This document shows, one piece after another, positions 1 through 46,760 of a stretch of DNA of 46,760 nucleotides. The first letter of the stretch is position 1, and the number at the start of each line of letters is the position of its first letter. The translations under genes were made by a program, and so were the position numbers. Below the pieces are notes generated by a model. That model saw nothing but the letters and a program-made list of their open reading frames with translations, searched no databases and was not told where the DNA came from. This stretch comes from Promethearchaeota archaeon (GTDB taxonomy: Archaea > Asgardarchaeota > Lokiarchaeia > Sigyniarchaeales > SOKP01). The stretch is taken from assembly GCA_048940925.1 (NCBI GenBank), contig JBHLOC010000037.1, positions 1-46,760 on the forward strand. Direction: 5' to 3'.

Positions 1-92
1 TATCTTTCATTTAATTCTTTAAATCTTAATTTTGGTAATTTATATTTATTAAACTTTCTACAAATGTGAATATAATTTTCGATATTTATCAT
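1..92 (-). CDS. 5' fragment of a CDS running off the window edge (MINIENYIHICRKFNKYKLPKLRFKELNER...); possibly the TadB/TadC-type membrane platform of the pilus operon
   Basis: ATG at 92, 13 nt after the stop of 106..528; frame open to the edge; function inferred only from its position after a pilus ATPase and a pilin-like gene. Confidence 0.45.
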   Translation of the reverse strand, partial: MINIENYIHICRKFNKYKLPKLRFKELNER

Positions 93-105
93 AAAATTTA
101 AAGGA

Positions 106-528
106 TTAATGTAAATTAATAAAATTTAAAATAATAGATGATGATGAGTAAGATACATTAAGAAGATATAACTTAGACGGAATATTTTTAAAAGATTTTT
201 TATAAAAACTAGTATTATAAACTAAAACCTTGTTATAAATCTCGTTTTTGATTATAAAATCAAAAATAATATAATACTCGTTAATAGTTAGATTAGTTTT
301 ACAGGGATAATAAACTTCCCTAAGATAATCCTCATCAGGATTTTGTATGATAAATTGAACAGCTTTATCAATTTCGTCAATAAAAAATAAATATGGCTCT
401 AAATCGTTGTTATTGCTTTTATTAAATTCTGAAAGGTGATCTAAAAAAGGTATTACTAATGAAAAGAAAATTGTTAATGTGAAAATACCAAAACCTAATA
501 ACAATGACTTCTCTAATAAATTTGTCAT
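106..528 (-). CDS. Pilin/pseudopilin-like (TadE-like) single-pass membrane protein
   Basis: N-terminal (M)TNLLEKSLLLGFGIF followed by a hydrophobic helix; matches the mature N-terminus of the Flp-like pilin at 11234..11437; directly downstream of the ATPase. Confidence 0.55.
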   Translation of the reverse strand: MTNLLEKSLLLGFGIFTLTIFFSLVIPFLDHLSEFNKSNNNDLEPYLFFIDEIDKAVQFIIQNPDEDYLREVYYPCKTNLTINEYYIIFDFIIKNEIYNKVLVYNTSFYKKSFKNIPSKLYLLNVSYSSSSIILNFINLH

Positions 529-549
529 ATAAAGTAAAATTGATATTAA

Positions 550-2727
550 TTAATTTAAACTTCGAGTCTTTTTCCAACAGTCCCAAAAATATATTAATGA
601 TTCTATTGATTTAGAGGAGTAATAAGAAATCCTATGAAATAATTCAATTAGTTCATTATTCTCAATTTTATGGATTTTTGATAAAAATTCAAAAATATCG
701 TAATATATGTTTATATATAAGTTGAATTTATTTTCAGACAAATCTTCATATTTTCTTAATTCAGAAATAATACTAGTATTAAAAAGATTTTTCAATAATT
801 TCCAATTCTTAAATTTAGGACTATATTGAAAAATTGAGCTATAGTATTTATCATCTTTGTAATTAATTTTATCAATTTCGACTAATGATACAATTCTTCT
901 TCTATTAAAGTCTTTTTTCATTAAAATTATAAGATCCAAATCATATAGACATGATTTATTAATTTTGAAATGATAGAGGAAGCGATGAATTAAAGACTCT
1001 ATATTATTTGAATGAATTGTTTGAAATCCTTTTAATCCTGCCGCTAAACAGTGAAATAAGGCTTCAGTTTCCTCTTTAGTTAAAATTTCACCTAAGTATA
1101 TTATATCGGGTGTTCTATGTAAAAGTGTTTTAATCAGGATACTTTTTGAATGATTTTGTTTAATTAAGTCGTCTAAAGAATCAGCTCTATATTTTAGCTG
1201 ATGTTTGCCAAATTTATTTTGGTTTAAAGATTCAGTAATATTTTCTACATATATCTTTCTAAATTCCTTTGGAGCTAATAAATCCAAAGCATTAATTAAT
1301 GTTGTTTTTCCTGTATCTGTTTCACCCGTAACTGTTATATTGTTTTTTCGCAATAAATTAAAATATAAAAATGCTGCCATTAATGGGTCTAATGTATTAC
1401 ATTTTAGTAAATCTTGTATAGTAAGAATATTTTTATTCAATTTACGTATATCTAAAGCAAATCCGTTTATTTGGATTGGATCAATATCAATAGCAAATCT
1501 ACAATTAAAAAATTTGTTTTTTATGACGTATTTTACTTGCGGATTCATATAATCCAATCTTTTACCACTGTATAATCTTATCAATGTTTTAAGACGTTCG
1601 ATATCTTTCAAAGTAAATCTAATAGAAGTCCTGCATCTACCAAACTCTTGATGATTTATGTAAATTTCATCATTTGGAGAATCTAAGAATATTTCTTCAA
1701 TTGAATTGTCAATTAGTAATGGGAATAGCTTATGTAGATTTAACTTTTTTAGCGTAGTTAAGTAAGCAATGCATGATTTATCAATCTTAGAGAATTTGTA
1801 TTTCAAATTCAGATCTTTTAATATTTCATCTTTATAAATTTCAATTAAAGTCTCAAGAGGAATAATATGATTGAATTCTTTAACTTCAATGTTTTGAATT
1901 AAATCATTGATAATTTTTTCAGAGAAATCAAAGTTTTCATAATCTTTTGAATTAAGTTTAACAAAATATCTTTTTTCATATTCAAATGGCGTTCTATATA
2001 CTTGTATTTGAAAAATTTCATCTTCTCCGATTGTATATTCTGATAATAAACTAAGATTCTCATTTAAGGAAGAATTTCTGTATATATGAGTTTTTTCTTC
2101 TAAAAAAGAAAATTTAGAGAAAATATATTCGTAGAAATTAATAAATTTCCGCGTATAAGTTTTATTATTTTGAAATGTCTTAAATTCTTTAATAACATTT
2201 AGGTTTTCTAAAAGATTTATAATGTAATTCTCCGAATTCTTAATATAAGTGTAACATTTCTCACATTTCGGATCCAAAATAATTTTTTTTTCAGATCTTA
2301 TATTTTTTTTAGTAAATAATTCAAATACGAAAATTGGATCGTTATACTCAAAATCTTGGATGAGATTTGCCGAAGAAAAACTCGTCATAAATTTACATTT
2401 AAATTCTCCATAAATACATTTTTTATTCTTAATTTCTTCTATTTTTTTATTTACTTTTTTGATTTTATTTAATTTTTTAAAATAATCTAGAATTAAATTG
2501 AGATTATGAGATTCAATCGTAAAATCTCTACCTAATAAAGAAATTTCATTTATCCTTTTCTTTCTATTTTTAAATAAAATAGATAATAGACAGTAACGAC
2601 AAGATATGTTTTTAAAGAAGTTCTTATCTTTATCAAGACATTTATTGCAATCAATCAATAAAATAGCTTCTTTCTTACCATCTAAATTTTCTCTTTCTTG
2701 AAAATAATTTAAATTTTCTGTAGTCAT
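550..2727 (-). CDS. Type II/IV secretion / pilus assembly ATPase (TadA/CpaF/VirB11 family) with a Cys-rich N-terminal extension
   Basis: Walker A GETDTGKTT, Asp-box-like VENITE, Walker B PDIIYLGE, His-box TIHS, ALDIRK motif. Confidence 0.88.
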   Translation of the reverse strand: MTTENLNYFQERENLDGKKEAILLIDCNKCLDKDKNFFKNISCRYCLLSILFKNRKKRINEISLLGRDFTIESHNLNLILDYFKKLNKIKKVNKKIEEIKNKKCIYGEFKCKFMTSFSSANLIQDFEYNDPIFVFELFTKKNIRSEKKIILDPKCEKCYTYIKNSENYIINLLENLNVIKEFKTFQNNKTYTRKFINFYEYIFSKFSFLEEKTHIYRNSSLNENLSLLSEYTIGEDEIFQIQVYRTPFEYEKRYFVKLNSKDYENFDFSEKIINDLIQNIEVKEFNHIIPLETLIEIYKDEILKDLNLKYKFSKIDKSCIAYLTTLKKLNLHKLFPLLIDNSIEEIFLDSPNDEIYINHQEFGRCRTSIRFTLKDIERLKTLIRLYSGKRLDYMNPQVKYVIKNKFFNCRFAIDIDPIQINGFALDIRKLNKNILTIQDLLKCNTLDPLMAAFLYFNLLRKNNITVTGETDTGKTTLINALDLLAPKEFRKIYVENITESLNQNKFGKHQLKYRADSLDDLIKQNHSKSILIKTLLHRTPDIIYLGEILTKEETEALFHCLAAGLKGFQTIHSNNIESLIHRFLYHFKINKSCLYDLDLIILMKKDFNRRRIVSLVEIDKINYKDDKYYSSIFQYSPKFKNWKLLKNLFNTSIISELRKYEDLSENKFNLYINIYYDIFEFLSKIHKIENNELIELFHRISYYSSKSIESLIYFWDCWKKTRSLN

Positions 2728-2857
2728 TTAAACTTTTTTTGTAAAGAAAATTTTAAACACCCCTCTTTTATTCATCAGTGAAAATAGACATGTTTAAATT
2801 TCAATAAAAAAATTTATTTATTTTAAAAGATTTTTTATAAAGATTTCGTGATAAAAT

Positions 2858-3877
2858 ATGGCTCATCGAAAAAAACATGCACCAAGACATGGATCTCTAG
2901 CATTTCTACCAAGAAAAAGAGCAGCAACAATAAAATCCAGAGTAAGAAATTGGATAAATAATGGAGATGATATTATTCTTCTTGGATTTGCTGGTTTTAA
3001 AGTTGGCATGACTCATATCATATATATTGAGGATCAACCAAACAGTCCTTACTATGGAAAGGAATTATTGAAACCTGTTACTATTATTGAAGTTCCTCCA
3101 TTACTACTCATAGGACTTAGAGTATATAATAAAGATGAGTATGGAAAATTTATTATTGGAGAAATTTACAATAATGATTTTAATAAATTCTTAGCCCGAA
3201 AAATTAATCTTCCTGAAAGAGAAAATTATAATAAAACAGAATTAAAAAATAAAATCTTAGAAAAATTAAATTATACTAGTGATATTAGAGGGATTTTTCA
3301 AACTCAACCCTATAGAACGTCACTACCAAGAAAAAAGCCAGATTTAATTGAAATTAAGATAAATTCAACAAATCAAATAGAAAAAGAATTTAACTTTCTA
3401 TTTGATAACTTAGGAAAAGAAATTAGAGCTCGAGAAGTATTAAAAGAAGGAGAATTGGTAGACGTTATTGGTGTAACTAAAGGAAAAGGATTCCAAGGAC
3501 CTGTTAAGAGATTTGGAGTTAAAATTTTGACTAGAAAAAATAGCAAAATCAGAAGAGCTGTAGCATGTATTGGCCCTTGGCATCCTGCAAGGGTATTATA
3601 CACCGTACCTCGTGCTGGACAGCTAGGTTTTCACCAAAGAACTGAATATCATAAAAGAATTATGTTAATTGGTGAAAATGAAGAAGAAATTAATCCAAAG
3701 GGCGGATTTATTAGATATGGTAAAATTCGAGGAGATTACTTATTATTATTAGGATCAATTCCAGGATCCAAGAAAAGATTAGTAAGATTAAGGAAAACAA
3801 TTCGACCCATAAAATCATTCATAGTTAAAGCACCAGAAATTACCTTTATAAGCAGAGAAAGTCAACAGCGAAAGTAA
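2858..3877 (+). CDS. rpl3: 50S ribosomal protein uL3
   Basis: APRHGSLAFLPRKRA, GFKVGMTH, TKGKGFQG, IGPWHPARV, AGQLGFHQRTE. Confidence 0.98.
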   Translation: MAHRKKHAPRHGSLAFLPRKRAATIKSRVRNWINNGDDIILLGFAGFKVGMTHIIYIEDQPNSPYYGKELLKPVTIIEVPPLLLIGLRVYNKDEYGKFIIGEIYNNDFNKFLARKINLPERENYNKTELKNKILEKLNYTSDIRGIFQTQPYRTSLPRKKPDLIEIKINSTNQIEKEFNFLFDNLGKEIRAREVLKEGELVDVIGVTKGKGFQGPVKRFGVKILTRKNSKIRRAVACIGPWHPARVLYTVPRAGQLGFHQRTEYHKRIMLIGENEEEINPKGGFIRYGKIRGDYLLLLGSIPGSKKRLVRLRKTIRPIKSFIVKAPEITFISRESQQRK

Positions 3878-3899
3878 AATAAATTATAGGAGGGATTAT

Positions 3900-4688
3900 A
3901 TGGATAAAGTTAACGTTTATAGTTTAGAAGGAGAAAAAAAAGATTTAATTGATAAACCACCAATTTTTTACATTAAGCCAAGAAAAGATGTAATTCAAAT
4001 GGCAAACTCTGTTTCACAAAGTAAAAATAAGCAAAATCAGGGGAGAGATAGGGGAGCTGGTTTAAAAAGTATCGCAGAAAGTTGGGGAACAGGACATGGT
4101 ATGTCAAGAGCACCAAGAATAAAAGGTTCAGGTTTTCTTACAGCTCGACATGTAGGTAGAGTTCCTTTTGCTAAAGGAGGGAGAAGAACACATCCTATTA
4201 AAACTGAAAAAATAATGAATAAAAAAATGAATAAAAAAATGAATAAATTATCCATTATTTCTGCGATCTCTGCTTCTGGAGATGAAAATTGGGTAGATTC
4301 AAGAGGTTATAAAACGGATGATTTACTGGAAATACCTTTAGTTGTTGATGATAAAATTCAGACTATTAAAAAAACCAATAGAATTTATTCAATTTTATGT
4401 AATTTAGGATTGAGAAACGAGTTATTAAAAATGAAAAATGGCAGAAAAATTAGAGCTGGAAAGGGTAAACTTAGAGGTCGTAAATATAAAAACAAAAAGG
4501 GAATACTAATTATCATAAAGGATGATTTTGGGATTTCAAAAGCATCTAGAAATATTCCAGGTACGGACGTAGTAACAATTAACAATCTATCGATTAATGA
4601 TTTGGCACCGGGAGGTGCTCCAGGCAGAATAATTTTATGGACACAATCAGCTTTCAATGAATTAAATAATATTGAGGTGCGTTTTTAA
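3900..4688 (+). CDS. rpl4: 50S ribosomal protein uL4
   Basis: [24 protein letters not shown]; SD GGAGG upstream; follows rpl3. Confidence 0.97.
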
Positions 4689-4689
4689 A

Positions 4690-4953
4690 GTGGAGAAGTT
4701 TTATCCTATTATAAAGAGACCTTCGATAACTGAAAAAACTTTTGACTTAATTGAAAAAGAAAATAAATTGGTATTTATAGTTAATCGAACTGCGAACAAA
4801 AACCAAATTAGAAAAGCGGTAGAAAAGATCCATAATGTGAAAGTAATAAAAGTAAATACTTTAATAACTTCGAAAGGAGAAAAAAAAGCTTTTGTGAAGT
4901 TACATCCAGATTATTCGGCGCAAGATATTGCTATTGATTTAGGGATATTTTAG
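4690..4953 (+). CDS. rpl23: 50S ribosomal protein uL23
   Basis: [28 protein letters not shown]; GTG start at 4690 preferred over TTG at 4672 because of SD GAGGTG at 4674-4679. Confidence 0.96.
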
Positions 4954-6075
4954 TTAATTTATATCCTTAAAAATTGTAAGATCAAAATTTGAAATATTAT
5001 TGAGGAAAATAATTTCAAAATTTTTTAATTTATCAATCGCTTGTATTTGAGATAATTTTTCGTAATCTATTTTATTCCATATTAACAAATAGATATAATA
5101 TTTTAAGTAATATTTTTTGATTAATCGTTGAATATAATTTGATTCTAATGTTGGTAAGATAACAACTATAAATACTTGTTCAATAAGGAATAATTTATTA
5201 CTGAGTCTAGTAAATCTAATTTTATTATTAATTAAATTTTGCTCAAACTCTGAATTAAATTTCAATAATGGTGGTAAAAAATATTGTTCTTTAGTTAGGA
5301 ATAAATTATAAAAAAGTGTTAGAGGATAGCTATCATCAGAAATTCTTATTCTCCATAAAAGATCGAATATGTTGTTAGTTTTAACATCCCGTTTTTTTAT
5401 TAAGTTAACATTAAAGAAACTGTTTACAATTTTAATGATATCTGAATTATGATTAACTTTATCATACACTTCAACAAAATATGGATATATTTGTATTTCT
5501 TCTGTGAAATTAATGTGGATATTGAAGATTAAGTACCCAGCTCGACTATAATTTTGAATTAGACGTGAAAATGAATCAATAAAAGAATTTTTATTTTCTA
5601 AATGTAATAAATTAATTTTATAAAAATCTAATAAGCTTAATTTTTTTTCATTTTTGATTAAAAGTGTCCCTGACTTTTCTGTAATTATTTTATTCGAATT
5701 TATTTCTTCAGAAATAATTCCTAAAAAAAGTCTTTCTAACGTGCTATTTTCCATAAATTTAATCGATTTTTTGTATTTGGCTAAATTTTGATGAATTATA
5801 TGAAAAGTTTTGATAATTCCATCTTTTTCTTTATCTTCAAAATTTAAAATAATTGTTAATTTTTCATTGGTAGTGGTATATATTTGAATAGAATAATAAT
5901 GAATAAACCTTTGTCTTAGGAATTCATTCAATGATAATATTATTGGATTAAAAGATTTTGATTCAATTACAGCAAATGCCATAAATTTGTTATAGTTGTT
6001 AAAACTCTTATAATAAATTAGGAACCCATCAACTATATAAGAAAATAATTTATATTTACCTTTTTTTACCATCAA
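4954..6075 (-). CDS. Hypothetical protein
   Basis: 373-aa ORF convergent with rpl23; no motif recognised. Confidence 0.7.
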   Translation of the reverse strand: MMVKKGKYKLFSYIVDGFLIYYKSFNNYNKFMAFAVIESKSFNPIILSLNEFLRQRFIHYYSIQIYTTTNEKLTIILNFEDKEKDGIIKTFHIIHQNLAKYKKSIKFMENSTLERLFLGIISEEINSNKIITEKSGTLLIKNEKKLSLLDFYKINLLHLENKNSFIDSFSRLIQNYSRAGYLIFNIHINFTEEIQIYPYFVEVYDKVNHNSDIIKIVNSFFNVNLIKKRDVKTNNIFDLLWRIRISDDSYPLTLFYNLFLTKEQYFLPPLLKFNSEFEQNLINNKIRFTRLSNKLFLIEQVFIVVILPTLESNYIQRLIKKYYLKYYIYLLIWNKIDYEKLSQIQAIDKLKNFEIIFLNNISNFDLTIFKDIN

Positions 6076-6357
6076 TATTTATTTTCTGATAAAAATATAA
6101 AAACATACAAATTATTTTTGGATCTTTTTATGTTTATTATTTAATTCAATAAAAATAAGAGAGGGTAATATGGTCGATAATATTATTTTATTTTAGAGAT
6201 TAAATTGAATTTAATAAATAGGTCTGAGATTCAATATATTTCTTGATTTATTTAGGACTATTAGCTAGTCTATATAAGTATTAATCTAATATCCATAATT
6301 TTAAAGTTTCATCAATTTTATAATAAATTAATCTAAATTTTATTTTAGGTTATATAT

Positions 6358-7620
6358 TTGTTAAATTCGATTAAAAAATTTTTATATAATTTAAATCCTG
6401 ATATCATAGTTCAAGCTCCATCAAGAATTAATTTAATTAATCCATTAGATGCTGTCGAAGGGGATTATTGGATGCCATCTATTGCAATAACGGGAATTAA
6501 TAATCCACTTTCAGTTTTTCTATATATAAAAAAAATTGAAAAAGAAAGTAAATTGAAAATATATCAATTTGAATATGTTGGTAAATCATATACTATTAAT
6601 TTAATTAGTGAGGAAACGTTATTAAAAAATTTAGAACAAATTAAAGAGAAAATTTCAAATAAAAATAAGTTAGTTTATGCTAGTATATATAGATTCTGTA
6701 AATTTAATTCTTGTTTTGAAAAGAATTATATTAAAAGTAATTTTGAAATTGGCTTAATTTCAACAATTCCACAACAAAGTGGTTTAGGGGGAAGTGCTGC
6801 AATAATTATTGCCACTCTTTACGGATTTGCAAAATTTTTCAATTTGTATAATAATTTTAATTTATTGAAACCAAATGAATTTCCAATAAATAAGGATGTA
6901 ATTGCTGAAATGGCAACTAAAATAGAAGATGATGATTTAAAAGTTACAGCAGGTTATGGGGATCGCTATGTAATAAGTAGAGGGGGATTGTGTTTTTGTT
7001 CTTATTATGGTAAATTATTTCATAGGGAGTTATCGCAAGAACCACTTGCTACTTATGATAGAATCGATCATACATATGGTATAAAGGATATTCCAATTAT
7101 CATCTGTTTTTCTGGTATATCACATCATAGTGGAAATGTTCATGGAAGACTAAGGAGACTTTATTTAGCAAAAGAGCAAAAAATATTGTATAATTATAAA
7201 AAATTGGCAGATATAGCATGGAAATCTAGATTTGCAATTATGAAACATGATTGGAAGTTATTAGGTAAATATTTTAAAGAAAATACAAATGTTATGAATT
7301 CGGTAATGCAAGATGCTGGTTTTAAATACGGAATTGGTTTAGCCAATAATATTTTAATAGAGATAGTAGAAAAACATCCCGATGTATATGCAGCTAAGCT
7401 AACTGGCGCTGGTGGAGGTGGTTCAGTTTTCGCATTAGTTAATCCAGAAGAGATTGACGCTGTTTTATCATTTTGGAAAGAAAAATTAGTTGATTTAATT
7501 CATAATAAAAAAAAATTTATTTCTAAGTTTCCATCATATCCTATTGAAATCACTGATCAACTTAAAAATGCTCAATTTTATAAAATTAAAATTAATACTG
7601 ATGGTGTGAAAAAGTTATAA
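6358..7620 (+). CDS. GHMP-superfamily kinase (sugar-1-kinase-like: HddA/glucuronokinase/galactokinase group)
   Basis: APSRINL, PxxxGLGGSAA (PQQSGLGGSAA), C-terminal AKLTGAGGGG. Confidence 0.85.
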   Translation: MLNSIKKFLYNLNPDIIVQAPSRINLINPLDAVEGDYWMPSIAITGINNPLSVFLYIKKIEKESKLKIYQFEYVGKSYTINLISEETLLKNLEQIKEKISNKNKLVYASIYRFCKFNSCFEKNYIKSNFEIGLISTIPQQSGLGGSAAIIIATLYGFAKFFNLYNNFNLLKPNEFPINKDVIAEMATKIEDDDLKVTAGYGDRYVISRGGLCFCSYYGKLFHRELSQEPLATYDRIDHTYGIKDIPIIICFSGISHHSGNVHGRLRRLYLAKEQKILYNYKKLADIAWKSRFAIMKHDWKLLGKYFKENTNVMNSVMQDAGFKYGIGLANNILIEIVEKHPDVYAAKLTGAGGGGSVFALVNPEEIDAVLSFWKEKLVDLIHNKKKFISKFPSYPIEITDQLKNAQFYKIKINTDGVKKL

Positions 7621-7663
7621 TTTATCATAAATATTATAAATTAAAGAAGTTAGGAGATTTAAT

Positions 7664-7840
7664 TTGAGTAAATTCGAACGTTATAAAAAAGAAACCGGAA
7701 CTTACATATATCCTCATAAACACTGCAAGAATTGCGGTGAGATGATATCTGAAGAATTCACTTACTGTGCAGAATGCTATACCAAGCTAAAAGAAAAAAA
7801 AAAGCGAAAGTTGTTTAGTAGAAAGAAGAAAACCTCATAA
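7664..7840 (+). CDS. Small basic zinc-ribbon protein (DUF2116-like), 58 aa, absent from the ORF track
   Basis: TTG start with SD AGGAG at 7652-7656; MSKFERYKKETGTYIYPHKHCKNCGEMISEEFTYCAECYTKLKEKKKRKLFSRKKKTS; HxHCxxCG...CxxC. Confidence 0.8.
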   Translation: MSKFERYKKETGTYIYPHKHCKNCGEMISEEFTYCAECYTKLKEKKKRKLFSRKKKTS

Positions 7841-8225
7841 TTTTAACAGTGATTTTAAGACAAAGAAAATTAAAAATATTAAATTAATTAATCAACTCTA
7901 TTCTAATAAAGTTAAAAAAAAAAATCCACACATGGGCTATATTTAATTGCTACTTAACTTTAATAATTCAAAAGAAATTTTCTCATTAAGGTGTCACAAA
8001 TTATTATTTCTTTTAATATTCCAATATATATATTCTGAATGTGTTTTTCCTGTTGCTAAAGTAATTAGTTCTTCATTTCTCTCTAAAATTTTTTCAACGA
8101 TTTCTACTAACCAGCAAATTGGATATTCTTTAGCCAAAATATCCCCATATTTTAGCTAATTCTTTATAGTTTTAATGAATATATTTATTTATCATTTTTG
8201 ATTTTAAATGATAGTGAAGTGAATA

Positions 8226-10049
8226 ATGAGGATCGCAGTTCTAAATAGGGATTTTTGTAAACCTGATAAATGTAGTCCTTTTGGAAAGAAACCCTGTATA
8301 AAATATTGCCCTAGAGTAAGAACTGGTGATAAAACTATAGTTTTAAGCCCAGATGAAAAATATGTAATAATTACTGAATCTCTCTGTTCTGGAGAGGGTA
8401 TATGTGTTAAAAAGTGTCCTTTTAATGCGATAAGTATTGTTAATTTACCAGATCCATTAGAAAATCAAATTTCATTTCGATATGGGGTAGATCAATTTTC
8501 ATTATTTCGAATGGCAATTCCGAAAAAAGGAAAGGTTCTTGGTTTAATCGGACAAAATGGAATTGGAAAGAGTACATTACTTAAAATCTTGTCTAATGAA
8601 ATAAAGATAAATCTTGGAAGATTTGGTGATGAAGCACCTAATTGGAAAGAAATAATTAATCATTATAAGGGATCGGAACTCCATCAATACTTTATTGATC
8701 TTAAAGAAAATAAAATGAATATTGTTCATAAACCTCAAAATATAACTATAATACCAAAGTTTGTATCTGGAAAAGTAATCGATCTTCTTGACAAAAATAA
8801 TGCTGATAACAGATTAGAACATATAATAGAAAAATTAAATCTTAAAAAAATATTAGAGAGAGATATATCAGTATTATCCGGCGGGGAACTCCAGAGAGTT
8901 GCTATTGCTGCTGCATATCTTAAAAATGGAGATGTTTATCTGTTTGACGAACCGAGCTCTTATTTAGATGTGAGCGAAAGAATTAATATGGCAAAATTAA
9001 TCAGGAGCTTATCAGAAGATAATAAAACAATAATAGTTGTTGAACATGATTTAGCAATATTGGATTATTTAAGTGATTATGTGTCTCTTATCTATGGGGA
9101 ACCCGGAGTTTACGGAATTGTTTCTCATCCACAGGGTGTCAGAGTTGGAATTAATATTTATTTAAATGGATATATAAAGGATGAAAATGTAAGATTTAGA
9201 GAAATTCCAATTACATTTCATGAGCGTCCACCACAAGAATCTTTATTCGATTCTGGAGAAATTATTTTTTCTTATGATGACATTGATATATCTTTAGGCA
9301 ATTTTCATCTAGAGATATCAGGGAGTGAAATTCATGCAGGTGAAATTATTGGTATATTGGGCCCCAATGGAATTGGAAAAACTACATTTATAAATTCTAT
9401 TGCTAAAATTGTTGAAACTGATGAAATGAATCTAAAAAACAATACATTATCAAATGATAAAAATAGTTTGAAGGTTTCTATAAAACCACAATATATTAAA
9501 ATAGAAGATTTAGGATTAGTTTCTGAGCTTATTAATCAAATTAAACTAGCACCCCATCTTAGTGAATCATTTAAAAAGCGACTAATTAATAATTTAGATT
9601 TAGAAAATATTAGAGAAAGAAGAATCCCTGAATTAAGTGGAGGAGAACTACAAAGAGTTGCTATTGCTAAATGTTTATTGAGTGAAGCTGATATTTATTT
9701 ATTTGATGAGCCATCTGCATTTTTAGACGTTGAAATGCGACTACAAGTAGGTCAATTATTAAGAAAGTCTATAGAAGAAATAAAAAAAGCTAGTTTTGTT
9801 GTTGAACATGATATAATAACCCAAGATTTTATTGCTGATTCGATTTTAGTATTTTTAGGAACTCCTGGATTAAATGGAAAAGCTTTAGTTCCCCAAAATT
9901 TAAGAGATGGATTTAATCAATTTTTGAAAATAATGGAAATTACTTTTAGGAGAGATTCTATTACAAAAAGACCACGAGTAAATAAATTAGGAAGTAATAA
10001 AGATATTTATCAAAAAAAGATTAATGAATATTATTATATTCCAAAATAA
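8226..10049 (+). CDS. rli1: Ribosome recycling factor ABCE1/RLI1
   Basis: N-terminal Fe-S domain (RIAV...CKPDKC...KKCPF), two NBDs (GQNGIGKS, GPNGIGKT, LSGGELQRVAIA, DEPS), ITFRRD...RPRVNK. Confidence 0.97.
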   Translation: MRIAVLNRDFCKPDKCSPFGKKPCIKYCPRVRTGDKTIVLSPDEKYVIITESLCSGEGICVKKCPFNAISIVNLPDPLENQISFRYGVDQFSLFRMAIPKKGKVLGLIGQNGIGKSTLLKILSNEIKINLGRFGDEAPNWKEIINHYKGSELHQYFIDLKENKMNIVHKPQNITIIPKFVSGKVIDLLDKNNADNRLEHIIEKLNLKKILERDISVLSGGELQRVAIAAAYLKNGDVYLFDEPSSYLDVSERINMAKLIRSLSEDNKTIIVVEHDLAILDYLSDYVSLIYGEPGVYGIVSHPQGVRVGINIYLNGYIKDENVRFREIPITFHERPPQESLFDSGEIIFSYDDIDISLGNFHLEISGSEIHAGEIIGILGPNGIGKTTFINSIAKIVETDEMNLKNNTLSNDKNSLKVSIKPQYIKIEDLGLVSELINQIKLAPHLSESFKKRLINNLDLENIRERRIPELSGGELQRVAIAKCLLSEADIYLFDEPSAFLDVEMRLQVGQLLRKSIEEIKKASFVVEHDIITQDFIADSILVFLGTPGLNGKALVPQNLRDGFNQFLKIMEITFRRDSITKRPRVNKLGSNKDIYQKKINEYYYIPK

Positions 10050-10359
10050 AGCAATTCATAGAGATTTAAGGATTATTTTCTAACTAATATATTTTCATAG
10101 ACCTTGATTTCGAATGAATTTATGTATCAGAAAAAATGGTGTAAATTTTAAATATAGGAAGTATTAAGATTTTAACAAAATTATTTAAATACTATTGAGA
10201 TAATATTTACTGGGCTTTATTCTAAAATAAATAGATACAAAACTTTTATCTTATTCTAAAATTAATTTTTCAGTCGAAATTTTAGAGTCTTTAATGATAT
10301 TATTATTTTAGTAATAAAATTTACATTAAAACTATATTAAAAAAAATAGTTATTAGTAA

Positions 10360-10614
10360 TTATATTTTTAATCTCCAAAATACAAGTGGTCGACCCCTTT
10401 TACCATTGTTTCGAGTGAATTTTTCTATAATTTTTCTTTTTTGCAATTTAACTAAGTTATCGTATATAGTAGTTCTAGGCGTATTTAATTTCTTTACTAA
10501 TTCTCGTCGAGTAATTGGTCCTGTATTTTCTAAAGCTATAATTAGATTATGTTGAATTGGAGATAAATATTCTTTTTGATTAACAAATTTTTCAATCAAA
10601 AGTTTATTTACCAT
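10360..10614 (-). CDS. Winged helix-turn-helix transcriptional regulator (TrmB/ArsR-like)
   Basis: TRRELVKKLNTPRTTIYDNLVKL...GRP; SD GGAGG upstream. Confidence 0.85.
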   Translation of the reverse strand: MVNKLLIEKFVNQKEYLSPIQHNLIIALENTGPITRRELVKKLNTPRTTIYDNLVKLQKRKIIEKFTRNNGKRGRPLVFWRLKI

Positions 10615-10730
10615 ATTTTATTCCTCCACTTTTTTATCAATTTCTAAAAACGACAATTTTTCGACTTTTTCATTTTTTAAATTAAAATAGTATTCTTATG
10701 ATTTAATAAATTCAAATTATATTTAAATGA

Positions 10731-10763
10731 TGCTTATTTATGTGATATTATCATCAATAAGCA
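10731..10763. promoter_or_regulatory. Inverted repeat, candidate operator between divergent regulator genes
   Basis: TGCTTATT(T)ATG ... CAT(C)AATAAGCA, 11 of 12 arm positions complementary. Confidence 0.45.
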
Positions 10764-10830
10764 CAAAAATTTAAAAATAATAATAATTAATCAAAAGTTG
10801 TAAAGTAATTAATTTTTAAAATCAAAAGAA

Positions 10831-11205
10831 ATGACAGAAACAACAAGAACCACTGTTACTCTAAATAAAAGTTATATGAAATTAATAGAAGATTTAATAG
10901 ATGTTTTCGGTGCAACAAAGGCTCAAGTAATAAGCAACATTGTAGAATATTTCTTTAATGATAGTAAAAATGATCCTTTACTAGAAAAATTAAGATCTAG
11001 AAAAAGAAAAGAGAAAGTTCCTGAAGAATCTGAACTTGATAGGAAAATTAAAATTTACTTAAAAAGAGCTGACAACATACCATTAAATATTTTTTTGGAA
11101 CACCTTAAATTGGATTTAGATTATGTTATTGATCACTTGGATGAATGGGGAGAAAAATATAATTTCAAATTAATTAATAACAACATAATCAAAGATATAA
11201 AATAA
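10831..11205 (+). CDS. Ribbon-helix-helix-like DNA-binding protein with a possible C-terminal winged-helix domain
   Basis: RTTVTL beta strand, helix, GATKAQVI helix typical of the CopG/RHH fold. Confidence 0.6.
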   Translation: MTETTRTTVTLNKSYMKLIEDLIDVFGATKAQVISNIVEYFFNDSKNDPLLEKLRSRKRKEKVPEESELDRKIKIYLKRADNIPLNIFLEHLKLDLDYVIDHLDEWGEKYNFKLINNNIIKDIK

Positions 11206-11233
11206 TTATTTCTATTGTTAACTTATAACCTAA

Positions 11234-11437
11234 TTATCCCCCAAATAACTGTAAGAAGTCATTAGAAAGTCCAGTTGTCCAATCCAACATGGATGAAATA
11301 ACTCCAACAATAATAAAGAAAATAAATAGAGCAAATCCTATTAACAATGCATATTCTACCAAGTTTCCTCCATATTCATCAGAGAAAAAACCTAAAATTT
11401 TCTTTTTAAGTCTTTTAATATATTTTTTTAAAGTCAT
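11234..11437 (-). CDS. flp: Flp/Fap-type (type IVb/Tad) pilin
   Basis: 67 aa; basic leader, FFSDEYG|GNLVEYALLIG with the Flp motif E+5/Y+6, then a hydrophobic helix. Confidence 0.8.
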   Translation of the reverse strand: MTLKKYIKRLKKKILGFFSDEYGGNLVEYALLIGFALFIFFIIVGVISSMLDWTTGLSNDFLQLFGG

Positions 11438-11506
11438 TGCTATTTTTAGTTTTATACAAACTTTTTAAACTAAACTGATTTAAAAAAATATTTGTAAAAT
11501 TTTAAT

Positions 11507-11920
11507 TCAGGATTTCAAAGAATTTAGAATACTATTTAATTCATCTTCAGTTGCTTGATTTTTTGGTATTTTCATTTTAAACTTACCATCATTTAAATTT
11601 CTTGGAATTATATGGACATGAAAGTGATTTATTACTTGTCCAGCTGCAGGAAAATTATTCTGTATTATGTTATATCCATCAATCTTTAGTTTTTTATGAA
11701 TTAATAATGAAATTTTTCTTACAATCTTAAAAACTTCAGCCAATTCATTTTCAGAAATATCTTCGATATTATTATAATGATTCTTTGGGATAATAATTGT
11801 GTGCCCCTTGGAAATAGGAAAAATATCTAAAAATGCCAGATGTGAATCGTCTTCGAATACAACTTTAGATGGAATTTCTTTATCTTTGATTTTACAAAAA
11901 ATACATTCTTTTTCTCTCAT
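11507..11920 (-). CDS. hit: HIT-family nucleotide hydrolase (HinT-like)
   Basis: CIFCKI, AFLDIFP, GHT, AGQ, HFHVHIIPR. Confidence 0.95.
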   Translation of the reverse strand: MREKECIFCKIKDKEIPSKVVFEDDSHLAFLDIFPISKGHTIIIPKNHYNNIEDISENELAEVFKIVRKISLLIHKKLKIDGYNIIQNNFPAAGQVINHFHVHIIPRNLNDGKFKMKIPKNQATEDELNSILNSLKS

Positions 11921-12055
11921 TTCTATAAAACCTTAAAATTCTTTTAATTATTTAAAAATAAGGATCTTTAATTAAAATTTAAAAAACTATTACTGAGTTT
12001 TATCATATTATATTATAAAAACTTTTCATATTACTACGTAGATAAACTGATTAAT

Positions 12056-12871
12056 ATGCTACTTCAAGAAATACAATCGATTTTAAAAAATAAATTGTCT
12101 CCTAAAATATTTAGACTATATTCTGAAATCTATGGATTACATTATAACTCCAAGAAAAATAATAGAATAATCAAAAAAGTGATGCTTACTATAGATTTAA
12201 GTAAAGAAGCAATATTATTTGCTCTAAAAAACAAAATTAATTTGATAATATCTCATCATGGTTTAATAAATAAGCCAACTAAGATTTTTAATCAACCCTT
12301 AATAAATAAATTAAGCCTTTTGAGTAAATATCCCATTTCAATATTCGTATTAAACTCTTCATTTATAGCAGCAGAGGGGGGAGTTTCTGAAACTATTGCA
12401 AAAACACTCTACCTAAATATTGATGCTATGTTAGAAATCAGAAATTTCAATGGAAACAAAGTTCCTATTGGAAGAATTTGTACTCCAAAAAGTTATATTA
12501 ATGAAAAGAAAATAATGAGTCTGGAGGATTTGATAAAAAGAATACAAGTAAATTTGAATACATCATACATTAGATATGTGGGAGATCTTAATAAGCCAAT
12601 AAGAAAAATATGCATCGTCGGAGGTGATACTCCAAATCTTTTTTATATAAAAAAGGCTTTAAAAAAAGATTGTGATTGTTATGTCTCAGGAAATATAAAT
12701 TATATAAATGCAGTTTTCAGTAGAGATATTGGGTTATCTATAATAGAAATCTCACATTATAAAAATGAAATAATTGCGTTGAAAAAATTATATAATGTAC
12801 TAAGCTTGGAGTTTCCTTATGTTGAATTCTTTTTATTTGAATCGAATGATCCTTTTAAATTCTACCATTAA
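12056..12871 (+). CDS. Nif3/YbgI-like (DUF34) protein, divergent
   Basis: IKKVMLTID, LIISHH, GRI, IRKICIVGG, HYKNE. Confidence 0.8.
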   Translation: MLLQEIQSILKNKLSPKIFRLYSEIYGLHYNSKKNNRIIKKVMLTIDLSKEAILFALKNKINLIISHHGLINKPTKIFNQPLINKLSLLSKYPISIFVLNSSFIAAEGGVSETIAKTLYLNIDAMLEIRNFNGNKVPIGRICTPKSYINEKKIMSLEDLIKRIQVNLNTSYIRYVGDLNKPIRKICIVGGDTPNLFYIKKALKKDCDCYVSGNINYINAVFSRDIGLSIIEISHYKNEIIALKKLYNVLSLEFPYVEFFLFESNDPFKFYH

Positions 12872-13033
12872 AATTGATCTAAAAGAATAATTAGTTCTAA
12901 AGTTATATCGAGTTTTTAGAATCTTGATATAGCAAAAACAACCTTAAATAATACTTTAAATTATTTAATTTATAATTTGAAATTGGGAAAGTATTAAATA
13001 AATATTTTGTAGTATTTTTTAAGTGAAATAAAT

Positions 13034-13615
13034 ATGCCTATAATAGAATATAACGGAAGAAAACCGGATATTAGTCCAAATGCTTATGTGAGTCCCCTAA
13101 GTACCCTAATTGGGGATGTTAAAGTCAATAACGATGTAGTAATATGGCCTGGATCTATCATCCGTGCTGAAAATTCTTCGATTAATATAGGTGAATATAC
13201 TACAATTTTTGATGGAGTAATGATGTTCACAAGATCTCAAAGAAGTTCTATTAATATTGGCAGATATTGTATAATTGAAACAGGAGTTACTCTTTTAGGA
13301 TGTTTTATGGAAGATTATGTTCAGATAAAAGAGGGAACGATAATTTTTGAAGAAGTATCTATAGGTGAAGGTGTAATTATTATGAATCACAGCCAAGTCC
13401 CTCCAGGATTAACAATTCCAGCTCGAACTGTAATGCGAGGAATTCCTGTTGATTCTATTAGAGAACAAACTCGGAACGATGTTTTAAAACAGAAAGAAAA
13501 AGCAGAAAATTACTCTCAACTTTTTATTAAAATTAAGCAACAACTCCCAAATGCTCAGAGTTATTTATTAACTTTACCAGATTTCGTAAAATTAATGTTA
13601 AAAAAAGAAGAATAA
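13034..13615 (+). CDS. Gamma-carbonic-anhydrase-like left-handed beta-helix protein
   Basis: P.I...AYV.....LIGDV......IWPG..IRAE hexapeptide repeats. Confidence 0.85.
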   Translation: MPIIEYNGRKPDISPNAYVSPLSTLIGDVKVNNDVVIWPGSIIRAENSSINIGEYTTIFDGVMMFTRSQRSSINIGRYCIIETGVTLLGCFMEDYVQIKEGTIIFEEVSIGEGVIIMNHSQVPPGLTIPARTVMRGIPVDSIREQTRNDVLKQKEKAENYSQLFIKIKQQLPNAQSYLLTLPDFVKLMLKKEE

Positions 13616-13635
13616 AAAAATTATGTAAGTTTGAA

Positions 13636-14523
13636 TTATACCATAATATTCAATATTTTTACAAGTTCTTTATATCTAGAACGAAGAGTAACTTCAGTAA
13701 CTCCTACTAAATTAGCAATCTCTTTTTGTGAAATTCTCTTATCTTTCATTTTACAGACTAAATAAAGAGCACCAGCGCATAATCCTTTTGGATCTTTTCC
13801 CGATGTAGAGAATTTAGAAATAAAGGTTTGTAAGATTTTAATAGATGCATTTTCAGCATCTGCATCCAACTCTAATTCAGCTATAAAACGTGGGATAAGA
13901 GAAATAGGATCTGTAGATGGTACCTTTAAATTCAATTCCCTAATTAATGTTCTATAACATCTTCTCACATTCTTAGCGCTAATAGATGTTTGTTCCAATA
14001 TTTCTTGAAGCGTTCTAGGTATTTTTCTTTCTCTGCAAGCAAAATATAAACAAGCAGCTACCATTCCATTTATTGATCTTCCTCTTAGTAATTTTTTTTT
14101 AAATGCTTCTATATAAAGACGTATTGCGGCCTTTTTCACATGATTGGGTAAATTTAAATTACTACCAATTCGTTTTAATTCAGTTGTAGCAATTAACATA
14201 TTTCTTTTGTCCCAAGTCATACGAGAATTCCATTTTGCTGCTCTTTTCAAATCTGGACTCTTAATATTTGTCTTATCAATGATCGTGCTTAAACCCATAT
14301 CAGGGAGTAAAATAGAAATAGGAGACCCTGTTCTTTCTCTACTTTCTTTTTCCTGCTTAGTAAAAGCTCTTTTACCGCTATGAGAAATATCTACAATTCT
14401 TTCACTTATTACTAAACCACATTGACCACATACTATTTCACCTCTTTCATGAAGTGAAATGGTCTTTCCCCCACACTCGGGGCATAAATTTGAAAAATTA
14501 CTTAAATCTGATTCTATTTCCAT
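13636..14523 (-). CDS. tfb: Transcription initiation factor IIB (TFB)
   Basis: Zn ribbon CPECG...CGQCGLV, RGRS, PRTLQEI, GKDPKGL, GVTEVTLRSRYKEL. Confidence 0.96.
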   Translation of the reverse strand: MEIESDLSNFSNLCPECGGKTISLHERGEIVCGQCGLVISERIVDISHSGKRAFTKQEKESRERTGSPISILLPDMGLSTIIDKTNIKSPDLKRAAKWNSRMTWDKRNMLIATTELKRIGSNLNLPNHVKKAAIRLYIEAFKKKLLRGRSINGMVAACLYFACRERKIPRTLQEILEQTSISAKNVRRCYRTLIRELNLKVPSTDPISLIPRFIAELELDADAENASIKILQTFISKFSTSGKDPKGLCAGALYLVCKMKDKRISQKEIANLVGVTEVTLRSRYKELVKILNIMV

Positions 14524-14814
14524 AACAATAACCCGTTTTTGTATTACAAACTAAAATTATTCCTTATACCTTGAAACTTAACCTACTTAGGCAAATATTA
14601 ACTTGTACAGCAAATAGAAAATTACTACTGTGAGTGATTCAAATTCCGTGACTGAAGTATTAATATATTCTCTGAATGCAAATAATTATAATATAAATAG
14701 ACTATTTAAATGTTTCGCTCAAATTAAAGATTTATATTCAAATTAAATAGGAAGATGAAAGATCCATTTAAATAATTTTTTAGAGTCTTATAATCTCATT
14801 TGATTCTTATTATA

Positions 14815-15468
14815 TCATAGCAAGAAAGAAAGGCCAGTTGTAAAACCAAATAAAACGCCGCCAATAATCCCTGAAATTAATACTACTAGTACTTTACTGG
14901 GATTATTAATCAAACGATTATTATTAATCAGATACCATAGACTCAAAAGAATATTTAGTACTGAAATCAAAGATCCTATTGCAAAACAGTAATAAACTGT
15001 TTTTTCGTAAGGGAATTGAAATGCACTGATATCTTGAATTCTATTACTATAAAATGGATCAATCCCACTAAAATCTATAAAATTATAAATTAATTTATCT
15101 GGTAATGGGTCTAATATCCAAATTAAGAAGTATATAACATAATTAAACAAGATTCCAAAAGCTAAAAAGACATATAGGATACCTAATATTAATCGAGGTA
15201 TTTTAAAAGAATCTTCTTCATTTTTTATACCCATTAGCCTAGATTGCCGATAAACTCCTCGTAATCGTAGTAAAGTAAGAATACCAACGAATAATATAAT
15301 GAATACTATAATAAATTTAAGATAAGTACATAAAATAATAAAAAAATTATTAAATGCGATACACCATTTTTCCAATCCTTTAATTCCATTTTTAAATATA
15401 TCTTCTTTAGTTTTTATATTTCTAGTTCTTAGCAGAGAAAAAAACATTTTATAATATTGTGTAAACAA
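14815..15468 (-). CDS. Hypothetical membrane protein (about 4 TM)
   Basis: Four hydrophobic segments; start uncertain. Confidence 0.7.
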   Translation of the reverse strand: MFTQYYKMFFSLLRTRNIKTKEDIFKNGIKGLEKWCIAFNNFFIILCTYLKFIIVFIILFVGILTLLRLRGVYRQSRLMGIKNEEDSFKIPRLILGILYVFLAFGILFNYVIYFLIWILDPLPDKLIYNFIDFSGIDPFYSNRIQDISAFQFPYEKTVYYCFAIGSLISVLNILLSLWYLINNNRLINNPSKVLVVLISGIIGGVLFGFTTGLSFLL

Positions 15469-15507
15469 GAATATTTAAACTCACAAATAATTTTGACCTA
15501 CCAACGA

Positions 15508-15963
15508 TTAGATTATTTTTTCACATTCATCGTTTATTGCTTTCATAGTAACATTGAAATCTTGCCACCAATCCTGACCTTGCTGAGTAACTAATATTGG
15601 ATCTCGCTTTCGAGAATCAAGGCATCTTATTTCTTCTTTATGACCTTTAATTTTTGCTTTCCAAATTTCAGAAAATATATTTTGCAAATTAATTTTTACT
15701 TTTTTAATCAGTTCCTCATATGAGACTGATACATCTTCTGTCTTTTGTAATCTTTGGAGTTGTTCAAATTTCACTTTCTCTTTTGCACGATTTAAATCGC
15801 TACAACTAATTTTTATTGAAAAAGGGACATCTTTTCCCCATTTGCAAAATTTCTGAATTTCACATATAGAACAATAAATTTCAAAACTGATTGTATAATC
15901 CTCAAGACCTATTATTGAAAAGTTTAACATATTAGGCATTAAATTCACTTTTTTTATAATCAA
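15508..15963 (-). CDS. Hypothetical protein with CxxC and additional Cys (possible metal binding)
   Basis: YCSICEIQKFC...SC; start could be an internal ATG. Confidence 0.65.
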   Translation of the reverse strand: MIIKKVNLMPNMLNFSIIGLEDYTISFEIYCSICEIQKFCKWGKDVPFSIKISCSDLNRAKEKVKFEQLQRLQKTEDVSVSYEELIKKVKINLQNIFSEIWKAKIKGHKEEIRCLDSRKRDPILVTQQGQDWWQDFNVTMKAINDECEKII

Positions 15964-16122
15964 AAATTTTTCTTATTTCCTATTTGTTTTAGGTCAAAAA
16001 ATTTTTTAGTAATTTATTATTTAAATTATACGATCAATTCTTAATTTATTAAATACAATATTAATTTTTAAATAACAAGAACTCAAAAATCTATAACTTA
16101 GTTATAGTTGGGAAAGAGGCTT

Positions 16123-16226
16123 GGGAGAGTAGAAGCATCTAATCGAAGTCTCTCTTCAATGGCTTAGCCTGGTATAGCGCACGGCTGATAACCGTGAGGT
16201 CGGGGGTTCAAAGCCCCCCTTTCCCA
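16123..16226 (+). tRNA. tRNA-Ile(GAT) with a non-canonical intron at position 7/8 (16130..16159); alternative 5' end at 16110
   Basis: D arm GCTT-AGCCTGGTA-TAGC, anticodon arm CACGG-CT GAT AA-CCGTG, T arm GGGGG-TTCAAAG-CCCCC, 3' acceptor CTTTCCC-A; the 5' acceptor strand is separated from the D arm by an insert. Confidence 0.85.
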
Positions 16227-16302
16227 TTATTTTTATACATGAAATAATTTCAAGTATGTTCATTTACTTTTTTAAATATCATTCTCTATTCTAGAATTAG
16301 AA

Positions 16303-16896
16303 ATGAAAATTATAATAATCACCGGAACACCTGGATGTGGTAAAACTTCAGTTGCAAAAGAAATTTCAAATGTAACAGGAGCCCAATTAATTTCTCTAAA
16401 TGAATTAGCAATATCAGAAGAATTTTCATTTGAATATGATGAAGAAAGAAAAACACACATAGTGGATTTTAAAGTATTTCTGCCTTCTGTTTTAAAAAAG
16501 ATTAGTGCAATTGCGCAAGATAATCCAAAATATTTGGTAATTGAAAGTCATTTTTCTGACATCATTCCAGAAAATTTTATAGATTTTGCTTTTATTTTGA
16601 GATGTGCTCCGGATGAATTATTTAAAAGATTAAAAAAGAAAAAATATAATTCAAAAAAAATTCTTGAAAATATTCAAGCAGAAATTTTGGGAAACTGTAC
16701 ATATTATTTCATTCAAAAACATATGAAAATCCCTCTTTTTGAAATTGATACTACAAATCTCAGTATTAAATCAGTAGCTAAAATTATTTTAAATATTATG
16801 GTTGATAATCAAGATGGGAAAAAATATAATGTAGGTAAAATTGATTGGCTAGAAAAATTATTTCAAGAAAACCGTTTAGGGGAATTTTTTAATTGA
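16303..16896 (+). CDS. Adenylate kinase AK6/Fap7 (hCINAP) family
   Basis: IITGTPGCGKT, VIESH, ILRC, ENIQAEI. Confidence 0.92.
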   Translation: MKIIIITGTPGCGKTSVAKEISNVTGAQLISLNELAISEEFSFEYDEERKTHIVDFKVFLPSVLKKISAIAQDNPKYLVIESHFSDIIPENFIDFAFILRCAPDELFKRLKKKKYNSKKILENIQAEILGNCTYYFIQKHMKIPLFEIDTTNLSIKSVAKIILNIMVDNQDGKKYNVGKIDWLEKLFQENRLGEFFN

Positions 16897-16923
16897 GAAT
16901 CAAATTTCAACAAAGTGTAATAT

Positions 16924-18576
16924 ATGGAATGGGAGATATCTGATTTTGATGCATTAGGAAGAATTGGCAAATTAACAGTAAATAATAAACAAATGGTAAC
17001 TCCTAATTTATTTCCTGTTGTCCACCCTTATAAAAATATTATTCCTACTTCAGAATTAAAGAAGATAGGTGCTCAATGTGTTTTTACAAATGCATATATC
17101 ATCTATCAAAATAATCAAATACGAGATGTCATCTTAAGAAAAGGAATTCATTCACATTTACACTATAGGGGTATAATTGCAACAGACAGCGGAGCTTTCC
17201 AAAAATATATGTATAAGAAAAGTAATTTAGAAATTCAAGCAAAAGATATAGAAAAGTTCCAAGAAGATATTAACACTGATTTTGCTGTAATTTTAGATGA
17301 ACCGGTATTACCAGATGATGATTATGAAACAGCTAAGAAGAGAGTTGTTACAACAATTGAAAGAGCTAAAGATAATATAAATCGAAGAATAAAGAAAGAT
17401 TGTTACTGGTTTGGACCTATCCATGGAGCTAGTTATGAAGATTTACTAAGAAAAAGTACGCTTGAAATGAATAAATTGAATTTTAGTGTATATGCAATTG
17501 GAGGATTAGTTAAATCTCTTTTAGATTATCGATTTGATTTAGTAATCAAAATCCTTTTGAATGTAAAAAAGGATATTGCATGGAATAAACCTATTCATCT
17601 TTTTGGACTAGGATTACCACAATTTTTTTCATTAGCAGTGGCATGTGGATGTGATCTAATGGATTCAGCTGCATACATTCTATTTGCAAAAGAGAACAGA
17701 TATTTCACTTTATCTACAGGAACAAGAAAACTAGATGAAATTGAAGAATTTCCATGCCACTGTCCCATATGTTGCGAATATAATCCTAAAGAAGTTTTAA
17801 AATTCGACGATAAAATACGAACTGAATTAATAGCCAAACATAATCTATATATTTCTTTTTCTGAACTAAGAACAATCCGTCAAGCTATTAAAGAAGGTAA
17901 TTTATGGGAGCTTGTAGAACAACGGATCCGAAATCATCCTAGTTTAGTAAAAGCCTTAAAGTTGATTAAATCATATCTACCATTATTTGAAAGCCATGAG
18001 AAATCCTACAAAATGCATGGTAGGTTATATTCATCACCAGAAAGTATTGATAGACCTCTAATTTATCGCTATATTTTAAAACTAAAGAATAATTATAGAA
18101 TTCCCCAAGATGCAAAATATCTATTAATTTTACCTGAATTGGATGTAAAGGGGAATAAATCACCAACTATTAAGAAATGGCTAGAAGAATTAGATTCTAA
18201 TCTCATAATTCCAAGATTATTTCTTCATGTCGTATTTCTCTCCGATTTTTATGGGATTATACCCCTACAACTAAGTTCATCTTTTCCTATGGGCCAATAT
18301 GAATCAATTGATCTAGAGAGCGAAAATGATTTGATTTATCATGATTTAGCACTAAAAACAGAACAATTCTTTAAGAATTATGCTTCTAATTATTCCAAAT
18401 ACGGAATATTAATTCCTGATAAATATATTAATCAATTTAATGAAATTGTAGAATTTAAAAAGAAGAAAATTATAAAGAATTTAATCAATATGTTGAATTC
18501 TAGATTAGAATTAAACATAGTTTCATTCCCTGAAATAATGCAGCTTCTAAAATTTTTTGAGAGTGATGAAAAATAA
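16924..18576 (+). CDS. tgtA: Archaeosine tRNA-guanine(15) transglycosylase
   Basis: TNAYI, TDSGAF, HLFGLG, DSAAY, CxCxxC...HNL, LWELVEQR. Confidence 0.95.
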   Translation: MEWEISDFDALGRIGKLTVNNKQMVTPNLFPVVHPYKNIIPTSELKKIGAQCVFTNAYIIYQNNQIRDVILRKGIHSHLHYRGIIATDSGAFQKYMYKKSNLEIQAKDIEKFQEDINTDFAVILDEPVLPDDDYETAKKRVVTTIERAKDNINRRIKKDCYWFGPIHGASYEDLLRKSTLEMNKLNFSVYAIGGLVKSLLDYRFDLVIKILLNVKKDIAWNKPIHLFGLGLPQFFSLAVACGCDLMDSAAYILFAKENRYFTLSTGTRKLDEIEEFPCHCPICCEYNPKEVLKFDDKIRTELIAKHNLYISFSELRTIRQAIKEGNLWELVEQRIRNHPSLVKALKLIKSYLPLFESHEKSYKMHGRLYSSPESIDRPLIYRYILKLKNNYRIPQDAKYLLILPELDVKGNKSPTIKKWLEELDSNLIIPRLFLHVVFLSDFYGIIPLQLSSSFPMGQYESIDLESENDLIYHDLALKTEQFFKNYASNYSKYGILIPDKYINQFNEIVEFKKKKIIKNLINMLNSRLELNIVSFPEIMQLLKFFESDEK

Positions 18577-19007
18577 CTTTTCTAGATAAAATATACGCCT
18601 ATGGTCATAAAAATATTAAGGGTACTCATAAAACAACGATTGAACTTACAAAAGATAAAAATTTATCAAAGAAAGGAAATTGTATAATAGGGATAAATTC
18701 TACTAAAGCTTGTATTGATTTAAACTCCAAATTAAAAGAAAAAATAAATAATGGAAAAAAAGTAAAGGTGATTTTGAAAGTAGAAAATCTCCAAGATTCT
18801 TTCTATGGTTTTGGAAATAGAGAGTTAAAATTACTTGATAAAAAGGATTTGGTATTTCGTACAAGTAATTATGTATGTAACAGAACCGTATTGGTTAATT
18901 GTACAAAATCATCAAATGAGATAGATCGTGAATTAATTAAAAAGCTATCAATCCCAGGAAATAAATTATCAATAATATTTGAAATCAATGAGTTAAATGG
19001 GAAATAG
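18573..19007 (+). CDS. DUF371 family protein; longer than the ORF track shows, probable ATA start
   Basis: In-frame AYGHKNIKGTHKTTIELTKD...GNCIIGI upstream of 18768; VFRTSNYVCNRT motif; in-frame TGA at 18567-18569. Confidence 0.85.
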   Translation: MTFLDKIYAYGHKNIKGTHKTTIELTKDKNLSKKGNCIIGINSTKACIDLNSKLKEKINNGKKVKVILKVENLQDSFYGFGNRELKLLDKKDLVFRTSNYVCNRTVLVNCTKSSNEIDRELIKKLSIPGNKLSIIFEINELNGK

Positions 19008-20142
19008 TAACAAAATTACATATTTGAAATTGAAAAAGAAAGATGGACAAGATTTCATTAATAATATAAAATATAATTTTAAATATAAACAGGTAATTAA
19101 CCAAAAGTTCAAAATTCTGCATGAAAAAGATTCTATTTTATTCCCAATATTTGAAAATAAAGTTCTGCTTGATAATATAACTATTAAATTACTTAATCAA
19201 ATTGATTTTGAAATTCTTCATAGAGATGGAATAAATAATGAAAAATATAAATATCAAACACTTGAGGAAGCATTAGAAGGAAAAATCCCACATCAATATT
19301 TTGGATTAATTCCAAAATCATATGATATTATAGGGAATATCGCTGTTATCGAGTTTAATAAAAATTATAATATAAATGATAATAAATTCAAGGATTACAA
19401 GAAAAAGATTGCTATAGCATTAAAAAAAGTAAACAATAATGTTAAAACGGTTTATGAGAAAAAAAGTCGAATTAAAGGAAAGTATCGCATAAGAAATTTC
19501 GCCCTTTTGTGCGGTGAAAATAAATCCGAAACAACACATAAAGAAAATGGTTGTGTTTTTAAGCTGGATATTAAAAAAACTTACTTCTCTCCAAGATTAG
19601 TTTTCGAAAGACGGAGAATTACCTCAAGTGATATTAAAAAAAATGAGATAATTATTGATATGTTTACTGGAGTTGGGACTTTTTCAATTCAAATTGCTAA
19701 AAAGTATAATGTACAAATTCATGCTTTCGATTTAAATCCTTATGCTATTAAATTTCTCAAACATAATATTAAAATAAATAAATTAAAAGGATATATAACA
19801 CCTTACCACATGAATGTAAAACATATTCTCAATCCAATGAATAACTTAGGTACCTCATTAAGTCATAGAGCAGATAGAATAATTATGAATTTACCAGAGA
19901 AATCAATCGACTTCATTGATATTAGTTGTTATTTAATGAAAAATTCAGGAGGTATTTTACACTTCTATAAAATTTCTGATAAACCGAATCCAGTTGATAA
20001 AACAATTAAACATTTAGAAGTTAATTTATCTAAATTCAATTGGAATATTGTTAAAATACTCAATTCTAGAATTGTAAAATCCTACTCACCGTCATCAGAA
20101 TTAGTCGTTGTTGATCTGAAAGTAAAAGCTTTAAATTATTAA
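18997..20142 (+). CDS. trm5: tRNA m1G37 methyltransferase Trm5/Taw2 (Met-10+ family)
   Basis: SYDIIGNIA, HKENG, YFSPRL..ER, DMFTGVGTF, DRIIMNLP. Confidence 0.9.
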   Translation: MGNSNKITYLKLKKKDGQDFINNIKYNFKYKQVINQKFKILHEKDSILFPIFENKVLLDNITIKLLNQIDFEILHRDGINNEKYKYQTLEEALEGKIPHQYFGLIPKSYDIIGNIAVIEFNKNYNINDNKFKDYKKKIAIALKKVNNNVKTVYEKKSRIKGKYRIRNFALLCGENKSETTHKENGCVFKLDIKKTYFSPRLVFERRRITSSDIKKNEIIIDMFTGVGTFSIQIAKKYNVQIHAFDLNPYAIKFLKHNIKINKLKGYITPYHMNVKHILNPMNNLGTSLSHRADRIIMNLPEKSIDFIDISCYLMKNSGGILHFYKISDKPNPVDKTIKHLEVNLSKFNWNIVKILNSRIVKSYSPSSELVVVDLKVKALNY

Positions 20143-20356
20143 ATGAAAGTTCTGGAAACTTTAGTGAATTATGATAAGATAAAGATCTTTTTCCCTTTGA
20201 TTAATTATATATATAAAAAATCAGAAGCCCACTAGTTAAATCTTAATAATAGTTTTAACATGCGAAATCATTATACAAATAAGAGAAAAATTTAAAATAT
20301 TTGAGTCTTAATACAAATTAAGTTATTTTTATTTTAAACTTAATAAATTAAATTGT

Positions 20357-20459
20357 GGACTCGTAGCCTAGCCTGGTGGTTTTTATAGTTATAATTCTAG
20401 GTAAATAGGGCGTCGGACTTCTAATCCGAAAGTCGCAGGTTCGAATCCTGCCGGGTCCG
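20357..20459 (+). tRNA. tRNA-Arg(TCT) with a D-loop intron (20377..20404)
   Basis: Acceptor GGACTCG/CGGGTCC, anticodon arm TCGGA-CT TCT AA-TCCGA, T arm GCAGG-TTCGAAT-CCTGC; intron flanked by a full BHB motif. Confidence 0.93.
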
Positions 20460-20614
20460 CTCATTATTATCATAAATTGTAAAAAATAATTGGTAAAATT
20501 ATCTATAAATTCTGAATGGATTAATAAAATGTTAATATAATTAATTTATAAAATTAGATCTCTTAGTTATAATTATTTGATTATCCTAAATGTAAATTTG
20601 AGAGTCTGAGATTA

Positions 20615-21361
20615 ATGTTAAATAAAGAAGATTTTTATCATCAAAATTTTTATCATCAAAATATTAGATATTCTTTTAGTTGGAATTATAAACATCATAA
20701 GCATAAAATCTCTATTCTTAATCCCGCTTTGTACGAATTTAGAAAACTTGAAAAATATTTTGAAAAAATAATGAGTGAAAAGTATGCTAAACGCATGAAT
20801 AGTATATTCAATTCGAAAATTTTCCCTAGAATTTCACGTTTTAAAATCTCTGGGCTCAAAAGTGCTTTTATCAGAAGTTTTAGTAAAATTCTTATTCAAA
20901 ATTCAAAAGTTAAAAAACTTGATTCAAATTCAAAACTTCCTAAATATACCCAGACTGTTTACGATAATTTTTTTAAGGAAAATCTTAATAAAATCCCTGG
21001 ACATGATCCCATTTTAAAATATATTTTAATCAATGATAACGATTCAATTGCAAAAGAAGTTCCAATTTGGAAAAAAGTGAATGATATATATCTTACAGGA
21101 CATATTGACTTGATTCAAATTGAAAATAATGTGCTTAAAGTTATTGATTATAAACCAGAAGGTAATTTTTTGCTTTCATTACCTCAGGTTGCAATGTATG
21201 GTCTTTTATTCAAATCTATTTTCAAAATTAAAAACCTTAGATGTATTTCATTTAATAAAAATGAAGCATGGGAATATGATCCAAATATTTTAAAGTCTGA
21301 TATTAAAGAATATTTAATTTCTCATGGTATTCAAGAAAGGCCATGGGAATATTTTTTCTAG
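20615..21361 (+). CDS. PD-(D/E)XK nuclease (RecB/Cas4-like C-terminal domain)
   Basis: EVPI, TGHIDL, VIDYKP, QVAMY motifs. Confidence 0.8.
   Translation: MLNKEDFYHQNFYHQNIRYSFSWNYKHHKHKISILNPALYEFRKLEKYFEKIMSEKYAKRMNSIFNSKIFPRISRFKISGLKSAFIRSFSKILIQNSKVKKLDSNSKLPKYTQTVYDNFFKENLNKIPGHDPILKYILINDNDSIAKEVPIWKKVNDIYLTGHIDLIQIENNVLKVIDYKPEGNFLLSLPQVAMYGLLFKSIFKIKNLRCISFNKNEAWEYDPNILKSDIKEYLISHGIQERPWEYFF
20631..20662 (+). repeat. 15-bp tandem duplication (ATTTTTATCATCAAA x2) encoding FYHQN x2
   Basis: Directly visible in the sequence. Confidence 0.85.
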
Positions 21362-21372
21362 GAATATTGCCT

Positions 21373-21648
21373 TTAACTTTTATTATTTATTTGTTTGGAT
21401 GATTCTTTTTCTTCTGGTTGTTTTAAATAACCTCTAAATATAAAATAACATAATAATAAAGAAATAAACTCAATTATTATACTAGTAAAGATTATAAAAG
21501 TCCCATTATATCCCAAATACCTTAGAAATAAAGCAGATCCCAACCCAAAAGATGCTAAAATGAAAAGGAAAAATCCTTTTACAATTTCCATGAAAGAGTC
21601 TTTTAAATACCCAAATTCTTTTTTAATCCAGGTTACTATTAAAGTCAT
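21373..21648 (-). CDS. Small membrane protein (2 TM)
   Basis: Two hydrophobic segments. Confidence 0.7.
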   Translation of the reverse strand: MTLIVTWIKKEFGYLKDSFMEIVKGFFLFILASFGLGSALFLRYLGYNGTFIIFTSIIIEFISLLLCYFIFRGYLKQPEEKESSKQINNKS

Positions 21649-21752
21649 AAAAGTCTTTTACTATAGTCTGTTTTAATTTTAATTAAACTATAACTCCTTT
21701 AATACATTTCTTAATTAATAAAAAATTATATTAAAAATTTAAGTCTATTTTT

Positions 21753-23942
21753 TTATCTATTTTTGAACTTAGAATATAATGCTTTATCTAATAACTGACC
21801 AATAATTTTAGCAATTTGAGTTGATATTTCATACTTTTCACCATCTAAGAGTATTCCTTTATCATCTACGTTTTTAATTCTTTTAGCTAAAGTTTTTTCA
21901 CTAATTTCGTTTACAATGCTTTTAATTTTTACAATGTCTGGTAAGTTGATATCTAGATTAAAAGTTTTCATCTTTTCGATCACAAAATTAAAATATTGAG
22001 ACATTAAATCTAATGGATCACCCTTTAATTCACTGTGAAGTTTAATACTTTCAGTAGCTGCTTTTGTATCTTTTTCTTGCCAGTATAACTGATTGGGATT
22101 TATACCTGGGCTATTAATCCTCATAAGTGAACTCGTAATCCTACGTTCAATCCAATTTAAAGTACTTAGCTGTTGTTCTTCACGAAACTTTTTAGATTTC
22201 TCTTCTTTTTCTTTTTTCTTAGCTTCAATTATTTTTTCTACTTCAATTTTGCGTGATTCCTCAAAATTCTCAAGTCTCTGAATTATATCATAACCAATAC
22301 AATAAGAAATAGGAGAGATTAAATCTGATTTTAGTTTTAAAGGGGCTATATCCTTATAAATAAGACTATGGTTATCTTTTAGTTCTTGAATTCCATCTTT
22401 TAAAGAAATATTTTTTAATCGCCCCATTATAAATCCATTCACTAGAAAGGGTTGATTTGTTGCATTAAAAATTATAACTAATTCTTCTTGTCTATTCAAA
22501 ATTCGTCCAATTATTAATTCCTCTAATTTAATTTTAACCCATTCTTCTGAATCTGTTGTTTCAAATATTTTTTTTAATGCTAATAGAAATAGTGATTTAT
22601 CATTAGAAACTTTAAAATATGATTCAATTATTCTACTCAATTGTCGTAATATCTTTGACATGATATAAAAAAAGATATCCTTAGTAATCTTATTGATGAA
22701 ATCATCAAATTCTAGAAGAAATAAAATATGTGAATTGCTTTTCAATTTTAATTCATTTATAAAAATTTTGTCAATGATAGCTTTTTTTTTAATATCATTT
22801 TGAGATACAATGTCTAGTTTTTGAATATTATATCTAATCATATTTCGTTTTACTTGCTCTGCCAAATCTTCATTAATATTAAGCAAGTATAAAATATTAT
22901 AAACACCATATTTATTTAACATATATATAATTTCATCGAAACTGTTTTCATTTAAGCATTCCAAAAAATAAATAAAATCATTTGGGTGTTGTTTGAGTTT
23001 TTTAATTAATTCAATTTTTAAAAAAGCAAGGATTTTATTTTCAAAATCATCATAATTAATTTTTTCTGTTAGGGCTTCTTCAATCCGATTAATTAATTTT
23101 TTCTTTAAATAATTCGCTTCTATAAAGACATTTAGACCTGGAATTGAAATTGGAAATCGATTCAAATTATAATCTTGAATCTTCTTTTTAATCATTCTTA
23201 CAGGCATTGCCTCAACTTGCAACTCTTTATAAGATTTAAATTCAAATTCCGTGCGAATCTTTGTAATCAATCTAGCTAATGTGGCTAATTCTATAAATTT
23301 ATCTTCTTTTTCTTCGAGTTCTAATTTCTTTTCTAGGTCTATTGAAACATCTTTAAGAGCTGAACTTTCTTCTAAAATTTCTTTTTTAATCTCATCTGTA
23401 AATCCAATTAAATCACCTATTAAATCGTAAAAATAAAATGGAGGATAATTTAGTATAATTTCTTGCAATTCCTGTTCAATTTTTTCTTCTATATCTTTAA
23501 GAAGTTGTTCTCTATATAAGTCTTGACTCTCTTTCTGCCTTATTTTAATTAAAAAAGAAAGAAAGTTAATTTCTAAATCAATTAATTTGTTTAGTAGGTT
23601 TATTTCTAACGAGAATGAGTTTTTTAACAATGTTTTCACCTCTTCAAAAATCGCTTCCTTTTCTGATAATTCCAACTTTTTTGAAGATTCAAAAGTAAAA
23701 TTTTCTCCTTCTGTAATATCTTGGACTCTAATACCTAAATTATGATATATGTGAATTGTCGCAGTTGCTATTAACAAGTCCTTAAAAGATTTATCTTGAG
23801 GTATTAATTCAAGGATCTTCGTTTTATCAGCGTCTCTTTTGAAATGAGATATTATTAAATCAACTGTTTGAAAAAATCTATAAGCACTTTCTACTGCCGT
23901 CGTTTTTCTTTTTATGCCACTTATCATAATTATTTCATCCAT
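21753..23942 (-). CDS. Large alpha-helical/coiled-coil hypothetical protein
   Basis: 729 aa, E/K/L-rich; overlaps the upstream gene's stop (translational coupling). Confidence 0.8.
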   Translation of the reverse strand: MDEIIMISGIKRKTTAVESAYRFFQTVDLIISHFKRDADKTKILELIPQDKSFKDLLIATATIHIYHNLGIRVQDITEGENFTFESSKKLELSEKEAIFEEVKTLLKNSFSLEINLLNKLIDLEINFLSFLIKIRQKESQDLYREQLLKDIEEKIEQELQEIILNYPPFYFYDLIGDLIGFTDEIKKEILEESSALKDVSIDLEKKLELEEKEDKFIELATLARLITKIRTEFEFKSYKELQVEAMPVRMIKKKIQDYNLNRFPISIPGLNVFIEANYLKKKLINRIEEALTEKINYDDFENKILAFLKIELIKKLKQHPNDFIYFLECLNENSFDEIIYMLNKYGVYNILYLLNINEDLAEQVKRNMIRYNIQKLDIVSQNDIKKKAIIDKIFINELKLKSNSHILFLLEFDDFINKITKDIFFYIMSKILRQLSRIIESYFKVSNDKSLFLLALKKIFETTDSEEWVKIKLEELIIGRILNRQEELVIIFNATNQPFLVNGFIMGRLKNISLKDGIQELKDNHSLIYKDIAPLKLKSDLISPISYCIGYDIIQRLENFEESRKIEVEKIIEAKKKEKEEKSKKFREEQQLSTLNWIERRITSSLMRINSPGINPNQLYWQEKDTKAATESIKLHSELKGDPLDLMSQYFNFVIEKMKTFNLDINLPDIVKIKSIVNEISEKTLAKRIKNVDDKGILLDGEKYEISTQIAKIIGQLLDKALYSKFKNR

Positions 23943-26227
23943 TCTCGATAAACTTCTTTAAAATTATCAGATAATTCAAATTGGGCATTAGTATGCCAAA
24001 ATTTGAAATTTATAACATGAAAAAGCTCTCCCTTAAATTGTTCCTTTTCTTTATTTGTTAAAATATGTTTTAAAATCAAAGTTAAAGGTCTTGGTACTAG
24101 TTTTGAAAAATACTGGAGATCACCCTTTTTTATATAATTATAAAATGAATCTGTTTCGTTTAATTTAAAATATTTTGTAGGTATCAATTTTTCCTTTTGA
24201 TCATTTACTAAACTTAATTCTTGTTTGATCTTACTCCTTACATATTTAGGAAATTCAAGATTAATATTAATGCAATATTCATAATGCTTATAAAATTCAA
24301 GCAATTCACGTTTTTCTTCGGCATCTGAAATTTTCGCGATATATCTGTCTAAGAATTCTAGAAAATTTTCAAGTTTTTGTTCCTTTGACTCTCGTTCTTC
24401 TAAATAATTAATAAAATCATTAAAAATCTCTATCAAAGACCAATTTTTATTTTCTTCAAATTTGAAAAATTTTTTTGCATAATCATTTATCCATTCAAGC
24501 ACATAAGATTTCCATTCGAGATTAATACCTCCTATACGTTTTTCTAGAAAACGATGAAATCTATTTGCAAAATTAACTGGATCAGTTACATCTTTTTCGG
24601 GTTCTTCCTTTATAAATCGATTAATCGTAGAATGTCTAAGTATATAGCCTAGTAAGTAATGTAATTCAGTAGAGAGTTTCTTAAACTTCTCTACATGCAC
24701 TTTTAACAAATTTACATTATTTTCCATTTGAATTTCAGCAAAAGATATTAAATCTTCTAATTTTAATCCAATCTGGTCGAAAAATGAATCAACATTATTA
24801 TTTACTAGTGCATTAAACTTTCGTTGCAGTTTATCCTCATTATATTCAAGATCCTTAGTTAAAATTGAATTAAGTTCAATTTTATTGATAATATATTCTT
24901 TAAATTTCTCAATAAATTTCAATCCTAAAATTTTTGCTGGTTTTTGCTCATTATTGAATTTATTATTAAGGTTTTCTATTAATCGTATTGTTAAGTATTT
25001 CATTCGACGTATTGATAGATAACTAGGAAGTGATGTTCGTATCAAACTAAGACTTGAATTAATAATTTCTGAAAAATAATTAAAAACAGAACTTAAATCC
25101 ATAACTCTCAAATTCTCTTTCTTTATAACTGAATCACTTATGAATTTGTAAGCTATTTGACAAATGTTGTTAAAATCTTCATTCTCTAACTTTCCCTTAT
25201 TGTTAATAAACTGAGTATATTTTTCCAAAATGTTATAAAGATCACCCATCTCACCAGAAGTGAGAAAATTCCTAGAATATTCTAAAAATTTATTTAAATA
25301 ACGTTCTAATTTTAATAAGATCTTAAATGTATTTTGGATTAACCATTGAGAAGTTACAGGTTCTAAGACATTATTAATCTCATCTTTTATATTATTAATA
25401 AGAAGAAGGATAATTTTATCTTGATATTCATCTAAAGTTCCTATATTTGCTAGATTAATAAGACTTGTCCCAAGACTTAAAGTTTTATCAACAATAAAAT
25501 TAGCGCTCGGTTCTGATATCGCATATTTAAGATGCTGTACTGCTTGTTTTCCTTCATATAAGGTCATAGATTTTTCAAATTTGTGATTAGATAAATTTAT
25601 CTGAATAGGTTGCTTATGCCATAGAATATCTACATTAGACTTAATTTTTCCATATGTGATTAACAATTTCTCTTCGGTTGGTAATGATGTACTTATCCCA
25701 ATTAATTTTTTATTCCACTTATCCTCAACTAAGTCTCCATAGAGCTTTTTACTAAACCGAGAGGCAAATTTATTATATAATTTTTGTTTTTCTTCATTGT
25801 CAAATTCTGGACGGTCAGCAAACTCCTCAACTTCATAAAAAAGCTTACTTATGTTATCGATAGATGCTCTTGATTTATGTACATCCAAATATCCTGTTTC
25901 TGGTTTTAAAGCAAGCAATAAACTTTCACAATCTTTAAATTTTCCAGGAATTAAAATCATTGATTTTGGATATATGTTAGTTCGAGCAGTTTTCTCATCA
26001 ATATTAAATAAATCAAATTCAATACTAAATAATTCTGACCCAGTATAGTCTCTCAAAAGTGCATTGTACATCATTAAAAATTTTATAACTTCTTGGGAGA
26101 GTTGATTAACTTTTTGTTTTGTTAATCTTCCTGGACCAATTACATCTCCAGTAATAAAATCGTTTGGGGAGGAATAACCAAATATTATAGAAAATTGATA
26201 ATTTATGGATTCTCGTGTGGTTATCAT
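23930..26227 (-). CDS. Large hypothetical protein with an N-terminal alpha/beta (longin-like?) domain and a helical body
   Basis: 765-aa ORF; fold suggestion is by eye only. Confidence 0.8.
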   Translation of the reverse strand: MITTRESINYQFSIIFGYSSPNDFITGDVIGPGRLTKQKVNQLSQEVIKFLMMYNALLRDYTGSELFSIEFDLFNIDEKTARTNIYPKSMILIPGKFKDCESLLLALKPETGYLDVHKSRASIDNISKLFYEVEEFADRPEFDNEEKQKLYNKFASRFSKKLYGDLVEDKWNKKLIGISTSLPTEEKLLITYGKIKSNVDILWHKQPIQINLSNHKFEKSMTLYEGKQAVQHLKYAISEPSANFIVDKTLSLGTSLINLANIGTLDEYQDKIILLLINNIKDEINNVLEPVTSQWLIQNTFKILLKLERYLNKFLEYSRNFLTSGEMGDLYNILEKYTQFINNKGKLENEDFNNICQIAYKFISDSVIKKENLRVMDLSSVFNYFSEIINSSLSLIRTSLPSYLSIRRMKYLTIRLIENLNNKFNNEQKPAKILGLKFIEKFKEYIINKIELNSILTKDLEYNEDKLQRKFNALVNNNVDSFFDQIGLKLEDLISFAEIQMENNVNLLKVHVEKFKKLSTELHYLLGYILRHSTINRFIKEEPEKDVTDPVNFANRFHRFLEKRIGGINLEWKSYVLEWINDYAKKFFKFEENKNWSLIEIFNDFINYLEERESKEQKLENFLEFLDRYIAKISDAEEKRELLEFYKHYEYCININLEFPKYVRSKIKQELSLVNDQKEKLIPTKYFKLNETDSFYNYIKKGDLQYFSKLVPRPLTLILKHILTNKEKEQFKGELFHVINFKFWHTNAQFELSDNFKEVYREWMK

Positions 26228-26519
26228 AATCTAATTCTGATAATAAATCTTAGATCTTTAATTTATATATATTACGTATTAATCTTACTTACGTAATCCT
26301 TAAATAAATTTAACTAGTTGTTTAATTATTTTAAGGTTTATATAATATTAAAATTTATTTTTAATCAGCTTGAAAATATAATAAAAAGATATTGTGATAT
26401 CTCAAAATTCTGGAAACTTTCTTAATAAAATAAGAGTGCATTAATAAAAATATAATAAGCAAAATTATTATTATAAATAATATAAGTTCAAAATTTTAAA
26501 GCTTAATAGGTGTAGTTTT

Positions 26520-26924
26520 ATACAATTCGGGTCGGATTTAGGAATTAACCAAGAAGATATCGAAAAAATTAGCCCTCAAATCACATTTATCACATCAAAT
26601 GCGGATATAGAGGCAATAGCTTTAGTTAGCTCCGAAGGTTATCAAATCGCATTCTCTGCATTACCCCAATATCATGTTGATGGAGATCAGTTTTGCGGAC
26701 TTGCAAGTGCTTTATTGATGACAGGAAGATCGACTATTCAAACTCTATTCCAAGAAGATTTAAGTGAAGTCATTGTTCGAGCCGAAAATGGGTATATTGT
26801 AATTACAAATGCAGGTAGATTAGTTATTGTATGTGCTGGTACAATAATTGATACCTTAATGAAAACTGTGAAAGTAATGAGGATCGCTGCTAAAAATTTA
26901 TATAAAATTTTTGCAGAGCGCTAG
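26520..26924 (+). CDS. Roadblock/LC7 (MglB-like) domain protein; probable ATA start, about 134 aa
   Basis: In-frame IEAIALVSSEGYQIA...FCGLASALL...EVIVRAENGYIVI; SD AGGTG at 26508-26512; no canonical start before 26715. Confidence 0.85.
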   Translation: MQFGSDLGINQEDIEKISPQITFITSNADIEAIALVSSEGYQIAFSALPQYHVDGDQFCGLASALLMTGRSTIQTLFQEDLSEVIVRAENGYIVITNAGRLVIVCAGTIIDTLMKTVKVMRIAAKNLYKIFAER

Positions 26925-27085
26925 TTAGTATTTCTATTAGTATATAAATGTTCAATTTAATGTATTAGTATTTTTACTATACTTTTGCTCTAACTGAATT
27001 TTCGGAAAATTTCTCAAGAAATTCAACAAGTTTTTAAAGGTTGAAATACTGTAAAGTTTCATAATATTAAATAAAGCATTGGTCT

Positions 27086-27142
27086 ATGAATATGGCAAAA
27101 GTAATACTTTTTTCTTGGCAGTGGCCTTGGTGGCAGCAATAG
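27086..27142 (+). CDS. Trp-rich leader peptide (trpL-like) MNMAKVILFSWQWPWWQQ
   Basis: ATG at 27086 (second ATG at 27092), four TGG in six codons, TAG at 27140-27142, 139 nt upstream of trpB2. Confidence 0.75.
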   Translation: MNMAKVILFSWQWPWWQQ

Positions 27143-27281
27143 AGCCATATGCATAGGATTATACTAAACTAATATTTCATTTTAATATTTTAGTTTTATA
27201 ATATTAAAATTTCACTTAAATCTGCATTATTTTATTGATTTCCAATATTTTAATGAAACACTTTAAAAATAACAATAGTTT

Positions 27282-28697
27282 ATGGGAAACAAAATGGTAG
27301 ATAATTTTAATGGAAGGGTTTTGTTACAGCCGAATGAAATACCAAAAGAGTGGGTAAATATTTTACCAGATTTGCCCTCTCCTATGACGCCCTTAATAAA
27401 TCCAATGGATGGGAAACCAGCGCCCCCAGAAATGGCGTTTTCAATATTTCCAAGAGAGTGTGTAATGCAAGAAGTATCTCAAGAACCATTAATTCCTATT
27501 CCAAAAGATTTAAGGGAAATTTTTGCGAGAAGTTATAGACCAAGTCCTCTTCATCGGGCTTTAGGATTAGAAAAGGTTTTAGGAATAGAAGGTGATCATA
27601 TTAAAATTTTTTATAAAAATGAATCATTTTCTCCTACAGGTTCTCACAAACCAAATACAGCTATAGCACAAGCATATTATGCGAAAAAAGAAGGGCTTGA
27701 AGAACTGGTTACAGAAACGGGAGCTGGGCAATGGGGTTCAGGATTATCTTATGGATGTAATTTATTTGGATTGAAATGTACTGTTTATATGGTCAGAGTA
27801 AGCTTTTTTCAAAAACCAGGTAGGAAGATTTTGATGACTGCTTACAACGCTGAAGTGTATGCAAGTCCCTCAAACCTCACTGAATCAGGAAGACAATTTT
27901 TTGAGAAAGACCCAGAACATCCTGGTAGTTTAGGAATCGCGATATCAGAAGCATTAGAACACAGTCTAAAAAGTGAAAAAATAAAATATTCTCTTGGAAG
28001 CGTCGTAAACTTTGTACTCTTACATCAGACTATTGTAGGTCAGGAAACAAAAATCCAATTGGCGAAAATAGGCATAAATGAACCTGATATACTAATTGGA
28101 TGTATGGGAGGTGGATCAAATTTCGCTGGATTTATGATTCCTTTTATTAAAGATAAGCTATATGGTAGCCTTCCAGATCTAGAAGTAATAGGTGTCGAAC
28201 CAAGAGCATGTCCTAGTGTTTGTAAAGGGCAATATCGATGGGATTTTGGTGATACTTCTATGAAAGGTCCAATTGTAAAAATGCATACTTTAGGACATTC
28301 ATTTATTCCAAGTCCAATTCATGCTGGAGGGTTGAGATATCATGGAATAGCTCCAATAATTTCAATTCTTAATAATAATAAAGTTATCTCTGCAACTATG
28401 CATCATCAAACAGAAGTTATAAAGTCTGGACTTCTCTTCACTAAAGCTGAGGGAATCCTTCCTGCTCCTGAAACAGCACATGCTATAAAAGAAGTAGTTG
28501 ATCAAGCATTAAAAGCAAAAGAAAATAATGAAAAAAAGGTTATCGTTTTTAATTTCAGTGGTCATGGATTTTTTGATTTATTGGCTTATAAACAATTTAT
28601 GGCTGGAGAATTAGAGGACTACGAATTATCCACAGAGGAAATTCAAAAAGCTTTATCATCACAAGAAATGCCTAATATTGATGAAACTCAATTTTAA
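27282..28697 (+). CDS. trpB2: Tryptophan synthase beta chain, type 2 (TrpB2)
   Basis: SPTGSHKPNTA, TETGAGQWG, GGGSNFAG, IHAGGLRYHG, PAPETAHA, SGHG. Confidence 0.95.
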   Translation: MGNKMVDNFNGRVLLQPNEIPKEWVNILPDLPSPMTPLINPMDGKPAPPEMAFSIFPRECVMQEVSQEPLIPIPKDLREIFARSYRPSPLHRALGLEKVLGIEGDHIKIFYKNESFSPTGSHKPNTAIAQAYYAKKEGLEELVTETGAGQWGSGLSYGCNLFGLKCTVYMVRVSFFQKPGRKILMTAYNAEVYASPSNLTESGRQFFEKDPEHPGSLGIAISEALEHSLKSEKIKYSLGSVVNFVLLHQTIVGQETKIQLAKIGINEPDILIGCMGGGSNFAGFMIPFIKDKLYGSLPDLEVIGVEPRACPSVCKGQYRWDFGDTSMKGPIVKMHTLGHSFIPSPIHAGGLRYHGIAPIISILNNNKVISATMHHQTEVIKSGLLFTKAEGILPAPETAHAIKEVVDQALKAKENNEKKVIVFNFSGHGFFDLLAYKQFMAGELEDYELSTEEIQKALSSQEMPNIDETQF

Positions 28698-28700
28698 TCA

Positions 28701-28710
28701 TTTTTTTTTT
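28701..28710 (+). terminator. Oligo-T tract, candidate archaeal terminator after trpB2
   Basis: T10 immediately after the stop codon. Confidence 0.4.
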
Positions 28711-28778
28711 AATATTTAAATAAAATCTTAAAGTAATAGATTATTTTAAATCTTAAATCTTTAAGAGAATGGTAATAT

Positions 28779-29846
28779 TTGAACATAGTCTCACTCTTTA
28801 TTTTTTGCTTTTTATATTCTTATGGAATATTGCTTATTTATATCACTTATTTAGCAAAAAAAAGAGGGGAAAAAGGAGCTTTTATTAACAACTTCTTTGT
28901 CACGCTTGTATTTATTGGATCAATTACGATTTACCTTTTTAGCATTTATTATATAAATCCAGTGGGTCAAGTTTTTTTAGCTTTTCCGTTTGATATATTA
29001 TTAATTTCTTTTATTTTTATATTCATTCCATTGTTTTTTCTATTGGTTTTTCGTGAAAAAATGAGAATCAAAGGAAAAAATTTACGAAACAGAAAAATAA
29101 AACAATTTAAACTTGAATTACCATTGAAATATGAAATTTATAGGAAACTAACTCATTTAGTCGTTTTAGGAATAATTTTGTTTTATTTTACCCTAGGTTA
29201 TTTAATACAAGATTTTTTCATTTATTTTTTAGAATTTTTTCCTCAATTTCAAACAAGAATTTTGGATATTACAAAAGATACAATGATTTTTACTCAAAAT
29301 TTAGTTATTTTTTTAGTAGGAATCTCTTTGATAGGTTTACTAACTGCAGATTTTATTAGAATTTTGATCCCAAAATATTACCCATTGAAACCTATCAATC
29401 TATTGTTACGTGAAAAAGAAATGTATATGAGGTTAGGTCCTCAAATCTCTATGAGTATTAGTTGTTTTTCGACTATTATTCTTTTTGGTTATGTCCAACC
29501 ACTAGGCCCCCTAGTAATAAGTGCATCAATGACGATGGCAATTTTTGGGGATATAGCGTCTAATTTAATTGGAAAATCTATTGGAAAAAAACAAATTAGA
29601 AATACAAATAAAACTTATGAAGGTTTATACGCAGGGATTATTACTGCTTTCATTTCTGGAATTGCTATATTATTGTTGTTGAGGAACTATTATAACAAAA
29701 ATCTCTTTTTCTTATTCTTTATTCCATCTATTGGTGCTCTAATCATTGGCATAATAGATTATGTTAATTTAGAAATTGACGATAATTTATCATACAATTT
29801 CAGTTTATCAATAATTTTATTTTTCATTTCAATTCTTTTGATATAA
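28779..29846 (+). CDS. Polyprenol/phytol/diacylglycerol kinase-like (CTP-dependent; Sec59/VTE5/DGK1 family) membrane protein
   Basis: RKLTH, GDIASNLIGKSIG, NKTYEG, DDNL. Confidence 0.82.
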   Translation: MNIVSLFIFCFLYSYGILLIYITYLAKKRGEKGAFINNFFVTLVFIGSITIYLFSIYYINPVGQVFLAFPFDILLISFIFIFIPLFFLLVFREKMRIKGKNLRNRKIKQFKLELPLKYEIYRKLTHLVVLGIILFYFTLGYLIQDFFIYFLEFFPQFQTRILDITKDTMIFTQNLVIFLVGISLIGLLTADFIRILIPKYYPLKPINLLLREKEMYMRLGPQISMSISCFSTIILFGYVQPLGPLVISASMTMAIFGDIASNLIGKSIGKKQIRNTNKTYEGLYAGIITAFISGIAILLLLRNYYNKNLFFLFFIPSIGALIIGIIDYVNLEIDDNLSYNFSLSIILFFISILLI

Positions 29847-29904
29847 TTGAAATTGTGTTATTAAAATAATTTCATAAATTTTATCAATTAAGGGAATATT
29901 ATTT

Positions 29905-30417
29905 ATGAAAATGTCAGAAGAAAAATTAAAAATAGACAAAATCTCGAAAGGCACTGTTATTGATCATATTGATGCTGGTTATGCATTAACAATTCTTAAT
30001 CTTACAGGTCTTGATGAATCAAAGAACCTAATAACTATAGGTGTTAATGTTTCCTCAAAAAAATTTCAAACTAAAGATATCATTAAAATTGAAAATGTTT
30101 TTCTCAATGAAACACAGATGCAACAAATTTCTATATTATCACCTAATGCAACTATCTCCTTAATTGAGAATTATAAAGTAATAGAAAAGAAAAAAGTGAA
30201 ACTCCCTGATACAATAAAAAAATTAATTTTGTGTATTAATCAAACTTGTATTTCAAATTCAGAAAAAGAACCAATTGATACAGAATTTTTAGTTTTAGAA
30301 GAAAAACCTTTAAAAATTCAATGTGTTTATTGTGAACGTATATATAAGTTGGAGGAAATTGTGTTTACTTCTAAAGAAAAAAAAGAGAAAAAAGTGAAAC
30401 AAGCAATTTATTTATAA
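29905..30417 (+). CDS. pyrI: Aspartate carbamoyltransferase regulatory subunit
   Basis: GTVIDHI, KDIIKIE, SPNATIS, CINQTCISN, CVYCE. Confidence 0.96.
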   Translation: MKMSEEKLKIDKISKGTVIDHIDAGYALTILNLTGLDESKNLITIGVNVSSKKFQTKDIIKIENVFLNETQMQQISILSPNATISLIENYKVIEKKKVKLPDTIKKLILCINQTCISNSEKEPIDTEFLVLEEKPLKIQCVYCERIYKLEEIVFTSKEKKEKKVKQAIYL

Positions 30418-30434
30418 CCTATGATTAAACTTTC

Positions 30435-30875
30435 CTAAATAAAGAGTTCAATTATAGAAGAGAAATTCGGTAGAAATTTTAGCAAAGTATGAATAAAAAT
30501 GCTCACCATCATAAATAAAAAAAAAAAAATACCAATTCCTGGTAAAATAATATTTTTCCAATTCCACTCTTCCTTATTATATTTAAATTTTAATATTATG
30601 AAACTTACAAAAAAGGGAAACAAAAACCACCATATTAGCATCCATGCAAATAAGAACCATCCTATAAAACCGAAAAAAAATCTCCCTATAAAAGCACTTA
30701 ACGCGCCTGTTATAACACGTATCCAATATAATTTTGTTTCTTTCTCTAATCGAACATCTAACTCAGTTGTAGTCTTTTTCTCTATTTTAATATCTTTTTT
30801 TTGAAATTCTTTCCTTCTCTCCTTTAATAACTTTTTTCTCCTTTTTTTAATATCTACTTTCTTTTGCTTTCCCAT
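30435..30875 (-). CDS. EMC6/OPTI (RAB5IF)-like 3-TM membrane protein
   Basis: LYWIR...; EEW...GIGIFFFLFMMVSIFIHT resembles the YWFR and G....FALFM..WI..YT pattern of the Rab5ip family. Confidence 0.6.
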   Translation of the reverse strand: MGKQKKVDIKKRRKKLLKERRKEFQKKDIKIEKKTTTELDVRLEKETKLYWIRVITGALSAFIGRFFFGFIGWFLFAWMLIWWFLFPFFVSFIILKFKYNKEEWNWKNIILPGIGIFFFLFMMVSIFIHTLLKFLPNFSSIIELFI

Positions 30876-30946
30876 AATTATTAATATAAATATTATTTAG
30901 TATAAAAATAATTATATATGTTAATATACTAAAAAATAGCTAAAGT

Positions 30947-33001
30947 ATGATTACACCAACTAAAGAATTTTCCAATTTTGATGTTTTCGCCATTGTTAAA
31001 GAATTGGATGCTATCTTAGTTAATAGTATTATCTCTAATATTTATGAAATTGAAGATTTATTAATATTAAAATTAAAAACTGATTTTGGGAAAAAAAACC
31101 TCATAATCCAAAAAGATGCTCGTATCAATTTAACTGAATATGATTACCCTATACCCGGTTATCCTAGTCAATATATTAGATCTCTTAGAAAATTTCTGAA
31201 AAACAGGCGAATTTTAAGGATCTCTCAATATAAATTTGATAGAATTATCATATTAGAATTGAGTAATACTGACACTGATACTTGGAAATTCATTATTGAA
31301 TTATTCAATAAAGGAAATTTTTTATTATTAGATGAAAATAACCTAATTATAATTGCAAAAAAATATAAAAAATTTAAAGATAGAAATATCCTTGCTAAAA
31401 GAGAATATATTTATCCTAAATCTTATGGAAGTGATTTTTTAAGTATAAAAAAAGAAGAATTTATAGACCTATTCAAAAATTCCAATAATGAAATTGTTAG
31501 AGACATATCACGAAAAATGCACATTTCAGGCCTATATAGCGAAGAAATATTATTCCAAAGTAATGTGAATAAGAAAACTTCTAGCAATAAAATTAAATAT
31601 GATGAATACAGTAAATTGTTTGAAGCTTTTAGAAGATTAAGAAATCAATTATTATTCGGTGAGATAAATGCTCATATTATAATCGACAAACAGGGACAAG
31701 AAATTTCTGTATTACCCTTTGAACTCAAAATTTTAAAAGATTATGAAAAAAAGTATTATAATTCATTTAATGAAGCTGTTGATGATTTTTTTTCCAAATT
31801 CGATATTAAAGTCCTAAAAACTCCAAAAGATAAGAAAATTGACGATTTAATACGTGGTCAAGAAAAAATCTTAAAAAATCAAATTGAATATCTAAAAGAA
31901 CTTAAAGAAAAAAAAAGAAAATATTATGAAATAGGGGATTTTATATATGCCAATTTCGATAAGTTTGAAAAGATAATTTCAATAATAAAGCAGGCAAGAA
32001 AGAAAGGATATTCTTGGGAAGAGATTAATAGCAAATTGAGATATGCTAAAGAGGAAAATTTAGTAGGAACTGAATATTTTGAAAAAATTATTCTTTCCAC
32101 TAATCATATCTTATTTAATTTCAATGATAATGAAGTATTATTTGATTTAAAAGAAAGTATTGGAGAAAATGCTAATATTATTTATTCTAAAGGAAAGAAA
32201 GCTGAAAAAAAAATAGCTGGAACTTTAGTAGCTATTGAAAAAACCAAAGAAAATATCGAAAAATTAAAGCTTGAGAAAGAATCATTAATAGCAGAAGTTA
32301 ATTTCCTAATCAAAAAACCCAAGAAAAAATGGTATGAAAAATTTAGATGGTTTATCTCTTCTGATGGATTTTTAATTATTGGAGGAAGAGATGCTATTTC
32401 TAATGAGATAATTTTCAAAAAGTATGTTGATCAATCTGATCTGATATTTCATACAAATACTCCAGGTTCCCCATTAACTATTATTAAAAATCCAGAAAAT
32501 AAAGCAATTCCTCAAACTACGATACAAGAAACAGCAGATTTTGTTGCTAGCTATTCACGTGCTTGGCAAGAAAATTGGGGAGTCGTTGATGTGTTCTATG
32601 TAAATCCAACCCAGATCTCAAAAAATCCTCCCTCTGGTGAATACTTACCTAAAGGATCCTTTATAATTTCAGGGAAAAAGAACATCGTTAAAAATGCAAA
32701 AACTGAAATCGCAATTGGACTAAAATTTATTGAATTAGAATCTAGTTCGCATACTAAAGATAAAATTGTCTATCCTCAAATTATATGCGGACCCGAATCA
32801 GCAGTGAAGAAACAAAAAGATCTGATGATAACACTAGTTCCATCAAAAACTAGTGGAATATCTAAAGGAAAATTAGCTAAAAAAATAAAGTCATATTATC
32901 TACAAATTGTAAATAAAGAATTAAAAAGGTGGGTAAATTTATTATCCATTGATGAAATCTTATTATATCTTCCTTCTGGGGCTTCAATATTTAAAGACTA
33001 G
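30947..33001 (+). CDS. rqcH: Ribosome quality-control factor RqcH/NEMF (NFACT family)
   Basis: FDRII, IELFNKGN, WYEKFRWFISSDG, GGRDA..NE, PPSGEYLPKGSF. Confidence 0.93.
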   Translation: MITPTKEFSNFDVFAIVKELDAILVNSIISNIYEIEDLLILKLKTDFGKKNLIIQKDARINLTEYDYPIPGYPSQYIRSLRKFLKNRRILRISQYKFDRIIILELSNTDTDTWKFIIELFNKGNFLLLDENNLIIIAKKYKKFKDRNILAKREYIYPKSYGSDFLSIKKEEFIDLFKNSNNEIVRDISRKMHISGLYSEEILFQSNVNKKTSSNKIKYDEYSKLFEAFRRLRNQLLFGEINAHIIIDKQGQEISVLPFELKILKDYEKKYYNSFNEAVDDFFSKFDIKVLKTPKDKKIDDLIRGQEKILKNQIEYLKELKEKKRKYYEIGDFIYANFDKFEKIISIIKQARKKGYSWEEINSKLRYAKEENLVGTEYFEKIILSTNHILFNFNDNEVLFDLKESIGENANIIYSKGKKAEKKIAGTLVAIEKTKENIEKLKLEKESLIAEVNFLIKKPKKKWYEKFRWFISSDGFLIIGGRDAISNEIIFKKYVDQSDLIFHTNTPGSPLTIIKNPENKAIPQTTIQETADFVASYSRAWQENWGVVDVFYVNPTQISKNPPSGEYLPKGSFIISGKKNIVKNAKTEIAIGLKFIELESSSHTKDKIVYPQIICGPESAVKKQKDLMITLVPSKTSGISKGKLAKKIKSYYLQIVNKELKRWVNLLSIDEILLYLPSGASIFKD

Positions 33002-33740
33002 AGCTATAAATCCAATTTTTAATTTTTAAGATATTTTCATAATTATCGAATAAAATTCCATCTATTCCAAGTTTTATTAATCTTTTAATCTGATACAAGG
33101 GATCTTTATATTTAAGGAAATCCCATGTTAATGTTAAAATCTGGTTCTCATGACAAATCTTAATGAATTCATCAGAGATTAAATCAGACCTTAAACTAAT
33201 TAAATCAGGTTTGAAACTTAGTTCATTATTTTTACATTTTTTTAAAAATTCTTGAACCCTTATTCCTATACCTTTAGTAATGTTATAGCATACTTTGCTT
33301 TGATAATGATTAGCTTTAATATATTCTAAATCTCTTAAATTCCTTGCACTAAAAATTACATCATTGAATATACTAATTTCTTCTGCTAATTTTGGGATAT
33401 AATCTTTTAATCCTTTTTCTTTTAAATCAATCATAAATTTTGTTTTCCATTTTAATTTATTTAGAACATCTAGTAGAGAAGGAATATGCAATTGATTAGA
33501 TTTTGTCTTTAACTTACTTATTTCAGTGAAATTGAAATCCTTTAAAAGGCCAAAACCATTTGTTGTTCGTTCTAGAGAAGAATCATGCATTATAACAAGT
33601 TTCTCATCCTTAGTCTTCCTCACATCAAATTCAATATAATCTACACCATATTCTATTGCCTTATTAAAAGCAACTAATGTATTTTCATCAAATTTAGTTC
33701 TTGTTCCTCTATGTCCAATAAATATAAGTTTTTTTACCAT
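32991..33740 (-). CDS. Glycerophosphodiester phosphodiesterase (GDPD)
   Basis: IGHRG, ENTLVAF, IEFDV, MHD..LERTTNG; real start is the ATG at 33740 (the track start overlaps the upstream gene). Confidence 0.92.
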   Translation of the reverse strand: MVKKLIFIGHRGTRTKFDENTLVAFNKAIEYGVDYIEFDVRKTKDEKLVIMHDSSLERTTNGFGLLKDFNFTEISKLKTKSNQLHIPSLLDVLNKLKWKTKFMIDLKEKGLKDYIPKLAEEISIFNDVIFSARNLRDLEYIKANHYQSKVCYNITKGIGIRVQEFLKKCKNNELSFKPDLISLRSDLISDEFIKICHENQILTLTWDFLKYKDPLYQIKRLIKLGIDGILFDNYENILKIKNWIYSSSL

Positions 33741-33748
33741 TTTTTTTC

Positions 33749-34165
33749 TTAACTTTCTTGGACTAAATAGGTATAAATGAGAATTAAAATGAGCCCTAAT
33801 ATTGTAAAAAAGAAGGTCCATAGATTTAGAAGAGTTTGTCCAATAGAAAATCCAAATAGTAATAATATTTCTTTCCAATCTAATGGCTTACCTGTTAATT
33901 CTTTATAATTCCCCATACTAGTCAACATAAACAAAAAAAAAAGAAGAACCACAAATACTTGAACTACTATTTCAATAATATTAAAAATAGGATTTTTACC
34001 AATAATCATTGATAAGATTCCCATATTAGCAAAGATAGATATTACGTAAAAGATCCCACCCAAAATTGCTGAAATTATTACAGTTTTATATGCAAATTGC
34101 TCATCATTTCTTTTTATTTCTTCTACTTTTTTTTTTTTATTTGAAGGTTTTGCAATTTTTGACAT
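33749..34165 (-). CDS. Membrane protein (about 4 TM)
   Basis: Hydrophobic segments. Confidence 0.72.
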   Translation of the reverse strand: MSKIAKPSNKKKKVEEIKRNDEQFAYKTVIISAILGGIFYVISIFANMGILSMIIGKNPIFNIIEIVVQVFVVLLFFLFMLTSMGNYKELTGKPLDWKEILLLFGFSIGQTLLNLWTFFFTILGLILILIYTYLVQES

Positions 34166-34166
34166 T

Positions 34167-34961
34167 TTATCGTCTTATTCTTCTTATTTTTTCCTTTAGT
34201 TTAAAGATTCTATAAATATAAAACCCATATAATAACCCAAGAATACTAAAAATAATAATAGATATGATAAAAATCGTTAAATTTATGAATGGAGGTTTCT
34301 TGATTGGAAGAGTATTGATGGTTATTAAAACAATTTTACTTTTTTTAATACCATTTGGATATGAAGCAATATCGCCATAAGTTATGTTAAAAGCATATGT
34401 TGATCCCTCTTTCAATATCACATCTTCCGTATTGTCATCAGGTTCATCGATTGGGATCGAAAACTCATATGTTGACGTAACCCCTTCAAGTTTAGCAGCT
34501 CCCTCCCCATTATAAATTGAATCATTCATAAATACAGTTCTATTTATATTATAATCAAGGAAAACAAAGGAATCATTAAAAATATCAGTAAATTGAATGA
34601 TTTTGGCATCAATAAAATCTTTTAGATCTTCAGAAGAGCTATTTGATATCAAAATTCCTATAAACTCATTAATACTATGATCATTAATTTCTATATCAAA
34701 TTGTACAGAGAGAAAAAGATCATCACTATTTTGCATTACCCAGAATTTTATTGGTAATCCTGTTAAATTAATTTGAAGTTTTGTAGCTTTATTCCATTCC
34801 TCAATTGAATCATTAATATACCCATCAATAATGGGAGTTTCTCCAAATTCAGGAGTAATGTCTTCCGTTGATCCATAACCATCTAGAATAAATAGAAATG
34901 AAAATAAGGAAGCATTTGCTAATAGCAAATAAATTAGAATATTTATAGTTAACTTCTTCAA
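34167..34961 (-). CDS. Cell-surface protein with signal peptide, CBM9/DOMON-like beta domain and C-terminal TM anchor
   Basis: PIIDG.....EW motif, YEFSIPI, N- and C-terminal hydrophobic helices, basic tail. Confidence 0.65.
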   Translation of the reverse strand: MKKLTINILIYLLLANASLFSFLFILDGYGSTEDITPEFGETPIIDGYINDSIEEWNKATKLQINLTGLPIKFWVMQNSDDLFLSVQFDIEINDHSINEFIGILISNSSSEDLKDFIDAKIIQFTDIFNDSFVFLDYNINRTVFMNDSIYNGEGAAKLEGVTSTYEFSIPIDEPDDNTEDVILKEGSTYAFNITYGDIASYPNGIKKSKIVLITINTLPIKKPPFINLTIFIISIIIFSILGLLYGFYIYRIFKLKEKIRRIRR

Positions 34962-35170
34962 GATTTTAGAATCATTTATTTTAGAGTTTTTCTATTTTTA
35001 GTTTTATCAAATATTAAAATTGATAATTAAAAGTTGTTTTTTAAATTTCGTATGTAATTCCAATAAAACAATGAAATTGATAATTTTCATTATTTTCTTC
35101 AGAAAAAAATTTGAAAATTAATAAATCTAATTAACTAAAGATCAAATTTTTAATTAAAAATTTACTCAAT

Positions 35171-35635
35171 TCAGGGTAAGAAATTTGGGAGAAAAATTAA
35201 ACAATTGAATTTATTCATGTAAGCAATGATATAATTAATTAAGCGCATAATTTCCCTTTTCGATTCCTGCATATTCTTATTATTATATTCTGCAAATGGT
35301 TTAGGACCTATCGCTACAAGAATCCCCGATAAGTCTTTTTCTCTTTTAATAAGAAACCAAAATGGTTTTTTTTTTTCAATATCTTTAACGATTAAAAGCA
35401 TCCAAGGATTTAGTGTCCATTCATCTTGATTAAGACCTATCACTTTCTCAATTGCTTTCTTAATTTTATATTTTTTAGTAATTTTAATAGTTTTTGTAAG
35501 AGCATTAAAATAGCTCCTTTTAATTTTTAAATAGCCACCAAAATAAGATTTAGCATCAAATAGTTCAAGTATTTTATCTGTATCATCAGAAAATTTTAAA
35601 AACACTTTCCAAAGAGTCATACTCAAATGTCTCAA
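35171..35635 (-). CDS. Hypothetical protein
   Basis: 154-aa ORF coupled to 35632..36060. Confidence 0.65.
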   Translation of the reverse strand: MRHLSMTLWKVFLKFSDDTDKILELFDAKSYFGGYLKIKRSYFNALTKTIKITKKYKIKKAIEKVIGLNQDEWTLNPWMLLIVKDIEKKKPFWFLIKREKDLSGILVAIGPKPFAEYNNKNMQESKREIMRLINYIIAYMNKFNCLIFLPNFLP

Positions 35636-36060
35636 ATATTTATTAATCCAATTTCCTCTATTTTTATTTCTTTGAATATATTTTTAATGTTGTCTAAAGA
35701 TGCTTTTAAATCCTTGCTTTTTTCTTCAGATAGACTTAAATTTAAATAACATTCAAAGAAAAAGTTTTTTTTTATTTTTAAAAAACCTGATGTATGGATA
35801 ACTTGAAATTTTTGGAGAATTTTTGTAACTCTTTTAAAAATTTTACTTGATAAACTTCCCCCAAACAAGGTTATTTTTATAATGTTTTGTCTATTTATCG
35901 GATATATAGTCAATCTTAAAGATTCTTCAGTAATTGAATGAATTATTAATAAATATTTACAATCCTCTAAGATTTTTAATTCATTTAGAGAGAGATTTAA
36001 GGCTGTTTTAGGAAATTCACTAAATAGTCGAATATATGCATTTGTTATTCGTGATATCAT
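35632..36060 (-). CDS. Hypothetical protein, possible C-terminal ACT-like fold
   Basis: Beta-alpha-beta-beta-alpha-beta pattern by eye. Confidence 0.6.
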   Translation of the reverse strand: MISRITNAYIRLFSEFPKTALNLSLNELKILEDCKYLLIIHSITEESLRLTIYPINRQNIIKITLFGGSLSSKIFKRVTKILQKFQVIHTSGFLKIKKNFFFECYLNLSLSEEKSKDLKASLDNIKNIFKEIKIEEIGLINI

Positions 36061-36111
36061 AGTTCAAATTAATGTTTTTATTTTAATTTAAATAATCTTA
36101 TTTTTCTTCTT

Positions 36112-36438
36112 TTATATTTCTAGGTGCTTTTTTATTGATTTTATAGTACCAGATGTTCTTAAAGGAGAGAAAATTATTCTTTTTCCATTTATTTCCCTTA
36201 TAAGTGTTACTGCTGAAATTATTATTTCTTTAGTTTCATGAGAGCATCTTATAATCGCTTGATTTTTTTCTAAATCAAGATGTACCAACCATAATCCAAT
36301 TTTTTTGGCTTCTTTCATACCAAAATATCTCCATATTGATTGCCAAAAAGCTTGTACAACATTCTTTTGATTTAGTATTAATTTATCCTCTTTAACTATA
36401 TTAAAAATGATATATCTTTGCCTTTCTTTACTAACTAT
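36112..36438 (-). CDS. rnp2: RNase P protein component 2 (Pop5/Rpp14); probable ATA start, about 108 aa
   Basis: In-frame ERQRYIIFNI...IWRYFG upstream of the track start; IIRC, RTSGTIK; adjacent to Rpp30. Confidence 0.9.
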   Translation of the reverse strand: MVSKERQRYIIFNIVKEDKLILNQKNVVQAFWQSIWRYFGMKEAKKIGLWLVHLDLEKNQAIIRCSHETKEIIISAVTLIREINGKRIIFSPLRTSGTIKSIKKHLEI

Positions 36439-37159
36439 GATCTATCCCTCCTGAAATTATATTTATATCAGAATCAATTAAATTTCCCTTTTGTTTTTGA
36501 ATCTGTTCTAATAATAATCTTGGATTTAGACCGAAAGCTTTTTTTGCAATTTCTAGTGGAATTCCTAAAAGTGCATTACAAATGCTTATTAAAGCTCTAG
36601 GATGGCGATAATCAAATTTATTATAAAAATTTCCACTTATGATAAATTTAGCTTTTAATTTAATTGCTAATTGAGTATATTTATATAAATTTCTAAGATT
36701 TTTAGATTGGATCTTCTTATCACTAACCATAATAGGCGCTAAAGAGAATTCTATAAATGATTTATTTTGTTTAGACAAGGAAATAATCCCTATAGAAAGT
36801 TTTTTTATTATTTCAGGGTCAGAAAAAGAGATAATTCCTACTCTTGAATCTTTAGCAGCATGTAATAGTACTTCTCTATTTAATGATTCAACTGATATAA
36901 CATCAGAAAAATTATTATAATTAATTATTTCTTTTTTAAAAGTACTAATGTCTGTTATTTTCAAATTAAGTCGATAAAAAATGTTTATTTTTGTCTGTTT
37001 TTCTATTGCATTCTTAATCTCTAGTGGAACCTCTTTAACATGATTTGTAGGCTCTATAATTACATTCTTTATACCTAATTTCTCACAAAAATTTAAACAA
37101 CTTTGGATTTTTTTAAAATTTTCAATATTTATTGGTAATCTGGATTCAAAATACGACAA
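36431..37159 (-). CDS. rnp3: RNase P protein component 3 (Rpp30)
   Basis: IEFS..P, FIISG......YRHPR, NP; TTG start with SD GAGGT. Confidence 0.88.
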   Translation of the reverse strand: MSYFESRLPINIENFKKIQSCLNFCEKLGIKNVIIEPTNHVKEVPLEIKNAIEKQTKINIFYRLNLKITDISTFKKEIINYNNFSDVISVESLNREVLLHAAKDSRVGIISFSDPEIIKKLSIGIISLSKQNKSFIEFSLAPIMVSDKKIQSKNLRNLYKYTQLAIKLKAKFIISGNFYNKFDYRHPRALISICNALLGIPLEIAKKAFGLNPRLLLEQIQKQKGNLIDSDINIISGGIDHS

Positions 37160-37285
37160 AGAGATAAATACCTCTTAACTTTTGCTCTATATTATATAAT
37201 TATCCTAAGATATCTAAAAATAAAAAAATTTTATTATAAATAAATATTAAAAAGGTTAGTTTTTTAAAAAAAGTGAGGGTTTCAA

Positions 37286-38575
37286 GTGAATAAAAAAAGA
37301 AAACTCTCCGAAATAAGAAAAAAAATAGAAAAAAGTACTGCTGTTGTTTTGACAGCCCAAGAACTAATAGATCGTATAAGTGATGGTGAAAAATTTCAAT
37401 TTGAAGATATAGATATCATTACAACTGCTACAAAAGGACTTATGAGTGGAATAATGGGGATATTTTCTTTCCGACTTTCCCCTCCAAAAACTGTGAGAAA
37501 GTTTATAGAAGTTGATATAAATGGGATACCTTCCTTTCCTGGACCGTGCCCAAATGAATATTTAGGAATAGTAGATTTAATTATATATGGAACAGTTCAA
37601 AGCAAGACAATTGAGAATTATTGTGGGGGGACACTCTTTAGAGATATTATTGAAGGAAGATCTTTAGAAATTGTTGCAATAAGTTCTGAGGGTGAGAATA
37701 TTAAAAAAGAAATGACAATAGAAGATATGCAATTTGCTAAGTTGATGGGAACAAGGCAAGCTATTAAAAATTACAATGCAATGATTAATTGTGAATCATA
37801 TAAAGTAGATACAATATTCTCATGTCTGCCCTTTAAACCTAATAAAACAGAGATCACATTTTCAGGTTGTGGAGCATTAAATCCTTTCCAAAATGATCCC
37901 AATTTTGATACTTTTGGTGTTGGATCCCCCATACTAGTTAATGGTAATATTGGATATATTATAGGACCTGGTACTAGAAATTACATAGCAAAACCAAATA
38001 TGATGGCAATAGCTCCAATGTTGGGTATGAAACCAGAATATATGGGTGCATTTAAGACTTCCTATGGATTAGAACCAATTTGCAGTATTGCTGTTCCTAT
38101 TCCAATTCTGAATGATAAAATATTTAAAAATCTCGCAAAATCTGATAATGAGGTTCCTTTAACTATATTAAGTCTTGTAGGAAGAGAAAAAGTTGGTGAA
38201 ATTACTTATGGTGATGTATGGGATAATAATTTTCTTATTAAATTTGTTCCATCTACTTGCAATAGCTGTAAAGAATGTAATGTCATAGGTAAATGCCCTA
38301 CAAATGCGTTTATTATTAAAAATGGAAAAATCACAGCAATAGATCGTTCTCGTTGTTTTAATTGTGGAAATTGTTCGAGATTATGCCCAGATGCATTTAA
38401 ATTGGATTTAAAATCCATTAGATTTGAAGATCAAGAGATTCCAATTGTTTTAAGACAATCAGATAGATATGGGGCTATATCATTGGCAGATCAATTAAAA
38501 AAAATGATTTTAAGAGGAGAATTTCCATTAAAAAAACCAACAGGCGAATTAGATTTCGCAGAAAATGTAAAATAA
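37286..38575 (+). CDS. Methanogenesis-marker-16-like metalloprotein (COG1900/HcyBio domain plus 2x[4Fe-4S] ferredoxin)
   Basis: AVVLTAQE, DIITTATKGLMSG, GPCPNE, FSGCGALNPFQND, CxxCxxC...CP and CxxCxxCxxxCP, RQSDR. Confidence 0.85.
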   Translation: MNKKRKLSEIRKKIEKSTAVVLTAQELIDRISDGEKFQFEDIDIITTATKGLMSGIMGIFSFRLSPPKTVRKFIEVDINGIPSFPGPCPNEYLGIVDLIIYGTVQSKTIENYCGGTLFRDIIEGRSLEIVAISSEGENIKKEMTIEDMQFAKLMGTRQAIKNYNAMINCESYKVDTIFSCLPFKPNKTEITFSGCGALNPFQNDPNFDTFGVGSPILVNGNIGYIIGPGTRNYIAKPNMMAIAPMLGMKPEYMGAFKTSYGLEPICSIAVPIPILNDKIFKNLAKSDNEVPLTILSLVGREKVGEITYGDVWDNNFLIKFVPSTCNSCKECNVIGKCPTNAFIIKNGKITAIDRSRCFNCGNCSRLCPDAFKLDLKSIRFEDQEIPIVLRQSDRYGAISLADQLKKMILRGEFPLKKPTGELDFAENVK

Positions 38576-38602
38576 TTAATATAATGCATTTTTCGATTTA
38601 AC

Positions 38603-39046
38603 ATGGCTGGTATGAAATTAGAAAAATTTGATCAAATTGGGATAGTTGTCAGAAATATCGAAAAATCTTCTAAATACTTAAGTACTATATTAGACTTTAA
38701 AGATAAGCTAAATTTTGTGGAACAAACTAATACTGTTATATATAAAGGAAAAAAAGTGACGTTTAAAATGAAAAAAATCATGCAAAATTTTGGAGGAAAG
38801 CAATTTGAAGTTATTGAGTTAGAAGAATCGAATGGTGATCATTTATATACTGAATTTCTTAATGAAGGAAAAGAAGGCATACATCATATAGGAATATATA
38901 CAAAAAATTCAGATGAAATTATTGACTATTTTAAAAATGAATATGATATTAGTGTTGTTCAAACTGGAAAGTATGGTAAAGTAAAATTTGATTATTTAGA
39001 TACCAAAGAAGCTTTAGGTTTTTATATAGAATTAATCTCTTTCTAA
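38603..39046 (+). CDS. VOC/glyoxalase superfamily protein (methylmalonyl-CoA epimerase-like)
   Basis: DQIGIVVRNIE, FEVIE, EGIHHIG, YLDT...G..IEL. Confidence 0.88.
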   Translation: MAGMKLEKFDQIGIVVRNIEKSSKYLSTILDFKDKLNFVEQTNTVIYKGKKVTFKMKKIMQNFGGKQFEVIELEESNGDHLYTEFLNEGKEGIHHIGIYTKNSDEIIDYFKNEYDISVVQTGKYGKVKFDYLDTKEALGFYIELISF

Positions 39047-39123
39047 TAACTAATAATCTTATTTTCATTTTTATCGTTTCTGATTTAACAAAATTTATTT
39101 TTCATTCATAATAACATCTTACT

Positions 39124-40860
39124 ATGACAAAACAAATTCTTGATGGTGGCGATTTAGTTGTTAAATGCCTTTTAAAGGAAAGTATAACCAAGATCTTTGG
39201 TATAGTTGGTGGAGAATTATTAAGAATCTATGATGCTATTGAACGCTGGGGAAGGGAAGAAGGAATTGATACTGTAATGACAAGGCATGAACAATCTGCA
39301 GGGCATATGGCAGATGCATGGGCACGTGCTACAGGTGAAATTGGAGTATGTATGGGTACTGCTGGACCGGGTGTAACTCATTTAATACCAGCTGTTGCTG
39401 CTGCTAATGCCGATTCAATACCATTGTTAGTTATTGGTGCTCAAATTGCGAGAATGTTTGACGATATAGGTATTTTACAAGGAGGACTTGATCAAGTTTC
39501 TTTAATGAAGCCAATAACTAAATTACAAATTTCTGTAGAAGAACCATATGAGATACCTCATGCAATACACAGATGCATTAAAACAGCCATGTCAGGGAGA
39601 AAAGGTCCAGTTTTTCTTGAATTAAGAGAAACAGCGCTAGTTAGAAAAGCGAGTGAAAATAATATGGAAAAAATCCTAGATCCGAGTCGATATCGAGCCA
39701 TTTATCGACCAGCAGGGAATCCAGATGAAATAAAAAGAGCGATTAATGTTTTAAAGACAGCACAAAAACCACTTCTTATAGCAGGAGGTGGTGTAAATGC
39801 TTCTGGTGGTTATAAAGAATTACAAAAATTATCTGAGACCTATGTTATACCCACAGCAACTTCATTTAATGGTGTTGGAACAATTGGAAAAGATAAAAAA
39901 ACCTTTATAGGTTCTAAACTAACTGCTAACGCTTATAGAAAGGCAGCTTCTGAAGCAGATGTAGTTGTATCTCTTGGTTGTAGCTGGAATTACACATTAT
40001 ATTATGGTGCTCCACCGATTTGGAATCAAACCCAAAAGATTATTCAGGTGGATATTGATCCAAAAGAAATCGGTAAAAATAGACCTGTTGATGTGAGTAT
40101 CATTGGAGATGCTAAGCTTGTTATTCAACAATTATTACAAGAAATGGAAGTTAACCTCTCTAAAGAAAAAATTTCGGAATGGTCTGAATGGAATGCTTAT
40201 TTGCAAGAATTTAGAAAACAAGATGATTTACAAATTCACAAAATATTGAAATCAAAAAAGATACCTATGAAACCTCATAGATTAGTTTTTGAGGTATTAG
40301 ATTTTTTTCCTTCTGATACTCAGCTAGTACTTGATGGTGGTGATTTATTTGTTTTCGCAATGGATTTAATTAATCTTAAAAACCGTCCTCCAAGAAGTTT
40401 CTTCCGTTCTGTGTCGATGGGACATTTAGGAACGGGAATTCCATATGCTATAGGTGTTAAGATAGCAAAACCAGATAAATATGTAGTATGCATAACTGGA
40501 GATGGTAGTTTTATGTTTACTGTTCAAGAATTAGAAACCGCTATAAGGTTAAATCTCCCGATAATCGTAATTATTGGAAATAATTGTGCGTGGGGTATGA
40601 TAAAGTCAAATCAGAAACTTAACCTAGCAAAAAGATATTGTGATGTAGATTTTCCCCCAATAGATTATGCAAAAATCGCACGAGGATTTGGATGCTATGG
40701 AGAAAAGATAATTAAACCTGAAGATATAAAACCAGCATTAAGACGTGCTATTGATTCAAAAAAACCATCGGTTATTGATGTTGATATAAGCTTTGAAACT
40801 CCAACAGCAATGAAATTACTTGGTCTTTATAAAAAGAACAAAGGTCTTTTTGGAAAATGA
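39124..40860 (+). CDS. ThDP-dependent enzyme (acetolactate synthase / 2-hydroxyacyl-CoA lyase-like)
   Basis: RHEQSAGHMAD, TAGPG, GPVFL, GDGSF...NN. Confidence 0.9.
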   Translation: MTKQILDGGDLVVKCLLKESITKIFGIVGGELLRIYDAIERWGREEGIDTVMTRHEQSAGHMADAWARATGEIGVCMGTAGPGVTHLIPAVAAANADSIPLLVIGAQIARMFDDIGILQGGLDQVSLMKPITKLQISVEEPYEIPHAIHRCIKTAMSGRKGPVFLELRETALVRKASENNMEKILDPSRYRAIYRPAGNPDEIKRAINVLKTAQKPLLIAGGGVNASGGYKELQKLSETYVIPTATSFNGVGTIGKDKKTFIGSKLTANAYRKAASEADVVVSLGCSWNYTLYYGAPPIWNQTQKIIQVDIDPKEIGKNRPVDVSIIGDAKLVIQQLLQEMEVNLSKEKISEWSEWNAYLQEFRKQDDLQIHKILKSKKIPMKPHRLVFEVLDFFPSDTQLVLDGGDLFVFAMDLINLKNRPPRSFFRSVSMGHLGTGIPYAIGVKIAKPDKYVVCITGDGSFMFTVQELETAIRLNLPIIVIIGNNCAWGMIKSNQKLNLAKRYCDVDFPPIDYAKIARGFGCYGEKIIKPEDIKPALRRAIDSKKPSVIDVDISFETPTAMKLLGLYKKNKGLFGK

Positions 40861-40895
40861 AAATTAGATTATATTAATCTTAAATAGGTAAAAAA

Positions 40896-41693
40896 ATGAA
40901 TAATGAAAAATTTTTAAAAGAAAAGGTAGTGTTAGTTACTGGAGCAGGAAGTGGTTTTGGACGTGAAATGGCAATAAGGTTTGCAAGTGAAGGTGCTAAT
41001 TTAGTATTAAATGATATAAATCTTGAAAGGATTGAAGAAACTCGAAAAATTATTTTAAAATCATATGAAGTTGACGTTTTGCTGGAAAAAGCGGACATAT
41101 CTGACGAAGAACAAGTTATTAAAATAAAAGAGAATGTTTTTAATGTTTTTGATAATGTATTCATAATAGTGAATAATGCCGGTGTAAGGGGGGGTACATC
41201 TTCTCTAAAAACAAAAAGTGAAGATTACGATAGAGTTATGGATGTAAATGTGAAAGGAGCATGGAATATAACAAGGGCTTTTTATAAAAAAATGAAAAAA
41301 CAGAAATATACCCCAGTCGCTGGAAAAATTATTAATATTACATCATGTGCAGGCTCAGAATGCGGGCTAAATCCTATTATCGGCATTTATAGTGTCAGTA
41401 AAGCAGCGCTTATTGCTTTTACTAAACTATGGGCACTTGAATTAGGTCCAAGCAATATAACTGTCAATGCTATATGTCCCGGAATTTTTCTAACACCAAT
41501 GTATAATAATGATGAGAATTTTATTAGGGAATGGATTAAATTAAGAAATATCAAACTTCCGCTTGATAAAATTGGAGAAAGTAAACAAGTTGCTGATGTA
41601 GCTTTATTCTTGGCTTCACCAGCAGCAGATTACATAACAGGACAGAATATTATCCTCGATGGTGGTATGACAATAAGTATTAATAAGCTATAA
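40896..41693 (+). CDS. Short-chain dehydrogenase/reductase
   Basis: TGAGSGFG, NNAG, YSVSK, VNAICPG, ITGQ...DGG. Confidence 0.93.
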   Translation: MNNEKFLKEKVVLVTGAGSGFGREMAIRFASEGANLVLNDINLERIEETRKIILKSYEVDVLLEKADISDEEQVIKIKENVFNVFDNVFIIVNNAGVRGGTSSLKTKSEDYDRVMDVNVKGAWNITRAFYKKMKKQKYTPVAGKIINITSCAGSECGLNPIIGIYSVSKAALIAFTKLWALELGPSNITVNAICPGIFLTPMYNNDENFIREWIKLRNIKLPLDKIGESKQVADVALFLASPAADYITGQNIILDGGMTISINKL

Positions 41694-41873
41694 TGTCTTA
41701 TCTTAAAATTTCTTATTTTTAATTCAAATAACTATTTTTTTTCCTAATCTGTCAACAATGTTATTCTAAAATTTAATTAAACTGATGTATCTTCATTTTT
41801 TTTGAGCAAAATAATCTGGGCTTTAAATTTATATTTTTAAAATTATTTTCACCTAAAATTTAATATTATTCCC

Positions 41874-43145
41874 ATGAGTCTAAGTAAAAAGAAAATATAT
41901 CTAGGATTTTTTATAATTTATTATACAATTAGCATATTTGATGCCCTTTTCATTATTTATATTCCGCTATATTATTTAAACATACTAAGTGTTGATCGTG
42001 TAGAATTGTCTCTTATACAAGGTTTAACATATTTAACTTTACTTGTAACTCCGCTTTTAGGTTTTCTCTATGATAGGTATTTAATCAATGAAATCCAAAG
42101 TAAAATGATTCTTTGTCTTTCTTGTATTATATTATCTATTAGCTTTCTAATTTTTATTTTTTTTAAAGAATTACTATTGTTATATGGAATTTTTATGATT
42201 ATATCTCTTTTCTCTAAATCTTTGATAAGAACAGGGATGAGTAGTCTATTCCTAAATGTAGTTAAAGAGTCAGAGGATATTAAGTTAAATGTAATTTTAT
42301 TGGTTAATACAGCTACAATTGTTGGATATTTAGGAATTTCTTTAATTTTTAATTTAGAAGTATTAAATATTAACTCATTAAGATTTTGGAATACATTTTT
42401 TATCATAGGATGGATTCTTTCCTTACCAATATTTATCATATTCGGAATTTTTGCTAACAAAGTTCAATATTTTAGTCAGACCATAAATATCCAAAATAAA
42501 TCAATAAATAATTTGGAATTCAAACTTAGCAGATATGAGTTTATTTTAATAGGTGTTATTTACTTTTCAAGTATATTAGCAACTTCAGATTTATTAATTT
42601 CATATCCTCTAAGCTCCTGGATTTATGACAAATTCAATGAAACTGGATTTAGAATATATAGTTCTCTTTACTTTATTTTTATTTTATGCTCAATTCTAGG
42701 GCTCTATTTAGCAAATTTTTTATGCAAAAAATATAGGGAAAAAAAAGTAATGGTTATTTTCACTTACATATATTCTATTTTGTTATTACCTATAACAATA
42801 TCTAATTTTCCAATGTTTATGATTATAAATTCTATTCTTTCTGTTATATCATATGTCATTACTGTAGCTTATACTTCTTTAATAACAGAATTTTCTAATA
42901 AAGGTAAATATAGGACATTTAAATATCAATTTCTTCAGACTTCTTCCTCAATGGCATGTATATTTTTTATTCCTTTAGGAACTTTATATTTTGGCACAAT
43001 AACTGTTGAAACATTAATAATTATTTCCAGTATATTAATTGGATTTTCAGGATTTTTTCTGTTATCAACAGTTCCTATTGATAAAATAATAGATCAAAAG
43101 AAAAGAGAGATTATAATAGAAGAAACTATAGATGTAATATCTTAG
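41874..43145 (+). CDS. MFS-type transporter (about 12 TM)
   Basis: About 12 hydrophobic helices, G.LYDRY loop motif. Confidence 0.78.
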   Translation: MSLSKKKIYLGFFIIYYTISIFDALFIIYIPLYYLNILSVDRVELSLIQGLTYLTLLVTPLLGFLYDRYLINEIQSKMILCLSCIILSISFLIFIFFKELLLLYGIFMIISLFSKSLIRTGMSSLFLNVVKESEDIKLNVILLVNTATIVGYLGISLIFNLEVLNINSLRFWNTFFIIGWILSLPIFIIFGIFANKVQYFSQTINIQNKSINNLEFKLSRYEFILIGVIYFSSILATSDLLISYPLSSWIYDKFNETGFRIYSSLYFIFILCSILGLYLANFLCKKYREKKVMVIFTYIYSILLLPITISNFPMFMIINSILSVISYVITVAYTSLITEFSNKGKYRTFKYQFLQTSSSMACIFFIPLGTLYFGTITVETLIIISSILIGFSGFFLLSTVPIDKIIDQKKREIIIEETIDVIS

Positions 43146-43357
43146 TCTGAATTTCACTAAATTAATAAACTAATATTTTAAACTAAATAACTATATTTTA
43201 TCATAGATTAACGATTAATTAATTTTCGAAATTAATTTTAGCTTTTATTCTCATATTAGCTGCAATTTTATTTAATTTTCGTAAACTTTTTTAATTTTAT
43301 GACTTAGAGATCTATATAAATCAATCAAAAATTTGACAATTAAAAAGTGAATAATAA

Positions 43358-44962
43358 ATGGCACAATTATCCGGTGTCCCAATCCTTATATTGAAAGAAG
43401 GGACTGAACGAAAAACTGGAAAAGATGCGCAAAAAAATAATATAGCAGCAGCAAAAGCTGTAGCTGAAGCTGTAAGAACAACCCTTGGACCAAAAGGAAT
43501 GGATAAAATGTTGGTTGACTCATTAGGAGATGTTACAATAACAAATGATGGGGCAACAATTTTAGATACTATAGATGTTGAACATCCTGCTGCCAAAATG
43601 ATTGTTGAGGTTGCTAAAACTCAAGATGAAAAAGTGGGGGATGGAACAACTACTAGTGTTATAATATCAGGAGAATTGTTAAATCTTGCTGTAGAGTTAA
43701 TGGAACAGTCAGTCCATCCAACAATAATATTCAGAGGTTATAGAAAAGCATTAACAAAAAGTAAAGACATATTAAAAGATTTAGCAAAGATGATTGATAT
43801 TAATGACAATGAGACCTTAATAAAAGTTGCTGAAACTTCAATGAATAGCAAACTGATTACCGGTGTAAAAAATCATTTTGCTGACATCGCTGTTAGAGCT
43901 GTGAGTCAAATCAAAGAAACACGTGGTGGAAATATAGTAATTGATTTAGATCAAATTCAAATCATTAAAAAGGAAGGAAAAAGTCTTTTAGACACAACCA
44001 TTATTGACGGAATTATTGTTGATAAAGAAGTAGTTCATCCCATGATGCCCAAGTCGGTAAAAGACGCAAAAATAGCCTTAATAAGCTCTTCACTGGAAGT
44101 TGAAAAAACTGAATTTGATGCAGAAATTAGAGTGCAAACTCCCGATCAAATTAATAAATTTCTGGAAGAAGAAGCGAATATGCTTAGAAAAAGAGTAATA
44201 AAACTAAAAGAAGCTGGAGTTAATGTTGTTTTTTGCCAAAAGGGTGTTGATGATAAAGCACAAAACTTCCTAGCGAAAGAAGATATATTGACTGTTCGAA
44301 GAGTAAAAAGATCTGATATGGAAAAACTTGCGAGAGCCACGAATGCCAAAATGGTAAATAATATTTTTGAGATTTCTTCAGATGATTTAGGAAAAGCAGG
44401 AAAAGTTGAAGAAAAAAAAATTGGAGATGATAATATGATCTTCATCTCAGAGTGCGCAGATCCTAAAGCAGTAAGTATTTTAATAAGGGCAGGTATCGAA
44501 CATGTTGTTGATGAAGCAGAAAGAATGCTAAATGATGCATTATCTGTAGTAAAAGCAGCAATTGAATTACCTTACATCTTACCTGGGGGTGGAGCTTCTG
44601 AAATTGAACTAGCAAAAAGATTGAGAACATATGCGAGAACAATTGGTGGTAGAGAACAACTAGCTATTGAAATTTATGCTAATGCCTTAGAGATAATCCC
44701 TAAAACATTAGTCGAGAATGCGGGATATAATCCTGTAGATTTAATCGTTGAGCTCAGATCGAAGCATGAATCAGAAGAAGGAAATTCTAATGGTATAAAT
44801 ATTGATACTGGTAAGCCAGATGATATGATAAAATTAGGGGTGTTGGAACCTTTATCTGTTTTGACTCAAGCAATTCAATCTGCAACTGAAGTGTCATCAA
44901 TGATCTTAAAAATTGATGATGTTATCGCAGCCTCTACATTATCTAAACCTGGTGAAGAATAA
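43358..44962 (+). CDS. ths: Thermosome (group II chaperonin) subunit
   Basis: [40 protein letters not shown]. Confidence 0.97.
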
Positions 44963-44982
44963 ATTTTTTTAGACTTTTATTT

Positions 44983-45453
44983 TTATTTTTTTTTAAAATT
45001 GTTTAGATTTTTAAATTGAATACCCCAAGTAAATTTGGAAAGAATCAAATCTGCATAAGTTTTGAATTGTGTTATGAACAAAGCTGCTGCTAACGCTTCA
45101 GCAGAACTTAACTTTTCCCATACGCCATAGTTCGTTGGATTTGCTGCAATTAAGGGAGGCAATTTACGACCATGGAGAAAGTTAGAATTCCATATATTAG
45201 GAAGTTTATTCCAAGAGCAATCTATAACGACTAAACCATATTTCATTATTATTTTTCTATCATTAATTGAAATTACTTTATGAGCAGATGGATTTAATAT
45301 AACAGAATTTCTTAGATTCCCTTTTATTTTAGTTACAATCTTTAAAAGGTTAAATTTTTTTAGTTTAAGTGCTGTACATTTTTTAGGGTCACATTCTTGA
45401 AAATGGAGACAAAAAATGTTAGGTTTTTTTTCTTTTCTAATATCAGTTGGCAT
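44983..45453 (-). CDS. tsr3: 16S rRNA aminocarboxypropyltransferase Tsr3
   Basis: CDPKKCT, IDCSW, LPPLIAANPTNYG, LSSAEA, FTWG. Confidence 0.93.
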   Translation of the reverse strand: MPTDIRKEKKPNIFCLHFQECDPKKCTALKLKKFNLLKIVTKIKGNLRNSVILNPSAHKVISINDRKIIMKYGLVVIDCSWNKLPNIWNSNFLHGRKLPPLIAANPTNYGVWEKLSSAEALAAALFITQFKTYADLILSKFTWGIQFKNLNNFKKK

Positions 45454-45512
45454 TATTAATTTGAAATGAAATCTAATAAGAATTCTTTTTTTAATAATAA
45501 TTATTTAAAAAG

Positions 45513-46523
45513 TCACTCATATTTGGAACTAGTGAGCACATTAATAGATTTTATAAAATTTTCTGTCGTCTTTTCTTCACCAACTATTTGCATAATTGAA
45601 TAGATAATATTTCTGGATTCGCAGATAATAGGTATTCCTCCATATGATAAAGTAAATAACCCAATAAAAGAGATCTCTTCAGTATTTGAAGCATCTTCAA
45701 CTTTTGAGAATTTAATCTTTCCTGAAGGACAAGCAATTATACCATAAAAATTTTCACTATCTTGACCTGAAATTGCGACATAACATAAAAGATCTCCGAT
45801 TGAACTCCCTTCAGATTCTTCCTTCATTTTCTGGAATGCAACATTTGCACTTGCAGAGAAAGCTTCTATAGAAATTGGTAAATTTTGTCCACTTACTTCT
45901 CTTGCATCAAGAGTTAAGCCAGAAGGATTAACCAAGCTATATCTTATAAATATCGGATTCTGAAGAGAGTCTAAAATAGTGCTTATTGCAGGTAGTAAAC
46001 CAGAATCCCCAATAGATTCAGGTGTGTATGATACAAATGGTACTTCTGAACCCATTCCAAAAAGATAAATTGCACTTCGCACTTTTTCACAAAATTCTTC
46101 AATCTCTTTTTCAGATTCATTACCACTTCCGAAAAATTCACCTAATTTTTGTTTTAAAAAATACATCGAAGTAGCTAAATTATCTGCATCTATAGGCCAT
46201 TCTTTACGATAATTATGCACTATTGTTAAAAGAGTTTCATTAATTCTGATTGTTATTAGACATACTTTATCAAAATATGAAAATGAAATAACCTGATGTT
46301 TAATATTCAAATCTTCCCAATTTTCTTCACTAGCTGTAAAAGCTGCTGACGCTAAACTAGTGATTTGATTTGGATTTAACTCAATATCGCTTTTTCTACC
46401 GATTTTTGCAATAGAAAGCCCATTTTGATCACATAAAACTATTAATACTGTACCTTCAGATGCTCGTAAAATAGAAGTTAGATGTTTTATTAGGGATTCT
46501 CTTACACTCATTAAAAAAACCAA
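45513..46523 (-). CDS. Tandem roadblock/LC7-like domain protein
   Basis: Two repeats of hhhxxxGLxh...helix (LCDQNGLSIA...LASAAF; LVNPSGLTLD...ASANVAF). Confidence 0.65.
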   Translation of the reverse strand: MVFLMSVRESLIKHLTSILRASEGTVLIVLCDQNGLSIAKIGRKSDIELNPNQITSLASAAFTASEENWEDLNIKHQVISFSYFDKVCLITIRINETLLTIVHNYRKEWPIDADNLATSMYFLKQKLGEFFGSGNESEKEIEEFCEKVRSAIYLFGMGSEVPFVSYTPESIGDSGLLPAISTILDSLQNPIFIRYSLVNPSGLTLDAREVSGQNLPISIEAFSASANVAFQKMKEESEGSSIGDLLCYVAISGQDSENFYGIIACPSGKIKFSKVEDASNTEEISFIGLFTLSYGGIPIICESRNIIYSIMQIVGEEKTTENFIKSINVLTSSKYE

Positions 46524-46683
46524 AATTACTTTTTCCTAGCTAAATAAAATATTTTTGTGTTATATATTTTAATAAAATTTTATCATTTATTTTAATCGCA
46601 TTAAAAATTGAATATTTTAATAAAAAATTTTTTTATTCTTATATTCTATTAGTACATACTATATTTAAACTTGTTATCAAGAA

Positions 46684-46760
46684 GCGGGAATTGCCAAGTC
46701 TGGTCAAAGGCGGTGGACTTAGAATCCATTCTCGTAGGAGTTCGGGAGTTCAAATCTCCC
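46684..46760 (+). tRNA. tRNA-Leu(TAG), 3' end truncated by the window
   Basis: GCGGGAA-TT-GCC...GGC, anticodon arm GTGGA-CT TAG AA-TCCAT, long variable arm, T arm GGGAG-TTCAAAT-CTCCC. Confidence 0.93.

Follow-up and report, generated by a model that had tools for sequence, protein, structure and literature searches.

Leader-peptide attenuation is the textbook example of transcription-translation coupling and has been demonstrated only in bacteria; our full-text literature search found no archaeal leader-peptide attenuator. In the enterobacterial trpL system (Rfam RF00513), a short ORF with tandem Trp codons near its 3′ end is carried at the 5′ end of the Trp-biosynthesis transcript. The Trp-codon segment forms a hairpin with the segment that follows the stop codon (1:2 pairing), and the leader further comprises 2:3 and 3:4 pairings and a GC hairpin followed by a U run. 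In actinobacteria, Trp-codon ORFs precede several Trp loci; these leaders contain conserved GGCC/GCY complementary triples built on the UGG codons, together with predicted terminator and antiterminator hairpins (PMC1262725). Mycobacterial polycysteine leaderless sORFs constitute a 'ribulon' over several loci of one pathway. No classical terminator is involved there: the stalled ribosome blocks an RNA structure that would otherwise sequester the RBS of the following gene, so that control is exerted on translation (10.1101/834739). A different logic operates in the E. coli tna operon. The short leader peptide TnaC, which contains functionally important Trp and Pro residues and ends Pro-stop, senses free Trp, and the ribosome near the stop codon governs a downstream factor-dependent terminator, leading to induction of a catabolic gene. 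Trp-responsive control of trp genes is also exerted by proteins: archaeal TrpY is a regulator that binds DNA, and B. subtilis TRAP binds GAG/UAG repeats. As to transcription termination in archaea, U tracts and aCPSF1 jointly determine how efficient it is (PMC8716108), and the target of FttA is RNA emerging from the polymerase (PMC11616081).

Here we analyze a candidate leader of an Asgard archaeon (Promethearchaeota archaeon, assembly GCA_048940925.1) located in a stretch of 46,760 nucleotides (contig JBHLOC010000037.1), hereafter the window, to which all coordinates given without a contig name refer. Its central element is an upstream ORF (uORF) rich in Trp codons that precedes the trpB2 gene. 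As in trpL, the Trp codons are near the 3′ end of a short ORF, at what would be the 5′ end of a Trp-biosynthesis transcript; the Trp-codon segment pairs with the segment following the stop codon, and a U-rich tract lies downstream. However, the Trp codons are interleaved (W-x-W-x-W) instead of tandem, the gene presumed to be regulated is a stand-alone trpB2, the host has a eukaryote-like RNA polymerase with U-tract/FttA termination, and the leader has no covariance-model match, no 2:3/3:4 pairing and no GC hairpin with a U run. A cmscan of positions 26000-28000 with E-values up to 10 returned four chance-level matches to unrelated families and none to Trp_leader (RF00513). The actinobacterial triples resemble the GGC...GCC pairing seen here, and Trp-codon ORFs before several Trp loci are common to both; this likeness to the actinobacterial leaders is a descriptive one. 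With the mycobacterial sORFs the Asgard leader shares a cognate-codon-rich frame that recurs at several loci of one pathway, whereas its spacer is 140-350 nt long and an RBS-sequestering pairing was not found. Like TnaC, it would be a short leader peptide in which Trp and Pro matter, with a ribosome close to the stop codon acting on a factor-dependent terminator further along. In contrast to TnaC, it has several Trp codons and precedes biosynthetic genes, and its final residue differs between versions (Q, R, L, S, F, W or A); the arrangement Trp...Asp...Pro-stop before a tryptophanase gene is absent, trpB2 being the downstream gene. Compared with a TRAP target, the element has a coding signature, and its repeats are UGG and number only 3-5, against nine to eleven GAG/UAG. 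As in the leader-attenuator class, the ORF is rich in cognate codons, is conserved with pathway genes and has structure over its regulatory codons. The uORF leader would resemble bacterial leader-peptide attenuators in function, yet it falls outside the Rfam Trp_leader family.

A Trp-codon-rich uORF upstream of a stand-alone trpB2

The uORF sits 150 nt upstream of trpB2, in the interval between a roadblock/LC7 gene (ending at 26924) and trpB2 (Table 1). Its last eight codons read W-Q-W-P-W-W-Q-Q and are followed by a TAG stop codon at 27140-27142. The Trp codons at 27116-27118, 27122-27124, 27128-27130 and 27131-27133 represent four of six codons, and the sequence is exactly that given in a preliminary description of the locus, which had also pointed to a GC-richer island in AT-rich DNA. 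This island has a GC content of 0.42-0.43, compared with 0.12-0.25 on both flanks (60-nt windows). The ATG at 27086 that had been taken as the start codon is present and in frame, but this extra ATG is common to the window and its two closest relatives only; in relatives generally, it is the ATG at 27092, the second one, that is conserved as the start. The host assembly comprises 4.8 Mb with 29.6% GC and an estimated completeness of 100%. In a six-frame scan of this genome, the uORF is the sole intergenic M-started ORF of at most 45 aa with at least four Trp within seven residues, which makes it more than a chance occurrence, and a looser pattern (W-x-W at most three residues from the stop) gave four matches in the whole genome. 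Neither a tRNA nor an Rfam family, Trp_leader and T-box included, was found over the GC island. A W-Q-W uORF preceding an MFS_2 transporter gene (host contig C70) was considered as a second leader; it is unconserved at 13 orthologous loci, so we regard this look-alike as due to chance and it serves as a negative control.

Table 1. Elements of the uORF-trpB2 region, in window coordinates
Feature	Coordinates	Strand	Evidence or remarks
Candidate promoter P1 (BRE-like purine-rich stretch and T5A TATA box)	27024..27038	+	54 nt before the conserved uORF ATG
Leader ORF (uORF)	27092..27142	+	16 codons from the conserved ATG
Trp-codon cluster W-Q-W-P-W-W, four UGG codons	27116..27133	+	15-mer conservation in the genus
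Hairpin H1	27130..27148	+	5′ arm 27130-27134 (last Trp codon region), stop codon in the loop, 3′ arm 27144-27148
CA-NN-GG(A) box 3′ of H1	27152..27159	+	C, A, G and G columns nearly invariant in alignment A3
U-rich tract and A/U hairpin H2	27180..27209	+	arms 27180-27189 and 27200-27209
Imperfect stem-loop H3, CAUU...UAUUG / loop AUUUC / CAAUA...AAUG	27224..27256	+	highly conserved block
SD-like GGGAA before trpB2	27284..27288	+	conserved alignment columns; GGUAA in relatives
trpB2 (TrpB-like PLP enzyme), presumed regulated gene	27294..28697	+	NF009057, TIGR01415

The downstream gene, previously described as the tryptophan synthase gene trpB2, does encode TrpB2, with scores of 630 bits against NF009057 (cut-off 366) and 589 against TIGR01415 (cut-off 519); the protein has a length of 467-471 aa. 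Its start had been placed at 27282 and has to be moved: the conserved initiation codon is the ATG at 27294 (M-V-D...), 6 nt downstream of the SD-like sequence. TrpB2 is the only enzyme of the Trp pathway found in the host genome. TrpA (Trp_syntA), IGPS and PRAI were not found in this assembly of 100% estimated completeness, and TrpB2 consequently stands alone. A stand-alone TrpB2 is usually given a role in indole salvage, and the state of the host enzyme fits this role. The host appears to be a Trp auxotroph that retains only an indole-salvaging TrpB2 under tight Trp-responsive control.

Several other loci of the host genome touch on this metabolism. On contig C24 (45245-45385; L032), an open frame of 64 aa matches the C-terminal end of the chorismate-binding domain over 47 residues; it resembles what is left of a trpE/pabB-type gene, which would agree with the Trp pathway having been lost. 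The genome also contains two beta-eliminating lyases of the tyrosine-phenol-lyase/tryptophanase family (C41:177604-178734, L161, and C78:66028-67368, L162). One of them scores barely above the tyrosine phenol-lyase equivalog cut-off, and the other, of 537 aa, belongs to the tryptophanase subfamily. Either lyase could be a source of phenol or indole in the same indole-salvaging cell.

The uORF is conserved as a reading frame within the genus

In a first sample of the genus, the uORF was present in all 16 genomes that possess trpB2 (77-91% identity), at a distance of 130-175 nt upstream of the gene, and consists of eight variable codons followed by W-Q-W-P-W-x-W-x-stop. Twenty further genomes of the genus, located by means of the 15-mer at 27116-27130, also carry it. 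This 15-mer occurs once in 37 of 54 genus genomes and twice in one, and the reversed-pattern control gave no occurrence in the same 54 genomes. Furthermore, it is lacking in 8 of 8 sampled genus genomes without trpB2. The genome with two copies (G069, a 5.2-Mb assembly; C1:674450 and C17:41780) could have a duplicated trpB2 locus or be a mixed bin.

Forty-eight distinct versions of the uORF were collected in the family. Almost all have 15-18 codons, and the ATG, the frame and the position of the stop are kept. Counted from the ATG, eight codons precede the motif, or ten in one subclade that has an additional Trp. Codons 2-8 are free to vary, and all three stop codons (TAA, TAG and TGA) are in use. 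Within the motif, Pro is encoded by CCT, CCC, CCG or CCA and Gln by CAG or CAA. Of the 48 versions, 31 have stops in frame +1 and 21 in frame +2. The combination of a fixed ATG, length and stop with variable codons and synonymous Pro and Gln changes is the pattern of a translated frame, and this comparison supports the view that the uORF is a translated, Trp-linked and cis-acting leader ORF. The invariant Q and P of the motif suggest a constraint beyond codon counting.

Three sister genera of the family have kept the roadblock-trpB2 synteny and lost the uORF, showing that trpB2 can be expressed without it. In the sister genus g13 (L193-L196), five in-frame Trp codons (W-R-W-Q-W-A-W-R-W) were observed around 217 nt upstream of trpB2, but their frame lacks ATG, GTG and TTG; translation from an ATG located in another frame would yield a 20-aa hydrophobic peptide.

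The region contains other open frames. A hydrophobic peptide read in another plus-strand frame over the island (27079-27156) was discarded because both other plus frames are mostly closed in relatives. On the minus strand, a 31-aa ORF spans the island (27059-27154). A second small ORF on the plus strand (27253-27300), of 15 codons including two Trp, starts at a conserved ATGA-AC box and ends with UGG-UAG overlapping the initiation codon of trpB2; the two closest relatives alone share this frame and length, and elsewhere in the genus the ORF beginning at the box ends earlier or is in another frame.

Related ORFs precede Trp genes throughout the order

The other three families of the order provided 13 trpB2 loci (53-60% identity, GC content 0.31-0.58). 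At nine of them, the gene is preceded by an ORF ending with W-[P/A/S]-W plus one to three residues, and these nine ORFs have the nucleotide core UGG-SCU-UGG-C in common. Across the order as a whole, weaker W-[P/A/S]-W forms before trpB2 occur in all four families. A uORF ending W-x-W-stop was found at none of 78 trpB2 loci of unrelated bacteria and archaea, and at none of 31 loci of other Asgard families by this pattern, which would miss single-Trp leaders; as a control, the same scan gave a single match on about 170 reverse strands. Taken together, the 109 loci outside the order gave no match upstream of trpB2.

The motif is also associated with a second Trp locus. Canonical trp operons were examined in four relatives; three of these, with trpD, trpC/F and trpB confirmed by Pfam, possess a similar ORF about 200 nt before trpD. 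In one genome, the leader of the trp operon and that of trpB2 share identical last eight residues. Hence the uORF and its regulatory codons are conserved in relatives, upstream of and co-oriented with Trp genes. The proposal of a Trp-linked leader ORF, made from the window alone, is supported by the conserved frame, ATG and length, the synonymous changes of Pro and Gln, a presence that tracks trpB2, and the motif before the trp operons of relatives.

Candidate promoter, hairpins and U tract of the leader

Among 17 orthologues of the genus, the only invariant block 5′ of the uORF is P1, which is a candidate promoter. In the GC-rich relatives of the order, an unmistakable TATA box is situated 34-46 nt before the uORF ATG and no comparable TATA precedes trpB2. 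This position of the TATA box would place the uORF at the 5′ end of a transcript, following a 5′ UTR of 12-30 nt. The 3′ half of H3, for its part, could be a proximal TATA box located at -50 to -38 of the trpB2 ATG and not the arm of a stem-loop; such a proximal promoter has to be considered because a sister genus without the uORF keeps the H3/H4 block. If present within H3, it would make the leader one of two inputs to trpB2 expression and not the sole one.

The alignment of the leaders (A3) shows H1 as a helix of 5-6 bp, according to column counts, in which the last Trp codons pair with nucleotides that follow the stop codon. Compensatory versions of H1 exist in three subclades (GUUGGC/GCCAAC, GGCGUU/AACGCC and GGUCUU/AAGACC), and in the first subclade two base pairs alternate between G-C, A-U and G-U. 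In the other families an analogous hairpin of 5-7 bp or longer is found at the stop codon. H1 hence overlaps the regulatory Trp codons, as does the structure in known attenuators, and its geometry is that of the E. coli trpL 1:2 hairpin. The individual pairs of H2 are formed in 74-91% of class I sequences, with U-A to C-G compensation at four pairs. The H3 block is retained in the sister genus that lost the uORF. A further hairpin, H4, just 5′ of the SD, occurs with compensatory changes in most relatives and is absent from the window. The small, conserved GC hairpin H1, the other leader hairpins and the candidate proximal promoter had not figured in the preliminary description. The covarying helices H1, H2 and H4 along the spacer argue for a single RNA that comprises this 200-nt stretch and the uORF.

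A long-range stem enclosing the ORF (27086-27095 with 27145-27154) was rejected: apart from the window, just its two closest relatives have the two arms fully complementary, and elsewhere the stem is reduced to UGGC/GCCA; the z-score of the plus-strand fold is -0.3. In the GC-rich family f4 (L021, L026 and L031), the spacers between uORF and trpB2 contain repeated CACGTG and GCATGC-type palindromes and a duplicated GTTACTTTTCCCA box, and at the corresponding place the genus of the window has a AATGCGCATT palindrome. The f4 spacer palindromes may be operator sites of a transcription factor or RNA hairpins.

A run of at least five T within +10 to +75 of the uORF stop is present in 35 of 38 relatives, compared with 41% of intergenic windows. 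The oligo-U tract of most class I members lies exactly 31 nt after the stop codon, and a pyrimidine tract takes its position in the GC-rich relatives. The T-rich tracts noted earlier at about 27175-27200 do exist, but the window has only runs of four T (27181-27184, 27190-27193 and 27196-27199) where most relatives have T5-T8. A terminator scan detected no bacterial-type GC hairpin followed by a U run, in line with the classical GC-hairpin terminator having been reported as absent. When the Trp cluster was forced to be unpaired in minimum free energy folds of 12 leaders, only H1 changed, and no consistent terminator/antiterminator switch emerged. A complementarity search revealed no segment able to pair with the 3′ arm of H1 and none sequestering the SD. 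As no 2:3/3:4 switch was found, the mechanism probably differs from that of trpL.

A model for Trp-responsive control of trpB2 and its alternatives

Given its place in a conserved folded leader and its recurrence before Trp genes across the order, the uORF is very probably a Trp sensor read by the ribosome, a kind so far demonstrated in bacteria only. We estimate at roughly 70% the probability that the uORF is a leader peptide gene sensing the charging of tRNA-Trp at the 5′ end of the trpB2 transcript, and controlling read-through into trpB2. Starting from the uORF with its conservation and linkage to Trp genes, from H1 and H2 and from the enriched U tract, we infer that uORF and trpB2 are co-transcribed, that ribosomes stall, in which direction regulation works and that termination is the step under control. 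The promoter situated about 54 nt before the ATG would start an RNA whose first feature is the 16-codon ORF ending in Trp codons. With ample charged tRNA-Trp, the ribosome would complete the uORF and depart, H1 would form and the leader RNA would be left bare, so that RNA polymerase, some 30 nt later, could terminate at the oligo-U or pyrimidine tract, either intrinsically or aided by aCPSF1/FttA. When Trp is scarce, the ribosome would stall on the UGG cluster and melt or occlude H1. Positioned about 10 nt behind a polymerase at +31 to +37, the stalled ribosome could block termination; more polymerases would then read on into trpB2, and TrpB2 would make Trp from salvaged indole. A stalled ribosome uncoupled from the polymerase could in principle have the opposite effect and favour termination by FttA instead of preventing it.

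The more specific version of this proposal is tentative, and we place it below even odds. It would be ribosome-mediated transcription attenuation operating in Asgard archaea on a eukaryote-like machinery, in which the ribosome on the Trp cluster behind the polymerase blocks U-tract/FttA (aCPSF1) termination, with trpB2 and the trp operons forming an order-wide 'Trp ribulon' distinct from the bacterial terminator/antiterminator switch. More generally, a conserved Trp-codon leader in Asgard archaea would mean that the closest prokaryotic relatives of eukaryotes control gene expression by the position of the ribosome, and the leader is a concrete, mutable cis-element for the interplay of the archaeal ribosome, RNA polymerase, Spt4/5 and FttA at U-tract terminators.

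The same Trp-sensing, translated uORF could act after transcription, through folding of the leader, mRNA stability or initiation of trpB2 translation, with no premature termination and possibly with a proximal promoter of trpB2 in addition. The hairpins H2 to H4, conserved up to the SD, would suit this explanation, as would the candidate TATA box at -50 to -38 with the H3/H4 block kept in a genus devoid of uORF, the weak U tract of the window and the mycobacterial poly-Cys precedent (10.1101/834739). However, neither for the Trp-codon region nor for the arms of H1 did we find complementarity to the region of the SD and start codon, the constrained folds leave the surroundings of the SD unchanged, the spacer is long (140-350 nt) and an oligo-U tract is enriched at a fixed distance; we consider post-transcriptional control to be unlikely. 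Distinctly unlikely, too, is an arrest by the nascent peptide, in which W-Q-W-P-W in the exit tunnel would, in the manner of TnaC, stall the ribosome when free tryptophan or indole is present, the signal being the metabolite and not the charging of the tRNA. Such a peptide would account for Q and P being conserved as amino acids through synonymous codon changes, for the small residue (P, A or S) always found between two Trp across the order and for the fixed distance from the ATG to the motif. Yet neither the residues that follow the motif nor the last sense codon are fixed, and a Pro-stop ending is missing; several Trp codons have been retained although one Trp would suffice for an arrest peptide, and the nucleotides are constrained by H1 as well. 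Moreover, the downstream genes are biosynthetic (trpB2, the trpD operon), in agreement with starvation, and not an excess of Trp, as the inducing condition.

Finally, the ribosome might not read the element at all. The UGG-N3-UGG repeats and hairpins would then form the binding site of a TRAP-like or TrpY-like regulator, or the Trp-rich peptide would act in trans, the open frame being incidental or having another role. UGG triplets do recur every 6 nt, the 15-mer is very highly conserved at the nucleotide level, palindromic boxes are present in the spacer and one genus has no in-frame ATG. This explanation is nevertheless very improbable in view of the ATG, frame, length and stop kept in 48 versions in which the other frames are closed, of wobble positions that vary synonymously and of the strict, oriented linkage to two different Trp loci. 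TRAP-like control was rejected in particular, no TRAP homologue (PF02081) being found in the host genome (completeness estimate 100%) with a search that detected the B. subtilis control. These comparisons leave the sensing of tRNA-Trp charging by a translated leader as our preferred reading.

Neighboring genes

Downstream of trpB2, on the plus strand, a 355-aa ORF (28779-29846) with no Pfam or NCBIfam match occupies the place where pyrB would normally be expected, and is followed by pyrI (29905-30417), encoding the regulatory chain of aspartate carbamoyltransferase. On the upstream side, the frame of the roadblock/LC7 gene (26481-26924, plus strand) has no in-frame ATG, GTG or TTG before 26715, and its Pfam Robl_LC7 match begins at residue 37 of the stop-to-stop frame (around 26589). 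Since this match starts upstream of the first canonical initiation codon, the gene either uses a non-canonical start codon or is damaged. Throughout the family, the roadblock/LC7 gene is syntenic with trpB2.
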